From Candidatus Latescibacterota bacterium (GTDB taxonomy: Bacteria; Latescibacterota; UBA2968; UBA8231), in the NCBI GenBank assembly GCA_965215195.1, contig CBDCDC010000002.1:4128001-4192000 (forward strand): 64,000 bases of DNA, in the 5' to 3' direction. The stretch's first letter is position 1. The number at the start of each line of letters is the position of its first letter. The notes under the pieces are model-generated. The model saw nothing but the letters and a program-made list of their open reading frames with translations, did no database searches and had not been told where the DNA came from. The translations under genes were made by a program, and so were the position numbers. Positions 1 to 64,000 of this stretch are shown here, piece by piece.

Positions 1-2
1 TC

Positions 3-170
3 CAAGAGCTGCCGATCACCGTGGAAGACGCCGCCCGCGCCGGATCGCTGCCGGATCTCCACCGCGATCCCTTCGACCGCATGCTCATCGCTCAAGCACT
101 GATGCACAATCTCGTTTTCATATCGAATGAATCGCTTTTCGACCGGTACGGCGTTCGCCGCCTGTGGTAA
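3..170 (+). CDS. vapC: PIN-domain VapC toxin, 3' part (gene starts before the window)
   Basis: Manual translation from base 3: QELPITVEDAARAGSLPDLHRDPFDRMLIAQALMHNLVFISNESLFDRYGVRRLW*. HRDPFDRMLIAQA is the typical VapC C-terminal motif. Confidence 0.85.
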   Translation, partial: QELPITVEDAARAGSLPDLHRDPFDRMLIAQALMHNLVFISNESLFDRYGVRRLW

Positions 171-203
171 TTGATGCGGTCGTAATAGCACGCCAGGTTT
201 CTC

Positions 204-959
204 TCAGATGTTGTAGTGCAGCCCGCACTCTTTGTGGTCGCCGGCCCCCCTGTCGTGCCCGTTGAACCAGCGCCAGCGACCGGTGCGCTTGTCTTCGCCC
301 GGGCGAGTCGGGGTAGAGCATATAATGCAGCCAAAGCTCGGGTAGCCCTGCCCGTAGAGCGGATGGACCGGCAACTCGTTTTTCTGGGTGAATTCTATTA
401 GCTGTTCCTCGCTCCAATCCACTAAGGGGTTGAGCTTGAGTATTTTCCGCTGGGTGCCGTATTCATCGATCAAAGTCGCCTTCTTCGCTGTCTGCTGGCG
501 GTGCTCGGACTGATCCCAACGCTGCCCTGAAATCCAACAATCCGCAGTGCGCAACAGCGCGTTGTTGGGCCATTCCTTGCGGACTTGGCAGCAGTGCTCC
601 TGTTTTTCCTTAGAGTCAAAAAACAAATACTCGCCGTGGCGCGAAACCATCCGCTGGACATCGCCGCTCTTGGGCTGGATGACCTCAATGTGGCAGCCGT
701 AGCGCGCCTCAACTTCTTGGAGAAACGCGTACGTCTCTGGGTGGAGCCGGAGGGTGTCAATGGTCGCCACGCGCAAGTCCAGCCCGAGCGACGAGGCCAT
801 GTGGATCATGGCCACGCCGGTGTACTGGAAGCTGGTGTTGAGGACGGCCCGGCCGGGAAAGGTCTCGCTGGCCCAGCGCAACAGGGCCTCGGCCGGCATC
901 TGGGCTAGGGGCAAGTCGCGGATGTAGTGTTCTAACTGCTGATTGCGTTCTTTGTCCAT
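204..959 (-). CDS. cysH: (Phospho)adenylyl-sulfate reductase, probably the Fe-S APS-reductase type
   Basis: TSFQ, IDTLRLHPETY, CC...CxxC (HCCQVRK; GCIICS) and C-terminal GRWRW...ECGLH. Confidence 0.92.
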   Translation of the reverse strand: MDKERNQQLEHYIRDLPLAQMPAEALLRWASETFPGRAVLNTSFQYTGVAMIHMASSLGLDLRVATIDTLRLHPETYAFLQEVEARYGCHIEVIQPKSGDVQRMVSRHGEYLFFDSKEKQEHCCQVRKEWPNNALLRTADCWISGQRWDQSEHRQQTAKKATLIDEYGTQRKILKLNPLVDWSEEQLIEFTQKNELPVHPLYGQGYPSFGCIICSTPTRPGEDKRTGRWRWFNGHDRGAGDHKECGLHYNI

Positions 960-1166
960 CTCGTCGTCTGAAGCTGGGAAATGACCTCATATATAGTATA
1001 AGGAAAGAGACGCGCACGGCCTTTATGTTTATGGAAAAAGAATAGAGTTGGGCTATTGGCTCGTGGCCCGCCAGCGCACCTTCTTGCCATTGTTCAAACG
1101 ACGGGATTAGCTTTTTCAGGCTAGGTTGGGAACAGGTACGCACGCGAACCAAAGCGAGCACGAGCC

Positions 1167-3401
1167 ATGAGCACCCCAAAATTGCTGGAGCCGGTCAATG
1201 CAGCCACGGCCGCGCGGATTGCCGCCGCCCTGCCCGCTGAGGAGGAGGTGCTGATCCGCGCCGGGACGGACTTGGACGCTGCGGGTCGCTTCAGCCACCA
1301 GTGGCTGGTCGCTACTGGGCAACGGGTCCTCGTTGTGCCGGCAGCGGGCGATGTGGTGGAAATTCCGCTTGCCGCGCTCGCCGGGGCGCGGACGGACGCG
1401 CTCGTCGGCGGCGGCCAACTGGAGATCGAGCGGGTGGATGGGCCGCCCGTGCGCTTGGGGTACACCGGCTCGGAAGCGGTCAAGATGTCCGAGGTCGTGC
1501 GCGGCTTGGAGCAGCTACGCAAGGGCGAACCTTTTGCAATCAACGGCCAGTTGGACCGGACGCGCTGCCCGCGCTGCGACCGGCTCTTGCCCGAAAAAAA
1601 TGGCATCTGCCCGGCGTGCATTAAGAAGCTGGCGACCCTCAAGCGCATTGCCAGCTACATCGGTCCGTATAAGCTCAAAGCGGGCATCTTGGCCTGCGCC
1701 TCCATTGCCACGACGGTCGCGGAACTGGCTCCACCGCTGATTACCAAGCGCATCGTCGATGAGGTGTTGGTGCCGGTGGAGGGCCGCGCCACCGGGTTTG
1801 ACGAGCGCATCCACCTCTTGGGCCTGTTCGTCTTGGCCTTGGTCGGCGTCCGCTTCTTGGCGTGGGTCGCCGAATGGGGGCACGGCTGGATTGTGACTTG
1901 GCTCGGCGCACAGCTCACCGCGGATATTCGCTCGCACCTCTACCGCCGGTTGGAAATGCTGTCCTTGCAGTTTTACGACAAGCGCAAGGTCGGCTCCCTC
2001 ATCTCGCGTGCCACCCGCGACGCCGGCATGTTGCAGGACTTCCTCGTCGATGGCCTGCCCTATATCGTCATCAACGGCCTGATGGTCTTCGGCATCCTCG
2101 GGTTTTTGTTCTGGATGAGCTGGTCGTTGAGCCTGTACGTGCTGGTGCCCGTGCCCCTGATCATGCTGTGGGGGGTGATCTTTTGGAAGCGGCTGCGCGG
2201 GTACTTTGTCAAGTGGGGCCAGGTCTGGTCTGGCCTGACCGAGCGCACGGTGGAGACGCTTACCGGCGTCCGCGTGGTCAAGGCGTTTGCCCAAGAGGAA
2301 CGGGAAATAGCGGCCTTTGCCAAGCCCAACGGCAGGCTGCGCGAAGTCGCCGAAAAGACCGCGGTAAATCGCGGCGTGTTCTTCGCTACCATCACGTTCT
2401 TGACGGGTTTGGGCGTCTTGATCGTCTGGCTCCTCGGCGGGCTGCAGGTCCTCGGCGGCGCGATGACCTTGGGCACGCTGTTGGCCTTTTACTCTTATAT
2501 GTGGCTGTTTTACGGCCCGTTGGAGTGGTTCGGCCAAGTCAACTCTTGGATGTCGCGGGCCTTTGCCGGGGCCGAGCGCATCTTCGAGGTTATCGACACC
2601 CGGCCCGAGGCTTATGAGGACCCGAGCGCGGAGCGGGTGCCGCGCATGAAGGGGGCCATTCGCTTCCGCGGCGTCACCTTTGGCTACGACAAGAGCAAGC
2701 CCGTGCTGAAGGATTTTGACTTGGACATCCAGCCGGGCGAGATGATCGGCCTCGTGGGCAAGTCCGGGGTCGGCAAGACCACGACCGTCAACCTCATCGC
2801 CCGCTTCTACGACGTCGACTACGGATCCATTGAGATCGACGGCATCGACATCCGCCGCATCGCCCTGCGCGACTTGCGCTCGCAAATAGGCATCGTGCTG
2901 CAGGAGCCAGTGCTCTTTTCCGGCACCATTGCCGAAAACATCGGCTACGGCCGGCCCGGCTCCTCCTTTGCGGACATCATGGCGGCCGCCCGCGCGGCCA
3001 ACGCCCACAACTTCATCGTGGCCAAGCCCGATGGCTATGAAACCCAAGTCGGAGAAAAGGGGGCCGGGCTTTCGGGTGGGGAGCGCCAGCGCGTCTCCAT
3101 TGCCCGCGCCATCCTCCACAACCCGCGCGTATTGATTCTCGACGAAGCCACCGCTTCGGTCGATGTGGAGACCGAGTTGCAGATCCAGGAGGCGATTCAG
3201 CGGCTCGTCGCGGGCCGCACCACCGTGGCCATTGCCCACCGGCTTTCGACGTTGCGCAACGCCGACCGGCTGATGGTCCTCGACGACGGCCGCATCGTCG
3301 AGCAGGGCACGCACGCCGAGCTTATGGAGAGGCAGGGGACCTTTTGCGAGTTGGTCAATTTGCAAAAACAAGTGGCCGAAATCATCGCCATTAAGGAATA
3401 G
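1167..3401 (+). CDS. ABC exporter (TMD+NBD) with an N-terminal PH-like domain and Zn ribbon
   Basis: Walker A GKSGVGKT, LSGGERQR, ILDEAT, IAHRLST; hydrophobic TM block; CPRC-x9-CPAC before the TMD. Confidence 0.93.
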   Translation: MSTPKLLEPVNAATAARIAAALPAEEEVLIRAGTDLDAAGRFSHQWLVATGQRVLVVPAAGDVVEIPLAALAGARTDALVGGGQLEIERVDGPPVRLGYTGSEAVKMSEVVRGLEQLRKGEPFAINGQLDRTRCPRCDRLLPEKNGICPACIKKLATLKRIASYIGPYKLKAGILACASIATTVAELAPPLITKRIVDEVLVPVEGRATGFDERIHLLGLFVLALVGVRFLAWVAEWGHGWIVTWLGAQLTADIRSHLYRRLEMLSLQFYDKRKVGSLISRATRDAGMLQDFLVDGLPYIVINGLMVFGILGFLFWMSWSLSLYVLVPVPLIMLWGVIFWKRLRGYFVKWGQVWSGLTERTVETLTGVRVVKAFAQEEREIAAFAKPNGRLREVAEKTAVNRGVFFATITFLTGLGVLIVWLLGGLQVLGGAMTLGTLLAFYSYMWLFYGPLEWFGQVNSWMSRAFAGAERIFEVIDTRPEAYEDPSAERVPRMKGAIRFRGVTFGYDKSKPVLKDFDLDIQPGEMIGLVGKSGVGKTTTVNLIARFYDVDYGSIEIDGIDIRRIALRDLRSQIGIVLQEPVLFSGTIAENIGYGRPGSSFADIMAAARAANAHNFIVAKPDGYETQVGEKGAGLSGGERQRVSIARAILHNPRVLILDEATASVDVETELQIQEAIQRLVAGRTTVAIAHRLSTLRNADRLMVLDDGRIVEQGTHAELMERQGTFCELVNLQKQVAEIIAIKE

Positions 3402-3408
3402 ACCGTCC

Positions 3409-5619
3409 ATGTCCACCTTTTTGGAAAATCTGCCGCACGCGGTTGAAGCCAAAGTCGAATCGCGCAAGGGCCGCGAGGAGCAAGTCCTGATCCAAGTCTC
3501 TACGGATATGGTCGGCGAAGACCGCTTTGAGCAGCGCTGGTTGGTCGTAACGGCGAAACGCCTGATGGTCCTGTCGCCCAACAGCGCGAGCGACGACGTG
3601 GAGCTTTCGCTGCAAGCGGTCAAGTCCGCCCGCATTGAGGCGCTCGTCGGCGGCGGGCGCTTAGAGCTGGAGCGCGAGGCGGGCGCACCCGCTCATCTGT
3701 ATTACTCCAATTCACTGGCGGCCAAATTCGCCGAGGTGGCCGAGGGCATCGAACAGCTCAAAGAGGGCGAGGACCTCAACCTGCCCCTCGAACTGGACCG
3801 CACGCACTGCGAGGAATGCGGCCGCCGCCTGCCCGAAGTAGGCGGGATCTGTCCGGTCTGCATCGCCAAATTCGATACCTTTAAGCGCCTCATCGGCTAC
3901 ATGCTGCCCTACCGGGTCCAGCTAGTCTTGTTGTTGGGCCTGACCGCGTCGTCCTCGCTTTTGGAGTTAGTACCGCCCTATATCATTAAGCATCTCATCG
4001 ACGACGTGCTCGTCCCGGGCGCGGCCTCCAACCTGCTCTACTGGCTGGTCGGCGGTCTCTTCGCGGTCGGCGTGATCGAGTGGGGCGTCGGCGTGGTCCG
4101 CCGCTGGCTCAACACCCGGGTCGGCTTCCGCGCCATTGAGCACTTGCGCACGGACTTGTTCAAGGCACTCCAGTACCTGCCCCTGCGCTTTTACGACAAG
4201 CGCAAAGTCGGTGCTTTGATCTCCCGCATGAACAACGACTCGGAGATGGTCGAAGACTTTCTGCTCTTTGACATGCCCTACATCGTCTCCAATGCGGCGA
4301 TGATCGTCGGCATCTTGGGGCTGCTGTTCTACATGAACTGGGAGTTGACCCTGTACGTGCTGGCCCCGGTGCCGCCGATCGTCATTGGCTCGAGCCTCAT
4401 CTGGAGTCGCTTGCAGCGCTTCTGGGGCCGCTGGTCGGCGCGCTGGTCGCGGCTTACTACGCATCTCAACGAGTCGATCTCCGGCATCCGCGTGGTCAAG
4501 GCTTTCGCGCAAGAGCACCGCGAGTCCGAGCGCTTTGATCAGCGCAACCACGCCTTGCGCCAAATCAGCGTCAGCGCCGAGCGCTCGTGGTTGGTCTTCT
4601 TCATGGTGACCAACTTCTTTATGAGCTTTGGCGGGTTCTTCGTGTGGTATTTCGGCGGTCAGCAGATCGTTGGCGGCGACCTGTCGCTGGGCGAGCTGAT
4701 GGCCTTTATCGCCTATCTGTGGATGCTCTACCACCCGCTCAAGTGGTTTGGCGACTTCTACAGCTTCATGGTGCGGGCCTTTGCCGGTGCCGAGCGCATC
4801 TTTGAAATCGTGGATGCGCGCTCCGAGCCTTTCGACAATCCGAGTGCCCAGCGCGTCCCGGTGCTTAGAGGCCAAGTCGCCTTTGAGGACGCGGCCTTTG
4901 GCTACGATCCGGGCAAGACCGTCCTGCGCGATCTGGACTTGGTGGTGCAGCCGGGCGAGATGATCGGCTTGGTGGGCAAGTCCGGGGCGGGCAAGAGTAC
5001 GCTGATCAACCTAATCACGCGCTTTTACGATGTCTCGCACGGCCGCCTCGCCATCGACGGGATCGATATCCGCAAAATTCGCCTGCGCGACCTGCGCTCG
5101 CAGATCGGCATGGTGGCCCAGCAGTCGTTTTTGTTCAACGGCACCATTGCCGAAAACATCGCGTACGGCAAGCCCGGTGCCACGTTCGGCGAGATCTTGC
5201 GCGCGGCCCGCGCGGCCAACGCCCACGAGTTTATCGTCAAGAAGCCGGACGGGTACGACATGGTCGTCGGGGAGCAGGGCGACAAACTCGCTGGCGGCGA
5301 AAAGCAGCGCATCGCGATTGCGCGGGCCATTCTCCACGACCCGAGGATCTTGATCTTGGACGAGGCGACTTCGTCGCTCGACACCCCGACCGAAAAGAAA
5401 ATCCAAGAGGCCATTCAGCGGCTCGTCAAAGGCCGCACGACCTTTGCCATTGCCCACCGGCTCTCGACCCTGCGCAGCGCGGATCGCCTCGTGGTCCTCG
5501 ACGCGGGCAAAATAGCCGAAGTTGGCACGCACGAGGAACTCATGGCGCGCGAGGGCATTTTCTACAATCTGGTAAACACCCAACGCGAGACGTCGGCGGT
5601 CATGGCCACCAGCGGCTAG
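3409..5619 (+). CDS. Second ABC exporter with the same architecture (possible heterodimer partner)
   Basis: GKSGAGKS, LAGGEKQR, ILDEAT, IAHRLST; CEEC-x9-CPVC; starts 7 bp after the first gene. Confidence 0.93.
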   Translation: MSTFLENLPHAVEAKVESRKGREEQVLIQVSTDMVGEDRFEQRWLVVTAKRLMVLSPNSASDDVELSLQAVKSARIEALVGGGRLELEREAGAPAHLYYSNSLAAKFAEVAEGIEQLKEGEDLNLPLELDRTHCEECGRRLPEVGGICPVCIAKFDTFKRLIGYMLPYRVQLVLLLGLTASSSLLELVPPYIIKHLIDDVLVPGAASNLLYWLVGGLFAVGVIEWGVGVVRRWLNTRVGFRAIEHLRTDLFKALQYLPLRFYDKRKVGALISRMNNDSEMVEDFLLFDMPYIVSNAAMIVGILGLLFYMNWELTLYVLAPVPPIVIGSSLIWSRLQRFWGRWSARWSRLTTHLNESISGIRVVKAFAQEHRESERFDQRNHALRQISVSAERSWLVFFMVTNFFMSFGGFFVWYFGGQQIVGGDLSLGELMAFIAYLWMLYHPLKWFGDFYSFMVRAFAGAERIFEIVDARSEPFDNPSAQRVPVLRGQVAFEDAAFGYDPGKTVLRDLDLVVQPGEMIGLVGKSGAGKSTLINLITRFYDVSHGRLAIDGIDIRKIRLRDLRSQIGMVAQQSFLFNGTIAENIAYGKPGATFGEILRAARAANAHEFIVKKPDGYDMVVGEQGDKLAGGEKQRIAIARAILHDPRILILDEATSSLDTPTEKKIQEAIQRLVKGRTTFAIAHRLSTLRSADRLVVLDAGKIAEVGTHEELMAREGIFYNLVNTQRETSAVMATSG

Positions 5620-5633
5620 GGAGGAAAGACGCA

Positions 5634-6164
5634 ATGACAGGTAGCGAAAAGCTAGCGATCACCCCGATCACCGTGACCCACCCCGAGCACGTGGATATCG
5701 GCGAGCTGCGCCTCTTCCGCGAGCCGGCTTGGATCTTGCGCTTGACCATCAACGGCGACCGCTCGTACCTGAAGGTGAAGGTCGTCCGCGCCGCGCCCTT
5801 GTCCCACCCGACCCGCTATATCTGCCTGCTCGACGCCAAAGACGAGGAGATCTGTATGATCGACGACCTCAAACAGCTCGACCCAGAGGCGTGCGCCTTG
5901 ATTGAGGAAGAGCTGGACCGCCGCTATTTGACGGCGGCGATTCAGCGGGTCAACGCGGTGCGCAACGAATACGGCACTTCGTATTGGGACGTGCAGACCG
6001 ACCGCGGCCCGCGCGAGTTCGTCGTCCAGAATGTCTCGGAAAACGCCCAGTGGCTCGGCGATCACCGGCTGCTGATCACCGACGTGGATGGCAACCGCTT
6101 TGAAATTCCGCGTCTCGACGAACTGGATAAGAAGAGTTTGGCAGCGGTTGAGCAGGTCGTCTGA
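5634..6164 (+). CDS. DUF1854 domain protein
   Basis: VKVVRAAPLS...EELDRRY...WDVQTDRGPREF...LITDVDGNRFEIP pattern; paralog at 59296-59811; GGAGG RBS. Confidence 0.85.
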   Translation: MTGSEKLAITPITVTHPEHVDIGELRLFREPAWILRLTINGDRSYLKVKVVRAAPLSHPTRYICLLDAKDEEICMIDDLKQLDPEACALIEEELDRRYLTAAIQRVNAVRNEYGTSYWDVQTDRGPREFVVQNVSENAQWLGDHRLLITDVDGNRFEIPRLDELDKKSLAAVEQVV

Positions 6165-6190
6165 CCGGTGCTCGCAGTTGTAGCATGCCG

Positions 6191-6220
6191 ACCAGCCCTG
6201 CAAAAGGGGCTGGTTTTTTT
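6191..6220 (+). terminator. Rho-independent terminator after the ABC-ABC-DUF1854 operon
   Basis: ACCAGCCC-tgcaaaag-GGGCTGGT stem followed by a T tract. Confidence 0.75.
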
Positions 6221-6779
6221 GTTACAAAATGAGGGTAGGAGGTCGTAAAAAAATACAAAACTGGCGGAGTTGCTCCTTGGCCGGCGGGTCGCGGCGACGA
6301 AGGATTTTTCGTTTGCCTTGTCGTCAGCGGCCCTCTCCCCGTATCTTCAAGCTGTCCAGCATTCCTTGCAGATCCCGCCTTAGTCGGGTCATCTGCTGAA
6401 TACAATAGCCGAGACCCGGCGAAGGGTAGCTCCCTCCGCCTTGGCAAATAGGTAGAGACATCGCTGCATTCTGCAGGGGATGTTGGACATGGCCCGGCCC
6501 CTTCGGGGGCCGCCTGTTCCCCTTCTTCAACGGAAGATGCGTCGTGTTCACGCCTAAAGGCGCGGTGAAAGCCCGCTTTGCCTCCATGATTTCTACCGAT
6601 AAATAGCTGACTCGACCCATTTTCCGCGCCTCTTGGTACGCCTTTTGCGTTTGTCGTCTGAGCGCACCGGATGCTTCACCCCCTGCGTACGCGGGGGCAG
6701 GACCGGCGCGGTGAAAGCCCGCCCACTGTCTAGCGTTTATGCCACTTGGCAATCCACCCTCTAACCGATTGAGGACACC

Positions 6780-7769
6780 GTGAAAAAGGTACTGCGTCCT
6801 GTTGATTTATACCGAGTTGAGGAGCACCCCGCGTTGTTCGCCTGTGGGGAGACTATTATGGCCGCGCTCCAATACTACAGCCCCCAGCTCGCCGACGAGC
6901 GAGCGTACTACGGGGCCTTGATGAGTTGGTCGTTCTTTTTTGACGCCGAAGAGAGAATGCCGGTCGGCCTGCCCGCCGACGAGCTGATCCACCGCAACCT
7001 GTACTATCTCTACGGAATTGAGCGCCGCGAGGTGCGCCGCGACAATTTTGCCGACCTGTGGCAGGTGATTGAGGAGTCAATTGCCGCAGACCGAGTGCTG
7101 CTCGCCTGGGTGGATGCCCGCGATGTGAGCGATGCGGCCTTTCACTACAATCGCATACCCGGCGCGAGCGAAGCCATGCTCATCTACGGGTACGATCGAG
7201 CGGCGGACACATTGACGATTTTGGTTAATCCGCAGGGCTTTGTGGGGCAGGTACCGCTCTCTTTTTTGCCCGAGATGCTGCCCGAATTGGTGGTGTACGA
7301 CTACGTGGTGCCAGCGGGCCTCGACCCCTATCCAGTTAAAAAAATGGAGCAGGTCCTCTTAGAGGACGTGCGGGAGATGCTCGCGGGCAATAAGGTCGGC
7401 CGGGTAGAGACGGGCCTGCCGGCCGCGCAGCGCTTTGTCGAGGAGATGGAGCGTCAGATTGAGCAAGGCGAAGAGAGCCTGTGCGCTTGGATGCAGGAAG
7501 TGTTCGGCCAGATGGTCCTACTCGGCCCGCAGCGCCGGCGACTGGACGACAACCTGCGGCGGCTGGCGGCGGCAACCGGCTTGGGCGCCTTGTCGGCTGC
7601 GGCCGATACCTTTGGGGACATAGGCCGGCGCTGGGAGACGACGTACGACTTGTTCTTCAAGGGAGTGCGCAACGACCCGTCGGCTATGCTCAAGCGCATC
7701 CGCGAGTGCGTGCAGGGTCTGCTGAGCCTAGAAGAGGCGCAGGCTCGTTTCTTGTTGCAGTGGTTGTAG
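6780..7769 (+). CDS. BtrH N-terminal (papain/C39-like fold) domain protein with a helical C-terminal domain
   Basis: N-terminal Cys (FACGE), LAWVD...HY, LIYGYD, and GLPAAQRF...QRRRL helical tail typical of BtrH_N/DUF4872 proteins; GAGG RBS before GTG. Confidence 0.6.
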   Translation: MKKVLRPVDLYRVEEHPALFACGETIMAALQYYSPQLADERAYYGALMSWSFFFDAEERMPVGLPADELIHRNLYYLYGIERREVRRDNFADLWQVIEESIAADRVLLAWVDARDVSDAAFHYNRIPGASEAMLIYGYDRAADTLTILVNPQGFVGQVPLSFLPEMLPELVVYDYVVPAGLDPYPVKKMEQVLLEDVREMLAGNKVGRVETGLPAAQRFVEEMERQIEQGEESLCAWMQEVFGQMVLLGPQRRRLDDNLRRLAAATGLGALSAAADTFGDIGRRWETTYDLFFKGVRNDPSAMLKRIRECVQGLLSLEEAQARFLLQWL

Positions 7770-7852
7770 GGGTTCCGTTGGGGCGAAATCGGGGTATTCC
7801 GTAATCTGCCCCACCGATGGCGGTCATGGCCCGTTGAGGCTTTGTTTGGAAC

Positions 7853-7976
7853 CTAAGTACACGACAGTAGGGCCTTACCCTCGGATCGAGGGCATCTTGC
7901 CCTCGTCGAGGGCGGGACGCCCTCGATCCCGGACTCATCGCCCATCAACGACAAGGTATTGGGGTCGTGTAGTTAG
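7853..7976. mobile_element. 124-bp MITE-like element, copy 1
   Basis: Ends CTAAGTACACGAC / GTCGTGTAGTTAG are imperfect inverted repeats; internal GGATCGAGGGC...GCCCTCGATCC palindrome; near-identical to 17759-17882. Confidence 0.8.
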
Positions 7977-8055
7977 GGTTGGAACTGTGATGGGCAATCG
8001 TTAGTTTGCTTCTGTAAGCTAGAGAAAGCCTTCACCCCAACGCAAAGGAACGGCC

Positions 8056-8736
8056 ATGGAAACTCCCCAAGCCGAAGTGAGTGTCGTCGGCCGCATAGTG
8101 AGTGTCTTCTACGCTCCATCCGCGACCTTTGAGGCCGTAGCCGAGCAGCGCAGTGCTGCCGACTGGCTACTGCCGACCGTTATAGTCGCGGTGGTGATCT
8201 TTGTCTCCACGTACTTAACCTCGCCCATCTACGTAGCTGAGACGATGGAGCAGATACCCGCAGAACAGCGCAGTGAAATGGGGGGCACTGGAGACGCCAT
8301 GCGGATCAGCGGGCTGATTGCCGCGCCGGTTATGACGTTTGTCATGCTCTTTATTGGCGCTGCGATTTACCTCTTGGTAGGCAAACTACTCGGCGGCCTG
8401 CTCGGCTATGGCGAGTGCTTGGCCATCGTCGCGTACACGTCGCTGATTGCCATTCTCCAGCATATTGTCAAGACGCCGCTGGTCTTGGCCAATGAGACGA
8501 TGAAGGTGCAAATAGGCTTGGGGATGTTCCTCTCTGAGGAAGCCCGCAAAGGTTTCGGGGGTGCTTTATTGAGCTCCATCGATCCCTTTGTCGTCTGGAT
8601 GGTCGGCGTCGCCGGCCTCGGCCTGTCTATCGTCGGGCAGGTAGAGCGCAGCCGCGCCTATGCGGGCGTTGCGGCCATCACGTTGATCTTCCTCGCCATC
8701 GGCGCATTCTTCAGCACCCTCAGACCCGGAGGTTGA
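8056..8736 (+). CDS. Yip1-family membrane protein (YknW-like)
   Basis: VFYAPSATF...W N-terminus, about 5 TM segments and IDPFVVW; directly upstream of the MFP gene. Confidence 0.8.
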   Translation: METPQAEVSVVGRIVSVFYAPSATFEAVAEQRSAADWLLPTVIVAVVIFVSTYLTSPIYVAETMEQIPAEQRSEMGGTGDAMRISGLIAAPVMTFVMLFIGAAIYLLVGKLLGGLLGYGECLAIVAYTSLIAILQHIVKTPLVLANETMKVQIGLGMFLSEEARKGFGGALLSSIDPFVVWMVGVAGLGLSIVGQVERSRAYAGVAAITLIFLAIGAFFSTLRPGG

Positions 8737-8737
8737 T

Positions 8738-10012
8738 GTGGCGACCAAGAAACGCCGCTTCTTGAAAGTCCTCGTCTTCTTGCTGTTGGCCGGCTCGGTG
8801 GGGGCGGCGGTCTATTTCAACTTGCGGCAGGAAAAGGCCGAAGCCACCTATGCCACGGCGCTGGTTGAGCGGGGCGCGGTCGTCGATAAGTTAGCCGAAA
8901 CCGGCCGCATTGAGCTGGTGCGCACCGTGGAGGTCAAATCCACCATTGCCGGCGAAATCCGCGACCTGCCCATCGAAGCCGGCGCGTGGGTGGAGACCGG
9001 CGAGCTGATGGCCGTCATCGAACCTGACCCCAATCAATCGCTGCAATTGTATCAGAAGCGCTCCAGCGTGGAGCAGGGCAAAATCAACTTGGCCGAAGAG
9101 GAGCGCAACTTTGCCCGCCAGAAGGCCCTGTTCGACCGCAAGATGATACCGGCCAAGCAGTTTGAGGAGGCCGAGGTGCGCCTGACGCGGGCGCGCACCG
9201 GCCTGCGCTTAGCCCAGCTCGAACTGGACATGCTCGAAACCAAGGCCAACCTGCAGCGCGTCGAGCTTGCAGACGATCAAGTCGCGCTCGACGAGGTGCG
9301 CGTCCTCGCGCCGATTGACGGCATTGTCATCCGCCGCAACGTGGAAATCGGCGAGGTGGTAGCCTCCGGCCTGTCGTCGTATTCCGGCGGGACGGTACTT
9401 TTCCAGATCGGCGACCCCAGCCAGCTCATCGTGCGCGGCGACATCGCAGAAATCGACATTGGCCGGGTGGATGTCGGCCAAGCCGTGGACATTGTCGTGG
9501 ATGCGTATCCCGACACCACGTATGGCGGTCGGGTGCGCTGGATTGCGCCGGTGGGTCAGCAGAAGCAGGGCAGCACCATCGTCACCTTTGACACCGAGAT
9601 CGCGATTACCGACCACGCGCCGCGCCTGCGCCAAGGCATGTCCTGCGACATCGACATTCTGTTTGCGCGGCGCGACAGCGCGGTGTACCTGCCGGTGGAG
9701 CGGGTGTTAGAGGTCTTTGACGACGAGGACGAAGAAGACGAGCGCGGCGCGGGCGAGCGCGGTCGCTTTGTCGCGTATGTGGCCGAGTCGTCGGATTCGC
9801 TCGCCGCTGCTGCGGACAGCACGCGCCCGGACAGCGCATTTCAGATGCCGCTCAGCGCCTTCGCCGAAGTGGAATTGGCCATTGGCATTGAGACCTCAAC
9901 CCGCGTCGAAATCCTCTCCGGCCTCGCCCGCGGCGACCGGGTGGCCGAAGACCCGGATCTCATTCGCAGTCAAATGGAGCAGAAGGGCGAGGAGAAAGAC
10001 GAGGAAGGTTGA
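8738..10012 (+). CDS. Efflux periplasmic adaptor (MFP, MacA/YknX-like)
   Basis: N-terminal TM, VEVKSTIAGEI and VLAPIDGIV lipoyl halves, coiled coil, EIDIGRV..GQ, VEILSGL..GDRV. Confidence 0.9.
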   Translation: MATKKRRFLKVLVFLLLAGSVGAAVYFNLRQEKAEATYATALVERGAVVDKLAETGRIELVRTVEVKSTIAGEIRDLPIEAGAWVETGELMAVIEPDPNQSLQLYQKRSSVEQGKINLAEEERNFARQKALFDRKMIPAKQFEEAEVRLTRARTGLRLAQLELDMLETKANLQRVELADDQVALDEVRVLAPIDGIVIRRNVEIGEVVASGLSSYSGGTVLFQIGDPSQLIVRGDIAEIDIGRVDVGQAVDIVVDAYPDTTYGGRVRWIAPVGQQKQGSTIVTFDTEIAITDHAPRLRQGMSCDIDILFARRDSAVYLPVERVLEVFDDEDEEDERGAGERGRFVAYVAESSDSLAAAADSTRPDSAFQMPLSAFAEVELAIGIETSTRVEILSGLARGDRVAEDPDLIRSQMEQKGEEKDEEG

Positions 10013-10068
10013 TGACCTTGCTGGACGCTAAAGACGAGGAGATCGGCAGGATCGACAACCGTAACTAA
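10012..10068 (+). pseudogene. Chimeric stub: permease start (ATGACC) fused to a DUF1854 fragment
   Basis: Reads MTLLDAKDEEIGRIDNRN*. LLDAKDEEIxxID matches 5826-5867; ATGACC overlaps the MFP stop and equals the first 6 nt of the permease at 17933. Confidence 0.6.
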
Positions 10069-10884
10069 ACTTTTTTGCGATGCCGTGAAATTTTTCTTGA
10101 CAATGCCCTTACCATCTCAATATATGAAGCCTGCTATTCCGCTCGTCGGAGGACGAACTGGAAGATGATAAGAGATGAAGTTGCCGCCGATAGTGTCTAT
10201 CGCAGTGACTACATCCTGCTTCCAGCCCCAAGATTCTCCCGACAAAATCTTCGTAAGTCGTTAAAAAAATAATAACGTATCCCCCCACTTTTTTCGCCGT
10301 TAGACTACGATCTCCTAGATACATTCAAGGGCCGGATGATCGCTTCGCTGATTTGACCCGGCCGCCGTTGTTGTAGATAGCGTAGAAAATCGACCGTATG
10401 CTGCGAATGGGCCTTGGGATAGCTTTGCATGAGGAAAGTACCCTTGAGCACATCCAAGGCCCCATAATAGGTTTGGCGTTGGCGTCCATTTTCAATAGCC
10501 ACCTCAAGGCGTTGGTCTCGACGGCCCCAACCATAGCCGCAGGCATCAGCCCAGTGTAGATGCGACTCATCGATGAAAAAAGCACGGACGTGACCCGCTG
10601 CGATCTCGGCTTTATGCGCCGTTCGTTTTTTTTATCTCTTCTCGTTGGTCTCGCCCCTGTTGGGGATCGACCTGGGGCTGTCGAGCCTGCGTCTTTTTCC
10701 AGCGATAGCCCGCCTGAGAAAGAATCGCGTAATAGCTTTGCGACGATTTGAAGACCACGCCAAACTGCGTTTGGATATACGAGGCCAACGAGGCGACCGA
10801 AGGCTGCGATTGGGTCGCTAACCACGCATGGATTTGCGCCCGTTGATCGGCCGACAAATACGGCTGCGAGCCTTTATAGCCTAA

Positions 10885-11827
10885 GAGCCTATACGGAAAT
10901 CATGTCAACCGTTCGACGATTTGAAAAATGATAAGCACCGAAGCGACCTGAATGAATGCTTCGTAATGGGTACTCTTTTTCTCCCATCGGACCAACAGAC
11001 GACGGAATCGATTATGCCAAGCATGGGTTCGTTCAACCACCCATCGACGAGCCGGATGTTTCTTTTGCGCGGGTATAGAGGCCTTGTCGGCTTGACTTTT
11101 CGCCAAGTGTAGGTGATAGTCGCGTTCCTCGACTCCTTCAATAACCTCGGCGTAGTCATAGCCTTTGTCCAGACACAGATGGTGCAGCCGATAGACGACT
11201 TTCTTGGGTCTTTCCACGACGAGGCCATCCAACGTCGCCAGTGCTACCGTTTTGTCATGCGTATTGGCTGCGGTTACTTCCACGGCCAGCGGTGCGCCTC
11301 GCTGGTCGGTCAACACCGACCGTTTAGTGCCCTTTTTACCCCGATCGACCGGCGACGGACCGGTCGCTTCGCCGCCCAACGGCGCTTTGGTGATCACCCC
11401 ATCGAGGGCTTGCCATTTCCAAGCAATGCCCACTTGCTTATCATAGTAGTGTAGCAGCGTCTGCCAAGCTCGGAGAAACACGCCTTGTTTCACCCACTGG
11501 CGGAACCGACCGTGGACGGTCGAGCCGGGTGCATAGGCTGCCCGCGGAATGGCCTGCCATTGGCAGCCGCTGCGCAACACAAAGATCATGGCGTCAAAAA
11601 GGACACGGTGGGGTGTGGGCGGACGTCCGACGGTGCCGGGTTGTTTTTCCGGACCCAGAATCGGGGCGATTAGATTCCACAAGGCATCCGGGGTATGCCA
11701 GATCGTGTCCGGCGAATCGGTCTTGGTGGCCATGGCTTTCTTCCTCTTGGTTGAGGGTCAAATGGTACGGAAAGCGTAGGTCGCCAAGACCTTTGTATCA
11801 ACAAAAAATCAATTTTCGTATAGGCTC
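10885..11827 (-). mobile_element. IS5-family element (IS1031-like), apparently intact, with TAA target duplication
   Basis: TIRs GAGCCTATACGGAAAT / ATTTTCGTATAGGCTC (1 mismatch), flanked by TAA on both sides. Confidence 0.92.
10900..11733 (-). CDS. IS5-family transposase
   Basis: GCQWQAIP, ALDG..KAPLGG, DKGYD and RWVVERTHAW motifs. Confidence 0.93.
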   Translation of the reverse strand: MATKTDSPDTIWHTPDALWNLIAPILGPEKQPGTVGRPPTPHRVLFDAMIFVLRSGCQWQAIPRAAYAPGSTVHGRFRQWVKQGVFLRAWQTLLHYYDKQVGIAWKWQALDGVITKAPLGGEATGPSPVDRGKKGTKRSVLTDQRGAPLAVEVTAANTHDKTVALATLDGLVVERPKKVVYRLHHLCLDKGYDYAEVIEGVEERDYHLHLAKSQADKASIPAQKKHPARRWVVERTHAWHNRFRRLLVRWEKKSTHYEAFIQVASVLIIFQIVERLT

Positions 11828-12250
11828 TAAGCGAAAGCAGGCGACCCCCTCGGATAGGTAGCGCTTCTTCCACGTCCGGATGAAGCTCGACTGCACCCCA
11901 AGAATCGCTTGTATCGCACCTTGTTTGATGCCCAACAGCGTCATCTGAACCGCTAATGCTCGTTTCCGTTCCCGGGCGTCGGGATTGCGCGCGATAAACG
12001 CAGATAAAGACGTACCCGAAACCATAGATAACCTCTAAAAAAAGACGAAGCATAGGAAAACATAGAATGAAGATAAAAAAACCATGAAACCTCTCAAGTC
12101 GTTTAGGACTGCTATAGCTATGTGCCGCAGAGTCTATATTATTCGGGCTGAAGATGAGGACTCGGCTTTCATGTGTGCCGAAGTAAATTCATCCAAGCAG
12201 GCAAATTGGGTGGTGGATCGATTTTAGCTATCATCAAAAAGGGTTACATT

Positions 12251-13177
12251 ATGAGATTAATATCAAAAAACTTACTGACGGCCGCTTTGAGCCTCCCGAT
12301 AATCGCACTTGTCGTCCGTTATCTCTTACTGTGGGATCGGTTGCCGTCGGTGCTGGCCATCCACTTCGACCTTCAGGGCGCACCCGATGGCTGGCTAGGG
12401 CGCGGTCTGTTCTTCCTCCTACTGACGGCGTGGTTGGGTGGCCAAGTGGCTATTTTCCACATTCTGGTCCGTCGTTTGGGTACAGCCTTGCTCACTGCGG
12501 TTTCCATGTTGCACTTTACAGTCATCGGTATTCTATGCGCCACGGCGTGGTTCCTCCTTGATTATAACCTCGACAAGACGCCCTTACCTTGGCTCTGGAT
12601 TGCCGCCATTGGCCTCGTCAGTGGTGCTATTCCTGTCCTCCTCATGGCCTCACTGAACAAAGGCGAACGCAAAGGGGCCGCGCTGCCGAAACAGGGCACC
12701 ATCCTCCATGAGGAGATCCACTGTTCTTCATTTCTCCCTGTGCTAACAGGGTCCATATTCGCCATACTACTCGCCATAATGATCACCACTGGCTATTTGA
12801 TTTATCCCTCTCCCTTTGTGCTGCTAATCGTGCTGCTAATCGCCTTTTTTTGTACTGTCGGCATCTCGTCCACGGTGTTCATTGGCTATGGTTTTCACTA
12901 TCGTTTCACCGAGGAAGGTATCGAAGTCAGGCACTTACTGGGAACTTCTCTCGTCATCCCGCTCTCGGCGATTGCGGAGTACGGCACCCAACAATGCAGT
13001 CCATTGAAAGATTTCGGCGGTTGGGGCATTCGCTACGGGCTAGGAGGCAAAGCTTATATTTGGCAAGGGCGCGATGTGTTGAAAGTCAAATACGACAATC
13101 GCATCGTCTATCTGGGCCATCACCATCCCGAATCACTCGTGCGTAAGCTGGACGAAATCATGGAAAGAAGGGCGTGA
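12251..13177 (+). CDS. DUF1648 (SdpI/YfhL-like) membrane protein with a C-terminal PH-like domain
   Basis: LPSVLAIHFDLQGAPDGW signature, 6 TM segments, C-terminal FGGWGIRY; ATG at 12251 chosen as start. Confidence 0.8.
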   Translation: MRLISKNLLTAALSLPIIALVVRYLLLWDRLPSVLAIHFDLQGAPDGWLGRGLFFLLLTAWLGGQVAIFHILVRRLGTALLTAVSMLHFTVIGILCATAWFLLDYNLDKTPLPWLWIAAIGLVSGAIPVLLMASLNKGERKGAALPKQGTILHEEIHCSSFLPVLTGSIFAILLAIMITTGYLIYPSPFVLLIVLLIAFFCTVGISSTVFIGYGFHYRFTEEGIEVRHLLGTSLVIPLSAIAEYGTQQCSPLKDFGGWGIRYGLGGKAYIWQGRDVLKVKYDNRIVYLGHHHPESLVRKLDEIMERRA

Positions 13178-14620
13178 ATGGTAGGTTCCCTTAACGGTAT
13201 CAACCTACTGGTTACCAACAGGTGTCCGTTAAATTGCGTCCATTGCGGATCCCGCAGCGGACCCCCCGAAGGCGATACGGAATCTCTGATTAAGTTTTCT
13301 TTCGAGTTCTTTTTTGCGAGTCCATATTCTAAGAAAAAAGGCGATAACTCGCGATGACTCAACTCAGTTTTTCCGATGCCGCCTACACCTACAAGAAGAA
13401 GCCCCCTCGCAAAGAACGCTTTCTGTCGGAGAGGAACGACCTGTTGCCGTGGGCCGACCTGCTCCAACCCATTGTGAGCAAGTACCCGAAACCCGGTAAT
13501 GGCCGTCGTCCGATCCCGGCTGCGGTGATGGTACGGGTCTATTTCATGCAGCACTGGTATGGCTTGAGTGATCCAGCGCTGGAAGACAGCCTGTATGATG
13601 TCGAATCGATGCGCCGCTTTGCAGGCGTGCCCTTGGATAGCATTCCGGCTGAGACGACGATCTGCAAGTTCCGCCACTTCTTAGAAAAGCATTGTTTGAC
13701 GGAAGCCCTGTTTCGATGCACCGCGCCGTATTTGTCGGAGCGGGGTATGCTACTCCGCGAAGGCACGATGGTGGATGCGACGATCCTTCACGCGCCGGCT
13801 TCGACGAAGAACCGGGACAAGGCACGAGACCCGCAGATGGGGCCTACGAAGAAGGGGACGACGTGGTATTTTGGCCTCAAAGCACATGGGGGCAGTGATC
13901 GTCAGGGGCGGGTGCACAGCGTCGTGGTGACCCCGGCGTCGGTGCATGATTGGGTGGTGATGGACGAGTGTTACACGGCGAGGAACAGGTCATCTATGGC
14001 GCTAAAGCCTATGCCAGGGCCGAACGCAAAGCAGACGCCGAATCGGATGGTATGGAGGGGCGGGGGCTTCGTAAAGCCAGCCGAAGCCGGAAGCTGACGG
14101 GTGCCGATCGCTCGTTCAACCAAAAGAGCAACCGTGTCCGAGCCCGGGTTGACCATGCCTTTGGGGTCATCAAACACCTGTGGGGCTATCGCAAGGTGCG
14201 TTATCGAGGCTTGGCCAAGAACGCCGCCCAAGTCGTTACCTTGTTGGCGCGGGCCAATTTCTATCTGGCGCGTAGAGCATTGGCGACGAGGTAGGGAGCA
14301 GTCCGTCCCGATCGCAGACCGGGACGAGGAACGGGGAGAAGCACGCCTGAAAATAGAGCCATGTTCCCACTTTATAAGCAAATATAACACTCAGAGGCTT
14401 CTGTTTTGTTAAAAAAGATGACTTGACCAGAGGTTCCATACCTTGGTCATTAGAAGATGTCGTCAGAGTACTGGATGCAGCGCAAGCCCGTTCCTGCAAG
14501 ATGGTCAATTTCTCAGGAGGAGAGCCCTTCATCCTCGGCGAGAACTTGGTCAAAATGGTCGCTGCAGCCAGAGCCCGTACTCTTCTCGTTCGCGTTACGA
14601 CAGGGACGTACTGGAGCAGG
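13178..14620 (+). pseudogene. Radical SAM enzyme, IS5-interrupted, frameshifted and 3'-truncated
   Basis: ATG right after the DUF1648 stop gives MVGSLNGINLLVTNRCPLNCVHCGSRSGP (CxxxCxxC); after the IS it continues SLEDVVRVLD...VNFSGGEPF...VTTGTYWS. Confidence 0.85.
13279..14437 (+). mobile_element. IS5-family element (IS5 subgroup) with a frameshifted transposase (13354-14294) and ATAC target duplication
   Basis: TIRs GGAATCTCTGATTAAGT / ACTTGACCAGAGGTTCC; ATAC at 13275-13278 and 14438-14441; MVDATILHAPASTKN and RARVDHAFGVIK..GYRKVRYRGLAKN lie in two frames. Confidence 0.9.
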
Positions 14621-14637
14621 AATTACTATACAGTACT

Positions 14638-14799
14638 CTGATTGCCACCCCTATTATGCTTTTCATCGTTCTTTTTATCTATTCTGCATGTTACCTAGTG
14701 ATGGGCAAATTACCCGGTGGCCTGCTCGGCTACGGCCAAGTCCTATCTATAGTAGCCTACACGGGGCTGATCACCATTCCCCAACAAGTTGTCAAAATC
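14638..14799 (+). pseudogene. Internal fragment of a divergent Yip1 paralog
   Basis: LIATPIMLFIVLFIYSACYLVMGKLPGGLLGYGQVLSIVAYTGLI aligns with LIAAPVMTFVMLFIGAAIYLLVGKLLGGLLGYGECLAIVAYTSLI of 8056-8736. Confidence 0.8.
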
Positions 14800-15158
14800 T
14801 GAAAGTCCTCGTCTTCTTGCTGTTGGCCGGTTCGGTGGGGGCGGCGGTCTATTTCAACTTGCGGCAGGAAAAGGCCGAAGCCACCTATGCCACGGCGCTG
14901 GTTGAGCGAGGCGCGGTCGTCGATAAGCTGGCCGAAACCGGCCGCATTGAGGTGGTGGCCTCCGGCCTGTCGTCGTATTCCGGCGGGACGGTACTTTTCC
15001 AGATCGGCGACCCCAGCCAGCTCATCGTGCGCGGCGACATCGCGGAAATCGACATTGGCCGGGTGGATGTCGGCCAAGCCGTGGACATTGTCGTGGATGC
15101 GTATCCCGACACCACGTATGGCGGCCGGGTGCGCTGGATTGCGCCGGTGGGTCAACAG
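14800..15158 (+). pseudogene. Internally deleted second copy of the MFP gene
   Basis: Near-identical to 8763-8913 joined to about 9356-9562 at a GAG(C/G)TGGT microhomology; the visible differences are synonymous. Confidence 0.9.
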
Positions 15159-15338
15159 AATCAACCTACAATCTCCACATGGTGAATGGACGGGCTACCG
15201 GTCTCTTTTTACAGAGGCTGGTAGCCCAAAAAATGGCTTGGTGCCATCTTGTGGCAAGTCGTACAATCCGATAAATTATTCCTACTGAGGGAATGTTGAG
15301 TATCGCGTTTCAAAACTTAAAAAAAGAAGTTAACGCTC

Positions 15339-16124
15339 TTGAAGAAAATCTATACGACGGAAATCTATTCCGAGGCATTCAAAAAATTTGAAAATATACA
15401 ATGTAGGATATTCTCTGTCGTCGTACTAGCCATTTTTATGTTCTTTTTATTTCGCTATTCTATACATATTATATCCACCATATTCGCTTCAAGTGACTAT
15501 CTTCTCATATTGTTATCCATTATTCCTCATGCTCTGCTTATTATGGTTGTAGCCGCATTCGCTAAGATAGAAAAACAGGATCTAACCTGCCAAACACTAG
15601 GGCTATCTCTTCAAATCCCCAAAGAATCAAAACAGTTGGTCGCGTTTTTTATTTTTGTATTTTCGATCGCTGGAGTAGGTATATTGGCCTTTTACTCTTT
15701 TATGAAGTTCCGAGGTATTGATATCCATTTAATAACTTCCTATCCAGTACTAATACCATGGATCGAGGAGGCCGATATAGAGGGAAAATTACGTAACCTA
15801 CTTCTTCTTATAATCCCATACTCAGTTCTCGTCTTGCTGATTGCCCCTTTTATAGAGGAGGCATATTTCACAGGTTTAATTTTTCCTGCTCTGCGGAACC
15901 GATTGGGGTTCGTTTTCAGCTCGACTCTCACGGCTTTCCTCTTTACTTATCACCATTACTCTCCGTTCTCAGAGGGACAACTAACGGCATTTGTCGTTAT
16001 GTTTATATCACAAAGTCTTTCGTTTTTTCTTTATCAGTTTACACGCTCTCTTTATCCTTCTATCGTCTTTCACTCTTTACGCAATATGTCAATCTTGTCT
16101 CTGGAATTCTCAGCCCTTATCTGA
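15339..16124 (+). CDS. CPBP (CAAX/Abi) family intramembrane protease
   Basis: APFIEEAYF, FTYHH and HSLRN motifs; multi-TM; AT-rich. Confidence 0.8.
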   Translation: MKKIYTTEIYSEAFKKFENIQCRIFSVVVLAIFMFFLFRYSIHIISTIFASSDYLLILLSIIPHALLIMVVAAFAKIEKQDLTCQTLGLSLQIPKESKQLVAFFIFVFSIAGVGILAFYSFMKFRGIDIHLITSYPVLIPWIEEADIEGKLRNLLLLIIPYSVLVLLIAPFIEEAYFTGLIFPALRNRLGFVFSSTLTAFLFTYHHYSPFSEGQLTAFVVMFISQSLSFFLYQFTRSLYPSIVFHSLRNMSILSLEFSALI

Positions 16125-16232
16125 ACTCAGTACTAAGAGGAAGAGACCGCGGTCGCAGTTGGCTAGCCAAAAAAGGGACGACGTTGCTTGGGTACGTCTG
16201 GAACCAATGCACCCCGATCGGCCTCGACGGAC

Positions 16233-17603
16233 CTACCCTAGGCGCAACAGGGTCTGGGGCAGGAACTCGACGGGAATACCTCCCATCTTCGCCGGCGCAC
16301 TGCGGCGGGAGAGGATGCGGCTGTTGGCGTACTTGCCGATCTGTTTGAGCGTCTTGGGCCGCAACTGGCCCGTCCACTTGATTTCCACGGGCCAAAAACG
16401 ACCGTCCTTTACATAGGCGATACCCACTTCGCCCTCGCCTTTGATATAGTAGGTGGGATAGCGACGGCCATAATGGGCAACGGCGCAGGCTTCTACTAGA
16501 GGGCCAGTGCGCTCGGGGTCGGCGAGGAGGGGGCGCACCTGTGCGGTGAAAGGGTCCTGCGCCTCGTGCAGCCAGCTTTGCACGGCGTGGAAAATGAAGG
16601 GATCGCAAAAGCTAATTTTGCGCGCCTTTTTCGGCGCACCGGCCAGCTTGTCCTCGCGCAAGGCCGGCTGGACGCGGAGGACATCCATAGAGGTGAGCAG
16701 GGCGATATAGTCGCTCACGGTAGCGGGATGGTCGATGCTGAGGGTGCGGGCCAAGGCGTTATACGTGGTCTGGGTGCCGTAGCAGCGGACAATGGCGGCC
16801 AGCACTTCGCCCAAATAGTGCTCCTGCTTGCCGCGCTTGAGCATATCGCCGCGTATCCAGTCGCTGTACGTGGCGAATGTGGCCGGGAGGATGCGGCTGT
16901 GGCGGGCCATATCGTTAATGGCGGTGAGAAAGCCGCCGTGGACTAGGTAAGCGAGAAACTCCTCGAGCAGGACTTGCTCGGTCTCGGCGGGTAGCGGCGA
17001 TTTGGGCTGGGCTAATTGCAGCAACTCTTGGCTGCTCAGCGAGTGCTTTAGACCCACGGCCGCGGCAAAGCTCAGGGGATGGAGGTGAAAGTCAACGGCT
17101 GTGGCTTGCCCCCGGCGGCCGGGAAAACGCATGCGTGCCTCTTGGATGACTGCCATGTCCGAGCCGGTCGCAATGAGCACGACGCCTTCGAGCAAGCCGG
17201 CGTCGGCGAGGTACTTGATCCCCTTGTCCCAACCGGCGATATAGGTCACTTCGTCGAGCAGGATATAGCGCCGGCCCTCGGTGGGCATTGCTCGCTGTAG
17301 GGTCAATACCAAGCGCACGAGCGCGTGGTGATCGTCGATGAGTTCGCCGGTGAAAAAGCGCAGACGGGCCGGGTCAAGGCCGGTTGCAAGCAGGTCGGCC
17401 ATCCACTGTTTGAGCAGGGTCGTCTTGCCAATCTGGCGGCCCCCGCCCACAGTGTAGATGCCCGGCTGGTTGCGCGGCAGGTGGTCGAGGAGGGGAAAGC
17501 GATAGATTAGGGGCTGCGTTCGCAGGCGTCTGAGGTGCGGATCGAGGTCGGAAAAGGAGCCATCGAGATGACTATTGTGAATTTGGAATTCTTCTAAGTT
17601 CAT
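16233..17603 (-). CDS. AAA_14 + DUF4143 ATP-binding protein
   Basis: GGRQIGKTT, LLDEV, ATGS, YLVHGGF, KISFCDP and C-terminal EV...PVEIK. Confidence 0.88.
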   Translation of the reverse strand: MNLEEFQIHNSHLDGSFSDLDPHLRRLRTQPLIYRFPLLDHLPRNQPGIYTVGGGRQIGKTTLLKQWMADLLATGLDPARLRFFTGELIDDHHALVRLVLTLQRAMPTEGRRYILLDEVTYIAGWDKGIKYLADAGLLEGVVLIATGSDMAVIQEARMRFPGRRGQATAVDFHLHPLSFAAAVGLKHSLSSQELLQLAQPKSPLPAETEQVLLEEFLAYLVHGGFLTAINDMARHSRILPATFATYSDWIRGDMLKRGKQEHYLGEVLAAIVRCYGTQTTYNALARTLSIDHPATVSDYIALLTSMDVLRVQPALREDKLAGAPKKARKISFCDPFIFHAVQSWLHEAQDPFTAQVRPLLADPERTGPLVEACAVAHYGRRYPTYYIKGEGEVGIAYVKDGRFWPVEIKWTGQLRPKTLKQIGKYANSRILSRRSAPAKMGGIPVEFLPQTLLRLG

Positions 17604-17758
17604 TGCTAGCGTATAGTTACATTTATTTTGAAAATTTAGTCAATCGCCTCTGAATAAATCTAGTCAATGCAAATCGGCGGCGCAATTGGCCAAATTAGCA
17701 TCAGCCGAACTCTCGGTGCCGTTTTGGGCTTGTGATTCATCTAACTTATCTTTGACAC

Positions 17759-17882
17759 CTAAGTACACGACAGTAGGGCCTTACCCTCGGATCGAGGGCA
17801 TCTTGCCCTCGTCGAAGGCGGGACGCCCTCGATCCCGGACTCATCGCCCATCAACGACAAGTTATTGGTGTCGTGTAGTTAG
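17759..17882. mobile_element. 124-bp MITE-like element, copy 2 (same orientation as copy 1)
   Basis: About 3 substitutions relative to 7853-7976. Confidence 0.8.
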
Positions 17883-17932
17883 CTTTGACGCTTTAATCGC
17901 TGCATCTTCGACCCGAAGGACGAAAAACGCCA

Positions 17933-19162
17933 ATGACCGTTCTCGAACCCCTCTTCGCCGGCTTGGGCCAGCTTAGGGCGCACAAGTTGCGCTCGCTGCT
18001 GACCCTGTTGGGCATTGTCATTGGCGTGGCGGCCATCATTGCTGTGGTGTCGCTGGGGGAGGGATTGCGCCGCCAAGTGATCTCGCAGTTCATCTTCAGC
18101 GGCGGCGCGGGCATGATCGAGGTGGAGCCGCCGCGCCAGTGGGTGCGCAAGGATGGCCGCTGGGTGCGCCGCCCGTGGCAGGAGCACCTGACCGCGGCCG
18201 ACATGGCGGCCATGCAGCGAGAGATTGACGAGCTACACGCCCTCGTGCCCAAAGTCGGGGGCAGCGCCTCGCTACAGCGCGGCAAAACCACCGTGCAGAC
18301 GAGCTATACGGGCACTTCCGCTGCGTTCACCGAGGGCTTTAACTGGCCCTTGACCAGCGGCCGACCCCTAAGTGCGGACGACTTGCGCCTCGCCCGCAAG
18401 GTCTGCCTGATCGGCGGTGATGTGCATAAAGACCTCTTTCAGGAGGCCGATCCGCTGGGCGAGGAGATCCTGCTCAACGGCGACCGCTACGTGGTCGTTG
18501 GCGTGCTCGCCGCGCGCGTCCGCTTTGGCAGAAGCGAGGGCAATATAGTGCTGGTCCCATACACCACGGCGCAAAAGCGGCTGCAGGGCGTGGATCACTT
18601 CTCGGAACTCACGCTCTTCGTCGAGGACTTGGAGGCCGTTGAGCGGGTCGTCGCTGGGGTGCGCCGCGTCCTCCGGCGACACCACGAGCACGGCGACGCC
18701 TTTGAGATAGAAACCAGCGAGGGGCAGATCGACAACGCCAATGAGTTCTTTCGCGTCTTGCAGCAAGTGGGCGGGGGGATTGCGGGGATTTCGCTTTTGG
18801 TCGGCGGTATTGGCATTATGAACATCTTGCTGGTGTCGGTGGCCGAGCGCACCCGCGAAATTGGCATCCGCAAGGCCCTTGGTGCCAAGCCGCGCCACAT
18901 CCTCGGCCAATTCCTCGCCGAGGCCGTAGTCTTGAGCATGGTCGGCGGCCTGTTGGGCATCCTCTGCGGCTTCAGCTTGGGCTTGGGGGCGGCCTTCGTC
19001 ATTCAGCAGTTCGCGCCCGGCTCGCCTTTTACCAGCATTGTCTCGGCTGAGTCCGTGCTCTGGGCCGTGGGCTTTTCCTCGGGCGTCGGCATCTTCTTCG
19101 GCGTCTATCCCGCCTTTCGCGCTGCCCGGCTCAACCCGGTAGAGGCGCTGCGCCGCACGTGA
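17933..19162 (+). CDS. MacB/FtsX-family ABC permease
   Basis: [58 protein letters not shown]. Confidence 0.93.
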   Translation: MTVLEPLFAGLGQLRAHKLRSLLTLLGIVIGVAAIIAVVSLGEGLRRQVISQFIFSGGAGMIEVEPPRQWVRKDGRWVRRPWQEHLTAADMAAMQREIDELHALVPKVGGSASLQRGKTTVQTSYTGTSAAFTEGFNWPLTSGRPLSADDLRLARKVCLIGGDVHKDLFQEADPLGEEILLNGDRYVVVGVLAARVRFGRSEGNIVLVPYTTAQKRLQGVDHFSELTLFVEDLEAVERVVAGVRRVLRRHHEHGDAFEIETSEGQIDNANEFFRVLQQVGGGIAGISLLVGGIGIMNILLVSVAERTREIGIRKALGAKPRHILGQFLAEAVVLSMVGGLLGILCGFSLGLGAAFVIQQFAPGSPFTSIVSAESVLWAVGFSSGVGIFFGVYPAFRAARLNPVEALRRT

Positions 19163-20382
19163 TCTTTTTCGAAGCCATCCGCATTGCCCTCGGGCAAATA
19201 TGGGTCAACAAGCTGCGCACAGCCCTGACCTTGCTGGGCATGATGATTGGGGTCGGCGCGGTCGTGGGCATCGTGTCCATTGGCGAGGGGATGCGGCAGT
19301 TTGTCATTGACGAGTTCGGCAAATTAGGCGGGGCGCAGTTTGTGATGATTACGCCGCAATACATGCAGCTCAAGGACGGCCGCTGGGTGCCCAATCCCCG
19401 CTATAAGCCCTTGACCATGGACGACTTGCGCGTGGTCGAGCAAGCCTCTGACCGCTTGGCGGCGGTCCTGCCCTCTATGATGCATGGCGCCAATCTGCGC
19501 CATCGCAAGGCCAGCTACCAGAGCCGGGCGGCCGGGACCTTGCCCGAGTTCGCCGAGGTGTACAACTGGCAGGTGGCCGAGGGTCGCTTCCTGATCAACG
19601 CCGACTTAGACAAATTGCGCCGGGTCTGCGTGATTGGGGAAAAGGTGCGCGAGGAAGTGTTTGGCTTGGCCCCCTTTTTGGGCCGCGAGCTCAAGCTCAA
19701 CGGCCAGCGTTTTACGGTAGTAGGCCTCATGGAGGATCGCCAGATCTTTGGCGAGGACTGGGGAGACCAAGTGCTGGTGCCGGTGACGACGGCCCAGCGA
19801 CGCCTCGCCGGCAACAAATTCATCCAAGCCTTGGTAGCCCACGCCGAGGAGCGCGAAGACGTGCCCCACATTACCGCTGCCATTGAAAAGGCACTCAAAA
19901 AGCGCCACGGCCCGGAGGCTAATTATCAAATCATCAGCGGCCACAGCATCCTAGAGCAGGTCGAGCAGACCATTTTGCTGTTGAAGTTGGTCGTGGGTGG
20001 GATTGCGGGGATTTCGCTTTTGGTCGGCGGCATTGGCATTATGAACATCTTGCTGGTGTCGGTGGCCGAGCGCACCCGCGAGATTGGCATCCGCAAGGCC
20101 CTCGGCGCCAAGCCGGTGACTTTGTTGTGGCAGTTCGTGATAGAGGCGATGGCCCTGAGCTTGACGGGAGGAGCACTCGGGGTGGCAGCGGGCTATGGGT
20201 TGGGCGAGGGCATTGCGCGCGTCATTTCCCATTACAGCGAATTGGACTTTCCCAGCATTGTCTCGCCGGAGGCCACCCTGCTGGTGCTGGCCCTGTCCAT
20301 CGCGATTGGCCTTTTCTTTGGCATCTATCCGGCCGCCCGCGCCTCGCGGCTCGATCCGGTGGATGCATTGCGCTCGGAGTGA
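19159..20382 (+). CDS. MacB/FtsX-family ABC permease (second)
   Basis: Same motifs; GTGA overlap with the previous stop. Confidence 0.93.
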
Positions 20383-20386
20383 TCTC

Positions 20387-21067
20387 GTGCTGATCGAACT
20401 GAACGGCATTAGCAAGGTGTACGTGCGCGGCACCGAAGAAGTGCATGCCCTGCGCTCGGTGGATTTGGCGATTGAGTCCAACGAATACGTCGCCCTGATG
20501 GGGCCTTCTGGATCGGGCAAATCCACCCTGATGAACATCCTCGGCTGCCTCGACTCGCCCACGGATGGGACGTATTGCTTGGCCGGCGCGGATGTGTCGC
20601 GCATGAATGCCAACGAGTTGGCCGAAGTGCGCAACAGCCGCGTTGGCTTCATCTTCCAGACCTTCAACCTGCTGCCGCGTGCGTCGGCCCTGCAAAACGT
20701 TGAGCTGCCCCTGATCTACAACGGCCAACGCCGCAAGGTGCGCCGCGCCCGGGCGATGCAGGCGCTGGAGCGGGTTGGCTTGGCCGAGCGCATGACGCAC
20801 CGCCCGGCCGAGCTGTCCGGCGGGCAATGTCAGCGGGTGGCCATTGCCCGCGCCTTAGCCAACGGGCCTTCGCTGCTGCTGGCCGACGAGCCGACCGGCA
20901 ACCTCGACTCGCAGACGGGCGAGGAAATCATGCTCCTCTTCGACGCTTTGCACGACGAGGGCAACACCGTGCTTTTGGTGACCCACGATCCGGTTATTGC
21001 CCTGCAGGCCAAGCGGCTAATCCGCATCCACGATGGCCGCATCGCTTCCGACGAGAAGCTGGCGTAG
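20387..21067 (+). CDS. MacB/LolD-type ABC ATP-binding subunit
   Basis: [31 protein letters not shown]; GTG start at 20387. Confidence 0.92.
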
Positions 21068-21111
21068 GGACGCCACTGCCATTTCTCATTTCTATAAAAA
21101 GGAATACCGCC

Positions 21112-21991
21112 ATGTTCGTCGTCCGCGCATTCGCATCAATCGCCTTCGCCCTCCTCCCCCTCTCTGCGCAAGCCCAGATCACCCTCTCCCCCGACGATTT
21201 ACGCCTGTCTTTGGGCATGACTTGGGAACAAGAAATCGCCACAGTCATCAGCGGCCTAGAGGACTCCGGCTTCGACATAGGCTCTGCCGGTGCCGATCAG
21301 GCTTTTGACCTCACCGGCCCTATCGCCAACAGCATACTCACCTTCGTCCGCAGTTCTGGAGCAGGCCCCGGACGCTGCTAGCTTCTCCGACGCCGATTAC
21401 GCCGTCCACAACATTATTACTGCGCCCAATGCCATTGGCGGAACGGACGAGATTGAGACATACGACTACTTCCAGCGCAGTGCGGCCGGCGATGTTCCCG
21501 TCGGTGCCGCAGGACCGGCCGGCCAAGTAGCCTTCCCGCTTGTCGATACGGGAACGCCTTGGCCGCTAGAATTCGGCAAAAGCTGGACGGTTGAAAATTT
21601 TTCCTTGGACTTGCCCCTAGCACCGGAGGTGACAACCTCCGGCCTGTACGATTTCCAGTACGCGGTTGATGCGTGGGGCGAGATTCGGCTACCGGCGGGC
21701 ACCTTCGAGTGCCTGCGCCTCCACCAGACCGGCACCGGCGTCATTACCTTCGCGGGCGACGAGCAGCTCGCGTCTTTGGGTGAAATGACCGCCGAGATAG
21801 ACGCCTATGGTTGGTATGTCCGTGGGATTGGCAGCGTCGCCGTAGTTGTAGAGACCAAGCAGACTTTCGCCAGCGGCACCATCCCGCCGACTACGACCAC
21901 CCAAATTGCCCGCCTCACCGAAATGTCCAGCCCGGCCAGCGCGATAGCGGACGAAAGTTGGGGAGCACTCAAGCAAAAGTTTGCCGAATAG
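21112..21991 (+). pseudogene. Secreted protein with a C-terminal SWGALK motif, frameshifted near 21350
   Basis: Signal peptide MFVVRAFASIAFALLPLSAQA in one frame; the body (DAWGEIRLPAGTFECLR...ESWGALKQKF) is in another. Confidence 0.65.
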
Positions 21992-22034
21992 ATCGATTTA
22001 CCAGCCTCAAACGACTCTAAACCAAGGATTAGAC

Positions 22035-22454
22035 ATGAAAAAAATGCTTGCAGTTCTAACCCTCGTATCTCTTTTCGGACTCGGATGTAGAGATGATGCA
22101 CGTATAGCTTCTCGAAATCTTTCAAAAGCCGCAGACAATTTCGAGATCAATCGTCGCATCGTATTCTACAACGGGATAACCGACCAGTACATGCTGACGA
22201 TTGAAGGCCGTTGTTCCATCCGTGACGCCAACCGCCAATTAGAAGTAACCTGCAAGACCAGCGACCACGCCTACTCAAAACACTTCCTCGGCCTTAGCGA
22301 TAATGTCACCTACTTCGCCGAGCAACTCGAAACTGTTGATGTCAGCGTGTACCATCACCGCATCACCTTCAAGCCCCAAGAAATCATCCCGGATATAGAT
22401 CTCCGCGGCAGCACGGAAGAGTTGCTGGAAAACGCTTCCGAATTCAATCAGTAA
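22035..22454 (+). CDS. Small lipoprotein resembling a family common in phages
   Basis: Lipobox GLGC; ASRNLSKAADNFEINRRIVFYNGITD.YMLTIEGRCS pattern (recalled, not searched). Confidence 0.7.
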   Translation: MKKMLAVLTLVSLFGLGCRDDARIASRNLSKAADNFEINRRIVFYNGITDQYMLTIEGRCSIRDANRQLEVTCKTSDHAYSKHFLGLSDNVTYFAEQLETVDVSVYHHRITFKPQEIIPDIDLRGSTEELLENASEFNQ

Positions 22455-22485
22455 CCAAACCCCTAGGTTAGGGTCCCCGACACGG

Positions 22486-22905
22486 TTGGGCTTGCAACAA
22501 ATAGACCGCAACCCAGGCGAGAGTGCGCTCCTGGATGCGCTGTTGCCGGCGTGTTGGGTGCTTGATTTGGAGATGCGAAAACGAAGATTCGCCCCTACAA
22601 CACGCTTCTGTGCGACCGAGTACAAGCCTACGAAGCCCGATCTGTCCGACAAAGCGGCAGAGGCTTCTCGGACGTTGGTTGCCGTCAACCCGGCCTATAC
22701 CTCGCAAGATTGTTCCCGATGTGGGCATCGGCTTCGCAAGGCGTTGTTTCTGCGTGAACATGATTGTCCTTGCTGTGGGTTGAACATGGACCGAGACGAA
22801 AACGCCGCTCGCAACATTTTGAGACTGGGATTGCAGTCTCAGGGGATCCCTGAGCATTTACGTTGAGCCTGCCGAAACGTGTCGAAGGGGACTCCCCAAG
22901 AAGCT
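22486..22905 (+). pseudogene. tnpB: Degenerate IS200/IS605 tnpB remnant with a partial right end
   Basis: VNPAYTSQDCSRCG...CPCCGLNMDRDENAARNIL Zn finger and RuvC-III; most of the gene is missing. Confidence 0.8.
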
Positions 22906-22931
22906 GACTGATGTATCGGTCAGAGCAATCA

Positions 22932-23330
22932 CTATTGCCACTTTGTTTGCACGTGTGGATAGGCGCGCAGCCGTTGGTCGGTGCTGATCAGCACCAGACT
23001 GTGCATCCGCGCTGTGGCGACGATCATTTGGTCGGCTGGGTCTTTGTGGAAGGGACTAGGCAAATGCGCCGATTCGAGGGCTATATCCACCGAAAGGGGC
23101 AGAAGCTCTATAAACGGGGCTTGGGTGGCGCGCTCAACCCACTGGCGCACAGGTATAGATAAATGCAAAAGCCCCTTAGACTCTTTTTTTGCCACTTCCC
23201 AAGGACTGATCGCCGCTAGCCCAAAGGGCAGGTGATCCGGCTCCAGCAGCAGCACTCTTATCGGGTCGGGCAGTTTTTCCGGTGCCTCCAAGGCCCAGAG
23301 CCACGCATGGGTGTCGAGCAAGTATTTCAC
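22932..23330 (-). CDS. vapC: VapC PIN toxin
   Basis: YLLDTHAWLW, SPWEVA, HKDPADQMIVATA; GTGA overlap with the antitoxin. Confidence 0.9.
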   Translation of the reverse strand: MKYLLDTHAWLWALEAPEKLPDPIRVLLLEPDHLPFGLAAISPWEVAKKESKGLLHLSIPVRQWVERATQAPFIELLPLSVDIALESAHLPSPFHKDPADQMIVATARMHSLVLISTDQRLRAYPHVQTKWQ

Positions 23331-23566
23331 TGGCACGCTTCCCAATCATCCTCGCCGAGAGGCTCATCCCAACCGGGCTGGTACGCGACCGTACCGCGGA
23401 GCGAGCCGAAGAAGGATTCGGGATCGGGTTTGGCCTCCGGCTCAGGGGGGACGAGGCGCGCCACGACCTTGCCGCGGTTGGTCAGCTCCACGGTTTTGTA
23501 TTTGGTGCCGACTTCGCGCACGACTTGGGTGCATTTGGCTTTGAAATCGCTGATGGATATCTGCAT
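23327..23566 (-). CDS. Phd/YefM-family antitoxin
   Basis: ISISDFKAK...VELTNRGKVVARLVP...FGSLRG. Confidence 0.88.
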   Translation of the reverse strand: MQISISDFKAKCTQVVREVGTKYKTVELTNRGKVVARLVPPEPEAKPDPESFFGSLRGTVAYQPGWDEPLGEDDWEACQ

Positions 23567-23583
23567 GGTCTCAACTCGCGACT

Positions 23584-23633
23584 ATATGGTCATTTTATAT
23601 GACCATATTAAACGTTGTGCTTCTTTTTGTCAA
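23584..23633 (-). promoter_or_regulatory. Sigma70 promoter and palindromic operator of the phd-vapC operon
   Basis: Minus-strand TTGACA-N17-TAATAT; perfect inverted repeat ATATGGTCAT-N5-ATGACCATAT at 23584-23608. Confidence 0.75.
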
Positions 23634-23671
23634 TGAGGCCGTATTTAGCCAGAAGAATGGGTTCCGCCCCG

Positions 23672-24952
23672 CTACACATTCGCCGGCCGCGGCCCGCCCG
23701 TCGCCCAATCTAGCAGCTCGACCGTGTGGACGACCGGCACCTCGGCGCGGGCGGCGATTTGCTCCATGCAGCCGATATTGCCCGCCGCCACAATCTGCGG
23801 CGCAACGCGGGCAATGTGCTCAGCTTTGTGCGCTTGCAGCTTTTGCGCCAAGTGGGGCCGCAGCATGTTGTAAGTACCCGCGCTGCCACAGCATATATGG
23901 CCCTCGGGCACCTCGACGACCTCAAAGCCCGCCGCCCGCAGCAGTTGTCGCGGCGGCTCGGTGACGTGCAGGCCGTGTTGGAGCGAACAGGCATCGTGAT
24001 ACGCCACCTTCAGGGCCGGCGCGTGATTGGCCGCGCCCAACCCCAACTGCGCCACCACCTCGGAAACGTCCCGCACCCGCTCCACCACGGCTTTGGCCTT
24101 GTCGGCCCACTGGGGATCGCGGCGAAAGATGTGATCGTATTCTTTGATGGCCGTGCCACACCCCGAGGTGTTGAGCACAATCGCGTCCAAGCCCGCTTTT
24201 AGCTCGCGATGCCAAACCGCAATGGCGCACTGCATCAGCTTGAGGCTGCGCCGACGCTCGCCCATGTGGAAAGTCAGCGCGCCGCAACAGCCCAGATCCG
24301 GCGGAATGACCACCTCGGCCCCCAACCGAGTCAGCAGCCGCACGGTCGCGTCGTTGATCTGCGGCCCCAATACCTGTTGGACGCATCCGGTGAGCAGGGC
24401 CACGCGCAACCGACGTGTGCCCTCGGCTGGCACGACTCCGGGCCGGGCCACAGCGGCTGGCGGCGGCAACCGCTTGGGGGCCATGGCCAACAGGGGCCGC
24501 ATGGCGCGGGGCATCAGGCCGGAGAACGCGCGGCCCAACCCAGACATTTTGAGCGCCAAGCGCGTGCGGCCGGGATAGGGCAGCAGTCGCGTCAGCAGGG
24601 CGCGCAGCAAGCGGTCGGCCAAGGGCCGCTTGACGAGCTGGTCCAGCCGCGGCCGGGCCGTCTCCAAGAGGCGCGAATAATCCACGCCGCTCGGGCAGGT
24701 GGTCTCGCACGCGAGGCAGCCGAGGCAGTTGTCGATGTGTTCGAGCGTCTGCTGGCTCGGGGGGATGCTTTCTTCGAGGATGCTTTTGATGAGGTAAATG
24801 CGGCCGCGCGGGCCTTCGAGTTCGTTGCCGGTGAGCAGGTAGGTGGGGCAGGTGGCATTGCAAAAGCCGCAGTGGACGCAGGCGCGCAAGACCTTTTCGG
24901 ACGCTTCAACCTCCGGGTCTTGCAGCAGATGGGGGGGAATGTTCGTGCGCAT
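23672..24952 (-). CDS. glcF: Glycolate oxidase iron-sulfur subunit
   Basis: CVHCGFCNATCPTY, CLGCLACETTCPSGV and two CCG domains. Confidence 0.92.
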   Translation of the reverse strand: MRTNIPPHLLQDPEVEASEKVLRACVHCGFCNATCPTYLLTGNELEGPRGRIYLIKSILEESIPPSQQTLEHIDNCLGCLACETTCPSGVDYSRLLETARPRLDQLVKRPLADRLLRALLTRLLPYPGRTRLALKMSGLGRAFSGLMPRAMRPLLAMAPKRLPPPAAVARPGVVPAEGTRRLRVALLTGCVQQVLGPQINDATVRLLTRLGAEVVIPPDLGCCGALTFHMGERRRSLKLMQCAIAVWHRELKAGLDAIVLNTSGCGTAIKEYDHIFRRDPQWADKAKAVVERVRDVSEVVAQLGLGAANHAPALKVAYHDACSLQHGLHVTEPPRQLLRAAGFEVVEVPEGHICCGSAGTYNMLRPHLAQKLQAHKAEHIARVAPQIVAAGNIGCMEQIAARAEVPVVHTVELLDWATGGPRPANV

Positions 24953-24953
24953 G

Positions 24954-25424
24954 TCAGCTCAGTTCGCCCCGCAGCCAGCGCACTAGGGCCTTGTCGGGTG
25001 CGCCAATCTCGGCGAGCGACGTGTAGTAGTAGGCTTCCCAGCCGTCTTTTGGCAGGCCGGTAAACAGCATCAGGTTCAGGGGGTAGTTCTCGGAATCCGT
25101 GCAGCGGCGGAAGTCGTCGCGGAAGAGAAAGGTCGGCTTGCCGAGGGCAATGGCCGCCCCCAACTCAACCATCACCCCCTCGTCCGGGGGCGTCCCATTG
25201 ACAATGGCGAAGATCGCGTCGGCCTCGACCACGTCGCGCAGATCGGCTTGGCCGACTGTGTACGCCCAGCCCGGCGCGGAAAAATCGACTTGGTTGTTGC
25301 GGGCAAAAGGCTCCCAGACTTCAGCCCCTAGGGCCTCTAAGGCGGCCACGAACTGCGGCAGGAGCTGCTCCTTCCAGTGGGGCGAGAATCCATAGGGGCT
25401 GGCGAGATAGAGGGTCTTTTTCAT
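24954..25424 (-). CDS. Nucleoside 2-deoxyribosyltransferase family protein
   Basis: YLASPYGFS, DEGVMVELGAAIALGKP, NLML. Confidence 0.85.
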   Translation of the reverse strand: MKKTLYLASPYGFSPHWKEQLLPQFVAALEALGAEVWEPFARNNQVDFSAPGWAYTVGQADLRDVVEADAIFAIVNGTPPDEGVMVELGAAIALGKPTFLFRDDFRRCTDSENYPLNLMLFTGLPKDGWEAYYYTSLAEIGAPDKALVRWLRGELS

Positions 25425-25502
25425 TATGCGCTCCGGTGGTGGCCTTATATTCTACATATCGGCCGTGCAAAGCAAATGCCCATTAGCGAAACGAGCGTCG
25501 CC

Positions 25503-26537
25503 ATGGCAAAGCCATCCCCCACCCTCCGCGAAAACACCCCACTCGCCCCCCTCACCACCATGGGCCTCGGCGGGCCGGCGCGCTACTTGGCCGAGTGCGC
25601 CTCCCTAGCCGAGATGCGCGCCTGCTTGAGGTGGGCGGCGGCCGAGGGCCGGCCCGTGCAAGTGCTCGGCGGCGGCAGCAACGTGCTCTTTGCCGACGCC
25701 GGCTACAGCGGCTTGGTGCTCAAAGTGGGACTGCGCGGCGTGGCGTTCACTGGCGCGACCGTCGAGGTCGCGGCCGGCGAGGATTGGGATGGCTTTGTGC
25801 AGTGCTGCGTGGAGCGCGGCTTGGCCGGCGTGGAGTGCCTTTCGGGCATCCCCGGGTCCGTGGGCGCGACGCCCATCCAAAACGTAGGCGCGTATGGCCA
25901 AGAAGTAAAAGACACCATCGCAAAAGTGCGCGCGCTCGACCGGCAGACCTTGGAAGAAATTGCGTTTGCCCCGGCCGAATGCGGCTTTGCCTACCGCCAG
26001 AGCCGCTTTAAGGGGGCCGACCGCGACCGCTTTATTGTGACCTCGGTGACGTATCGCTTGGATGCCAGCGGCCAGCCGCAAATCCGCTACCCGGAGCTGC
26101 GCCGGCACGTGCCCGACGCCCGCCCGACCTTGGCTACCGTGCGCGATGCTGTGCTCGCGCTCCGCCGCCGCAAGTCCATGGTCATCGACCCGCAAGACCC
26201 CAACTCCCGCTCGGTCGGCTCCTTCTTCTTAAATCCAGTCATCGACGCCGCAGCTTTTGCCGCATTAAAGGACCGCTATCCCAGCGTCCCGCACTTTCCC
26301 GATTCGGCTGGCGTCAAGGTGCCGGCCGCTTGGCTCGTGGAGCAAGCGGGCTTTCACAAGGGCCTGCAAAGGGGTGCCGTCGGCATCTCAGAGCGACACG
26401 CGCTGGCCCTAGTCAATCGCGGCGGCACGACCCGCGAAGTCCTCGCCTTGGCCGGTGAGATTCGCGACGCGGTAGAGCACACCTTTGGCATTCGGCTGGA
26501 GCGGGAGCCGGTGTTGGTGGAGAAGGGCGGAGGATGA
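25503..26537 (+). CDS. murB: UDP-N-acetylmuramate dehydrogenase
   Basis: GGGSNVL, GIPGSVGATPIQNVGAYGQE, GSFFLNP, HALALVN, LEREP. Confidence 0.95.
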   Translation: MAKPSPTLRENTPLAPLTTMGLGGPARYLAECASLAEMRACLRWAAAEGRPVQVLGGGSNVLFADAGYSGLVLKVGLRGVAFTGATVEVAAGEDWDGFVQCCVERGLAGVECLSGIPGSVGATPIQNVGAYGQEVKDTIAKVRALDRQTLEEIAFAPAECGFAYRQSRFKGADRDRFIVTSVTYRLDASGQPQIRYPELRRHVPDARPTLATVRDAVLALRRRKSMVIDPQDPNSRSVGSFFLNPVIDAAAFAALKDRYPSVPHFPDSAGVKVPAAWLVEQAGFHKGLQRGAVGISERHALALVNRGGTTREVLALAGEIRDAVEHTFGIRLEREPVLVEKGGG

Positions 26538-29029
26538 ACGAAGCGACCACTCGGCGTAAAATCGACCAGTTGCTCGAAAACGCTGGTTGGCGATTTTTCG
26601 ACGACGGCAATGGAGCGGCCAATATCCGCTTGGAGGCGCACGTCGCCCTCCAGCGCGACGATTTTCGCGGGTTCGTCGATTTCCTGCTCCTCGACGACCG
26701 GGGCTTTCCCTTGATCGTGTTGGAAGCCAAGTCCGAGGACAAAGACCCGCTAGTCGGCAAGGAGCAAGCCCGCCGCTACGCCCGCTCCCTGAACTGCCGA
26801 TTCGTCATCCTCTCCAACGGCAATCTGCACTACTTCTGGGACCTAGAGCGCGGCCATCCGCACCTCATCACCGCCTTTCCAACGCCGGACTCGGTAGAGG
26901 GATACAAACAGGTCGCGCCCAATCCACAGCGCCTGATCGATGAACGGGTCGGCGACAACTACATCGTCCTCACGCAGCGACCCAACTATGCGACCGAGGC
27001 CGGGTGGCGCAACGAGGCCGAGCGCCCCGGCTACATTCAGACGCACGGCCTGCGCTTTTTGCGCGACTATCAGGTACGAGCGATCCACCGTTTGCAGCGG
27101 GCAGTCCGAGACGGCCGCGACCGATTCCTGTTCGAGATGGCCACCGGCACTGGCAAGACGCTGGTGGCCGCCGCCGTTATCAAGCTGTTTCTCCGCACTG
27201 GCAACGCCCGCCGCGTCCTCTTCTTGGTAGATCGGCTGGAGTTGGAAGACCAAGCGGCGAACAAGTCCTTCGTCCCGTACTTGGCCAATGACTTCGACAT
27301 GGTCATCTACAAGGAGAAACGCGACGACTGGCGGCGGGCGCACATTGTGGTCACTACCGTTCAGTCGCTGCTGTTCAACAACAAGTACCAGTCGCTGTTT
27401 TCGCCGACGGACTTCGACTTGGTGATTTCGGACGAGGCGCACCGCTCCATCAGCGGCAATGCCCGCGCCGTATTCGATTACTTCGTCGGGTACAAGCTGG
27501 GGCTGACTGCCACGCCCCGCGACTACCTCAGAGGCACCCATGCGACCGGCCCGAATGTGCGCGATCCGCGCGCGGTGGAGCGCCGGTTGTTGCTCGACAC
27601 CTACCGCACCTTTGGCTGCGAGAGCGGTGAGCCGACGTTCCGCTACTCCCTGCTCGACGGGGTGCGCGATGGGCATTTGATCAATCCATGGGTCGTTGAC
27701 GCCCGAACCAAGGTGACCACCCAACTGCTCGCCGACGAGGGCTTTGTGGTGTCTTTCACCGATGGCGAAGGAGAGCAGCAGGAGGAGGCATTCAAAAAGC
27801 GCGATTTCGAGCGGGAGTTTTTCTCGGAAGCCACCAACGCGCTCTTCTGCCGCACCTTCTTGGAGAATGCGCTCCGCGATCCGATCAGCGGGGAGATTGG
27901 GAAATCCATCGCGTTCGCAGTGAGCCAAACCCACGCGGCCAAGCTAACGCAGCTATTCAACGAGATAGCCGACCGCATGTTTCCGGGCCGCTATCAGTCG
28001 GACTTTGCGGTGCAAGTTACGTCGCACGTTTCGGACGCCCAGCAATTCGCGGTCAACTTTGCCAACAACAACCTCTTGGGCTCCGGCAACTTCATGCGCG
28101 AGTACCGGACGAGCAAGGCGCGGGTATGCGTAACTGTCGGCATGATGACCACCGGCTACGACTGCACTGACATTCTCAACTTGGGCCTGTTCAGGCCGAT
28201 ATTCTCGCCGACGGACTTCGTCCAGATCAAAGGGCGCGGTACGCGGAAACACAACTTCCTCGACCAGATGATAGGGCACCGCGCCACCGGCGACGCCGAG
28301 CCGGAGAAGACGACCTTCAAGCTGTTCGACTTTTTTGGCAACTGCCAATACTTCGAAAACGAGTTCAACTACGACGAGGTGTTGGAACTGCCTCGACGGG
28401 GAGATAAAGGCGGCCAGGACGATCCTAGGCCGGTTGTATATGCCGGCACGTACGAGCACTTGGGAAGCGACTTCCTCTCGACGATCGAGCAACAGCAGAT
28501 CGGGTCCGAGGGGATGAGAATTGACCGGATGTTCTTCGACCGCTTTGCCGATGAGGTGCGCGAAAACGACTTTATTGCCCAAGCCATTGAGGCGGGCCAA
28601 TGGGATCGCGCCATTGACTATGTGAATCGGGAAGTCTTCGACAAGCCCGAGGAGTACTACACCCTTGCCAAGCTGCGCCAAGCCGCTGCGGTGGATCGCC
28701 GCTTGACCTTGCGCGAGATACTGGAGAAGGTTTTTGACCTCATCCCGCGTTTTAAGTCGAGGGACGAGCTGCTCGAAGAGGAGTTCGCCAAATTCGTCGC
28801 CGATCACAAGCCCGACGAGGCCGAGTCCATCGCGGCGATCAGGGCGTACTTTAAGGCGTACCTGACCAGTGGCCGGACCCGAGACATCATTGAGAATCGG
28901 CACTTCACCGAGTTGGCGACCAATCCGGCCTTTTCCTCCCGCGACTTTCGCGCGGTGCCGGAGCCATATCGCAGGCTCGTTCCCGAGTACGTCAAGGATT
29001 ACGTGTCCCTGAACCAGTTCGCCGCTTAG
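26534..29029 (+). CDS. hsdR: Type I restriction endonuclease R subunit (EcoAI/EcoEI-like)
   Basis: VDFLL...LEAK nuclease, MATGTGKT, DEAHRS, GLTATP, TTGYD, QIKGRGTR; ATGA overlap with murB. Confidence 0.88.
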   Translation: MNEATTRRKIDQLLENAGWRFFDDGNGAANIRLEAHVALQRDDFRGFVDFLLLDDRGFPLIVLEAKSEDKDPLVGKEQARRYARSLNCRFVILSNGNLHYFWDLERGHPHLITAFPTPDSVEGYKQVAPNPQRLIDERVGDNYIVLTQRPNYATEAGWRNEAERPGYIQTHGLRFLRDYQVRAIHRLQRAVRDGRDRFLFEMATGTGKTLVAAAVIKLFLRTGNARRVLFLVDRLELEDQAANKSFVPYLANDFDMVIYKEKRDDWRRAHIVVTTVQSLLFNNKYQSLFSPTDFDLVISDEAHRSISGNARAVFDYFVGYKLGLTATPRDYLRGTHATGPNVRDPRAVERRLLLDTYRTFGCESGEPTFRYSLLDGVRDGHLINPWVVDARTKVTTQLLADEGFVVSFTDGEGEQQEEAFKKRDFEREFFSEATNALFCRTFLENALRDPISGEIGKSIAFAVSQTHAAKLTQLFNEIADRMFPGRYQSDFAVQVTSHVSDAQQFAVNFANNNLLGSGNFMREYRTSKARVCVTVGMMTTGYDCTDILNLGLFRPIFSPTDFVQIKGRGTRKHNFLDQMIGHRATGDAEPEKTTFKLFDFFGNCQYFENEFNYDEVLELPRRGDKGGQDDPRPVVYAGTYEHLGSDFLSTIEQQQIGSEGMRIDRMFFDRFADEVRENDFIAQAIEAGQWDRAIDYVNREVFDKPEEYYTLAKLRQAAAVDRRLTLREILEKVFDLIPRFKSRDELLEEEFAKFVADHKPDEAESIAAIRAYFKAYLTSGRTRDIIENRHFTELATNPAFSSRDFRAVPEPYRRLVPEYVKDYVSLNQFAA

Positions 29030-29094
29030 GAAAATCCTTGGCTGGCAATCAACCCGGCCTTCTCATCCTCGATTAACGTATTTATCCGAAAAAA

Positions 29095-29164
29095 CCGTGA
29101 ATGGAACCCATTTTTAGCGGTTCATTCACGGATATTTGACAATATAGAGTGAATACGATACCAT
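29095..29164 (+). promoter_or_regulatory. Promoter/operator of fic
   Basis: TTGACA (29136) -N17- TACCAT (29159); inverted repeat CCGTGAATG...CATTCACGG; ATG 6 nt after the -10 box with no RBS. Confidence 0.65.
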
Positions 29165-29170
29165 AACGAC

Positions 29171-30061
29171 ATGGCGACTACCCAGCCGATAAGAAACCGC
29201 ATCCAAGTCCTGAAACGGGCGTACGATACCCTGCGCCAAGGCAAGGAATCGCTGCTGTCGATGATCGACGAAGTGGAGATAGCCGAGAGCGTGTACAACT
29301 CGAACGCGATTGAGAATTCAACCCTTACTCTTGAGGAGACAGAGCGAATCCTGTTGGATCAGATGTTGTCCCGAAATGTGTCTGTGCGGGAAGTATTTGA
29401 GGCGAAAAATCTAGCCCGCGTCACGGAATACAAACGCGCCAAAGCTAAAGGTAGCGAGCTGAACAAAGACCTGATGCTGCTCTTGCATCAGATGCTCATC
29501 GGCGGCATTAATGATGCCATTGCCGGCCGCTTTCGCCAGCAGGGGGAATACGTGCGGGTGGGCACTCATATCGCGCCGGCACCCGAGCATGTCGAGCGCA
29601 TGATAGATGACATTCTCGTCGAGTATTCCAGCGATCTCGGCACCTATTTTCTCGATAAAATTGCCCGATTTCACTTGGATTTTGAGACCACTCATCCCTT
29701 TTGCGACGGCAATGGCCGCTTGGGGCGAGTTCTCATCAATTTTCAACTCCTCCAGCTCGGACTGCCGCGCCTCATTATCCGCAACTCGGAAAAGGAGCGG
29801 TACTATCAGGCGTTCAGGGACTATGGGGACCGCCAAACGACTAGGACGATGGAAGATATTCTGGCGTTGGGGCTCGTGGAGTCGCTGCACAAGAGGTTGA
29901 GCTATTTACAGGGGGAGGCCATTATCCGGCTATCGGATTATATCAAGCAATATGGGCTCTCAGCCCCTGCGGTCACTAACGCCGCCCGTCGCCAGACCAT
30001 TCCCGCTTTTCGCGAGAAAGGGGTGTGGAAGATCGGGGCGGAATCCGTTTATCGGACCTAA
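29171..30061 (+). CDS. Fic-domain protein with a C-terminal HTH-like tail
   Basis: SNAIENST inhibitory-type motif and HPFCDGNGRLGR Fic motif. Confidence 0.92.
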   Translation: MATTQPIRNRIQVLKRAYDTLRQGKESLLSMIDEVEIAESVYNSNAIENSTLTLEETERILLDQMLSRNVSVREVFEAKNLARVTEYKRAKAKGSELNKDLMLLLHQMLIGGINDAIAGRFRQQGEYVRVGTHIAPAPEHVERMIDDILVEYSSDLGTYFLDKIARFHLDFETTHPFCDGNGRLGRVLINFQLLQLGLPRLIIRNSEKERYYQAFRDYGDRQTTRTMEDILALGLVESLHKRLSYLQGEAIIRLSDYIKQYGLSAPAVTNAARRQTIPAFREKGVWKIGAESVYRT

Positions 30062-30062
30062 A

Positions 30063-30499
30063 ATGCTCGACACTGCTACCAAACGCCGCATTGACACGGC
30101 CCGCGACATTCTCGTCGGCAAGGTGCCCGACCCGAAAAGCCAAGTGGAGCAGATTACGATCGCGCTCATCTACAAGTTTATGGACGACATCGACGCTGAG
30201 AGCGAGGAGTTGGGCGGGCAGCGCACGTTTTTTGCCGGCGACTTTGCCCGCTATGGTTGGCCCCAACTGGTGCGCACCGGCTTGGGCGGCCACGAGACCT
30301 TGAACCTATACGCTGAAGCGATCACCCGGATGCCGGAAAATCCGGGCATTCCGCCGCTGTTCCGCGACATCTTCAACAACGCCTATTTGCCCTACCGCGA
30401 CCCGGAGACTTTGCGTGCCTTTCTCAACCGGAGCCGTACCGCAGGCTCGTGCCCGAGTACGTCAAGGATTACGTGTCCCTGAACCAGTTCGCCGCTTAG
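30063..30499 (+). pseudogene. hsdM 5' fragment (30063-30427) fused to an hsdR 3'-end copy (30428-30499)
   Basis: Near-identical to 32578-32942 and 28958-29029 respectively, with synonymous differences. Confidence 0.9.
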
Positions 30500-30654
30500 G
30501 ACGCTTCGAGCCGTGGAGGTTGACGAGTCTCAAGGGATAGGATACGTTGGACCTGTAGGTTTCTTGGGTGAAGATCATACCCAATCTACTGAGTGATAGG
30601 AGCTTTCTATCAGAAGATTCAGCTATTGGACTTTTTTGATATGGGAGTGAAGCT

Positions 30655-31464
30655 TTGAGCACGGAGTTCCCACATAGACAACCTACCTGCGATGATCCGC
30701 ACAGGACGGTACTAAAAAGAAGCTACCGGAAACCTCCAGTTATTGAAGCACTTTGCGAGATATACTTCGCCGATTCGACATGGGACGACACTGTTCTTGG
30801 AGCCTTCTACGAAAGAGTCAAGAATGAATTCCCCATAAAACGGCAACGGGAAATCCAAGAAGCGCAGATCACCTTAGGCAGCGGTACGGCTTCAGCCGGT
30901 GTGCAGAGGCTACCACCGTGGATGCAATTCGTCTCCAAGCAAGGCGACCTCATGATACAAGTTGCAGAGAACCTGCTCGTGGTCAACAAATTGCGCCCTT
31001 ATGCTCATTTTGCAGAGTGGGAGTCGGTGGTTTACCGCTCCTTGGCAGTATATAGGGAACTCGCACTGCCCCAAAGGGTTGCTCGGGTTGGGCTGCGTTA
31101 CATCAATCAGATAGAGATTCCAGGGATGCGGATTGCGATGGAGGACTACTTTACGATTTATCCACAGCTCCCAAGGTCCCTAGGAAACACTCATGGTCCT
31201 TTTTTGGTTCGAGTGGAAATCCCCCGAGCTGAACAAGGGCATGTGGTGCTGGTAACGTTCGGCACGGATTCCCTCTCTGAGCCGGAAGGAGAGAGGCAAG
31301 TCTTCATGCTGGATCTATACGATATTGCTACACTCGATGTTCCTCCGGCCGATATTGAGTTGAAAAAACAGATTCAACAGGCTCACGATAGTGTGGTGAT
31401 GGCTTTTGAGGACAGTATTACAGATCGACTTCGCACTTTGCTCGAAATGGAGGGTCAACTATGA
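30655..31464 (+). CDS. TIGR04255-family protein
   Basis: YRKPPVIEALCEIYF, RVGLRYINQI and LDLY motifs; start codon uncertain. Confidence 0.75.
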   Translation: MSTEFPHRQPTCDDPHRTVLKRSYRKPPVIEALCEIYFADSTWDDTVLGAFYERVKNEFPIKRQREIQEAQITLGSGTASAGVQRLPPWMQFVSKQGDLMIQVAENLLVVNKLRPYAHFAEWESVVYRSLAVYRELALPQRVARVGLRYINQIEIPGMRIAMEDYFTIYPQLPRSLGNTHGPFLVRVEIPRAEQGHVVLVTFGTDSLSEPEGERQVFMLDLYDIATLDVPPADIELKKQIQQAHDSVVMAFEDSITDRLRTLLEMEGQL

Positions 31465-31913
31465 CCAGCATGGTGTCGTTACAAGATCAATGTCCTTACG
31501 ACATGTACGTGTCCACGGAGGCGAAGCAATTGAGCCAACCGATCCGGGATCTTCTGATCATTGGATGGGATAGAGGGCTTCCTACTTCGATAACAGAAAC
31601 GGAGTCAATTCCTCAGCTAGGTGGCATACCAGAACAATTCCACCGTCTCGCAGAAATTGTACGTGAGGAATGCGCTCATCTTTCTTCAGTACGAGAGATC
31701 GTTCTACATCCTGCGTACCAGCAGATCATAGGCATGGGGCCGCGAGTGCTGCCGTTTATTCTTAGAGAACTCGAGCACAGGCCGGCCCACTGGTTTTGGG
31801 CACTAAGATCGATTGCACAGGAAGATCCCGTGTTTCCCGTTCATCGGGGCGTTGTCACAGAGATGACCGAGGATTGGCTGAAGTGGGCGCGCAGGAAAGG
31901 GTTGCGCTGGTGA
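31461..31913 (+). CDS. Conserved hypothetical helical protein
   Basis: HLSS...HPAYQQIIGMG..VLPFILREL...HWFWAL..I..EDPV...WLKWA; ATGA and GTGA overlaps on both sides. Confidence 0.7.
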   Translation: MTSMVSLQDQCPYDMYVSTEAKQLSQPIRDLLIIGWDRGLPTSITETESIPQLGGIPEQFHRLAEIVREECAHLSSVREIVLHPAYQQIIGMGPRVLPFILRELEHRPAHWFWALRSIAQEDPVFPVHRGVVTEMTEDWLKWARRKGLRW

Positions 31914-32374
31914 ATCTGGAACGCTTGTTCCCAAGGCTCCGCAGTGCCACATATAAGATCACTAGCCCAGCACAGGTCGATTACAACTGTATCGCTTGGG
32001 CCGCAGGAGATAATTCCCGTTGGTGGGAACCGGATTCTTTTGATCAGTACTATTGGCCCGAAGGTGTGCCTAGAGAGTATACAGTGGAAGCCTACGTCGA
32101 AGCCTTCCAAAAGCTCGGGTTTGAAGTGTGCCAAGATGCTACCTTTGAGGTAGGAGTGGAAAAAGTGGCCATTTTCGCTGGCTTAGATGGCAATCCCACA
32201 CACGCTGCGCGGCAGCTTGCGGATGGAACATGGACGAGCAAACTCGGACAACTTGAAGACATTGAACACCGCGCTCTCGACCAAGTGGGTGAGGGAGACT
32301 ATGGTAAGCCGGTTTTGTTCTTGAAGCGACCTAGGACTGAACCGAGTTCTTGGTCAAAAGAGGCGGACTTTTGA
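31910..32374 (+). CDS. DUF7689-like protein, candidate Cys-His (papain-like) enzyme
   Basis: YNCIAWAAG, THAARQ, WTSKLG..EDIEH; GTG start at 31910. Confidence 0.65.
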   Translation: MNLERLFPRLRSATYKITSPAQVDYNCIAWAAGDNSRWWEPDSFDQYYWPEGVPREYTVEAYVEAFQKLGFEVCQDATFEVGVEKVAIFAGLDGNPTHAARQLADGTWTSKLGQLEDIEHRALDQVGEGDYGKPVLFLKRPRTEPSSWSKEADF

Positions 32375-32413
32375 ATTTCTAACCAAATACCGTCAAGTCT
32401 CACCATGACATGA

Positions 32414-32528
32414 GGCTGACAATCAACCCGGCTTTCTCATCCGCGATTAACGCATTTATCCCCAAAAACAGTGAATAGCACCCATTTTTCTCAGTTCATT
32501 CACGGATATTTGGCAATATAGAGTGAAT
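32414..32528 (+). repeat. Diverged second copy of the fic promoter region (29040-29155) with fic missing
   Basis: Collinear matches AATCAACCCGGC..GATTAACG..TTCATTCACGGATATTTG.CAATATAGAGTGAAT. Confidence 0.8.
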
Positions 32529-32577
32529 GGATTAATCAGATTACCCAAAATCCCGTAACTCACAATCCAGACCTAAA

Positions 32578-35055
32578 ATGCTAGATACCGCTACCAAACG
32601 CCGCATTGACACGGCCCGCGACATTCTCGTCGGCAAGGTGCCCGACCCGAAAAGCCAAGTGGAGCAGATTACGATCGCGCTCATCTACAAGTTTATGGAC
32701 GACATCGACGCTGAGAGCGAGGAGTTGGGCGGGCAGCGCACGTTTTTTGCCGGCGACTTTGCCCGCTATGGTTGGCCCCAACTGGTGCGCACCGGCTTGG
32801 GCGGCCACGAGACCTTGAACCTATACGCTGAAGCGATCACCCGGATGCCGGAAAATCCGGGCATTCCGCCGCTGTTCCGCGACATCTTCAACAACGCCTA
32901 TTTGCCCTACCGCGACCCGGAGACTTTGCGTGCCTTTCTCAAGGTCATTGACGAGTTCGCCTACGATCACAGTGAGCGGCTGGGCGATGCTTTTGAATAT
33001 CTGCTCTCGGTCCTCGGCTCGCAGGGGGACGCCGGGCAGTTCCGCACGCCGCGCCATATCATTGACTTCATTGTCGCGGTCATTGACCCGAAGAAAGACG
33101 AGACCATCCTCGACCCGGCCTGTGGTACGGCCGGGTTTCTGATTTCGTCGTACAAGCACATTCTCAGGACTAATGCCGACGACGAGGGCAACAGTGCGCT
33201 CACGCCCGACGAAAAGGGGACCCTTGCGGCCAATTTCAAAGGCTATGACATCTCGCCCGATATGGTGCGGCTGTCGCTGGTGAATTTGTATCTGCACGGC
33301 TTTGTCGAGCCGCACATTGCCGAATACGATACCCTGACCAGCGAGGAACGCTGGAACGAGTATGCCGACGTGATTTTGGCCAATCCGCCGTTTATGTCGC
33401 CCAAGGGTGGCATCCGTCCGCATCGCCGTTTTTCGGTGCAATCCAAACGCAGTGAAGTGTTGTTTGTCGATTACATGGCCGAGCATCTGACGCCTACCGG
33501 GCGCGCCGGTATCATTGTGCCGGAGGGCATTATCTTTCAGAGCCAGAGTGCCCATAAGCAGTTGCGGAAGATGCTGGTGGAAAATTACCTGGTGGCCGTC
33601 ATCTCGCTGCCGGCGGGCGTGTTTCAGCCTTATTCAGGTGTTAAGACGTCCGTGCTGATACTGGACAAGTCGCTGGCGAAAAAGACGGATCGCATTGCCT
33701 TTTTTAAGGTGGAAAACGATGGGTTTGATTTGGGGGCGCAGCGGCGGGAGATTGCGGAGAATGACTTGCCGCAGGTGCAGGATGAAATTGCCGAATATCT
33801 GCGGCGGCGGGTGGGGGAAGCGGTGTCGAGCGAGCTTGGACTAGTTGTTGGGAAAGAGCGAATTGCTGAGGATGGTGACTACAACCTGAGTGGGGAGCGG
33901 TATCGGGAGAACGAGACAACCGAGACGAAACACGAATGGGTAGAGCTTGGCGGGATACTTTTGGGAAAGCCGCAATATGGTTCTGGAGCTCGTAAAATTT
34001 CTTACGATGGCGAAGTCCGATATGTACGAATCACCGATCTAACAGACTCCGGCGAACTCAAAACCGAAGATCCTGTTTCGCCCTCAAAAATAGAACCAAA
34101 GTACTTTCTCGAATCCGGAGATCTTCTCATTGCTCGCTCCGGCTCCGTGGGACGCACCTACATTCACAAAACGCTACCAGGCACCTATCAATATGCTGGA
34201 TATTTGATTCGTTTCCGTGTCAATCCTGCCAAAGCGATTCCTGAGTATATATATCACGTTACCAAATCGGATTCTTGGCGTGAATGGATACTCAACAACT
34301 CAAAGACTGGCACACTTACAAACATCAATGCCAAGCAATACTCATCATTCCAGTTTCCCCTCCCGCCCTTGGAAGTGCAGCGGGAAATCGTCGCGGAGAT
34401 TGAGGGGTATCAGAAGGTGGTAGACGGGGCGCGTGCCGTCATCGACAACTACCGGCCGCAGATTGTGGTTGATCCTGAGTGGCCGATGGTGGCGTTGGGG
34501 GAAGCCTGCGAGATCAATCCAGAGACAGTCTGTCCGGTTTCGGCCTATCCAAACAAAACGGTCTTTTACATCGATATATCGTCAGTAGAGAACGAAACAG
34601 GTCGTTTCTTGGGATACAGAGAAATCGCATCATCTCAAGCCCCAAGTCGCGCACGGCGCGGCATTTCAAGCGGCGATGTACTGCTTTCAACTGTGCGTCC
34701 AAATTTGAAAGCATTTACCCTTCTTGAAAATGTGTGTCCCCGTGCCATCGCTTCCACGGGCTTTGCCGTGCTTCGATCGCGCTGTAGCCTAGCAGATCCT
34801 GCTTTCCTTTTGGCGTCCGTATGCTCAGATCATGCTGTTGACCAAATGGTCAGTATGATGGGTAAAGGGGCATACCCAAGTATCAATCAGTCAGATGTTG
34901 CATCCATAAAGATCCCCCTGCCATCCCTCGAAACCCAGCAAGCCATCATCTCCGAAATCGAAGCCGAGCAGGCCCTCGTCGCCGCCAACCGGGAGTTAGT
35001 GGATCGGATGGAGGGAAAGATTCGGGCGGCGATTGGGCGGGTGTGGGACGACTGA
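32578..35055 (+). CDS. hsdM: Type I methyltransferase fused to the specificity subunit (HsdM-HsdS, two TRDs)
   Basis: GQFRTPRHI, DPACGTAGF, ANPPF, then two S-type repeats ending PLPPLEVQREIV and PLPSLETQQAII. Confidence 0.9.
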   Translation: MLDTATKRRIDTARDILVGKVPDPKSQVEQITIALIYKFMDDIDAESEELGGQRTFFAGDFARYGWPQLVRTGLGGHETLNLYAEAITRMPENPGIPPLFRDIFNNAYLPYRDPETLRAFLKVIDEFAYDHSERLGDAFEYLLSVLGSQGDAGQFRTPRHIIDFIVAVIDPKKDETILDPACGTAGFLISSYKHILRTNADDEGNSALTPDEKGTLAANFKGYDISPDMVRLSLVNLYLHGFVEPHIAEYDTLTSEERWNEYADVILANPPFMSPKGGIRPHRRFSVQSKRSEVLFVDYMAEHLTPTGRAGIIVPEGIIFQSQSAHKQLRKMLVENYLVAVISLPAGVFQPYSGVKTSVLILDKSLAKKTDRIAFFKVENDGFDLGAQRREIAENDLPQVQDEIAEYLRRRVGEAVSSELGLVVGKERIAEDGDYNLSGERYRENETTETKHEWVELGGILLGKPQYGSGARKISYDGEVRYVRITDLTDSGELKTEDPVSPSKIEPKYFLESGDLLIARSGSVGRTYIHKTLPGTYQYAGYLIRFRVNPAKAIPEYIYHVTKSDSWREWILNNSKTGTLTNINAKQYSSFQFPLPPLEVQREIVAEIEGYQKVVDGARAVIDNYRPQIVVDPEWPMVALGEACEINPETVCPVSAYPNKTVFYIDISSVENETGRFLGYREIASSQAPSRARRGISSGDVLLSTVRPNLKAFTLLENVCPRAIASTGFAVLRSRCSLADPAFLLASVCSDHAVDQMVSMMGKGAYPSINQSDVASIKIPLPSLETQQAIISEIEAEQALVAANRELVDRMEGKIRAAIGRVWDD

Positions 35056-35074
35056 TTGACTAGGATAAAATCAG

Positions 35075-36718
35075 ATGAATTGGAATATCTCTCGAATTTC
35101 AGACCAGCCGCTACAGATCACCCTCGAAGCCGGTGATCGACTCTTCATCGTTGGTGCCAACGGCTCAGGAAAATCAGCATTGATTCAACACTTTGTTTCG
35201 TCGAATCCGGGTAATCAAATCAGGCGCATTTCAGCGCATCGACAGACATGGTTCGAGTCTGGGAGCATTAACCTTACCCCCCAGAGTCGCAAACGGTTTG
35301 ATCAGAATAGCACAGAGCAAGAAGTGCAAGACAAATCTCGTTGGCGAGACGACTACGCAAAACAAAGGCAATCGGCCGTTCTTTTTGATTTAGTTGCCAA
35401 GGCAAATGCTCGTGCTCGTCTCATCACTCACCATGTTGATACTGGAAACACGGAGGAAGCAGAAAAAACTTCTGCCGAATCGCCATCTCCATTTGATCAA
35501 CTCAACGAACTACTCCGAATCGGGACACTGGTAGTTACGCTAGAAAACTCCAACGACGAAGAGATACTAGCGCAACATCGAGACGGCAGTGCGCCGTTCA
35601 GTATCGCTCAGATGTCAGATGGGGAGCGAAACGCCGCAATCATCGCAGCCACCGTGCTAACCGTCGAACCGGGAACCGTGTTGCTGATTGACGAGCCGGA
35701 ACGGCATCTTCATCGATCCATCATCGATCCATTTCTGTCGGCGCTGTTCGGGCGTCGCACGGATTGTACGTTTATCGTTTCAACGCATGAGACCGCCCTG
35801 CCGGTCACCAACTCGAGAGTGTGCGTCCTAATGGTTCGATCATGCAAATGGAATGGCGACAAAGCTACAGCTTGGGATATCGAACTCCTTGAACCGAACG
35901 TAGGCCTCCCAGAGGATCTTAAACGGGCGATCTTGGGTTCCCGGAAAAGAATCCTCTTTGTTGAAGGCGGCTCCAACAGTTTGGACTTACCGTTTTACAA
36001 CTCGCTATTTCCGGATATATCGGTGATACCAAAGGGAAGTTGCAGGGATGTCCAGAGAGCGGTGAGGGGCTTGCGAGAATCTCAAGAGTGTCATCACGTT
36101 GAGGCGTTTGGGCTGATTGACCGGGACGACCGAGACGAAGATGCAGTCAAACAGCTTGCCGAAGGTGGAGTGTTTGCCTTGGACATGTACTCGGTCGAAT
36201 CGCTTTACTATTGCTCAGACGCCATTGCCGCTGTTGCCCATCGGCAAGCTGAGTCCTTGGGGCGCAATGCAGACGAGATGATCGAATCGGCGAAACAGAA
36301 AGCACTTGACACTCTCCATCAGAACGGTCTTGCCGAAAGGATGGCGGCGCGACGGTGCGTACGTCGAGTACGTGATGCGATATTACAACAAACCCCGGAC
36401 TGGGAACGTATTAAAGCCGAACCAAAATTCGATATATCTGTTAATTCTCCCTATCAAGATGAGTTGGGTCGCTTCAATGAACTCGTAAATGAAAAAAGAC
36501 TGGACGATCTTGTTGCTCGTTATCCACTCCGCGAGAGCCATGCTTTTGACGCTATTGCTGAAGCACTCGAACTCAAAAATAGAAAGACGTACGAGCAAAC
36601 GTTGGTCCCCCGAATTTGGGATGACGAGGATTTGGCCCAGAGTCTCAAACAACGAATCGGATCAATCGCTGAAATGCTCATCGCTGAATTTACGGAGCTG
36701 GTGGATGCAAGGTCATAA
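35075..36718 (+). CDS. ABC/AAA_21 ATPase fused to a TOPRIM-like (DUF4435-like) domain; OLD/PARIS-like defence protein
   Basis: GANGSGKS, MSDGER, LIDEPERHLH, STH; then FVEG...D and LIDRD. Confidence 0.8.
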   Translation: MNWNISRISDQPLQITLEAGDRLFIVGANGSGKSALIQHFVSSNPGNQIRRISAHRQTWFESGSINLTPQSRKRFDQNSTEQEVQDKSRWRDDYAKQRQSAVLFDLVAKANARARLITHHVDTGNTEEAEKTSAESPSPFDQLNELLRIGTLVVTLENSNDEEILAQHRDGSAPFSIAQMSDGERNAAIIAATVLTVEPGTVLLIDEPERHLHRSIIDPFLSALFGRRTDCTFIVSTHETALPVTNSRVCVLMVRSCKWNGDKATAWDIELLEPNVGLPEDLKRAILGSRKRILFVEGGSNSLDLPFYNSLFPDISVIPKGSCRDVQRAVRGLRESQECHHVEAFGLIDRDDRDEDAVKQLAEGGVFALDMYSVESLYYCSDAIAAVAHRQAESLGRNADEMIESAKQKALDTLHQNGLAERMAARRCVRRVRDAILQQTPDWERIKAEPKFDISVNSPYQDELGRFNELVNEKRLDDLVARYPLRESHAFDAIAEALELKNRKTYEQTLVPRIWDDEDLAQSLKQRIGSIAEMLIAEFTELVDARS

Positions 36719-36771
36719 ATACAGAGAGCGAAGGCGAGCAGATCTTTCTCGCTGCCAGCCGGGAGTTGGTG

Positions 36772-36925
36772 ATGACCAGACAGTGGACAGCAATTATTGA
36801 ACGCGAAGGCGATGGTTACGTCGCCCTCTGCTCTGAATTTGAAGGAGACATTGGAGTTGTTTTTCGAGACGGCTTCAGCCACCGAAATTCAGTATCGGCT
36901 GCACGAGGAAGTGAACCGTGAGTGA
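36772..36925 (+). pseudogene. HicB antitoxin remnant with an internal deletion
   Basis: MTRQWTAIIEREGDGYVALCSEF then, out of frame, KETLELFFETAS..EI..RLHEEV; the central SQG segment is missing. Confidence 0.7.
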
Positions 36926-36993
36926 AGGTTGGGTGCTCAATGCCTCGCCGCTTGTTGCCCTAGCCAAAATCAGACGTAAAAGGAGCCAAAGCC

Positions 36994-38046
36994 ATGTTAA
37001 AACGCTTGCAGATACGAAACTTCCGCGGCTTCAATGCGCTCAAAATCGACCAATTGAGCAGTATTAACCTCATCGCCGGAAAGAATAATTCCGGCAAGAC
37101 CAGTTTACTTGAGGCAGTTTTTCTGCTGTCTGGAGGCGGGGACGCAAGTCTAGCAAAAAATGTCAACATTATTCGCGGCTTGGAACTGGATAGTAGAGTA
37201 TCGCCAGTTATGATTGGGCCCTTGTGGAAACAGCTCTTCTCTGATCTGGATATGGAACGGGCCATTGAGATTGAGGGCGAGCATACGACGCATGGTCAAT
37301 TTACTTTGAAAATTACATCCGGGCGACAAGCCACTCCTGAGACTGCTCTTGATCTTATAGAAGAAACTTCGGTGCCAGACCATTTCAGCGAGCGTCCACT
37401 CACATTTCAGTATATCGATCCTTCAGGGAAACGTGTGGAAAGTCAGATACGTGTGAAGGGACAGGAATTTGAAATCAACCAGCCTACTACAAATGCCCCT
37501 TTTATTGCGGCAATTCTCTTGTCTCGAGGTAGAAATATCTATGAAGATGCTACGAGGCTGGGACAATTGAGAAGGAAGAAACAGGGATCTCTACTATTAG
37601 AAGCACTACAAGTTATCGACCCAAAACTGCAAAGCATTGAGGAAAATTCCTCCAGCGGCACCTCCATGATCTGGGGGGATATTGGGTTGTCCGAACTAGT
37701 GCCGCTGCCAGCAATGGGCGAAGGCATGACCCAACTCGCCCGGATCGTTTTGGCCATAGCTTTCATACCGGATGGCGTCGTTCTGGTGGATGAGGTTGAA
37801 AACGGCATTCACCACTCCGTACTGCCCGATGTCTGGCGGGCCATTGACGAAGCGGCCAAGCAGTTCCGTACGCAGGTTTTTGCGACCACGCATAGTCTTG
37901 AATGCGTGATGGCAGCGCATGAATCCCTGAGTGCCGACAGGTTTCGCCTGCATAGGCTTGAAATCGCCGACAGAAAGAGTCGCTGTGTCACCTACGAACC
38001 TGATGCAATCGCTGCCGCAATCCGACACAACCTTGAGGTTCGATAG
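36994..38046 (+). CDS. AAA_15/AAA_21 ABC-type ATPase
   Basis: IRNFRGF, GKNNSGKTS, MGEG, LVDEVENGIH, TTHS. Confidence 0.88.
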   Translation: MLKRLQIRNFRGFNALKIDQLSSINLIAGKNNSGKTSLLEAVFLLSGGGDASLAKNVNIIRGLELDSRVSPVMIGPLWKQLFSDLDMERAIEIEGEHTTHGQFTLKITSGRQATPETALDLIEETSVPDHFSERPLTFQYIDPSGKRVESQIRVKGQEFEINQPTTNAPFIAAILLSRGRNIYEDATRLGQLRRKKQGSLLLEALQVIDPKLQSIEENSSSGTSMIWGDIGLSELVPLPAMGEGMTQLARIVLAIAFIPDGVVLVDEVENGIHHSVLPDVWRAIDEAAKQFRTQVFATTHSLECVMAAHESLSADRFRLHRLEIADRKSRCVTYEPDAIAAAIRHNLEVR

Positions 38047-38048
38047 GT

Positions 38049-38675
38049 ATGCCAAGAGCAAAAGAAATCAAATCGGCAATCCAGCTTCTCGTTGAAGGCA
38101 ATGACCAGCGCAATTTCTTTGAAGCGTTTATCAAACATCTATCGCTTGCAAATGTCCAGATTCAGAATTTCGGGGGTGTGAGTGAGTTGGGTGGTTTTCT
38201 ACAGGCGTTTGTGAAGGCACCGGGCTTCCAGACGACCGTCCAGAGTCTCGGCATCGTGCGGGATGCGGAAACGTCTGCCGGAGGAGCGTTCCAAAGCGTT
38301 CAGTCGGCACTGCGGAATGCCAAACTATCTGTGCCGGACAATTCCAAAGAACGCACGGACACTAGTCCAGCAGTAACGGTACTGATACTGCCCGGCGACA
38401 ATCGCCAAGGGATGCTTGAGACGTTACTTTGCGAGAGCTTTGCGGCTACGCCGGTGGAGGACTGCATCAATGACTTTTTCAAGTGTGTCGAATCGTTGCC
38501 GGATATGTCCATGAAGAACCCAGACAAGGCCCGTGCCCATGTCTATCTGACCACAAAGCCCAACCCTCATTTTTCCGTAGGCGTGGCCGCAAAGAATGAC
38601 TACTGGGATTTGAATCACAGCGTCTTCAGCCCGGTCCGCGATTTTCTACAAAGGATAGCTGCCAGTGCTGTGTGA
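38049..38675 (+). CDS. DUF3226 (TOPRIM-like) protein
   Basis: LLVEGND, GIVRDAE, LPG..QGMLETL, KARAH; starts 2 bp after the ATPase. Confidence 0.75.
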   Translation: MPRAKEIKSAIQLLVEGNDQRNFFEAFIKHLSLANVQIQNFGGVSELGGFLQAFVKAPGFQTTVQSLGIVRDAETSAGGAFQSVQSALRNAKLSVPDNSKERTDTSPAVTVLILPGDNRQGMLETLLCESFAATPVEDCINDFFKCVESLPDMSMKNPDKARAHVYLTTKPNPHFSVGVAAKNDYWDLNHSVFSPVRDFLQRIAASAV

Positions 38676-38720
38676 GCGACCACAGGAAAGATGGAATCAG
38701 CCGGAAGCTCCGTTGAGGGA

Positions 38721-39410
38721 TCAAGGGACTAAAGGCTGAAAATCCGCGCTACTCATTGGTTCGTGCTTATCCCAGCAGCCGTACATCTCAATCAATACGC
38801 GCTGCTTCAACAGGAAAGGTTGATGGTTAATCCGCACCACTTTCGCCCCGAATTTACCAAGCCCTTCGGCGCTCGCCGCAACCAAATCTTCCACCAAGTA
38901 ACGCGGTGCCCATCCGATCATACAGTAATCCGTCGTCTGAATTTGCACGGCCAACCCGGTCGCCGGATTGGTCAATTCCAGTGTGACGTACAGCTCTTCT
39001 CCGTGCTCGAGGCGGCCAATTCGATCGTTAGCCGCGTCATTGATATGTCGCCAGCCATGCAGGAAGAACCGGCAAGAGAAGCCCCCGGTGTCGTCCTTCT
39101 CGATCTTTGGAAAAACCTCGTAAGCGTCCGTTACGCGGTGGCCTCCGTTGGTGGACAAAATCTCAACGGGGTCCGCTTCCTCGGTTAGATCAAGGCGGTC
39201 AAGGTAGTCGGTAAAGTCCGGCCTTGTCCGATTCATAACCCGGTTTTGGAATAGCGGAAACAGCTCCGCGGACTGATAATCTTCGTTCAAGTCGGGAAAA
39301 TCGATCAACAGAGGAAACCCCACTTCTTCTTGTGCTCGCTTGCGGAAGCGATAGAGCGAACCTTCGACATCAGCATCCAGCCGACCTACCGGGAACCATG
39401 CTTGGCTCGG
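38721..39410 (-). pseudogene. HipS-like/HIRAN protein copy 1 (N-terminus replaced by an IS630 end, small internal deletion)
   Basis: WFPVGRL, LFPLFQNRVM..RPDF, TDAYEVFP, FFLHGWRH, IGWAPRYL. Confidence 0.7.
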
Positions 39411-39418
39411 CTTAATAG

Positions 39419-39459
39419 AAAAAACCATGAAACTTCTCAAGTCATTTAGGACTGCTATA
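39419..39459 (-). mobile_element. Isolated IS630 terminal sequence
   Basis: 41 bp matching 12076-12116 with 2 mismatches. Confidence 0.8.
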
Positions 39460-39521
39460 TCGCTCAAGCTCTCCGGTTTTAATGATGTGGGTATGATCCA
39501 TATTATACAGAATCCTATTCT

Positions 39522-41090
39522 TTAGAGTTTTCCCGATGGTCGGAAAGTCACGGGAGTACCGTTCGCCGCTCTTGCCTCGATACGCTCGCTAATATCCGCC
39601 GCGACCTCAAGGACTTCCGCAGGTGCGCGAATCTCCTCGCCGGTGCGCTGTCGCAGGGCAACGACGAGGGGTGCCAATGCGTCGGATTTCGACTTGTTGC
39701 TCGACAGGGTTTCGATAAATTCGTGCGTTGAGGCACCGGTTGCGATCAAGTTAGGCACAAGCCATAGTATCTCATGCATCGCAATTTCTTTGTTCGGTAG
39801 GAACGCGGCATACGCGGAGCGGAACGTCTCCATGGTAGCCGGATATTCTATTCCTTCTCGAATGACCTGCGCTTCCGCCGCCTCCGAAGTCAGCCACCCA
39901 GACATCTGGTACAATTCGCCCATCCCGTAAAATGCTACCATGAAGCGGATCAGGTTTTCTACAACAGCCGCCTCGTCGCGCTCGCGTCGCAGCTTGTAGT
40001 AGATGCTGTAGAGACGTTCCGCAGCGGCGTAAAGCCGCTTCTTGCCGCTTCCCTCCACGATGACCATACCCCGGATGGCAAGCCGGCCGAGTAGAGTCGA
40101 TACGGTTCGGACATCCATGCGCGCCCGCGCCGCGATCTCGCCCGTGCTTGACGGTTGCCAAAGGTCAATCACCGCGATATACACGCGGCGTTCGCCCTTA
40201 GCCAATACCTCTAGGTGGCCACGGAAGTACTCGGTGTGCTCGTCAATCAACTCCACCAGTTCTTCCATCAACTGGCGCAAGGAGCGGTGCCGCTTGAAAC
40301 TGGCGGCAATGACCAAGAGGCGAGGACTGCCGCCGGTTAGGATTTCGAGTGGCCTGATCTCACGTTCGCGTACCGCGTCACCGCTGACGACCTGCCACAG
40401 ACGGCGGCATTCTTCGGTGACGAGCGGTTCTAAAGCGACGATTCGGAATAGCTCGAAGAATGGCTGCTCCGCGTCGTCCAGCCCCTCGAAGCGACTCGTG
40501 GCAGTGGCAAGCAGCATGATCTGGGGTTCCGATTGCAGTGCGCCGCGCAGTCCCCAGCCGAAATCTTTGTCCACGCTTCCGCAGAGCGCTTGTAGGTTTT
40601 CGACCATGAGGACAAGTTTTTTGTTCAGCCGGTCCGCCGCTTCCAAGACAGCAGCACGGACGCGGTCTGCGAGTGCCTCCTCGTGCCAGCGATTGGTCAG
40701 GTCGGCGTGCGTTTCTTGCAACTCCGCAGCGAGTACGGGATCGTGCTTGGTGCTCTCCCGCGAAAGGTGGAACAAGGTGTCGAGCCAGAAATCGGCGAAA
40801 TTGAATATTTCGTGACTTTCTTCCATGAAGCGAACTGGCAAAAGACTCTCGGAGAGCTCATGGTCAGTGCGCAACTCCGCAGCAACCCGAGCTAGCAGCA
40901 TGGTCTTTCCTCGCCCGCGAGGCGCGACGACCACAACGTGCTGGCACGATGGTGAATCAATGTTCCCACGGAGGATCTCAAGCGCGATGTCGAGTTCGCG
41001 TTTTCTGACCACGAACTGCTCTATCACTTCCTCGTCGGATTGGAACGTCCCCGGATTGAACTTGCGGATTGGTCGATCGGATTTGTTCAT
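39522..41090 (-). CDS. STAND-like AAA ATPase with wHTH, probably missing an internal TPR region
   Basis: APRGRGKT, LMVEN Walker B variant, LTGGSPR, and EIAARARM..TVSTLLGRL wHTH. Confidence 0.75.
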   Translation of the reverse strand: MNKSDRPIRKFNPGTFQSDEEVIEQFVVRKRELDIALEILRGNIDSPSCQHVVVVAPRGRGKTMLLARVAAELRTDHELSESLLPVRFMEESHEIFNFADFWLDTLFHLSRESTKHDPVLAAELQETHADLTNRWHEEALADRVRAAVLEAADRLNKKLVLMVENLQALCGSVDKDFGWGLRGALQSEPQIMLLATATSRFEGLDDAEQPFFELFRIVALEPLVTEECRRLWQVVSGDAVREREIRPLEILTGGSPRLLVIAASFKRHRSLRQLMEELVELIDEHTEYFRGHLEVLAKGERRVYIAVIDLWQPSSTGEIAARARMDVRTVSTLLGRLAIRGMVIVEGSGKKRLYAAAERLYSIYYKLRRERDEAAVVENLIRFMVAFYGMGELYQMSGWLTSEAAEAQVIREGIEYPATMETFRSAYAAFLPNKEIAMHEILWLVPNLIATGASTHEFIETLSSNKSKSDALAPLVVALRQRTGEEIRAPAEVLEVAADISERIEARAANGTPVTFRPSGKL

Positions 41091-42331
41091 GGCGCGTCTC
41101 CCGGTGATCCGTTTTCAGACCGGCGGCTTTCGAGGGGTCTATGGTGATCGCGGAAACGCGCCGACCACCAGTCTTGCAGCAAGCGCGATGGGAAGCGATG
41201 GCCAGCGTCGCCGGCTTTAAGATAGCCGTCGTGCATCAGGATTTCGAGTGTATCCGCAATACGGCCCGGTGCATCGTCAACCACCTTGGAGTACAGCCGT
41301 TCGAGGCAACGCCGTGCGCTTGGCGTGAATACCTCTTGGGTAGCGGCCTCGGCGAGGATCACCATGGCGATGGTGTGGCTCTCATCTTCCAACGCCTCCT
41401 TGAGGCGCGTCTCGTAGTGTACGAGATCATTTTGTCCCGAAGGCCCGAGGAGTTCCGTGCGATAGACCTCCCCGACGCCCTCTACTGTCACTTGGTCGCG
41501 GCCCTGCATAGTGGCGTGGTCCCGCAGCCGTGCAAAGAAGGACTGCACATGGTGGGGAATACCGACGCCGAGCGCATCGTACACCGCGTTTGCCACGCCG
41601 TCCTCGACCCGTAATCCGCAACTCTTTGCGAGACGTTGGAAGCATTCAGTGCTAGTGTCTCGGTCCCACGGCCCCAAGCGAAAAGGATCTAGATGGTTTA
41701 TACGGTCGGGTATGCCGAGCCGCTTTACGAGAGGAGCAAGCCCGATGCTGCCGGATATGATGAGGACCGGGGAGCCGTCTCCGATGCTTTGAAGAACTCC
41801 TCGCAACCAACTCAGGAACTCGTCGACCCGTTGGACGCCATTTTCCCCGCGAAGCACACGCTTGAGGAATATCGGCAACTCGTCGATGACGAGGAGCACC
41901 GGCTTGTCCTGCTCGGCGCATGCACGGAGCAATTGCTCCCCTTGGTGTCGCCAGCTTCCGGCATTTAGGCCGGCGCGGAACTTAGTGCGAAATTCGTATG
42001 CGCTGATTTCCTCAATGCTGTCGCTCAACCAGCGCTTCAGCCCGGTGGCAAAGCGCGACGAGATTGAGCGGACGGGATGCACGGCCTGTGCTATATCCGC
42101 GATCGCGTCCTCCGCGCAGGTCGCTCCCTCGACATCGGCGAAGAGGAAGACCCAACCCTCAGTCTCAAGCCGTCGCCCGAGTTCTCGGGCAACACTGGTC
42201 TTGCCCATGCGCCGCTGTCCGGTCAACAATACGTGATTACGGTCGCGGACCCGCGTCCCCAGTATCCGCAACTCGCGCTCGCGATTGAAAAAGTCGCCGC
42301 CGCTTACCCAGCGGCCGGTCGATGATCTCAT
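41087..42331 (-). CDS. STAND-like/archaeal-type ATPase
   Basis: FFNREREL, GQRRMGKTS, VIDELP, SGSIGL, GIPHHVQ, LQDWW; GGAGG RBS; ATGA overlap with the next gene. Confidence 0.82.
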   Translation of the reverse strand: MRSSTGRWVSGGDFFNRERELRILGTRVRDRNHVLLTGQRRMGKTSVARELGRRLETEGWVFLFADVEGATCAEDAIADIAQAVHPVRSISSRFATGLKRWLSDSIEEISAYEFRTKFRAGLNAGSWRHQGEQLLRACAEQDKPVLLVIDELPIFLKRVLRGENGVQRVDEFLSWLRGVLQSIGDGSPVLIISGSIGLAPLVKRLGIPDRINHLDPFRLGPWDRDTSTECFQRLAKSCGLRVEDGVANAVYDALGVGIPHHVQSFFARLRDHATMQGRDQVTVEGVGEVYRTELLGPSGQNDLVHYETRLKEALEDESHTIAMVILAEAATQEVFTPSARRCLERLYSKVVDDAPGRIADTLEILMHDGYLKAGDAGHRFPSRLLQDWWSARFRDHHRPLESRRSENGSPGDAP

Positions 42332-42341
42332 GGTGCCTCCC

Positions 42342-42423
42342 TTATTCAACAGAATGATTGACAACGAAATTGTTGAAAAACATAGAACTCAACAATCTCG
42401 TTGTCAACCGATTTGTTGAATAA
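42342..42423 (-). promoter_or_regulatory. Long inverted repeat enclosing the promoter of the ATPase pair
   Basis: 35-bp imperfect arms TTATTCAACA..TTGACAACGA.ATTGTTGA with a 12-nt loop; minus-strand TTGACA (42407-42402) -N17- TATGTT. Confidence 0.75.
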
Positions 42424-42486
42424 ATCGCAAGGCGGTACATCTTGCCTATCCGTGAGATGCAGTTTTCCGGGTCGGTTGGTGAGCGA

Positions 42487-43121
42487 TCAAGGGACTAAAG
42501 GCTGAAAATCCGCGCTGCTCATTGGTTCGTGATTATCCCAGCAGCCGTACATCTCAATCAATCCGCGCTGCTTCAACAGGAAAGGTTGATGGTTAATCCG
42601 CACCACTTTCGCCCCGAATTTACCAAACCCTTCGGCGCTCGCCGCAACCAAATCTTCCACCAAGTAACGCGGTGCCCATCCGATCATACAGTAATCCGTC
42701 GTCTGAATTTGCACGGCCAACCCGGTCGCAGGATTGGTCAATTCCAGTGTGACGTACAGCTCTTCTCCGTGCTCAAGGCGGCCAATTCGATCTTTAGCCG
42801 CGTCATTGATATGTCGCCAGCCATGCAGGAAGAACCGGCAAGAGAAGCCCCCGGTGTCGTCTTTCTCGATCTTTGGAAAAACCTCGTAAGCGTCCGTTAC
42901 GCGGTGGCCTCCGTTGGTGGACAAAATCTCAACGGGGTCCGCTTCCTCGGTTAGATCAAGGCGGTCAAGGTAGTCGGTAAAGTCCGGCCTTGTCCGATTC
43001 ATAACCCGGTTTTGGAATAGCGGAAACAGCTCCGCGGACTGATAATCTTCGTTCAAGTCGGGAAAATCGATCAACAGAGGAAACCCCACCTCTTCTTGTG
43101 CTCGCTTTGCGCCGCCGATTC
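42487..43121 (-). pseudogene. HipS-like/HIRAN protein copy 2 (5' truncated)
   Basis: About 620 bp near-identical to 38721-39341. Confidence 0.75.
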
Positions 43122-43224
43122 GCGCCGCGTCCTTTTCGCCAATGCGATTTTGAAAGCAACTTTCTACTAGTAGCTTAGCACGTCCGCAAAAACAGCCGCC
43201 ACCCGCGAACTGACGCTTCCCCAA

Positions 43225-43851
43225 TCAGGCCGTCGGCCTCTGCTCCAAGTCCAGTTCCGCGGAATCACGTGCAGACGCAAGCTCCGCTCCCGGTCTGGAC
43301 GGTTCCATGAACGTAATGGCCTCGTAGAAGTCGTCTAACGCGACAAATATGCCGTTTTCTTGCGCCCATCTGCGCATCCGCTGGTTGCAAGAATGCGCCC
43401 ATGACAGGATTTCCACCCGCCACCCGCGCTTGTGCATGCGCTCCAACGTGCTGTGAAAACCCGCGCCTTCGAGATAGCCGGCACCGTCGCCCGTCAGCAA
43501 CACCACGATGCCGGGATTGCCGTTGTAATCCAGCGCATCTTCCAGCATGCGCAACTGCAATACTCGGTCGGGCATTTCCTGTTCGCCGCGCCCGGAACTG
43601 CCTCGGTCAAACAGTTGAACTTCTACCTCCTTGCCTTCTATTCGGTTCCACAACTGGCGCATTTCTGGCGGCACCGAGCCGGTGGCAAGGGCCTTTTTCA
43701 GTGGGCGATCGGCGTGCGCTAGGCGCAGTATATTGTCAAAGTTGACGCGCACGCGGTAACGGGCATTGGCACCTTCACGTCGTTCTTCCGCCAGCCGTTG
43801 TGCCTCGTGGAAGATGTTGGAGTTGTCCCAATAAATGAAAACACTGTTCAT
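43225..43851 (-). CDS. NYN-domain (PIN-like) protein
   Basis: IYWDNSNI, LLTGDG, GWRVEILSW, FVALDD. Confidence 0.85.
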   Translation of the reverse strand: MNSVFIYWDNSNIFHEAQRLAEERREGANARYRVRVNFDNILRLAHADRPLKKALATGSVPPEMRQLWNRIEGKEVEVQLFDRGSSGRGEQEMPDRVLQLRMLEDALDYNGNPGIVVLLTGDGAGYLEGAGFHSTLERMHKRGWRVEILSWAHSCNQRMRRWAQENGIFVALDDFYEAITFMEPSRPGAELASARDSAELDLEQRPTA

Positions 43852-43882
43852 GCTGGATTGCCTCCTCGCACCCGCTGGCTGA

Positions 43883-44016
43883 AAACCCCCGGCGGACCGT
43901 ATTGCGCAGCGGTCGAGAGGGCCTCGGATGGAGTGCTTTTCGAGGGCGAGACGTCCTCGATCCGGGGTGCTTTGATCCGTTTGAGAGACCGAACTCGGAA
44001 TTTTAGACCGCTTCTA
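43883..44016. repeat. Partial MITE of the AGAAGCGGTCT-ended family, inverted relative to 45358-45456
   Basis: AAACCCCCGGCGGACCG...AGAGGGCCTCGGA and CGGAATTT.AGACCGCTTCT match the reverse complement of 45358-45456. Confidence 0.75.
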
Positions 44017-44067
44017 ACATACCGAGGCGACTCGACAATGGGAGACCTTCTGCTTGGAAGCGGCTTC

Positions 44068-45342
44068 CTACCAGTAGCTCAGGGCATCCGCGAAAACCGC
44101 CGCCAGTTCCTCGGCGTCGGCCGCGCGCGGCGAGAGCTTGGTTACTCGGTGTTGCGGCAGCGTACCCTCGACGAGGGCCGGGATGTGCTGGTGGCCGTAG
44201 CCGAGTGCGCTGAGGCCGTTGGGTGCGCCGAGTTGGCGCATCAGCGAGACGATGCGGTCGGCCAAGATCGCGCCCGCATCCTCGCGCTTAGCCCCGCTGC
44301 AATCGGCCCCCAAGACCGCAGCCGCCCGCAGATGCCGCTGAGGACAAGCCGGCGCGGTGAAGCGAAAGACCGCGGGCGAGTTGACGATCACGGCAAACCC
44401 GTGCGGCACTAGCGGGTAATCAATGGCATATCCCTCGGGCACATAGCTTTCCACCATGCCAGCCACCGGATAGGACATGCCGTGCGGCAAGTGGACGCCG
44501 GCGTTGCCAAAGCCAATGCCGGCGAGGGCGGCCGCCAAGCTCATCGCGCTGCGGGCCTCGTCGTCGCTTGAGTCGGCCACGGCGCGGAGCAGAAATTGCG
44601 CCACCAAGCGCAAAGCCTCCAACGCCCACAAGTCGCTGATGGGATTTGCGCCTTGGTAGGCCGGTCGCAGTTGGGGCCGGTCGGGTCGGGGCCGCTGGTC
44701 AAACGGCAGGGCCGTGTAGGACTCCAAGGCGTGCGAGAGCACGTCGAGGCCGGTTGCAGCGGCCACCTGCGGCGGCATGGAGCGCGTGTTGTCTGGATCG
44801 ACGATTCCCAAGGTCGGGCGCATGTAGCGGTGGGCCATGCCGGTCTTGGCCTTCATCTCCACGAAATCGAAAATCGCCACGCCCGTGGTCTCGCTGCCGG
44901 TGCCAGCGGTCGTGGGAACGGCGATCAGGGGCTTGAGCGGGCCGGGCACTGGCTCACCCCGGCCAATGGGCGCGTTGACGTAGGTGAGGAAATCGGCCGG
45001 GTACGTGGTGTACACGTTGGCTGCTTTGGCCGTGTCCATCACCGACCCCCCGCCGACCGCGACGAACCCGTCAAACCCTTGTTGGGCGTACGCAATCGCT
45101 GCTTTGAACGAGGCGTCCGTTGGCTCGACGCGCACTTGGTCGAACAGCGCGTACTCGACGCCCGCTTCGGCAATGGCGGCCAAGGCTGTCTGCACTGGCA
45201 CTTGCTCGCGCAAGTTTGGGTCGGTCAACACCATGACCCGCTTCAGCCCCCGGTCCTTTAGATCCATGCCGATCTCCTTGGTGGTGCCCGGGCCGAAGCG
45301 GATGTTGGAGGTGGCGATTTCGTACGCGGTGTCAAAAAGCAT
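44068..45342 (-). CDS. Hydroxyacid-oxoacid transhydrogenase (Fe-ADH family)
   Basis: GGGSVMDTAKA, YVNAPIGRG.P, PTTAGTGSETTG, GFGNAGVHLPHGMSYPV, GTLPQHRV. Confidence 0.9.
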   Translation of the reverse strand: MLFDTAYEIATSNIRFGPGTTKEIGMDLKDRGLKRVMVLTDPNLREQVPVQTALAAIAEAGVEYALFDQVRVEPTDASFKAAIAYAQQGFDGFVAVGGGSVMDTAKAANVYTTYPADFLTYVNAPIGRGEPVPGPLKPLIAVPTTAGTGSETTGVAIFDFVEMKAKTGMAHRYMRPTLGIVDPDNTRSMPPQVAAATGLDVLSHALESYTALPFDQRPRPDRPQLRPAYQGANPISDLWALEALRLVAQFLLRAVADSSDDEARSAMSLAAALAGIGFGNAGVHLPHGMSYPVAGMVESYVPEGYAIDYPLVPHGFAVIVNSPAVFRFTAPACPQRHLRAAAVLGADCSGAKREDAGAILADRIVSLMRQLGAPNGLSALGYGHQHIPALVEGTLPQHRVTKLSPRAADAEELAAVFADALSYW

Positions 45343-45357
45343 GATATAGCAATCCTC

Positions 45358-45515
45358 AGAAGCGGTCTGAAAATTCCGGGTAGCGTCCCTTGTGTGCAAG
45401 GGCGGCTCGCTCCGAGGCCCTCTTGACCGCTGCTCAACGCGGTCCGCCGGGGGTTTGTCGCGCCTAAAAGCCTGCGCCCGTGAAAACGGGAGGCGCGGTG
45501 AAGCAGACCGCTTCT
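45358..45515. mobile_element. 158-bp MITE with perfect 12-bp TIRs
   Basis: AGAAGCGGTCTG (45358-45369) ... CAGACCGCTTCT (45504-45515). Confidence 0.75.
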
Positions 45516-45526
45516 ATCTAAATGAC

Positions 45527-45678
45527 CTTAGTACCCGACCCCTAAAGTAGGCGCCCCTTACTTTGAGTACGCCTTTTCTGCTGTTTCCGATGGGTGCGGG
45601 ATCGAGGGCGTCCCGTCCTCGCCGAGGGCAAGATGCCCTCGATCCTTGGCAGGCTGAGGGCTGGTGTCGTGTAGTAAG
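45527..45678. mobile_element. MITE related to 7853/17759, with the same ends and the internal palindrome inverted
   Basis: CTTAGTACCCGAC ... GTCGTGTAGTAAG; contains GGGATCGAGGGCGTCCCG...GCCCTCGATCC. Confidence 0.7.
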
Positions 45679-45758
45679 CTAAATGACTAAAAAAATGTGC
45701 AATGTGTACTGCTGGTTAATACGCTGCGATGGCTATCTGCGTCATCTGTAGAACGACG

Positions 45759-46070
45759 CTAGCCGCTAAACGCCTTGAACGCCAGCCCGGCGATTGCCAA
45801 GATCGTCGTTAGCTGGAGCGGTATCATCCAGCGGTATAGCCTGTCAATTTTGGCTTCAAGCGATTCGCGGTGGGCGTCAATTTTGGCTTCAAGCGATTCG
45901 CGATTGGCGTCAGTTTTGGCTTCAAGCGATTCGCGGTGGGCGTCAATTTTGGTTTCGATGCGGCCCAGCCGGGCGTCGATTTGCTCGACAATGCCCTCCA
46001 GTCGGGCGATGCGTCCTTCGTGGTCTAACGGATACGGCCGCTCCGGCGGCGGTGGTAGTTGCTCGCTCAT
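45759..46070 (-). CDS. Small coiled-coil protein with a C-terminal TM anchor (DUF1640/Bdr-like) and 11-aa repeats
   Basis: Repeated KIDAHRESLEA; hydrophobic C-terminus; GGAG RBS. Confidence 0.7.
   Translation of the reverse strand: MSEQLPPPPERPYPLDHEGRIARLEGIVEQIDARLGRIETKIDAHRESLEAKTDANRESLEAKIDAHRESLEAKIDRLYRWMIPLQLTTILAIAGLAFKAFSG
45843..45952. repeat. 33-bp in-frame tandem repeat (about 3.3 units)
   Basis: GTCAATTTTGGCTTCAAGCGATTCGCGGTGGGC units at 45843, 45876 and 45909. Confidence 0.9.
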
Positions 46071-46301
46071 GCTCCTGCCTCCTGTTTGATGGTTAAGGGC
46101 GGGCTGTGTGCGGCCCAAACCTTAAAAAACGTCTCCGCGCCTTCCGAGTTCCCGCCGATCCCGAAAATTCATACCAATCCATCTAAACCGTCTCCCCTAG
46201 TGCTAGAAGGTAGGGCCTAAAATAGGGTTGACTTGGAAGGCCGGGCAAGGTCTAGTTAAAGGCTCTGACAACGGGAGATCGCGGTGGTTGAACGAGCGGA
46301 T

Positions 46302-46709
46302 ATGACGCACGAGGACGTGGAGGAAGGGCGGCGGTTGGCCTTGGATTTTGGCAAGTTGCAGCGGGCCGCAGCCTGTGGCGCGGGGTTGGTGCCAGTGGCG
46401 GTGCAGGACGCCGACAGCGGCGAGGTGCTGATCGTGGCGTACGCCAATGAAGAGGCCCTGAATTATGCGCGGCGCGAGCGCGTGGCCGCGTTTTGGAGCA
46501 CATCGCGCAATGAGTTGTGGGTCAAGGGCGCGACCTCGGGCAATGTGCTCGAACTGGTCGAAATCCGCGTCAATTGCGAGCAAAATTCGCTGTTGTATCG
46601 CGTCCGGCCCAAAGGACAGGGCGCGTGCCACACTCGGGATGCGACTGGTCGGGTGCGGTCGGGCTGCTACTACCGGCGGCTCGTGGGGGATCGGCTCGAA
46701 CCGGTTTGA
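46302..46709 (+). CDS. hisI: Phosphoribosyl-AMP cyclohydrolase
   Basis: GLVPVAVQD, FWSTSRNELWVKGATSGN, NCEQNSL, ACHT...CYYR. Confidence 0.85.
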   Translation: MTHEDVEEGRRLALDFGKLQRAAACGAGLVPVAVQDADSGEVLIVAYANEEALNYARRERVAAFWSTSRNELWVKGATSGNVLELVEIRVNCEQNSLLYRVRPKGQGACHTRDATGRVRSGCYYRRLVGDRLEPV

Positions 46710-46774
46710 ATTGCTCTGTGCGGATTGTATTTTTGCGAGTAGAGTCCGATACCCTTCAACCGGAGGACCAAGCC

Positions 46775-47302
46775 ATGGCTAATGCCGTGATTGTCGTCGA
46801 TATGCAGAACGGCTTTATGCGTCCAGACGGGACGCTCTACTGCGGAGATCAAGCGCGGGCGATCATCCCGCGAATCGCCGCACGGGCCGAGCGCGAAAAG
46901 GCCGCTGGGGCCTCCCTGTTTTTCACCCAAGACAGCCACAGCGAAAACGACCGCGAATTCGAGATGTTCCCTCCCCACTGCATCAAAGGCAGCGAGGAGG
47001 AGCACATCATCGCCGAGTTGGCCCCATTGGCCAAAGACGCGCAGATTGTCAAAAAGCGGCGCTATAGTGCCTTTTTCGAGACCGAGTTGGCCGCGGCATT
47101 GGCTGCGCTAGCGCCGGACAAGGTCGTGGTGATGGGCGATTGCACGGATATTTGCGTCCTGCACACCGTGGCCGGGCTGCGCAACCGCGACTATCCGGTC
47201 GAGGTCCCAGCCGATTGCGTCGCCAGCTTTGATCCCCAACAACACGAATGGGCTTTGGGGCACATGGAAAAAATCCTCGGGGCACAGGTCACCAATCGCT
47301 GA
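46775..47302 (+). CDS. pncA: Nicotinamidase/isochorismatase-family cysteine hydrolase
   Basis: VVDMQNGF, QDSH, PPHC, KRRYSAF, TDICV; adjacent to pncB. Confidence 0.8.
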   Translation: MANAVIVVDMQNGFMRPDGTLYCGDQARAIIPRIAARAEREKAAGASLFFTQDSHSENDREFEMFPPHCIKGSEEEHIIAELAPLAKDAQIVKKRRYSAFFETELAAALAALAPDKVVVMGDCTDICVLHTVAGLRNRDYPVEVPADCVASFDPQQHEWALGHMEKILGAQVTNR

Positions 47303-48303
47303 TGGTAGAGCGCGACCTATACGCGCCCTCGGCTGCGACGCTGGCGGGCGACAACGCGGATATTTACTTCCGCCGCAGTTGCGACATCCTCGCGGCCGAG
47401 CAGCTCAATCCGGTCGTGGCGATGGAGGTGTTTGCCCGGCGGCGCGCCCTGCTGTGCGGCTTGCGCGAGGCCCAAGCTCTTTTGCGGCAAGTGCTCGGCG
47501 CGGAGGCAGAGGTGTGGAGCTTGGACGAAGGGGATTGGATTGAGCCGTGCGAGGTCGCCTTGCGGATTCGCGCGCCCTACCGGCAGTTCGGCCTGTACGA
47601 GACGGCGCTATTGGGAATGCTCAGCAGCGAGACCGGATGGGCCACGGCCGCGGCCGAGTGCGTGGCTGCGGCCGACGGGGTGCCGATCATCAGCTTCGGC
47701 GCTCGGCACATCCACCCGGAGGTCAGCGCGCGGATGGAATACGCGGCCATCGTCGGGGGGTGCGCCGGATGCGCCACCCCGCAAGGGGCTGCCCTCGCCG
47801 GCATTGAGGCAACCGGGACCATGCCCCACGCCCTGATCCTGTGCCTCGGCGACACGCTCAAAGCGGCTAGGGCCTTTGACCGCCACATCGACGCCAAGGT
47901 CGAGCGCATCGCGCTGGTTGATACCTTTAAGGACGAAGCCGAAGAGAGCCTGCGCTTGGCAGAAGCCTTGGGCGAGAAGCTGTCGGGGGTGCGGCTGGAC
48001 ACCCCGAGCGAGCGCGGCCGGGTCACGGCCGAGTTGGTCGCGGAGGTGCGTGCGCGGCTGGACCAAGCCGGGCATAGCCACGTAAAGATCGCAGTCTCCG
48101 GCGGCTTGGACGCCGAGCGAATCGGCTATTTCCGGGCGGCCGGGGCCCCAGTGGATGCCTTTGGGGTCGGCAGCGCGATCAGCGGAGCCGCGCCCATCGA
48201 TTTTACTGCGGACATCAAGGAAGTAGCAGGCCGCCCTCTCGCCAAGCGGGGGCGGATACCGGGGCTTACTGAAAACCCCCGGCTCAAGCGGTTGGAACGC
48301 TAA
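47302..48303 (+). CDS. pncB: Nicotinate phosphoribosyltransferase
   Basis: DIYF, SFGARH, GTMPHA, LVDTF, GVRLDTP, VSGG, FGVG, AKRG. Confidence 0.9.
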   Translation: MVERDLYAPSAATLAGDNADIYFRRSCDILAAEQLNPVVAMEVFARRRALLCGLREAQALLRQVLGAEAEVWSLDEGDWIEPCEVALRIRAPYRQFGLYETALLGMLSSETGWATAAAECVAAADGVPIISFGARHIHPEVSARMEYAAIVGGCAGCATPQGAALAGIEATGTMPHALILCLGDTLKAARAFDRHIDAKVERIALVDTFKDEAEESLRLAEALGEKLSGVRLDTPSERGRVTAELVAEVRARLDQAGHSHVKIAVSGGLDAERIGYFRAAGAPVDAFGVGSAISGAAPIDFTADIKEVAGRPLAKRGRIPGLTENPRLKRLER

Positions 48304-48315
48304 AAGGAGCATGTT

Positions 48316-49443
48316 ATGAGCAAATACGATTTTGGCAGTGGACGCACCGATCCCGGCTCGTTTCCCACAGAGGCGTTGGCCGAGGCGGCGAGCGTGGCCG
48401 TGCGCGAGCTGGGCGCGGATTTGGTGCGCTATCCCGGCGACATGGGCCATCAGGGCTTGCGCGAGGTCATGGCCATGCGCGAATCCAAGCGCGAGGGCGT
48501 GGAGGTGTCTGCCGACCACATCGCGCTGATGAACGGCTCCATGCAGGCCGTCACGCTGATAGCCGAGGCCCTAATGGAAGGTCCGGGGGATGTGATCGTC
48601 ACCGAGGAATTGACGTATTCCGGGACGATTGCCGCGTACAAGCGGTTGGGGGCCGAGTTGGTCGGGGTGCCGCTCGACGAGCAGGGCATGCGCGTTGATG
48701 CGCTGGCCGACGTTTTGGCGGCTTTGCACCGCCGGGGCACCCGGCCGCGCTTCATTTATACCTTGGCGACCTACCAGAACCCCACCGGCTCGGTCATGCC
48801 GCGGCCGCGCCGCCTCGAGCTGCTCGAAGTGGCGCGCTACTACGAGGCCATTGTGGTGGAAGACAACTGCTATGGCGACGTGCATTTTGAGGGCCCGCAG
48901 GAACCGGCGCTCTACGCGCTCGACGACAGCCCCAACGTCCTGTACATCGGCTCGCTGTCCAAAATTTTGGGCCCCGGGGTGCGGATGGGCTATTTGTTGG
49001 CCCGGCCGCCCATGCTGGGGCGGATCCTCGACCGCCGCTACGACGGGGGCAACAGCTTGCTGACCGCCGCTAGCTGCGCGGCCCTGTTCCGCGACCGACT
49101 GTGGCAGCACTTGGCCGCGACCAATGCCATCCTCAGGGAAAAGCGCGACGCGGTCTTTGCCGGCCTCGCAGAGAACGCGGGCGATCTATGCACGTGGTCG
49201 CGGCCGGTGGGCGGCATGTTCATCTGGATTGAGTTCCCCGCAGCGGTAGATCGCGATCGCCTCATGGCCCTGTGCGCCGAGCGCGGCATTGTGGTGGCGC
49301 GGGGGCAGGGTTTCCACATCCGGCGCGAGGACGTGCCGGCCATGCGCCTCGCCTTTGGCTTTGCCTCGCTGGCGGCCATCCGTGCGGGCGTACCGCTGTT
49401 GGCCGAGTGCATCCACGAGGCGCGGGTGCCCGTGATGGCCTGA
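48316..49443 (+). CDS. PLP-dependent aminotransferase (MocR-type AAT domain without HTH)
   Basis: YQNPTG, VEDNCYG, GSLSKILGPGVRMG, GGMFIW. Confidence 0.88.
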   Translation: MSKYDFGSGRTDPGSFPTEALAEAASVAVRELGADLVRYPGDMGHQGLREVMAMRESKREGVEVSADHIALMNGSMQAVTLIAEALMEGPGDVIVTEELTYSGTIAAYKRLGAELVGVPLDEQGMRVDALADVLAALHRRGTRPRFIYTLATYQNPTGSVMPRPRRLELLEVARYYEAIVVEDNCYGDVHFEGPQEPALYALDDSPNVLYIGSLSKILGPGVRMGYLLARPPMLGRILDRRYDGGNSLLTAASCAALFRDRLWQHLAATNAILREKRDAVFAGLAENAGDLCTWSRPVGGMFIWIEFPAAVDRDRLMALCAERGIVVARGQGFHIRREDVPAMRLAFGFASLAAIRAGVPLLAECIHEARVPVMA

Positions 49444-51338
49444 TGGGCCTGCCCGCAATCGCCTTGGTGCAGATGGAGGTCAAGCCCGGGCGACCCGACC
49501 TGAATGCCGAGCGGATGCTGGCCTTTATCGCGCAGGCGCGGGCGGCTGGTGCTGAGGTCGTGGTCTTTTCCGAGCTGTGCATCAGCGGCTACATCCTCGG
49601 CGACTTGTGGGAGCTGGACGCTTACGTCGAGGACTTTGCCGCGTACAGCGACGAGATTTGCCGGGCCAGCATCGGGTTGACCGTGGTCTTTGGCAACGTG
49701 GCGGTGGACCCAGTCCACAAGGGCCAAGATGGACGGCGGCGCAAGTACAATGCCGTCTATGTGTGCGCCAACGGCGAATACGCGGTGCGCGACGCCGTGC
49801 CCGCCGGGCTGCCCTGCGGCGTCCAGCCCAAGACCCTGCATCCCAACTACCGATTTTTTGACGACGACCGGCACTTCTTTTCGCTGCGCCACTTGGCCGA
49901 GGCCGAGGGCCGGCCGCTAAAGGACTGGCTGCATCCGTACCGGGTGCGGCGCAAGGATGGGCGGCCCTTTAGCTTTGGTGTGCAACTGTGCGAGGACATG
50001 TGGTGCGAAGACTACTGCCACAGCGGCCAGCCCCTCGACACGCTCGCGCTATATAGCGGCCGCGGTGCCGCGGCCGTATTCAACCTCTCGGCCTCGCCCT
50101 TTACTTGGCAAAAAAGCGACAAGCGCAACCGCGTGGTGCGCCAGATCCTAGCGCGCTCGCCCCTGCCGTTTTTCTACGTCAACCAAGTTGGGGCGCAAAA
50201 CAACGGCAAGAATATCATTGTGTTTGACGGCGACAGCACTGCGTACGCGGCCAGCGGGCACATTGCGTGCCGCGCTCATCCGTGGCGGGAACAGCTCGTG
50301 CTCGCGCACCGCGCCGAGATCGCGCCGCCCCAGAGCGAAGTCGAAGCCCAGTACGCGGGCATCCTCACCGGGCTGCGGCACCTCGACGACGTGCGCGGCG
50401 CGGAGAGCAAGTTCCTCATTGCGACGAGCGGTGGCGTAGATTCCAGCGTGGTCTGCTGTCTGCTGGAGCGCACCTTTGGCCCGGAGCGCGTGTTTGCGGT
50501 CAACATGCCGACGCGCTTCAATGCGGCCGTTACCCAAGACAATGCCCGCTCGCTGTGCGCCGCGCTGGGCGTCGACTACCTCTGCTGCCCGATCGAATCC
50601 CTATACGAGGCCGTAGCCGCCCTCGTGCAGGGCGCGGAATTTTCCGGGGGCCGGGGCGAGTACACTCGGTTGGTGGATGAGAACGTGCAGGCGCGCATTC
50701 GCTTTGCCGACGTGCTCTCCGGCTTAGCAGCCAAATACGGACTCGTGTTCACGGCCAACGGCAATAAGACCGAGGTTGCCTTGGGCTACGCCACGCTCTA
50801 CGGGGATGTCAGCGGCGCGGTGGCGCCGATTGCCGACCTGTACAAGGTGCAGGTTTTTGCGCTAGCCCGCTTTCTCAACGAGGTCGTCTATGGCCGCCCT
50901 GTGGTGCCGGAGAATCTGCTCGACGGATCAGTGGTGCCCAGTGCCGAGCTGTCTGCGGCTCAAGACGTGACGCAGGGCTTGGGCGACCCGATCAAGTACG
51001 GATACCACGACGCCGTGCTGCGGCAGTTCATTGAATACCGGCGGCACAGCAGCGATTTGTTGCAGTGGTTTATAGAGGGTGTGCTGCTAGAGCGATTGGG
51101 GTGGGACGACGCGGTGCGCTTTCGCGCGTACTTCCCGGACGCGCGCAGTTGGATCGAAGATCTCGAATGGGTAGAGCGCCAAGTGCGGATCAACTACTTC
51201 AAGCGGATTCAAGCGCCGCCAGTCATCGTCTTGAGCAAGCGCGCCTTTGGCTTTGATTTGCGCGAGACCCAACAGCCCGCATACGCGCCGCGCCGCTGCG
51301 AACAGCTAAAGGCCGAGGCCCTGAAGGTGCGGATTTGA
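49443..51338 (+). CDS. nadE: Glutamine-dependent NAD+ synthetase
   Basis: Nitrilase E-K-C (FSEL, PKT, LCED), SGGVDS, ENVQARIR, NKTE..LGYATLYGD, PSAEL. Confidence 0.92.
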   Translation: MGLPAIALVQMEVKPGRPDLNAERMLAFIAQARAAGAEVVVFSELCISGYILGDLWELDAYVEDFAAYSDEICRASIGLTVVFGNVAVDPVHKGQDGRRRKYNAVYVCANGEYAVRDAVPAGLPCGVQPKTLHPNYRFFDDDRHFFSLRHLAEAEGRPLKDWLHPYRVRRKDGRPFSFGVQLCEDMWCEDYCHSGQPLDTLALYSGRGAAAVFNLSASPFTWQKSDKRNRVVRQILARSPLPFFYVNQVGAQNNGKNIIVFDGDSTAYAASGHIACRAHPWREQLVLAHRAEIAPPQSEVEAQYAGILTGLRHLDDVRGAESKFLIATSGGVDSSVVCCLLERTFGPERVFAVNMPTRFNAAVTQDNARSLCAALGVDYLCCPIESLYEAVAALVQGAEFSGGRGEYTRLVDENVQARIRFADVLSGLAAKYGLVFTANGNKTEVALGYATLYGDVSGAVAPIADLYKVQVFALARFLNEVVYGRPVVPENLLDGSVVPSAELSAAQDVTQGLGDPIKYGYHDAVLRQFIEYRRHSSDLLQWFIEGVLLERLGWDDAVRFRAYFPDARSWIEDLEWVERQVRINYFKRIQAPPVIVLSKRAFGFDLRETQQPAYAPRRCEQLKAEALKVRI

Positions 51339-51418
51339 ATTAAGACAGTGATTAGTGGCCAGTTTATTACGCGACCGCCGCTTTTCCCCTACCGCCCAAT
51401 TCACCAAAGGAGATTATT

Positions 51419-53026
51419 ATGACCGACCCAATCCTGCTCACCGACGAGCAGATGCGCGAGTTTATCGTCAATGGCTATCTGGTTTTTGAGCCGACCGTGC
51501 CCGCAGGGACGCACGAAGCGTGCTATGAGCGGCTCAACCAGATCATCGACTCGGAGCCTAATCCGGGCAATAACATCCTGCCGCGCGTACCCGCCATGCG
51601 CCACGTGCTCAACTCGCCCGAGGTGCGCGGCGCACTCATCAGCGTCTTAGGCCCGAACTTTTTGGAGCATCCGCACCGCTACTGCCATCCCCTCAAGCCA
51701 GTGGAGGAACCCGTGCCCGCGGCCGAGGCCGAAGAGAGGCTGCGCCGCAACTGCCATCAGGACGGGTACACGCCCATGGGCCATCCGCGCCAGCACTATC
51801 TGCGCTATGCGCGAATCATGTACTATCCGCAGGATTCGCCGGTCGAGTTGGGGCCGACGCACGTGATCCCGGGCACCCAGTTCAATCGCGGACTGACCGA
51901 CGAGGATCGGGCGCGCGCCTTGCCATTGGCCGGCCGGGCCGGCACGGTGTCCCTGACGCACTTTGACGTGGGCCACGCGGCCGGCGTCAGCCTGCTACCG
52001 GTGCATCGGCACATGATCAAGTTCATCTACATGCGAGCCGCCGAGCCGACGGCCCCGACCTGGGACTGCAAAAGCATGCACTGGCAGAAGCCCCACTGGA
52101 GTGAGGTTCCCTACGATCTGGAACTGGCTTGGGCGCACACTTGGGACTGGCTATGCGGCAAGCGGGATCGCTACGATAGCTGCCCACAGGCCACTGGAGA
52201 TGTGGCGGCACTCATCGCCCAGCTCGATCTAGACGTGGATTTAGCGCAGCGGCTTGCGGCGGCACAGCGATTGGCCGGATTCGGCGTTGATGCGGCTGCA
52301 GCCGTGCCAGTGCTCGTGGAGTGCTTGGGCACCGATCACCAAGCCATGCGCACGGCAGCGACCTACGCGCTAGGCGCGATCGGCGAGCCCGCGGTCGCGT
52401 CGCTGGCCAAAGCCTTGCGCACCGCAGGTCGCGAGGCCGACCAACACGAGGCCCCGCCCGTTTGGAGCGAGGGAGCGACTAACATGGAGGACGCGGCCCA
52501 AGCACTGGCGGCCGTTGGCGAGCCGGCGGTTGAAGCGCTCTGTGCGCTGTTGGACGACGAAAGCGAGTGGACTCAAGTCAACGCCGCCTTTGCCCTCGGC
52601 GAAATGGATTCGCACGCGGAGGCAGCAGTCCCGGCGCTGACGCGGACCCTTGAAGAGGGCTCGCATCGCTTGGTGCGCACGGCGCTCGTCGCGCTGGGCA
52701 ATATCGCGCAAGGCGTACCAGTAGAAGCCTTGGGGCGCATGCTCTCGGCCGATCACCCAAATTGGCAGGAGGAAGCTGGCCGCCGCTGGGTGCCCCGCGA
52801 CCAAGTGCGGACCAACGCCGCAATAGCCTGCGCCCAGCTCGGCCCGGCCGCCGCTCCGTTAGAAGCCCAGCTTTTCAGGGCACTCGACGACCCCTGCGGC
52901 CACGTAGGCGCATTCGCGCTCAGTGCCCTGCAGCAGATTGGCTCGCCCACAGCCACGCAGGCCGCGATGGATTATCTCTATTCGCAGCGCTGGGACGCCG
53001 CTATTGACGGCGAGCGGCAGTTTTGA
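51419..53026 (+). CDS. Phytanoyl-CoA dioxygenase-like domain fused to HEAT repeats
   Basis: LTDEQ..F..NGYL, HQD, YYPQD..GPT..PGT; HEAT_2 repeats (AAFALG, ALGAIGEPAV). Confidence 0.85.
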   Translation: MTDPILLTDEQMREFIVNGYLVFEPTVPAGTHEACYERLNQIIDSEPNPGNNILPRVPAMRHVLNSPEVRGALISVLGPNFLEHPHRYCHPLKPVEEPVPAAEAEERLRRNCHQDGYTPMGHPRQHYLRYARIMYYPQDSPVELGPTHVIPGTQFNRGLTDEDRARALPLAGRAGTVSLTHFDVGHAAGVSLLPVHRHMIKFIYMRAAEPTAPTWDCKSMHWQKPHWSEVPYDLELAWAHTWDWLCGKRDRYDSCPQATGDVAALIAQLDLDVDLAQRLAAAQRLAGFGVDAAAAVPVLVECLGTDHQAMRTAATYALGAIGEPAVASLAKALRTAGREADQHEAPPVWSEGATNMEDAAQALAAVGEPAVEALCALLDDESEWTQVNAAFALGEMDSHAEAAVPALTRTLEEGSHRLVRTALVALGNIAQGVPVEALGRMLSADHPNWQEEAGRRWVPRDQVRTNAAIACAQLGPAAAPLEAQLFRALDDPCGHVGAFALSALQQIGSPTATQAAMDYLYSQRWDAAIDGERQF

Positions 53027-53029
53027 GGG

Positions 53030-53122
53030 GATGAGTTTGAGTGCATCGGCAATGGTCTTCTTCCCTAGAGAACGGTCGATAAAGAAAACAAGTGGATCAG
53101 GCTGCTCGGGTGTATAACTCAC
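53030..53122 (-). pseudogene. VapC45-like PIN toxin, first ~30 codons only
   Basis: VSYTPEQPDPLVFFIDRSLGKKTIADAL, then runs into the convergent gene. Confidence 0.7.
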
Positions 53123-53810
53123 AGCGGATCGCTTCTTCGATATCGAGCGTCGGGCGATCATAGTCGTCCGCTAATGCACTGATTGCCTCCCCGGCCTTGT
53201 AGCGTTCGGCAATAATAGCCGTAGGAATCCCAGTGCCTGCGAGCACCGGGCGACCAAAAGATATGCGAGGATCAATGACAATTGCCTTGGGTTCTTCCAT
53301 GAGTTGTTGGCTTGGGCGCTTGCGCGTGAAGGGGTATAGCCTCCGGGCATAACCAGCCGAATCCCTATCAATGCGCCGCAGATGCGCCTGCAACAGGTTC
53401 CTAAGTACCAGTTGTCCAGCTTGAGAGACATTTATGAGTTGACCGTATTCTTCGACAAAGAGGTCCAAGCCGTCGGTTTCGATCTTGTGGTATGCGAGAG
53501 GGTGATCGGACGTTAGTTCTTCTTTGATGAAATCGATAGCAATCCTAGCCTTGTGCAGCGATATGCAATGGTCGCGGCGAATGGCATCGAGCATGTGGAT
53601 TTCGACCAGATTGATAAAGGATAGAAGGTTCTGGCTATCGTCTGGTAGGTCGATCACAGGCTGGAAGAACTGGTCTCCTCCGCTAGTAGGATATTTGCGG
53701 CCTCGCACCCAAGAGCGAAGCGTAGTCACGGGAATGCGCAGGTAGTGGGCAGCCTCGGGAAAGCTGTAACAGGGCATTGCGCGTATGTCATCTGTTGCGA
53801 TAGATCTCAT
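53097..53810 (-). CDS. DUF433/VapB45-like antitoxin
   Basis: YSFPEAAHYL..TLRSW HTH, LSFINLVE, IDPRISFGRP...IEEAIR. Confidence 0.85.
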   Translation of the reverse strand: MRSIATDDIRAMPCYSFPEAAHYLRIPVTTLRSWVRGRKYPTSGGDQFFQPVIDLPDDSQNLLSFINLVEIHMLDAIRRDHCISLHKARIAIDFIKEELTSDHPLAYHKIETDGLDLFVEEYGQLINVSQAGQLVLRNLLQAHLRRIDRDSAGYARRLYPFTRKRPSQQLMEEPKAIVIDPRISFGRPVLAGTGIPTAIIAERYKAGEAISALADDYDRPTLDIEEAIRCELYTRAA

Positions 53811-53864
53811 GCCATAAGGTCCTTTAGCCGAGAGACGAATGCGCTGATAGACCATTAGTTTGCA

Positions 53865-54770
53865 CTAATGGTCTCTAGGCATTACGCCCTCTTTCATAGG
53901 TTTAAGTGTTCCATCACGCAAGTACATAGCGTATCTCTGGAATTGCCACTCTAGGGAGAAAATTTGTTCTGCCCAATCTCTCAGAGGCTGACTGCACGCA
54001 TTATTGCGAGCAAGAGCCTGTAGGGTTGGAATTTGTTCACCAATTTGTTCAGCTATTTCGTTATAAAAACTGCTTCTTGCTTGTTCTGGAAAGTGACTAC
54101 GCTCACGAATACGAAACTGAACTGGATATTTTTGCTTGATTATATTGACCCAATACAGCAGTTTTCGGTTGTTTACGACGTATGGATCCACCCCTATGAA
54201 GCTAACATGTTGGGTTGACAACACACCGTTGGGCACTGTACAGCTAATCTCTGGATCTTGAGTCTTTGTCTTTTGTCTGCCAAATTCCTCAGCCAACTGA
54301 TCTCGGAACTTGATATAAGTGCTTTTAGGAGTGCCAGAGTTGCTTGAATACTTGAAGAGACGATTAATATCTTCAAGTGTCTTGAGTGCTTCACGTTCGC
54401 GGTTGAAGCCTTTCGCTCCTGCTGACCAGAGACATACTGCAACATCGGAGGCTTCCAATAGAGCCGAAGGACGTAGTTGAAATAGTATGGGCCCGTAGGG
54501 ATTTGGAACACTTTTTGATCCCTTCGCAAAAGAGCTACCAAAGTCTGACAAGTTTACGAAAACTTTATCCCACATATTGTTTTCACGGTCAATAGCGTCG
54601 GTCTGAAATGGCGTAAATTCTAATTGTCTACTTTCAAGCAAAGCACGTGAGGGAATTCCTCCAAGACTAATATACGACTCAAAGTCAATTAATTGACAGG
54701 CATGATAGAGGAATACTTGACGCTCTTCAAATAAATCCACCAAATCTTGAATGTCGTTACCGGTTATCAT
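53865..54770 (-). CDS. Hypothetical protein, DarT-like ADP-ribosyltransferase candidate
   Basis: LYHACQLIDFESYISLGGIPSR resembles the DarT N-terminal strand (LYHxT..N..SI..GL.SR); distal QDPEISC resembles the QAExxV catalytic strand. Confidence 0.5.
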   Translation of the reverse strand: MITGNDIQDLVDLFEERQVFLYHACQLIDFESYISLGGIPSRALLESRQLEFTPFQTDAIDRENNMWDKVFVNLSDFGSSFAKGSKSVPNPYGPILFQLRPSALLEASDVAVCLWSAGAKGFNREREALKTLEDINRLFKYSSNSGTPKSTYIKFRDQLAEEFGRQKTKTQDPEISCTVPNGVLSTQHVSFIGVDPYVVNNRKLLYWVNIIKQKYPVQFRIRERSHFPEQARSSFYNEIAEQIGEQIPTLQALARNNACSQPLRDWAEQIFSLEWQFQRYAMYLRDGTLKPMKEGVMPRDH

Positions 54771-54790
54771 GAGATTAGCCTTTCCAACAG

Positions 54791-55729
54791 TTAAAACAGA
54801 TTAAGTTGTTTGCTTTCAGGGCCTTTTGTGGGAACTTTATCGCCTATGTCCTGTTCAAGACGAGTTGCTTCCTCTTTTAGAAGCTCAACAAATATAGGTT
54901 GCGCTTTTGCCCAAATTGCCTCGGCTTCGTCAAATGAAAGTCCTACTTTACCTAGTCTCCACTCTACCTCTTTATCCCACCATCGGGAGGGTTTGTGTTT
55001 TTTTGTGACATGACCGCTTTCACAATAGAAACTAATCCAATTCAGTTGCCTCCAAGAAAATCGAGTCTCCTTTGCAACTTTGTGAAGAGCGGCTTTTCCT
55101 TGAGGGGTGTGTTTATCTAATGCAACCCAAAACGGAAAATTCATTTCACTATTAGTATTAGGATCTGTGTACAGCTCGGGTAATCCATCCCTAATAGCTA
55201 AATATGCTGTTGCTTGTATAAAGGCCCTATCCCAAGGCCATCCGCCCTTTCGATAAACTTTTTCAGCCTGTTCGACGAGTCTAGTTTCAGTTTCGCGCGT
55301 ATTTGAACATTGAGAAATTGCCCATTCCCAATATGTGTTAGCATCTGTAATCGCCTCACAAACCCGTTGAATGGTATCATCTTCTTCACAGCCTGTCAGT
55401 ACTGACCTATCGCCTTCTGAAAGTGCATATGCCAGAGATCCGAGTCCAGCTGCGTCTTTGAACTTTACAGAGTTGGCAAGTTCGCTGAGAATCTCTACCA
55501 TTGCCACCTGTTCCTCGTGCTTCTTAGGTGGCCTCCATTTAACCATGAGAGGCCAGCATTCTTCAGCGATTATCACACCGATTCGTTGCCTGAGCCACCT
55601 GATGTCCCCTATTTCATAAAGGTGATTGACAACCTTAGTAACAAGGTCAGAGTTACCACGGCGCACTGCTTTTTGAAGTAGAGAACGACAACGTTGATCC
55701 GTATTCGAATTAACCTTGCGCATGTACAT
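54791..55729 (-). CDS. Hypothetical helical protein with an MgsA/RarA-C-like start, a DKHT motif and a terminal QLNLF
   Basis: RSLLQKAVRRG, IIAEE, ALDKHTPQGK; AAGGA RBS before 55729. Confidence 0.6.
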   Translation of the reverse strand: MYMRKVNSNTDQRCRSLLQKAVRRGNSDLVTKVVNHLYEIGDIRWLRQRIGVIIAEECWPLMVKWRPPKKHEEQVAMVEILSELANSVKFKDAAGLGSLAYALSEGDRSVLTGCEEDDTIQRVCEAITDANTYWEWAISQCSNTRETETRLVEQAEKVYRKGGWPWDRAFIQATAYLAIRDGLPELYTDPNTNSEMNFPFWVALDKHTPQGKAALHKVAKETRFSWRQLNWISFYCESGHVTKKHKPSRWWDKEVEWRLGKVGLSFDEAEAIWAKAQPIFVELLKEEATRLEQDIGDKVPTKGPESKQLNLF

Positions 55730-55928
55730 CAGTTGGTCCTTCAATTGAAGTTTGATTAAGCTTGACTCTCTGTTTTTCCCAACGTTGTGCGTCTGGTCGT
55801 GATCGGTAAACGGCCAAGGAGGTGTTCTGTGTACCAACGCGTCATTGAAGATAACAACGAAACCAGCCCCGTTACAATTTGTCGAACGCAATCCATTCCA
55901 TCCTCTCTGTGGACAAAACATGGGTAAT

Positions 55929-55980
55929 GCCCATTAGATAGCGCAAGCATCGCTCAGGGCGTCTTGCGTACGCCTTGGAG
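55929..55980 (-). repeat. Second copy of the tetR 3' end and downstream flank (57232-57282)
   Basis: Both encode LQGVRKTP* (GTA CGC vs GTG CGT) plus about 24 nt of flank. Confidence 0.9.
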
Positions 55981-56013
55981 TATTGGGGGTTGCAAACCCG
56001 TCTAGCCCTACTC

Positions 56014-57117
56014 TTAACGATTGGGGACTAAGGGGCTGCCTTCGGCTTTCTTGCGCTCTATTTCCGCATGGGTTTTGTATAGCTGGAGGTAGCGGTGTGC
56101 AGTCGGCGGATGCGTACCTCTAAAGTTGTTTGACGCAACGGGATTGCGTTCCGCCATGCGTCGCCAGAAGTCGGCCGCCCCCTCGGTATCAAAGCCAGCC
56201 CGGGCCATCAGATAGAGTCCAACGTAGTCGGCTTCTTGCTCAAAGGCTTGGCTAAAGGCGATTGCACCAGCCTCCATTGTGCTTTGTGTGATGGTGCCAA
56301 AGGTCGGTACGCCCGTTACCGCCCATTCAACAGCCGCTCCCATGATTCCGCCGAGTAGAGCATTCGTTTTCTTTTTATCGACATGTCCCTCGGTGCAGTG
56401 AGCCAACTCGTGGGCGATGACCAAGGCCAATTCACTATCTGTCGCAAAATCAAGCATTCCTGCTGTTAGGACAATATTTTCACCGTCTGTATAGGCATTA
56501 ACATCTTGTCCCTCCGAATGATATACCAAGTGAGAGCAAATCGGCTCCGCCTTTATAGGGATTTCGATAATCGTATCTTTGTTTGCTGCAACCTTGCGCT
56601 GGACCGTAAAGATCGTCGGCTCCTCTGACGCATGACGTTTAAGCAGCTTGTGAAGATTGCTTTGGTACTCAAGGTCGTATTCGTTCCAGTGGGGCCATAT
56701 TGTCTTAATCGGCTCTCCCCCGATCCTCGTAATCTGGTCTCCGGGCTGAAGACCAGACTGTGCGGCTGGGGAGCCGGCTACAAGTTCCACGACTATCGGT
56801 TGCTCCCGCAACTTCTCTATGCCATAATAGCGCAACCTCAAGAGACGATCCCAAGGCTTCATTTTCTGCGTACTCGCCGAGTCTAAGTAGCTGAATCCGA
56901 ATTGGAAGCGAGTCTTTTTGCCACATAGCGCGGCGTTGGCTCGCATGATAGACGGCGCAAGGCGCGCTATTCGCTCTTGCCGCTGCATGGACAATCGGAA
57001 GATTCTTTCCAATTGATGGAGCATTTCCTCGGTGACTTCAGAAGAAGAAAGCTCAGGGATTTTGTACCTAGGAGCACATGAGCCAAGAATAAGAAGAATC
57101 ACGAATAGGGTAGGCAT
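56014..57117 (-). CDS. M48 metallopeptidase with PDZ domain, probable lipoprotein
   Basis: LGSC lipobox, GSPAAQSGLQPGD PDZ, NAY, AHELAH, EQEAD, THP. Confidence 0.88.
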   Translation of the reverse strand: MPTLFVILLILGSCAPRYKIPELSSSEVTEEMLHQLERIFRLSMQRQERIARLAPSIMRANAALCGKKTRFQFGFSYLDSASTQKMKPWDRLLRLRYYGIEKLREQPIVVELVAGSPAAQSGLQPGDQITRIGGEPIKTIWPHWNEYDLEYQSNLHKLLKRHASEEPTIFTVQRKVAANKDTIIEIPIKAEPICSHLVYHSEGQDVNAYTDGENIVLTAGMLDFATDSELALVIAHELAHCTEGHVDKKKTNALLGGIMGAAVEWAVTGVPTFGTITQSTMEAGAIAFSQAFEQEADYVGLYLMARAGFDTEGAADFWRRMAERNPVASNNFRGTHPPTAHRYLQLYKTHAEIERKKAEGSPLVPNR

Positions 57118-57255
57118 ATAGAGGCACCTTTCATCCTTCTTGGTTGTGCTGCAAGTCGAGTGGGAGGCTGGTCCTCTGCGCCGCCGTGAGCCAGCGCATT
57201 TTGAGCTGCAGCGCAGTTCAAGATAGTTTTGGCCCATAGATAGCGCAAGCGTCGC

Positions 57256-57834
57256 TCAGGGCGTCTTACGCACGCCTTGGAGGAAGATGCGCATGATGGT
57301 ATCGACCATGGCCTCTACGCTCAGGCCCTTTGCGTGGATCATCACCGAGCGCACCATGCCGCGGAGGATAGCAGCTTCGACCTGCGGGTGCTCAACCGAG
57401 AAGACGCCCTGTTCAATGCCATTTTGCAGGACCGTCTCGATCGCGGCGCGCTGGATGCGCCGTTCCTCGTGCCAGCGCCTGCGGTTTTCGCCCTTGCCGC
57501 TCCCGCTCTTGCCGTCCTCGTGCGACATCAAGCGGAAGAAGAAGCGGTTCTGGTTGAAGAAGGAGACAATGGCGTGGACCATCCGGCGGAGTTCCTCTTC
57601 CGGGTCCTGCTGGCGATTGGCCTTGCGCTGAAGCTGCTCGTTGAGCCGCCGGATGCCTTCAAAGACCACCGCAAAGTACAGCTCTTCTTTGTCGGCAAAG
57701 TACGTGTAGATCGTCCCCTTGCCGACGCCGGCTTGGTGGGCAATATCGTCCATGAGCACTTCGTCGAAGCGCTTGGCCGAAAAGAGGCGGGCCGCCTCTT
57801 CAAGGATGAGCTTTCTGCGGTTAGTTCTGGCCAT
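57256..57834 (-). CDS. TetR/AcrR-family regulator
   Basis: ILEEAARLF...DIAHQAGVGKGTIYTYFADKEEL. Confidence 0.92.
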   Translation of the reverse strand: MARTNRRKLILEEAARLFSAKRFDEVLMDDIAHQAGVGKGTIYTYFADKEELYFAVVFEGIRRLNEQLQRKANRQQDPEEELRRMVHAIVSFFNQNRFFFRLMSHEDGKSGSGKGENRRRWHEERRIQRAAIETVLQNGIEQGVFSVEHPQVEAAILRGMVRSVMIHAKGLSVEAMVDTIMRIFLQGVRKTP

Positions 57835-57845
57835 AGTATGAAATT

Positions 57846-58042
57846 TTACGCTGCATCCACCGCAGCGTACACCTTGCCTCTTTTGGTCAACCAAGCCACA
57901 TCTTCCCGTGCGGCGTACTCCTTGATCTCCCGCAGGAGTTGAATCGTTGCAGATTCATAGCACGGCTCACTCGGGTCATCGGCTGGGACGACCATCACAA
58001 ACTTAGTCGCGTTCGCTTGATGCGCTGTCCGGGAATGCGCAT
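57846..58042 (-). pseudogene. Small hypothetical gene with an internal frameshift/deletion
   Basis: GGAG RBS, MRIPGQRIKRTRL, then out of frame MVVPADDPSEPCYESATIQLLREI...WLTKRGKVY. Confidence 0.5.
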
Positions 58043-58089
58043 GGCTTAATCTCCGTTAAAAAAATGTACAGTTACGAGCTTGGCAGGGC

Positions 58090-58722
58090 TTATTCCTCAA
58101 GAAACACATACCGCTCCAGTCGGGCTAGTTCGTGGTCGTCGACGTATTTTCCGATTTCTCGTCTCCATTGCGCCATGCTCTTATAGGGTCGGTATTCCTC
58201 AAACTCGTGCGCCATGCGCTTGCCAACCCCTGGGATCGTGAGGAAATCCGCCTCGCTGGCGCTGTTGAGTTCGAGCGGCACGAAGACGTACTGCTCCAGT
58301 CGGGCTAGTTCGTGGTCGTCGACGTATTTTCCGATTTCTCGTCTCCATTGCGCCATGCTCTTATAGGGTCGGTATTCCTCAAACTCGTGCGCCATGCGCT
58401 TGCCAACCCCCGGCACTAGTTTCATTTCGGCGTCGCTGGCGGTGTTGAGGTTGATCGGCAGGAAGAGCTTGGCGTACAGTTCGGCTCGGACCGAGTCCGC
58501 CAAAGTCGAATCCAAATAGGCGTTGAAGGCTTCCATGCCGATAAAAGGCCGTTGCGCCACAATCCCCTCGACCAACGCCGAATCGAGTTGCGCTAGGGCC
58601 AATAGCTGTTCGCCGCCGGCTCGGTTGGGATTGAGGACTGTTTCGTTTTTTCCCACCTGCCCTTGGGCGCTGCTGCCGTAGAGACAGACGGCTAAGATCA
58701 CGGCTAAAACGACTTGCTGCAT
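58090..58722 (-). CDS. Secreted helix-hairpin-helix repeat protein
   Basis: Signal peptide; two LNxAS...PGVGKRMAHEFEEYRPY units. Confidence 0.82.
   Translation of the reverse strand: MQQVVLAVILAVCLYGSSAQGQVGKNETVLNPNRAGGEQLLALAQLDSALVEGIVAQRPFIGMEAFNAYLDSTLADSVRAELYAKLFLPINLNTASDAEMKLVPGVGKRMAHEFEEYRPYKSMAQWRREIGKYVDDHELARLEQYVFVPLELNSASEADFLTIPGVGKRMAHEFEEYRPYKSMAQWRREIGKYVDDHELARLERYVFLEE
58113..58410. repeat. 118-bp identical direct repeat with a 180-bp period inside the HhH gene
   Basis: 58113-58230 equals 58293-58410. Confidence 0.9.
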
Positions 58723-58725
58723 TGC

Positions 58726-59166
58726 TTAATCCTTTGTTTGCTCCCGACTCAGGGCCGGGTGTTGGTACGTGTAAAGGAACCCGACTAGTCCTAGCTGAAC
58801 CAGTGCCCCGGGTGCCAACGCCGGCATAGCGCCGCCCAACGCCTTAGACAGCAGTTCCAACCCAGTCAGCGTCGGGTACATCTCCAATTCAAACTCCATG
58901 TTGGCACTAAGGTGAAACCAGAAGCCGACCATGCCGCCTAAGGCGAAAGTTAGCATGGTCAAGCGGAATAGGCGCAGAATGACCCTGCCTCGGTAGAGGA
59001 GCCGCGCCGCCAACAAAACCAACCCAAACGCCAACAAGGCCAAGGGCACCTGTTGACGCCATTCTTCAAAGTGCCCGAGCAGCAGCAATTCGGTGCCTAG
59101 TCCCACAGTTCCTATGACAAAAATCAGCAGGAGACCTCGCCGCAAGGTCGCATGAGCTCTATCCAC
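58726..59166 (-). CDS. Hypothetical 4-TM membrane protein
   Basis: ELLLLGH...WFH..N.EFELE...PALAPG; 3 bp from the HhH gene. Confidence 0.75.
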   Translation of the reverse strand: MDRAHATLRRGLLLIFVIGTVGLGTELLLLGHFEEWRQQVPLALLAFGLVLLAARLLYRGRVILRLFRLTMLTFALGGMVGFWFHLSANMEFELEMYPTLTGLELLSKALGGAMPALAPGALVQLGLVGFLYTYQHPALSREQTKD

Positions 59167-59178
59167 GAAAGTTTACAC

Positions 59179-59265
59179 CTATGACTCCAATTGAGCCGTG
59201 CCGTTCAATGTTTGGTTGAAGAAACTAATTGTGCGTTCCCAAGCCAGTTTGGCTGCTGCTTCGTC
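59179..59265 (-). pseudogene. Dienelactone hydrolase C-terminal remnant
   Basis: DEAAAKLAWERTISFFNQTL...* with no upstream coding part. Confidence 0.6.
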
Positions 59266-59295
59266 TCGCTTGGGGGTGATGCGGTGGGCGCGCTC

Positions 59296-59811
59296 TCACA
59301 CCATTTCCTCGACCAAGGCCTGGCTGGCCGGATCTAGATGCCGGTAGTCGGGAATTTCGTAGCGGTTGCCGTCGGCGTCTTGTATTGCGACTCGCCCGCC
59401 GCCCAAAAGGCGGACATCGCTATTTCGGTGGCTGGAATAGATGTCAAAGGTGCGCGGTCCTCGGTCGGTCTCTACCTCCCAGCGCGGCACTCGGTTGGCC
59501 ACGGTCACCCTGGCGATGCGCTGGATGCGCGGCGTGAAATAGGCCCGCTCCAACTCGTCTTCCACGGCTTGGCGGCTGGCCCGATCTAGCGCATCGAGCC
59601 GGGCGAGCGAGCCAATCTCCTTGCCCTCGCGGTCTTGGACGACGATAAAGCAATCGTCGCAGGTGAGGGGAAAAGCCCGTTTGACCCGGACCCTCGGATA
59701 GGTGCGGTCCCCGGCTAACTCCAAGTTCAGGTCTTCGAAAGCATCGACGAAAAAACGCGCTTTATCCGGGTCGAGATAGGCGACTTCAGCAGCTAACTTA
59801 CGGCGCTGCAT
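59296..59811 (-). CDS. DUF1854 domain protein (second)
   Basis: VKRAFPLT, ELERAYFTPRI, WEVETDRGPRTF, DADGNRYEIPD. Confidence 0.87.
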   Translation of the reverse strand: MQRRKLAAEVAYLDPDKARFFVDAFEDLNLELAGDRTYPRVRVKRAFPLTCDDCFIVVQDREGKEIGSLARLDALDRASRQAVEDELERAYFTPRIQRIARVTVANRVPRWEVETDRGPRTFDIYSSHRNSDVRLLGGGRVAIQDADGNRYEIPDYRHLDPASQALVEEMV

Positions 59812-59815
59812 AATG

Positions 59816-62140
59816 TTACCAAGCCCTCAGTTTGGACATTTCGGTTTGCATGCGGCACAGATGCGCGTAGATGCCATCTTGCGCAATCAGCTCGTCGTGG
59901 GTGCCTATTTCGGCGAGTTTGCCCTTGTCGAGGATGAGCAGGCGATGGGCGTTTTTGAGGGTGGATAAGCGGTGGGCAATGGCAAAGGTGGTGCGCCCTT
60001 GGACCAGCCGCTCTAGGGCTTCCTGAATCTGCGCTTCGGTCTGGGTATCGACGTTGGAGGTGGCTTCGTCGAGGATGAGAATGCGCGGGTCGCGCAAAAT
60101 GGCCCGGGCAATGGACAGCCGCTGCCGCTCGCCCCCAGACACGCGGGTGCCGCGCTCGCCGACCAAGGTATCGTACCCGTCGGGCATGTTCATGATGAAG
60201 TCGTGCGCATTGGCGGCCTTGGCCGCGGCCACGATTTGTTCGAGGGAAGCGGCGGGATGGCCGTAGGCAATGTTCTCGGCCACGGTGCCGTTGAAGAGAA
60301 AGGGGTCCTGCAAGACCACGCCGATTTGCTCGCGCAGCGATTGGAGGTTCACTTGGCGGGTGTCGCGGCCGTCGACGAGGATGGTGCCCGCCTGCGGCTC
60401 GTAGAAGCGGCAGATGAGGTTGATCAAGGTGCTCTTGCCCGCGCCGCTGTGGCCGGCCAAGCCGATCATTTCGCCCGGCTCAACCGCGAAATTCAAATCC
60501 TCAATGACCGGCTTGTCTTCCTCATAGCCAAAGTGGACGCCGCGAAATTCGACTCGGCCCGCGATGGGCGGCATGAGCACCGCGCCGGGCTGGTCGATCA
60601 CCTCCGGGTGCGTATCGAGCACGTCAAAGACGCGCTCGGCCGAGGTGGCGGCGCGCTGGAAGCGGTGGTTGAGGCGGCACAAGTTCTCCACCGGCCCGTA
60701 AAAGCGATACATGTAACTGGTAAAGGCGACAAAGGCCCCCAACGTCAGCTCCCCGGCCAAGATGTCGCGGCCGCCGACCCACCAGATGATGATGGTGCCG
60801 ATGGAGGTTATAAAGGCCATGACCGGGCCGAACAGGCTGCGCATCCACGCCACCCGCAGTTCGCCTTGCAGCAGGTCTAGGCTGCGGCCCTTGAACTTGC
60901 CCACTTCCCGCTGTTCTTGGGCAAATGCCTTGACCACGCGCACCCCCGGGATGGTATCGGCCAGCAGGGCACTCAGGCCGGCCCAGCGACGCCACAACGG
61001 CCGGTATATGGCGTGTAGCCGCCGGCCAAAGCGCAGGGTCGCCCACACCAACAGGGGCGTCGGCAGCAGCACGAGAGCTGCTAGCCCGGGATTGAGCGCA
61101 AAGAGGATGATGCAAATGATGACCAAGGTGAGCACATCGCGGATGGCTTCTTGCAGACCGTCGCCGATAAAATCCTGCAAGCGGCCCACGTCTTGGGTGA
61201 CGCTGGCCATAATGCGCCCGGTCTCGTTTTTGTTGTAATAACTAAGCGACAGCGCGTGGAGATGGGTGTACACCTCGTTGCGCAGGCCGTAGGTGACGCG
61301 CTGGCCAATGCGAGCCATGATATAGCTGCGCAGACCCGACAAGACGCTGACGGTGAGGTTCATCGCTATTAACAAGCCCACCAGCCATGTCAGCGCAGCG
61401 ACTGGATCGTCCTTGGACACGGGCAAAAGAGATAGCAGATCAAAGCGCACCCCAACGTCCATAGAAGAAGGGGCACCGGCATTTAAGACATCGTCGATGA
61501 GAACGCTCATCAGCAGCGGCTGGCCCAAGCCAATGGTCGTGGCCACCACCATGAGCAACAGGCTCAGGGCAATGAGCCGCCAATGCGGCTGGGCATAGCC
61601 CAACAGCCGGAACAGTAGCTTGCCCTTTTCCAGACAGGCCGGGCATACTCCGTAGTAGCGCGGAATGACTTGGCCGCAGCGGTCGCAGCGCTTGCGCCCG
61701 GCCCGCGCCCCGGCCAACCGCCCGTGCAGCACTTGGCCCTCGGCCTCGGTTGAGCGGGCTTGCTTGACTAGGCGCTCGACCTGATTGGGCAATTCGGACA
61801 GGGCCGGCACCAAGCTCTTGGAGAATACGGCCATGGTCGCGCCCCGCTCTGCGGTGCGCACCTTGAGGGCCGCAGTCCCCCAATCCTCGCGCACCTCCAC
61901 CCCGTTTATTTGGTTCAGGGGCAGACAGACCATATCGGGCGGGCCCCCGCTGTCCGGGCTGAAGGCCACTAGATGGTCGTCGGTGGCCATCAGCCACGCC
62001 TCGCCGTACTGGCCGTCGAGCTTGATATCGGTAGTTACTGCCAAGCGGAGCTCTTCGTCCGGGCCTACTACCTCGGCCAGTTCGCGTCGCACCTGCGGCG
62101 GCACGGCCTTTTTTGCCGTGTTGCGTTCAATCTCTTGCAT
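59816..62140 (-). CDS. ABC exporter with an N-terminal PH-like domain and Zn ribbon (third paralog)
   Basis: CDRC-x9-CPAC, GHSGAGKS, VSGGERQR, ILDEAT, IAHRLST. Confidence 0.93.
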   Translation of the reverse strand: MQEIERNTAKKAVPPQVRRELAEVVGPDEELRLAVTTDIKLDGQYGEAWLMATDDHLVAFSPDSGGPPDMVCLPLNQINGVEVREDWGTAALKVRTAERGATMAVFSKSLVPALSELPNQVERLVKQARSTEAEGQVLHGRLAGARAGRKRCDRCGQVIPRYYGVCPACLEKGKLLFRLLGYAQPHWRLIALSLLLMVVATTIGLGQPLLMSVLIDDVLNAGAPSSMDVGVRFDLLSLLPVSKDDPVAALTWLVGLLIAMNLTVSVLSGLRSYIMARIGQRVTYGLRNEVYTHLHALSLSYYNKNETGRIMASVTQDVGRLQDFIGDGLQEAIRDVLTLVIICIILFALNPGLAALVLLPTPLLVWATLRFGRRLHAIYRPLWRRWAGLSALLADTIPGVRVVKAFAQEQREVGKFKGRSLDLLQGELRVAWMRSLFGPVMAFITSIGTIIIWWVGGRDILAGELTLGAFVAFTSYMYRFYGPVENLCRLNHRFQRAATSAERVFDVLDTHPEVIDQPGAVLMPPIAGRVEFRGVHFGYEEDKPVIEDLNFAVEPGEMIGLAGHSGAGKSTLINLICRFYEPQAGTILVDGRDTRQVNLQSLREQIGVVLQDPFLFNGTVAENIAYGHPAASLEQIVAAAKAANAHDFIMNMPDGYDTLVGERGTRVSGGERQRLSIARAILRDPRILILDEATSNVDTQTEAQIQEALERLVQGRTTFAIAHRLSTLKNAHRLLILDKGKLAEIGTHDELIAQDGIYAHLCRMQTEMSKLRAW

Positions 62141-62189
62141 GGATTTGCCCCGTACAACGCGACACCAGATTTGCGTCGGTGCGTTGGAT

Positions 62190-64000
62190 TTACCGCGCAC
62201 TGAGCTCGTCCAAGTGCGCGGTCGGTAGGTTGGGAGGGCCGCCCCGGGCCATTTTGTGCGATGTGCGGACTACGCGCTTGCACCACAGGGCCAGATCGTC
62301 CAACAGCGAATAGAGCGTTGGGGCCAGCATCAAGGTCAGCACCGTTGAGGTGGCCAAGCCGCTGGCTACGACCAAGCCCACCGGCCCCCAGCGGCGGGCA
62401 AAACCCTCGGACGTGCCATAGACCATCGGCAGCACGATCGGCATCAGGTTGAGGATGGTGGTAAAGGCGGTCATCAGGATGGGCCGGAGCCGGTGCTGGC
62501 CGCCGAGGCAGATCGCCGCGCGCCGCGACAGCCCGCTCGCCCGCAGGTGGTTGATATGGGCGATCAGCACGATGCCGTTGTTGACGACAATGCCGAAGAG
62601 GATCAAAAGCCCCAAGGCACCGTTGTTGTCAAAGGGGACGTCGAGGACGTATAGCCCCAAGGCCACGCCGATCAAGGAGAAGGGGATGGCGAGTATGATG
62701 GTGAAGGGGTGGATCAGGGATTCGAAGAGCGAGGCCATGATTAGGTAGATCAACAGCACGGCAAAAATGGCGGCGAAGTTGTTGTCGCTGGCCTCCTCCT
62801 GCTCCCAGCGCGCTGCCCGGCCCAAATCCCAGCTATAGCCGGGGGGCAACTGCATTCCTTCCATCATCTCGCTGATCGGTTCCATCAGGGTGCGGGCTAC
62901 ATGGCGGTTTTCAGTGTTGGCGAAGACGGTGACGTTGAGGACCCGATTCTCGCGCCTGAGATCGCGGGGGCCGCGGCCAAGCTCGAAGTCGGCCAGCGAC
63001 GCGAGCTGAACCGAGCTGCCGTCGCGGGTCTCGTAGCGGCTGTTTTTGAGCTGGTCGAGGGAGGTGCGGTCGCCTTCGTTGAGCTGCATGACGATGTCGA
63101 TTTCGCGGTCGTCGCTCTTGAAGCCGCTGGTGCGGCGGGTGCCCAAGGCCGCGGAAATGCCTTGGGCCACCTCGCGCGGCGACAGCCCATAGCCGAGTGC
63201 CTCGGCGCGGTTGATCTCGACGCGGACTTCGTCTTCGCCATCTTCGAGGCTGCTATCGACGTCTTGGACCCCGGGTAGCTGTTCGAGACCGGCTTTGACG
63301 TCTTCCATTAGCACGGCTAAGACTTCTGGGTCGCGGCCGTGGAGCTGGACTTCGACGCCGAGTTGGTTGCCGGTCCAACTGCGCGAGCGGCCCATTTTGT
63401 ACGTGTAGCCCACTTTCTCTGGCAGCAGTTCCTTGATTGCATTGCCGGCCTCCATGGTCGAGAGCTGGCCCTCGTCGGCATCGACGAGATAGGCGCGGAT
63501 GCTGCCGCGGCGCTGGCCGAAGCGCGTCATGAGCGATTGCAGGTCGAGCGAGTCTTTTTTTGCCAAAATGATGTCTTCGATCTGCTCGAAGTGTGCGCGG
63601 ATCTCGTCGAGGCTGTAGCTGCGGTCGATGACCACCGTCATATCCACCCGGCGCTCCGGGGTCCAGGGGGTGCCGCGCTGCTCAATCTGGTTGTAGAGGT
63701 AATAGCCGGTGCCGGTCAGGGCCACCGTGGCCAGCAGCGCGACCCAGCGGTGGTCGAGCGTCCAGTTGAGCAAGCGGCCATACGAGGCGCGCAGGCCGTG
63801 GCGCGAGCAGTACCAGCCGAGCGCGGCCCCGGCCAGCGCAGTGAGCGCACAGCCGAGAATGGTCTGCCACTGCATTCCGCCGATTGAGGCGGCGATCAGC
63901 CCAGACCAGCGGTCCCACCAAGCCTGCAAGCCGCTCCAGCCAAGGTCGCTGATCTGCCAGTAGGCAATGCCCACCACGACTGCGACGACCAGCAGCTTGA
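62190..64000 (-). CDS. AcrB/AcrD/AcrF RND permease, C-terminal part (start outside the window)
   Basis: MASLFESLIHP, GIVVNNGIVL, RLRPILMT, GLATST.LTL. Confidence 0.9.
   Translation of the reverse strand, partial: KLLVVAVVVGIAYWQISDLGWSGLQAWWDRWSGLIAASIGGMQWQTILGCALTALAGAALGWYCSRHGLRASYGRLLNWTLDHRWVALLATVALTGTGYYLYNQIEQRGTPWTPERRVDMTVVIDRSYSLDEIRAHFEQIEDIILAKKDSLDLQSLMTRFGQRRGSIRAYLVDADEGQLSTMEAGNAIKELLPEKVGYTYKMGRSRSWTGNQLGVEVQLHGRDPEVLAVLMEDVKAGLEQLPGVQDVDSSLEDGEDEVRVEINRAEALGYGLSPREVAQGISAALGTRRTSGFKSDDREIDIVMQLNEGDRTSLDQLKNSRYETRDGSSVQLASLADFELGRGPRDLRRENRVLNVTVFANTENRHVARTLMEPISEMMEGMQLPPGYSWDLGRAARWEQEEASDNNFAAIFAVLLIYLIMASLFESLIHPFTIILAIPFSLIGVALGLYVLDVPFDNNGALGLLILFGIVVNNGIVLIAHINHLRASGLSRRAAICLGGQHRLRPILMTAFTTILNLMPIVLPMVYGTSEGFARRWGPVGLVVASGLATSTVLTLMLAPTLYSLLDDLALWCKRVVRTSHKMARGGPPNLPTAHLDELSAR

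Follow-up and report, generated by a model that had tools for sequence, protein, structure and literature searches.

The window, the stretch of 64,000 nt analyzed here, contains at 54–56 kb a two-gene mobile cassette, in which the genes B and A are both encoded on the minus strand and are separated by 20 nt. The features are as follows.

~53838 to ~55920, minus strand: mobile cassette of 2.1 kb, comprising A, B and a leader of ~200 nt; congeners have empty sites
53865 to 54770, minus strand: gene A, the downstream gene, 301 residues, a putative NAD+-dependent ADP-ribosyltransferase effector/toxin, as suggested by its modeled fold
54249 to 54251, minus strand: codon of Glu174 of A (DPEISC), which opens strand E174-178; candidate catalytic acid
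54702 to 54704, minus strand: codon of His23 of A (LYHAC), in the first core strand, E21-25
54791 to 55723, minus strand: gene B, the upstream gene, 310 residues, a putative antidote/regulator
54794 to 54808, minus strand: QLNLF codons, the final five codons of B; pentapeptide of the β-clamp-binding type
55724 to 55920, minus strand: cassette leader, being the 5' UTR/promoter region of B, with no gene remnant

The cassette is flanked by a DUF433/HTH gene and by the 3' end of a TetR gene, and its GC content (0.42–0.46 at 54–56 kb) is low when compared with that of the flanks (~0.62–0.66). It is found in 2 of the 31 genomes of the genus and in 2 of the 168 genomes of the phylum, where A and B are present in the same two genomes. 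L001 and G140 carry the same cassette, with ~90% identity to the window. In at least eight congeneric genomes, the TetR|DUF433 junction is conserved and free of the cassette, with the TetR 3' end at 4–30 nt from the DUF433 gene (G119, G127, G129, G133, G134, G135, G145, and G146; five of these eight empty junctions were inspected base by base). The cassette is a self-contained, horizontally moving unit, precisely inserted between resident genes. Both of its genes are under purifying selection: when the window is compared with L001, dN/dS is 0.45 for A and 0.25 for B. The coordinates, the GC dip and the empty sites are all in agreement with the original prediction of a co-oriented, AT-rich pair with a 20-bp spacing in an accessory block.

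The original prediction also included a possible third gene, of which a 3' remnant was placed at 55756–55928. This part is not supported, as this stretch is the 5' leader of the cassette. The leader is ~90% conserved when compared with that of L001; it has no conserved ORF (the L001 leader has none of at least 90 residues) and no strong promoter consensus, and Rfam gives no match in the region 52700–57400. In the window, the frame of B is readable upstream to 55921; the homologs begin at MRK, and in L001, the frame opens just 3 nt ahead of the ATG. The longer version of B, having 376 residues, was rejected because its extension is not conserved. Two adjacent genes were also ruled out as parts of the module, the DUF433/HTH gene (considered as a third operon member) because it is resident in congeners without the cassette, and the M48 peptidase gene because it is missing from L001 and G140. 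This M48-PDZ peptidase gene is bracketed by a 53-nt direct repeat (55928–55980 and 57230–57282, 89% identical), which is a duplicated TetR 3' end and adjoins the leader.

The fold and the conserved residues of protein A

The AlphaFold model of A has a pLDDT of 94.5 and a pTM of 0.91. In the Foldseek comparison of this model with the PDB, the best match is DarT1 (PDB entry: 8baq; E 1.2e-5, prob 1.00), with moderate TM-scores (0.46/0.62) and an rmsd of 5.6 Å, and the second match is the DarT of Mtb (7yk3_C, E 1.6e-4). Of the top 10 matches, DarT provides eight chains (E from 1.2e-5 to 2.3e-2, prob 0.99–1.00, two of them with E ≤ 0.001), including those of Mtb, Thermosipho and Thermus (7omu, 7omy, 7omv, 7omw, and 7omx, at prob 0.99–1.00). 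The other two, at ranks 3 and 6, are chains of SopF, a protein-targeting ADP-ribosyltransferase (ART) effector. Further ARTs rank below these, with nonsignificant E values. The ART fold proposed earlier for A is predicted at high confidence, and the DarT structures are the closest. As an independent lead, a homolog from the ESM Atlas, 49% identical to A, has TM-scores of 0.60/0.77 to a DUF4433-named cluster and of 0.52/0.72 to a PF14487 cluster.

The relationship is also visible in profile comparisons. Using hhalign with a profile of 30 DarT sequences, A, its shorter sister subfamily A' and the joint profile share the same register for motif I (P 0.029, 0.018, and 0.0042, respectively, with controls at 0.71 and 0.21); taken alone, these A–DarT scores are nonsignificant, and with a profile of 17 DarT sequences the P value for A is 0.22. 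The curated models do not capture the family: A has no match among the Pfam, NCBIfam, PADLOC or PHROG models, PF14487 matches neither A nor any of 48 homologs at E ≤ 1, six A' proteins have no significant Pfam match, and PDB profile searches with A1, A4, and A3 find no ART. The genome-wide PF14487 search (G000) recovers two other, true DarT genes and misses A. Judging from the modeled fold, A is predicted to belong, as a divergent member, to the DarT branch of the ART fold, and its ~90 additional C-terminal residues are modeled as a helical bundle. Across 1.84 billion proteins, its family comprises 784 representative clusters. One of the homologs is a fusion with two HTH_40 DNA-binding domains, and several end in acidic stretches that resemble the SSB tail.

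Position 23 is a His in 261 of the 266 A-family proteins, and the remaining five have gaps there; this His is invariant across the joint alignment of A and A', and each of the three hhalign runs pairs it with the YH of motif I of DarT. Position 174 is acidic in all 266 proteins (259 Glu and 7 Asp), and R42 (254/266), D58 (263/266), and D61 (264/266) are also conserved. The acidic residue opens a later core strand, and it is a candidate equivalent of the catalytic glutamate of DarT, being E152 in DarT1 and E160 in DarT2 (PMC11543638). In A', the position aligned with Glu174 is a Met in 113 of 120 sequences, and therefore half of the superfamily may act in a different way or may not act as a transferase. 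Genes of the A' type are also present without B in two viral contigs, which is odd if the toxin requires an antidote. The motifs that had been quoted for both proteins are all found, LYHACQ, GGIPSR, and QDPEISC in A, and SLLQKAVRRG, IIAEE, ALDKHTPQGK, and the terminal QLNLF in B.

The helical protein B and its C-terminal tail

The model of B is all-α, with 15 helices and a pLDDT of 90.7. The Foldseek comparison with the PDB gives no fold match at E ≤ 0.001 and no recognizable hydrolase fold, and its list of matches includes no macrodomain or NADAR structure. The family, with 1,166 word-search matches, is highly conserved, as 36 positions, 11 of which are Trp, are at least 97% conserved in 161 sequences. 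No Pfam domain is found in B or in 49 homologs, also when considering the NADAR/YbiA and PF12002 models, and hhalign with the DarG profile gives a P value of 0.25. B is a new all-helical partner, unrelated to DarG, and its earlier description as a non-DarG protein is confirmed.

Four sub-threshold signals, weak but convergent, suggest that B is distantly like the C-terminal region of RarA/MgsA. In the Foldseek list for B, the highest probability (0.77, over 136 columns) is that of the MgsA of Escherichia coli (3pvs_A), and the top three matches of the PDB profile search are all RarA/MgsA-type ATPases (E 0.1–0.9). The N-terminal helices of B (QKAVRRG...GD..WL..R) align to the RarA/MgsA C-terminal region (PF12002 together with the SAxxKSxRGSD helix ahead of it), and residues 152–180 of B form a second, collinear match (P 0.022); hhalign gives just two matches with the MgsA C-region, both of them weak and local. 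In the Atlas cluster that is nearest to B, 11% carry PF12002. The MgsA_C likeness noted in the original prediction is thus retained as a convergence of weak signals, each of them below threshold, with the PF12002 model itself missing B. RarA is associated with the replisome, where it is recruited via the SSB tail (PMC6101539); B differs from RarA/MgsA in having no AAA+ module and in the ~95 additional residues that separate its two matched segments.

B ends in QLNLF, after a long last helix (residues 266–296), in a segment of the model (residues 301–312) with pLDDT < 50. QLxLF is found within the last 60 residues of 62 of 120 B homologs, where shuffles give an expectation of 0.2, and it does not occur at all in 30,606 body residues of these homologs. 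The other tails include 38 variant motifs, of which 22 (of the 120 homologs) are relaxed forms and 16 end in LPGF. The consensus for clamp binding is QL(S/D)LF, usually at the C terminus (PMC9690074), and the host genome has dnaN. The tail of B fits this consensus and is predicted to be disordered and accessible; B is a putative DnaN ligand. In the B proteins of the A' type, none of 34 tails has QLxLF or the relaxed form Q[LMFI]x[LFIM][FLIW], and a looser Qxx[LMF][LFVI] is present in just 7 of 26 distinct tails. The conservation of the QLNLF-type tail is a property of the subfamily of the window, as is Glu174; it does not extend to the A'-type pairs, and the generality of the scheme is not supported.

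Linkage of A and B and their gene neighborhoods

In 25 of 34 genome loci, B is the gene immediately upstream of A, and 60 of 80 metagenome loci have an A-family gene adjoining B, in agreement with the predicted co-occurrence of the two genes elsewhere. The pair is found in many phyla, arranged in either of two gene orders. A and B co-diverge, as their pairwise distances are correlated (r = 0.84 for 39 loci, with a permutation maximum of 0.21). In 11 of the 80 loci, B occurs without A where there is room for a neighbor. In five loci, A is split or truncated and B is intact, the reverse is found in none, and both genes are intact in 41, the counts being small and coming from metagenome assemblies; this disruption pattern suggests that A would be the harmful part of the pair. 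Being adjacent, co-oriented, inherited as a unit, patchy and mobile, A and B have the layout of a type II toxin–antitoxin module.

Elsewhere, the neighboring genes include those of conflict systems. In locus L023, A is present without B after McrB and McrC, and in locus L032, also without B, it precedes a TIR protein. A reverse transcriptase is encoded downstream of A in B–A loci, and a dGTPase-like HD protein is found within ~3 kb in 13 of 114 loci. In Poribacteria, the pair has a stable position between the ATP-synthase gamma and beta genes (~9 loci), which could mean that it has a domesticated role. The search of PADLOC-DB 2.0 gives no family at E ≤ 1 for A and B, nor for the two ORFs that lie downstream, neither A nor B is found in the plasmid collection, neither A' nor B in the annotated phage collection, and no B in the IMG/VR pattern scan. 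No defence island is seen in the window itself.

The proposed mechanism and its alternatives

It is slightly favored by these data that the cassette is a toxin–antitoxin or anti-phage module, composed of a DarT-type toxin, A, and a clamp-docked antidote, B. By analogy with DarT1 and DarT2, A would use NAD+ to ADP-ribosylate bases of ssDNA, and this modification would block replication, be it that of the cell or that of an invading phage. From the shared operon, B would be made first, and it would hold A harmless, either by binding it or by removing the lesion. Its QLNLF peptide would dock on the DnaN sliding clamp, and the antidote would therefore be positioned at exposed ssDNA and at the sites where forks would be stalled by lesions. 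The ART fold, the co-occurrence of the two genes and the conservation of QLNLF within the subfamily are the three points on which the original prediction could have been refuted, and none of them refutes it; the third gene and the generality are not supported.

The comparison with known systems shows how the cassette differs from each of them. In DarTG2, DarT2 ADP-ribosylates thymidine of ssDNA, and the antitoxin is the DarG macrodomain. The likeness concerns the fold of A, for which DarT is the nearest (with Mtb 7yk3 and Thermus 7omv–7omy among the top matches), the N-terminal xYHx strand motif together with an acidic residue opening a later core strand, and the mobile, patchy two-gene operon. 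It differs in that A has no PF14487 match and has the C-terminal bundle of ~90 residues, that B contains no macrodomain and is not similar to DarG, and that here the partner gene comes first, whereas darT is ahead of darG there. In DarTG1, DarT1 ADP-ribosylates guanosine, and the antitoxin is a NADAR protein. The best single structural match of A is the DarT1 of E. coli C7 (8baq), and the NADAR antidote is likewise mainly helical and not a macrodomain (PMC11543638); B matches no NADAR/YbiA model or structure and has a clamp-motif tail, a feature for which no report on NADAR was found in the literature searched. The use of a clamp-binding motif by a toxin–antitoxin module is known from SocAB and RipAB, of which the toxins, SocB (PMC9690074) and RipA (PMC12795458), target the sliding clamp. 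As described there, it is the toxin that binds and blocks the clamp, whereas in the cassette the clamp motif is carried by the partner without the ART fold, and the candidate for the toxin is an enzyme.

It is conceivable, at a low probability, that B is not an eraser and instead is a sensor that resides on the clamp and holds A inactive. When a phage hijacks or blocks the clamp, or floods the cell with proteins that bind it, B would be displaced or degraded and A would be released to ADP-ribosylate the replicating phage DNA, resulting in abortive or direct defence. The position of the clamp motif on a flexible tail, its variable yet persistent nature, the rarity and mobility of the cassette, and the occurrence of A and A' beside McrBC, TIR, RT, and dGTPase-like genes are consistent with such a guard. 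However, PADLOC matches neither protein, A and B are absent from the annotated phage and plasmid collections, the window has no defence island, and the 36 near-invariant positions of B exceed the needs of a simple tether.

The more specific possibility that B is itself an all-helical eraser, recruited by the clamp, is rather unlikely. The known superfamilies that strip ADP-ribose are the macrodomains, ARH, and NADAR, and B would be the fourth, making the cassette a third class of DarT-type system.

It is improbable that A and B have a physiological function in which ssDNA is reversibly marked at forks or origins, tuning replication, as has been reported for DarTG in mycobacteria, and addiction or defence is not the primary role. 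The stable atp-operon position in the ~9 poribacterial loci and the purifying selection on both genes would fit this, and growth control by DarT/DarG has been described (PMC12170906). The patchy distribution (2/168 and 2/31), the precisely inserted cassette, the low GC content and the A pseudogenes are not expected for such a function.

To a similarly small extent, A could be an ART-fold enzyme that acts on RNA, on protein or on a small molecule, or a plain NADase, with B as a stoichiometric inhibitor having a tail unrelated to the clamp. In favor of this are the protein-targeting SopF at fold ranks 3 and 6, the missing Glu of A', and the LPGF-type and Qxx tails that deviate from the consensus. 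DNA as the substrate is favored by the DarT structures, which come first and make up 8 of the top 10 rows, by the homolog having two HTH_40 domains and by the SSB-tail-like acidic ends. [quoted passage not shown]

The DarT systems serve as the paradigm of enzymatic DNA ADP-ribosylation in bacteria, and they have roles in phage defence and growth control. DarT2 has also been used as a genome-editing tool (PMC13368585). The branch of the DarT fold described here, which is missed by all curated models, points to a wider family, possibly with new base or sequence specificities. In the literature searched, no link of a toxin–antitoxin or defence module to the replisome from the antidote side was found described. 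The B family, with no fold relative in the PDB and with its conserved, putative clamp-docking peptide, would provide such a link, and if B is indeed a clamp-recruited eraser, then the repair of ADP-ribosylated DNA would be a clamp-coupled process.

Boundaries and neighbours of the cassette

This AT-rich stretch is best read as a mobile pair of the toxin-antitoxin or defence type. In this pair the downstream protein, A, modelled as a divergent DarT-fold ADP-ribosyltransferase, would be a toxic effector that modifies DNA, and the upstream protein, B, a new helical protein predicted to dock on the sliding clamp, would counteract A as its antidote or regulator. The data establish A's fold, its conserved His and acidic pair, B's disordered and conserved tail motif, and the coupling and mobility of the genes; enzyme activity, a DNA substrate, toxicity, clamp docking and the mode by which B acts on A are inferences. 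In the literature listings searched and in passages of PMC9503650, no DarT-like enzyme with a clamp-motif or MgsA_C-like partner is described. In agreement with the original prediction, the two genes are co-oriented and separated by 20 bases, the GC content is 0.42-0.46 versus about 0.62-0.66 on either side, and all the quoted motifs are found in the translations.

Features of the cassette and its neighbours
53097..53855, DUF433/HTH gene (Pfam DUF433 and HTH_66)
53865..54770, minus strand, A, 301 aa, 20 bases downstream of B
54791..55723, minus strand, B, 310 aa, the upstream gene
55928-55980 and 57230-57282, 53-nt direct repeat, 89% identical, bracketing the M48-PDZ gene
56014..57237, M48-PDZ peptidase gene (Pfam domains)

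The B gene is set at these coordinates because all its homologues start at MRK..NP.TH and because the frame of L001, a related locus whose cassette is about 90% identical, opens only at that point; a 376-aa reading opening at 55921 is dropped for the same reasons. When window positions 50600-59200 are searched against 31 genomes of the genus, the flanks are kept throughout, and the A/B stretch is matched only in the window's own genome and in G140, the other carrier. In G119, G127, G129, G133, G134, G135, G145 and G146 of the same genus, 4-30 nt separate the TetR 3' end from the DUF433/HTH gene, and base-by-base comparison of five of these empty junctions places the inserted block at about 53838 to about 55920. 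Of 168 genomes of the phylum, two carry A and the same two carry B, each gene being single-copy in the window's genome, and the block is accessory, as had been proposed. Compared with L001, the window's genes have dN/dS values of 0.45 (A) and 0.25 (B).

Since the TetR/DUF433 junction exists without the cassette in congeners, the DUF433/HTH gene is resident and is rejected as a third operon member. As drawn from 53855, its first codons fall in cassette-derived sequence, so translation probably begins at the Met near 53811. An overlapping 100-aa ORF (52859-53161) has no Pfam match, and its start resembles the DUF5615 partner of DUF433 antitoxins. The synteny of L001 with the window breaks at 53037, where L001 has an extra 2.75 kb. 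The M48-PDZ gene is missing at the corresponding site in L001 and G140, and is on this comparison taken as a second, independent insertion or duplication adjoining the cassette; the repeat that brackets it corresponds in sequence to the TetR 3' end. The 3' remnant of a third gene, suggested at 55756-55928, is not recovered: this stretch is the cassette leader, in which no conserved ORF, no Rfam match and no strong promoter consensus are found, and its neighbour is the TetR-derived repeat, not a gene remnant.

Fold and conserved residues of protein A

No Pfam match is found for A, for 48 of its homologues or for six proteins of A', its shorter sister relative (about 230 aa), and A has no match in NCBIfam, PHROGs or PADLOC. 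Although absent from these curated libraries, the A family is real and sizeable, with 260 word-search matches and with 784 representative clusters at E <= 1e-3 when a joint profile is searched against 1.84 billion proteins. The AlphaFold model, calculated from a 48-sequence alignment (pLDDT 94.5, pTM 0.91), has a core of mixed alpha/beta structure and then, at residues 230-294, a bundle of helices, and the ART/DarT-like fold predicted from the sequence is seen in this model. The top Foldseek match in the PDB is E. coli C7 DarT1 (8baq; E 1.2e-5, prob 1.00, TM 0.46 by query and 0.62 by target), followed by M. tuberculosis DarT (7yk3_C, 1.6e-4) and by the Thermosipho and Thermus DarT structures and the ART effector SopF, all with prob 0.99-1.00; further down the list, with non-significant E, are other ARTs, among them cholera toxin and CteC. 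Only two rows are at E <= 0.001 and the rmsd is 5-8 Å; A is therefore a divergent relative. The same DarT lead is obtained, independently of the Foldseek run on A, from the ESM Atlas with a 49%-identical A homologue. The hhalign comparisons with a DarT profile of 30 sequences from the phylum's genomes are weak but consistent (P 0.029 for A, 0.018 for A' and 0.0042 for A and A' together; 0.71 and 0.21 for two unrelated control profiles), and all share one register, with LYHAC..DF.SY..GGI.SR on iYHi.H.dNl.sI..G.L.S.

Over 266 A-family proteins, residue 23, in the first core strand of the model, is His in 261 (the remaining 5 being gaps), and residue 174, the first of strand 174-178, is acidic throughout (259 Glu, 7 Asp). 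Also conserved are R42 (254/266), D58 (263/266), D61 (264/266), Y92 (247/266; Phe in 18) and D195 (258/266; Glu in 6). The catalytic-null positions are E152 in DarT1 and E160 in DarT2, with R52/D54 as proton relay (PMC11543638), and E174 of A is likely equivalent to E152/E160.

Some family members have additional segments. An SSB-tail-like acidic end, ..[DE]x[ILV]P[FW], is present in 7 of the 266 proteins (for example ...DNNDIPF), and at least nine longer forms have an acidic 'ARS.EDGWFY.D' tail; these acidic tails (noted for proteins P0069, P0087, P0089, P0095, P0109, P0320 and P0367 and loci L043 and L049) may be docking or self-inhibiting peptides. One A-family protein, P0345, is a fusion with two HTH_40 domains.

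Protein B and its clamp-type tail

B has no match in NCBIfam, PHROGs or PADLOC and, together with 49 homologues, none in Pfam; its family has 1,166 word-search matches. The model is all-alpha with 15 helices (pLDDT 90.7, pTM 0.88), and Foldseek against the PDB finds nothing at E <= 0.001, the best rows having TM of about 0.1. B is unrelated to DarG (hhalign P 0.25), as had been anticipated. Concerning the proposed likeness to the RarA/MgsA C-terminal region, the highest-probability Foldseek row by far is E. coli MgsA (3pvs_A; 0.77, 136 columns, 18% identity), the top three matches of the PDB profile search are RarA/MgsA-type ATPases (B residues ~4-55, E 0.1-0.9), a second collinear hhalign match pairs B152-180 with the '...LGSPEGELALAQAAVYLA' helix pair of the MgsA C-region (P 0.022), and in the nearest ESM Atlas cluster of a B homologue (score 0.96) 11% of the members have PF12002. 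These four signals agree, but each alone is non-significant and the PF12002 model does not detect B, which may at most be called partly MgsA_C-like, outside that family.

At 36 B positions, at least 97% of 161 sequences have the same residue as the window's B; 11 of these positions are Trp, and the conserved clusters include QK..RR, EE.W, K.KDA..LG, W.WD, D.HT..GK and S.W...E..WR. This conservation exceeds the need of a passive tether. A bolder reading, B being a new clamp-recruited ADP-ribose eraser, is improbable. The Atlas clusters nearest the B homologue P0195 are mostly labelled Nucleocytoviricota (61-94% of members with a record), a hint that giant viruses may have B-like proteins.

The terminal QLNLF, the motif of UmuC, is in a segment with pLDDT < 50 (model residues 301-312), by which B would bind the clamp; dnaN is present in the host genome. 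The published clamp-binding consensus is QL(S/D)LF at C-termini (PMC9690074). In the last 60 residues of 120 B homologues, QLxLF is found in 62 (within the last 12 in 29), a relaxed form in 22, a terminal LPGF in 16 and none of these in 20. QLxLF is found 0 times in 30,606 residues of B bodies, and in 0.2 proteins for shuffled tails; some homologues have two copies. When the patterns QLxLF, relaxed Q[LMFI]x[LFIM][FLIW] and terminal LPGF are scored by architecture, a clamp-type motif is present in 39/51 A-type B tails versus 0/34 A'-type B tails, such that the expected conservation of a QLNLF-type tail holds for the former and fails for the latter. A looser Qxx[LMF][LFVI] is found in the last 12 residues of 7/26 distinct A'-type B proteins (0.41 expected).

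Coupling of A and B and the A' branch

The genes co-occur elsewhere, as predicted. In species-representative genomes, A is found in 34 loci, with B directly upstream and co-oriented in 25; two of the other 9 are A fragments at contig ends. In the metagenome search from B, among the best 80 of 140 qualifying stretches, B has an A-family neighbour in 60, none despite room in 11, and 9 are too short to judge; the A-family neighbour is full-length A, downstream of B, in 26 of the 60 and A', upstream, in 34 (within L066-L114; L089 re-assigned by eye). Pairwise distances of A and B correlate with r = 0.84 over 39 loci (permuted-label maximum 0.21). Among loci with both genes away from contig ends, 41 have the two genes intact and 5 (L013, L022, L028, L041 and L052) have an intact B beside a split or truncated A; none has the reverse.

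The A' family (321 word-search matches, every label 'hypothetical') is homologous to A over 202 columns (hhalign probability 98.6%), with H, D..D, W, F and YG invariant in both. The residue aligned with E174 is Met in 113/120 A' proteins, and H75, R77 and three Cys (a C-x3-C-x-C cluster) are A'-specific invariants. A' is alone on two viral contigs, in L187 (myovirus-like) between genes that are tape-measure-like and tail tube/sheath-like from their translations, and in L188 directly after a dGTPase-like gene.

A without B is found behind McrB and McrC (L023; L026 by ORF layout), ahead of a TIR-domain protein (L032) and, in planctomycete loci, behind two unknown ORFs. In 6 loci A is followed by a reverse transcriptase, with B present as well in 5 of them, and a divergent dGTPase-like HD protein (mutual identity 28-100%) is within about 3 kb in 13/114 loci (L016-L018, L021, L030, L031, L042, L044, L048, L099, L101, L111 and L112). 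These neighbours could be part of a larger multi-gene system or could simply reflect shared defence islands. In about nine Poribacteria loci (among L002-L013, L022 and L035) the B-A pair is flanked by ATP-synthase genes, gamma on one side and beta on the other, inside an essential operon. A and B were not found in the plasmid record collection, nor A' and B in the phage record collection.

The A' branch, without the Glu, mostly without the motif and alone in some viruses, warns against generalising from the toxin-antitoxin or defence-type pair and leaves room for other chemistry. The window's genome also has two PF14487 DarT genes (G000:C2:1387348-1387974, followed by a macrodomain gene, and G000:C2:404880-405443), and A is not among the matches of this search; with these two canonical genes and A, the organism would therefore have three DarT-fold systems.
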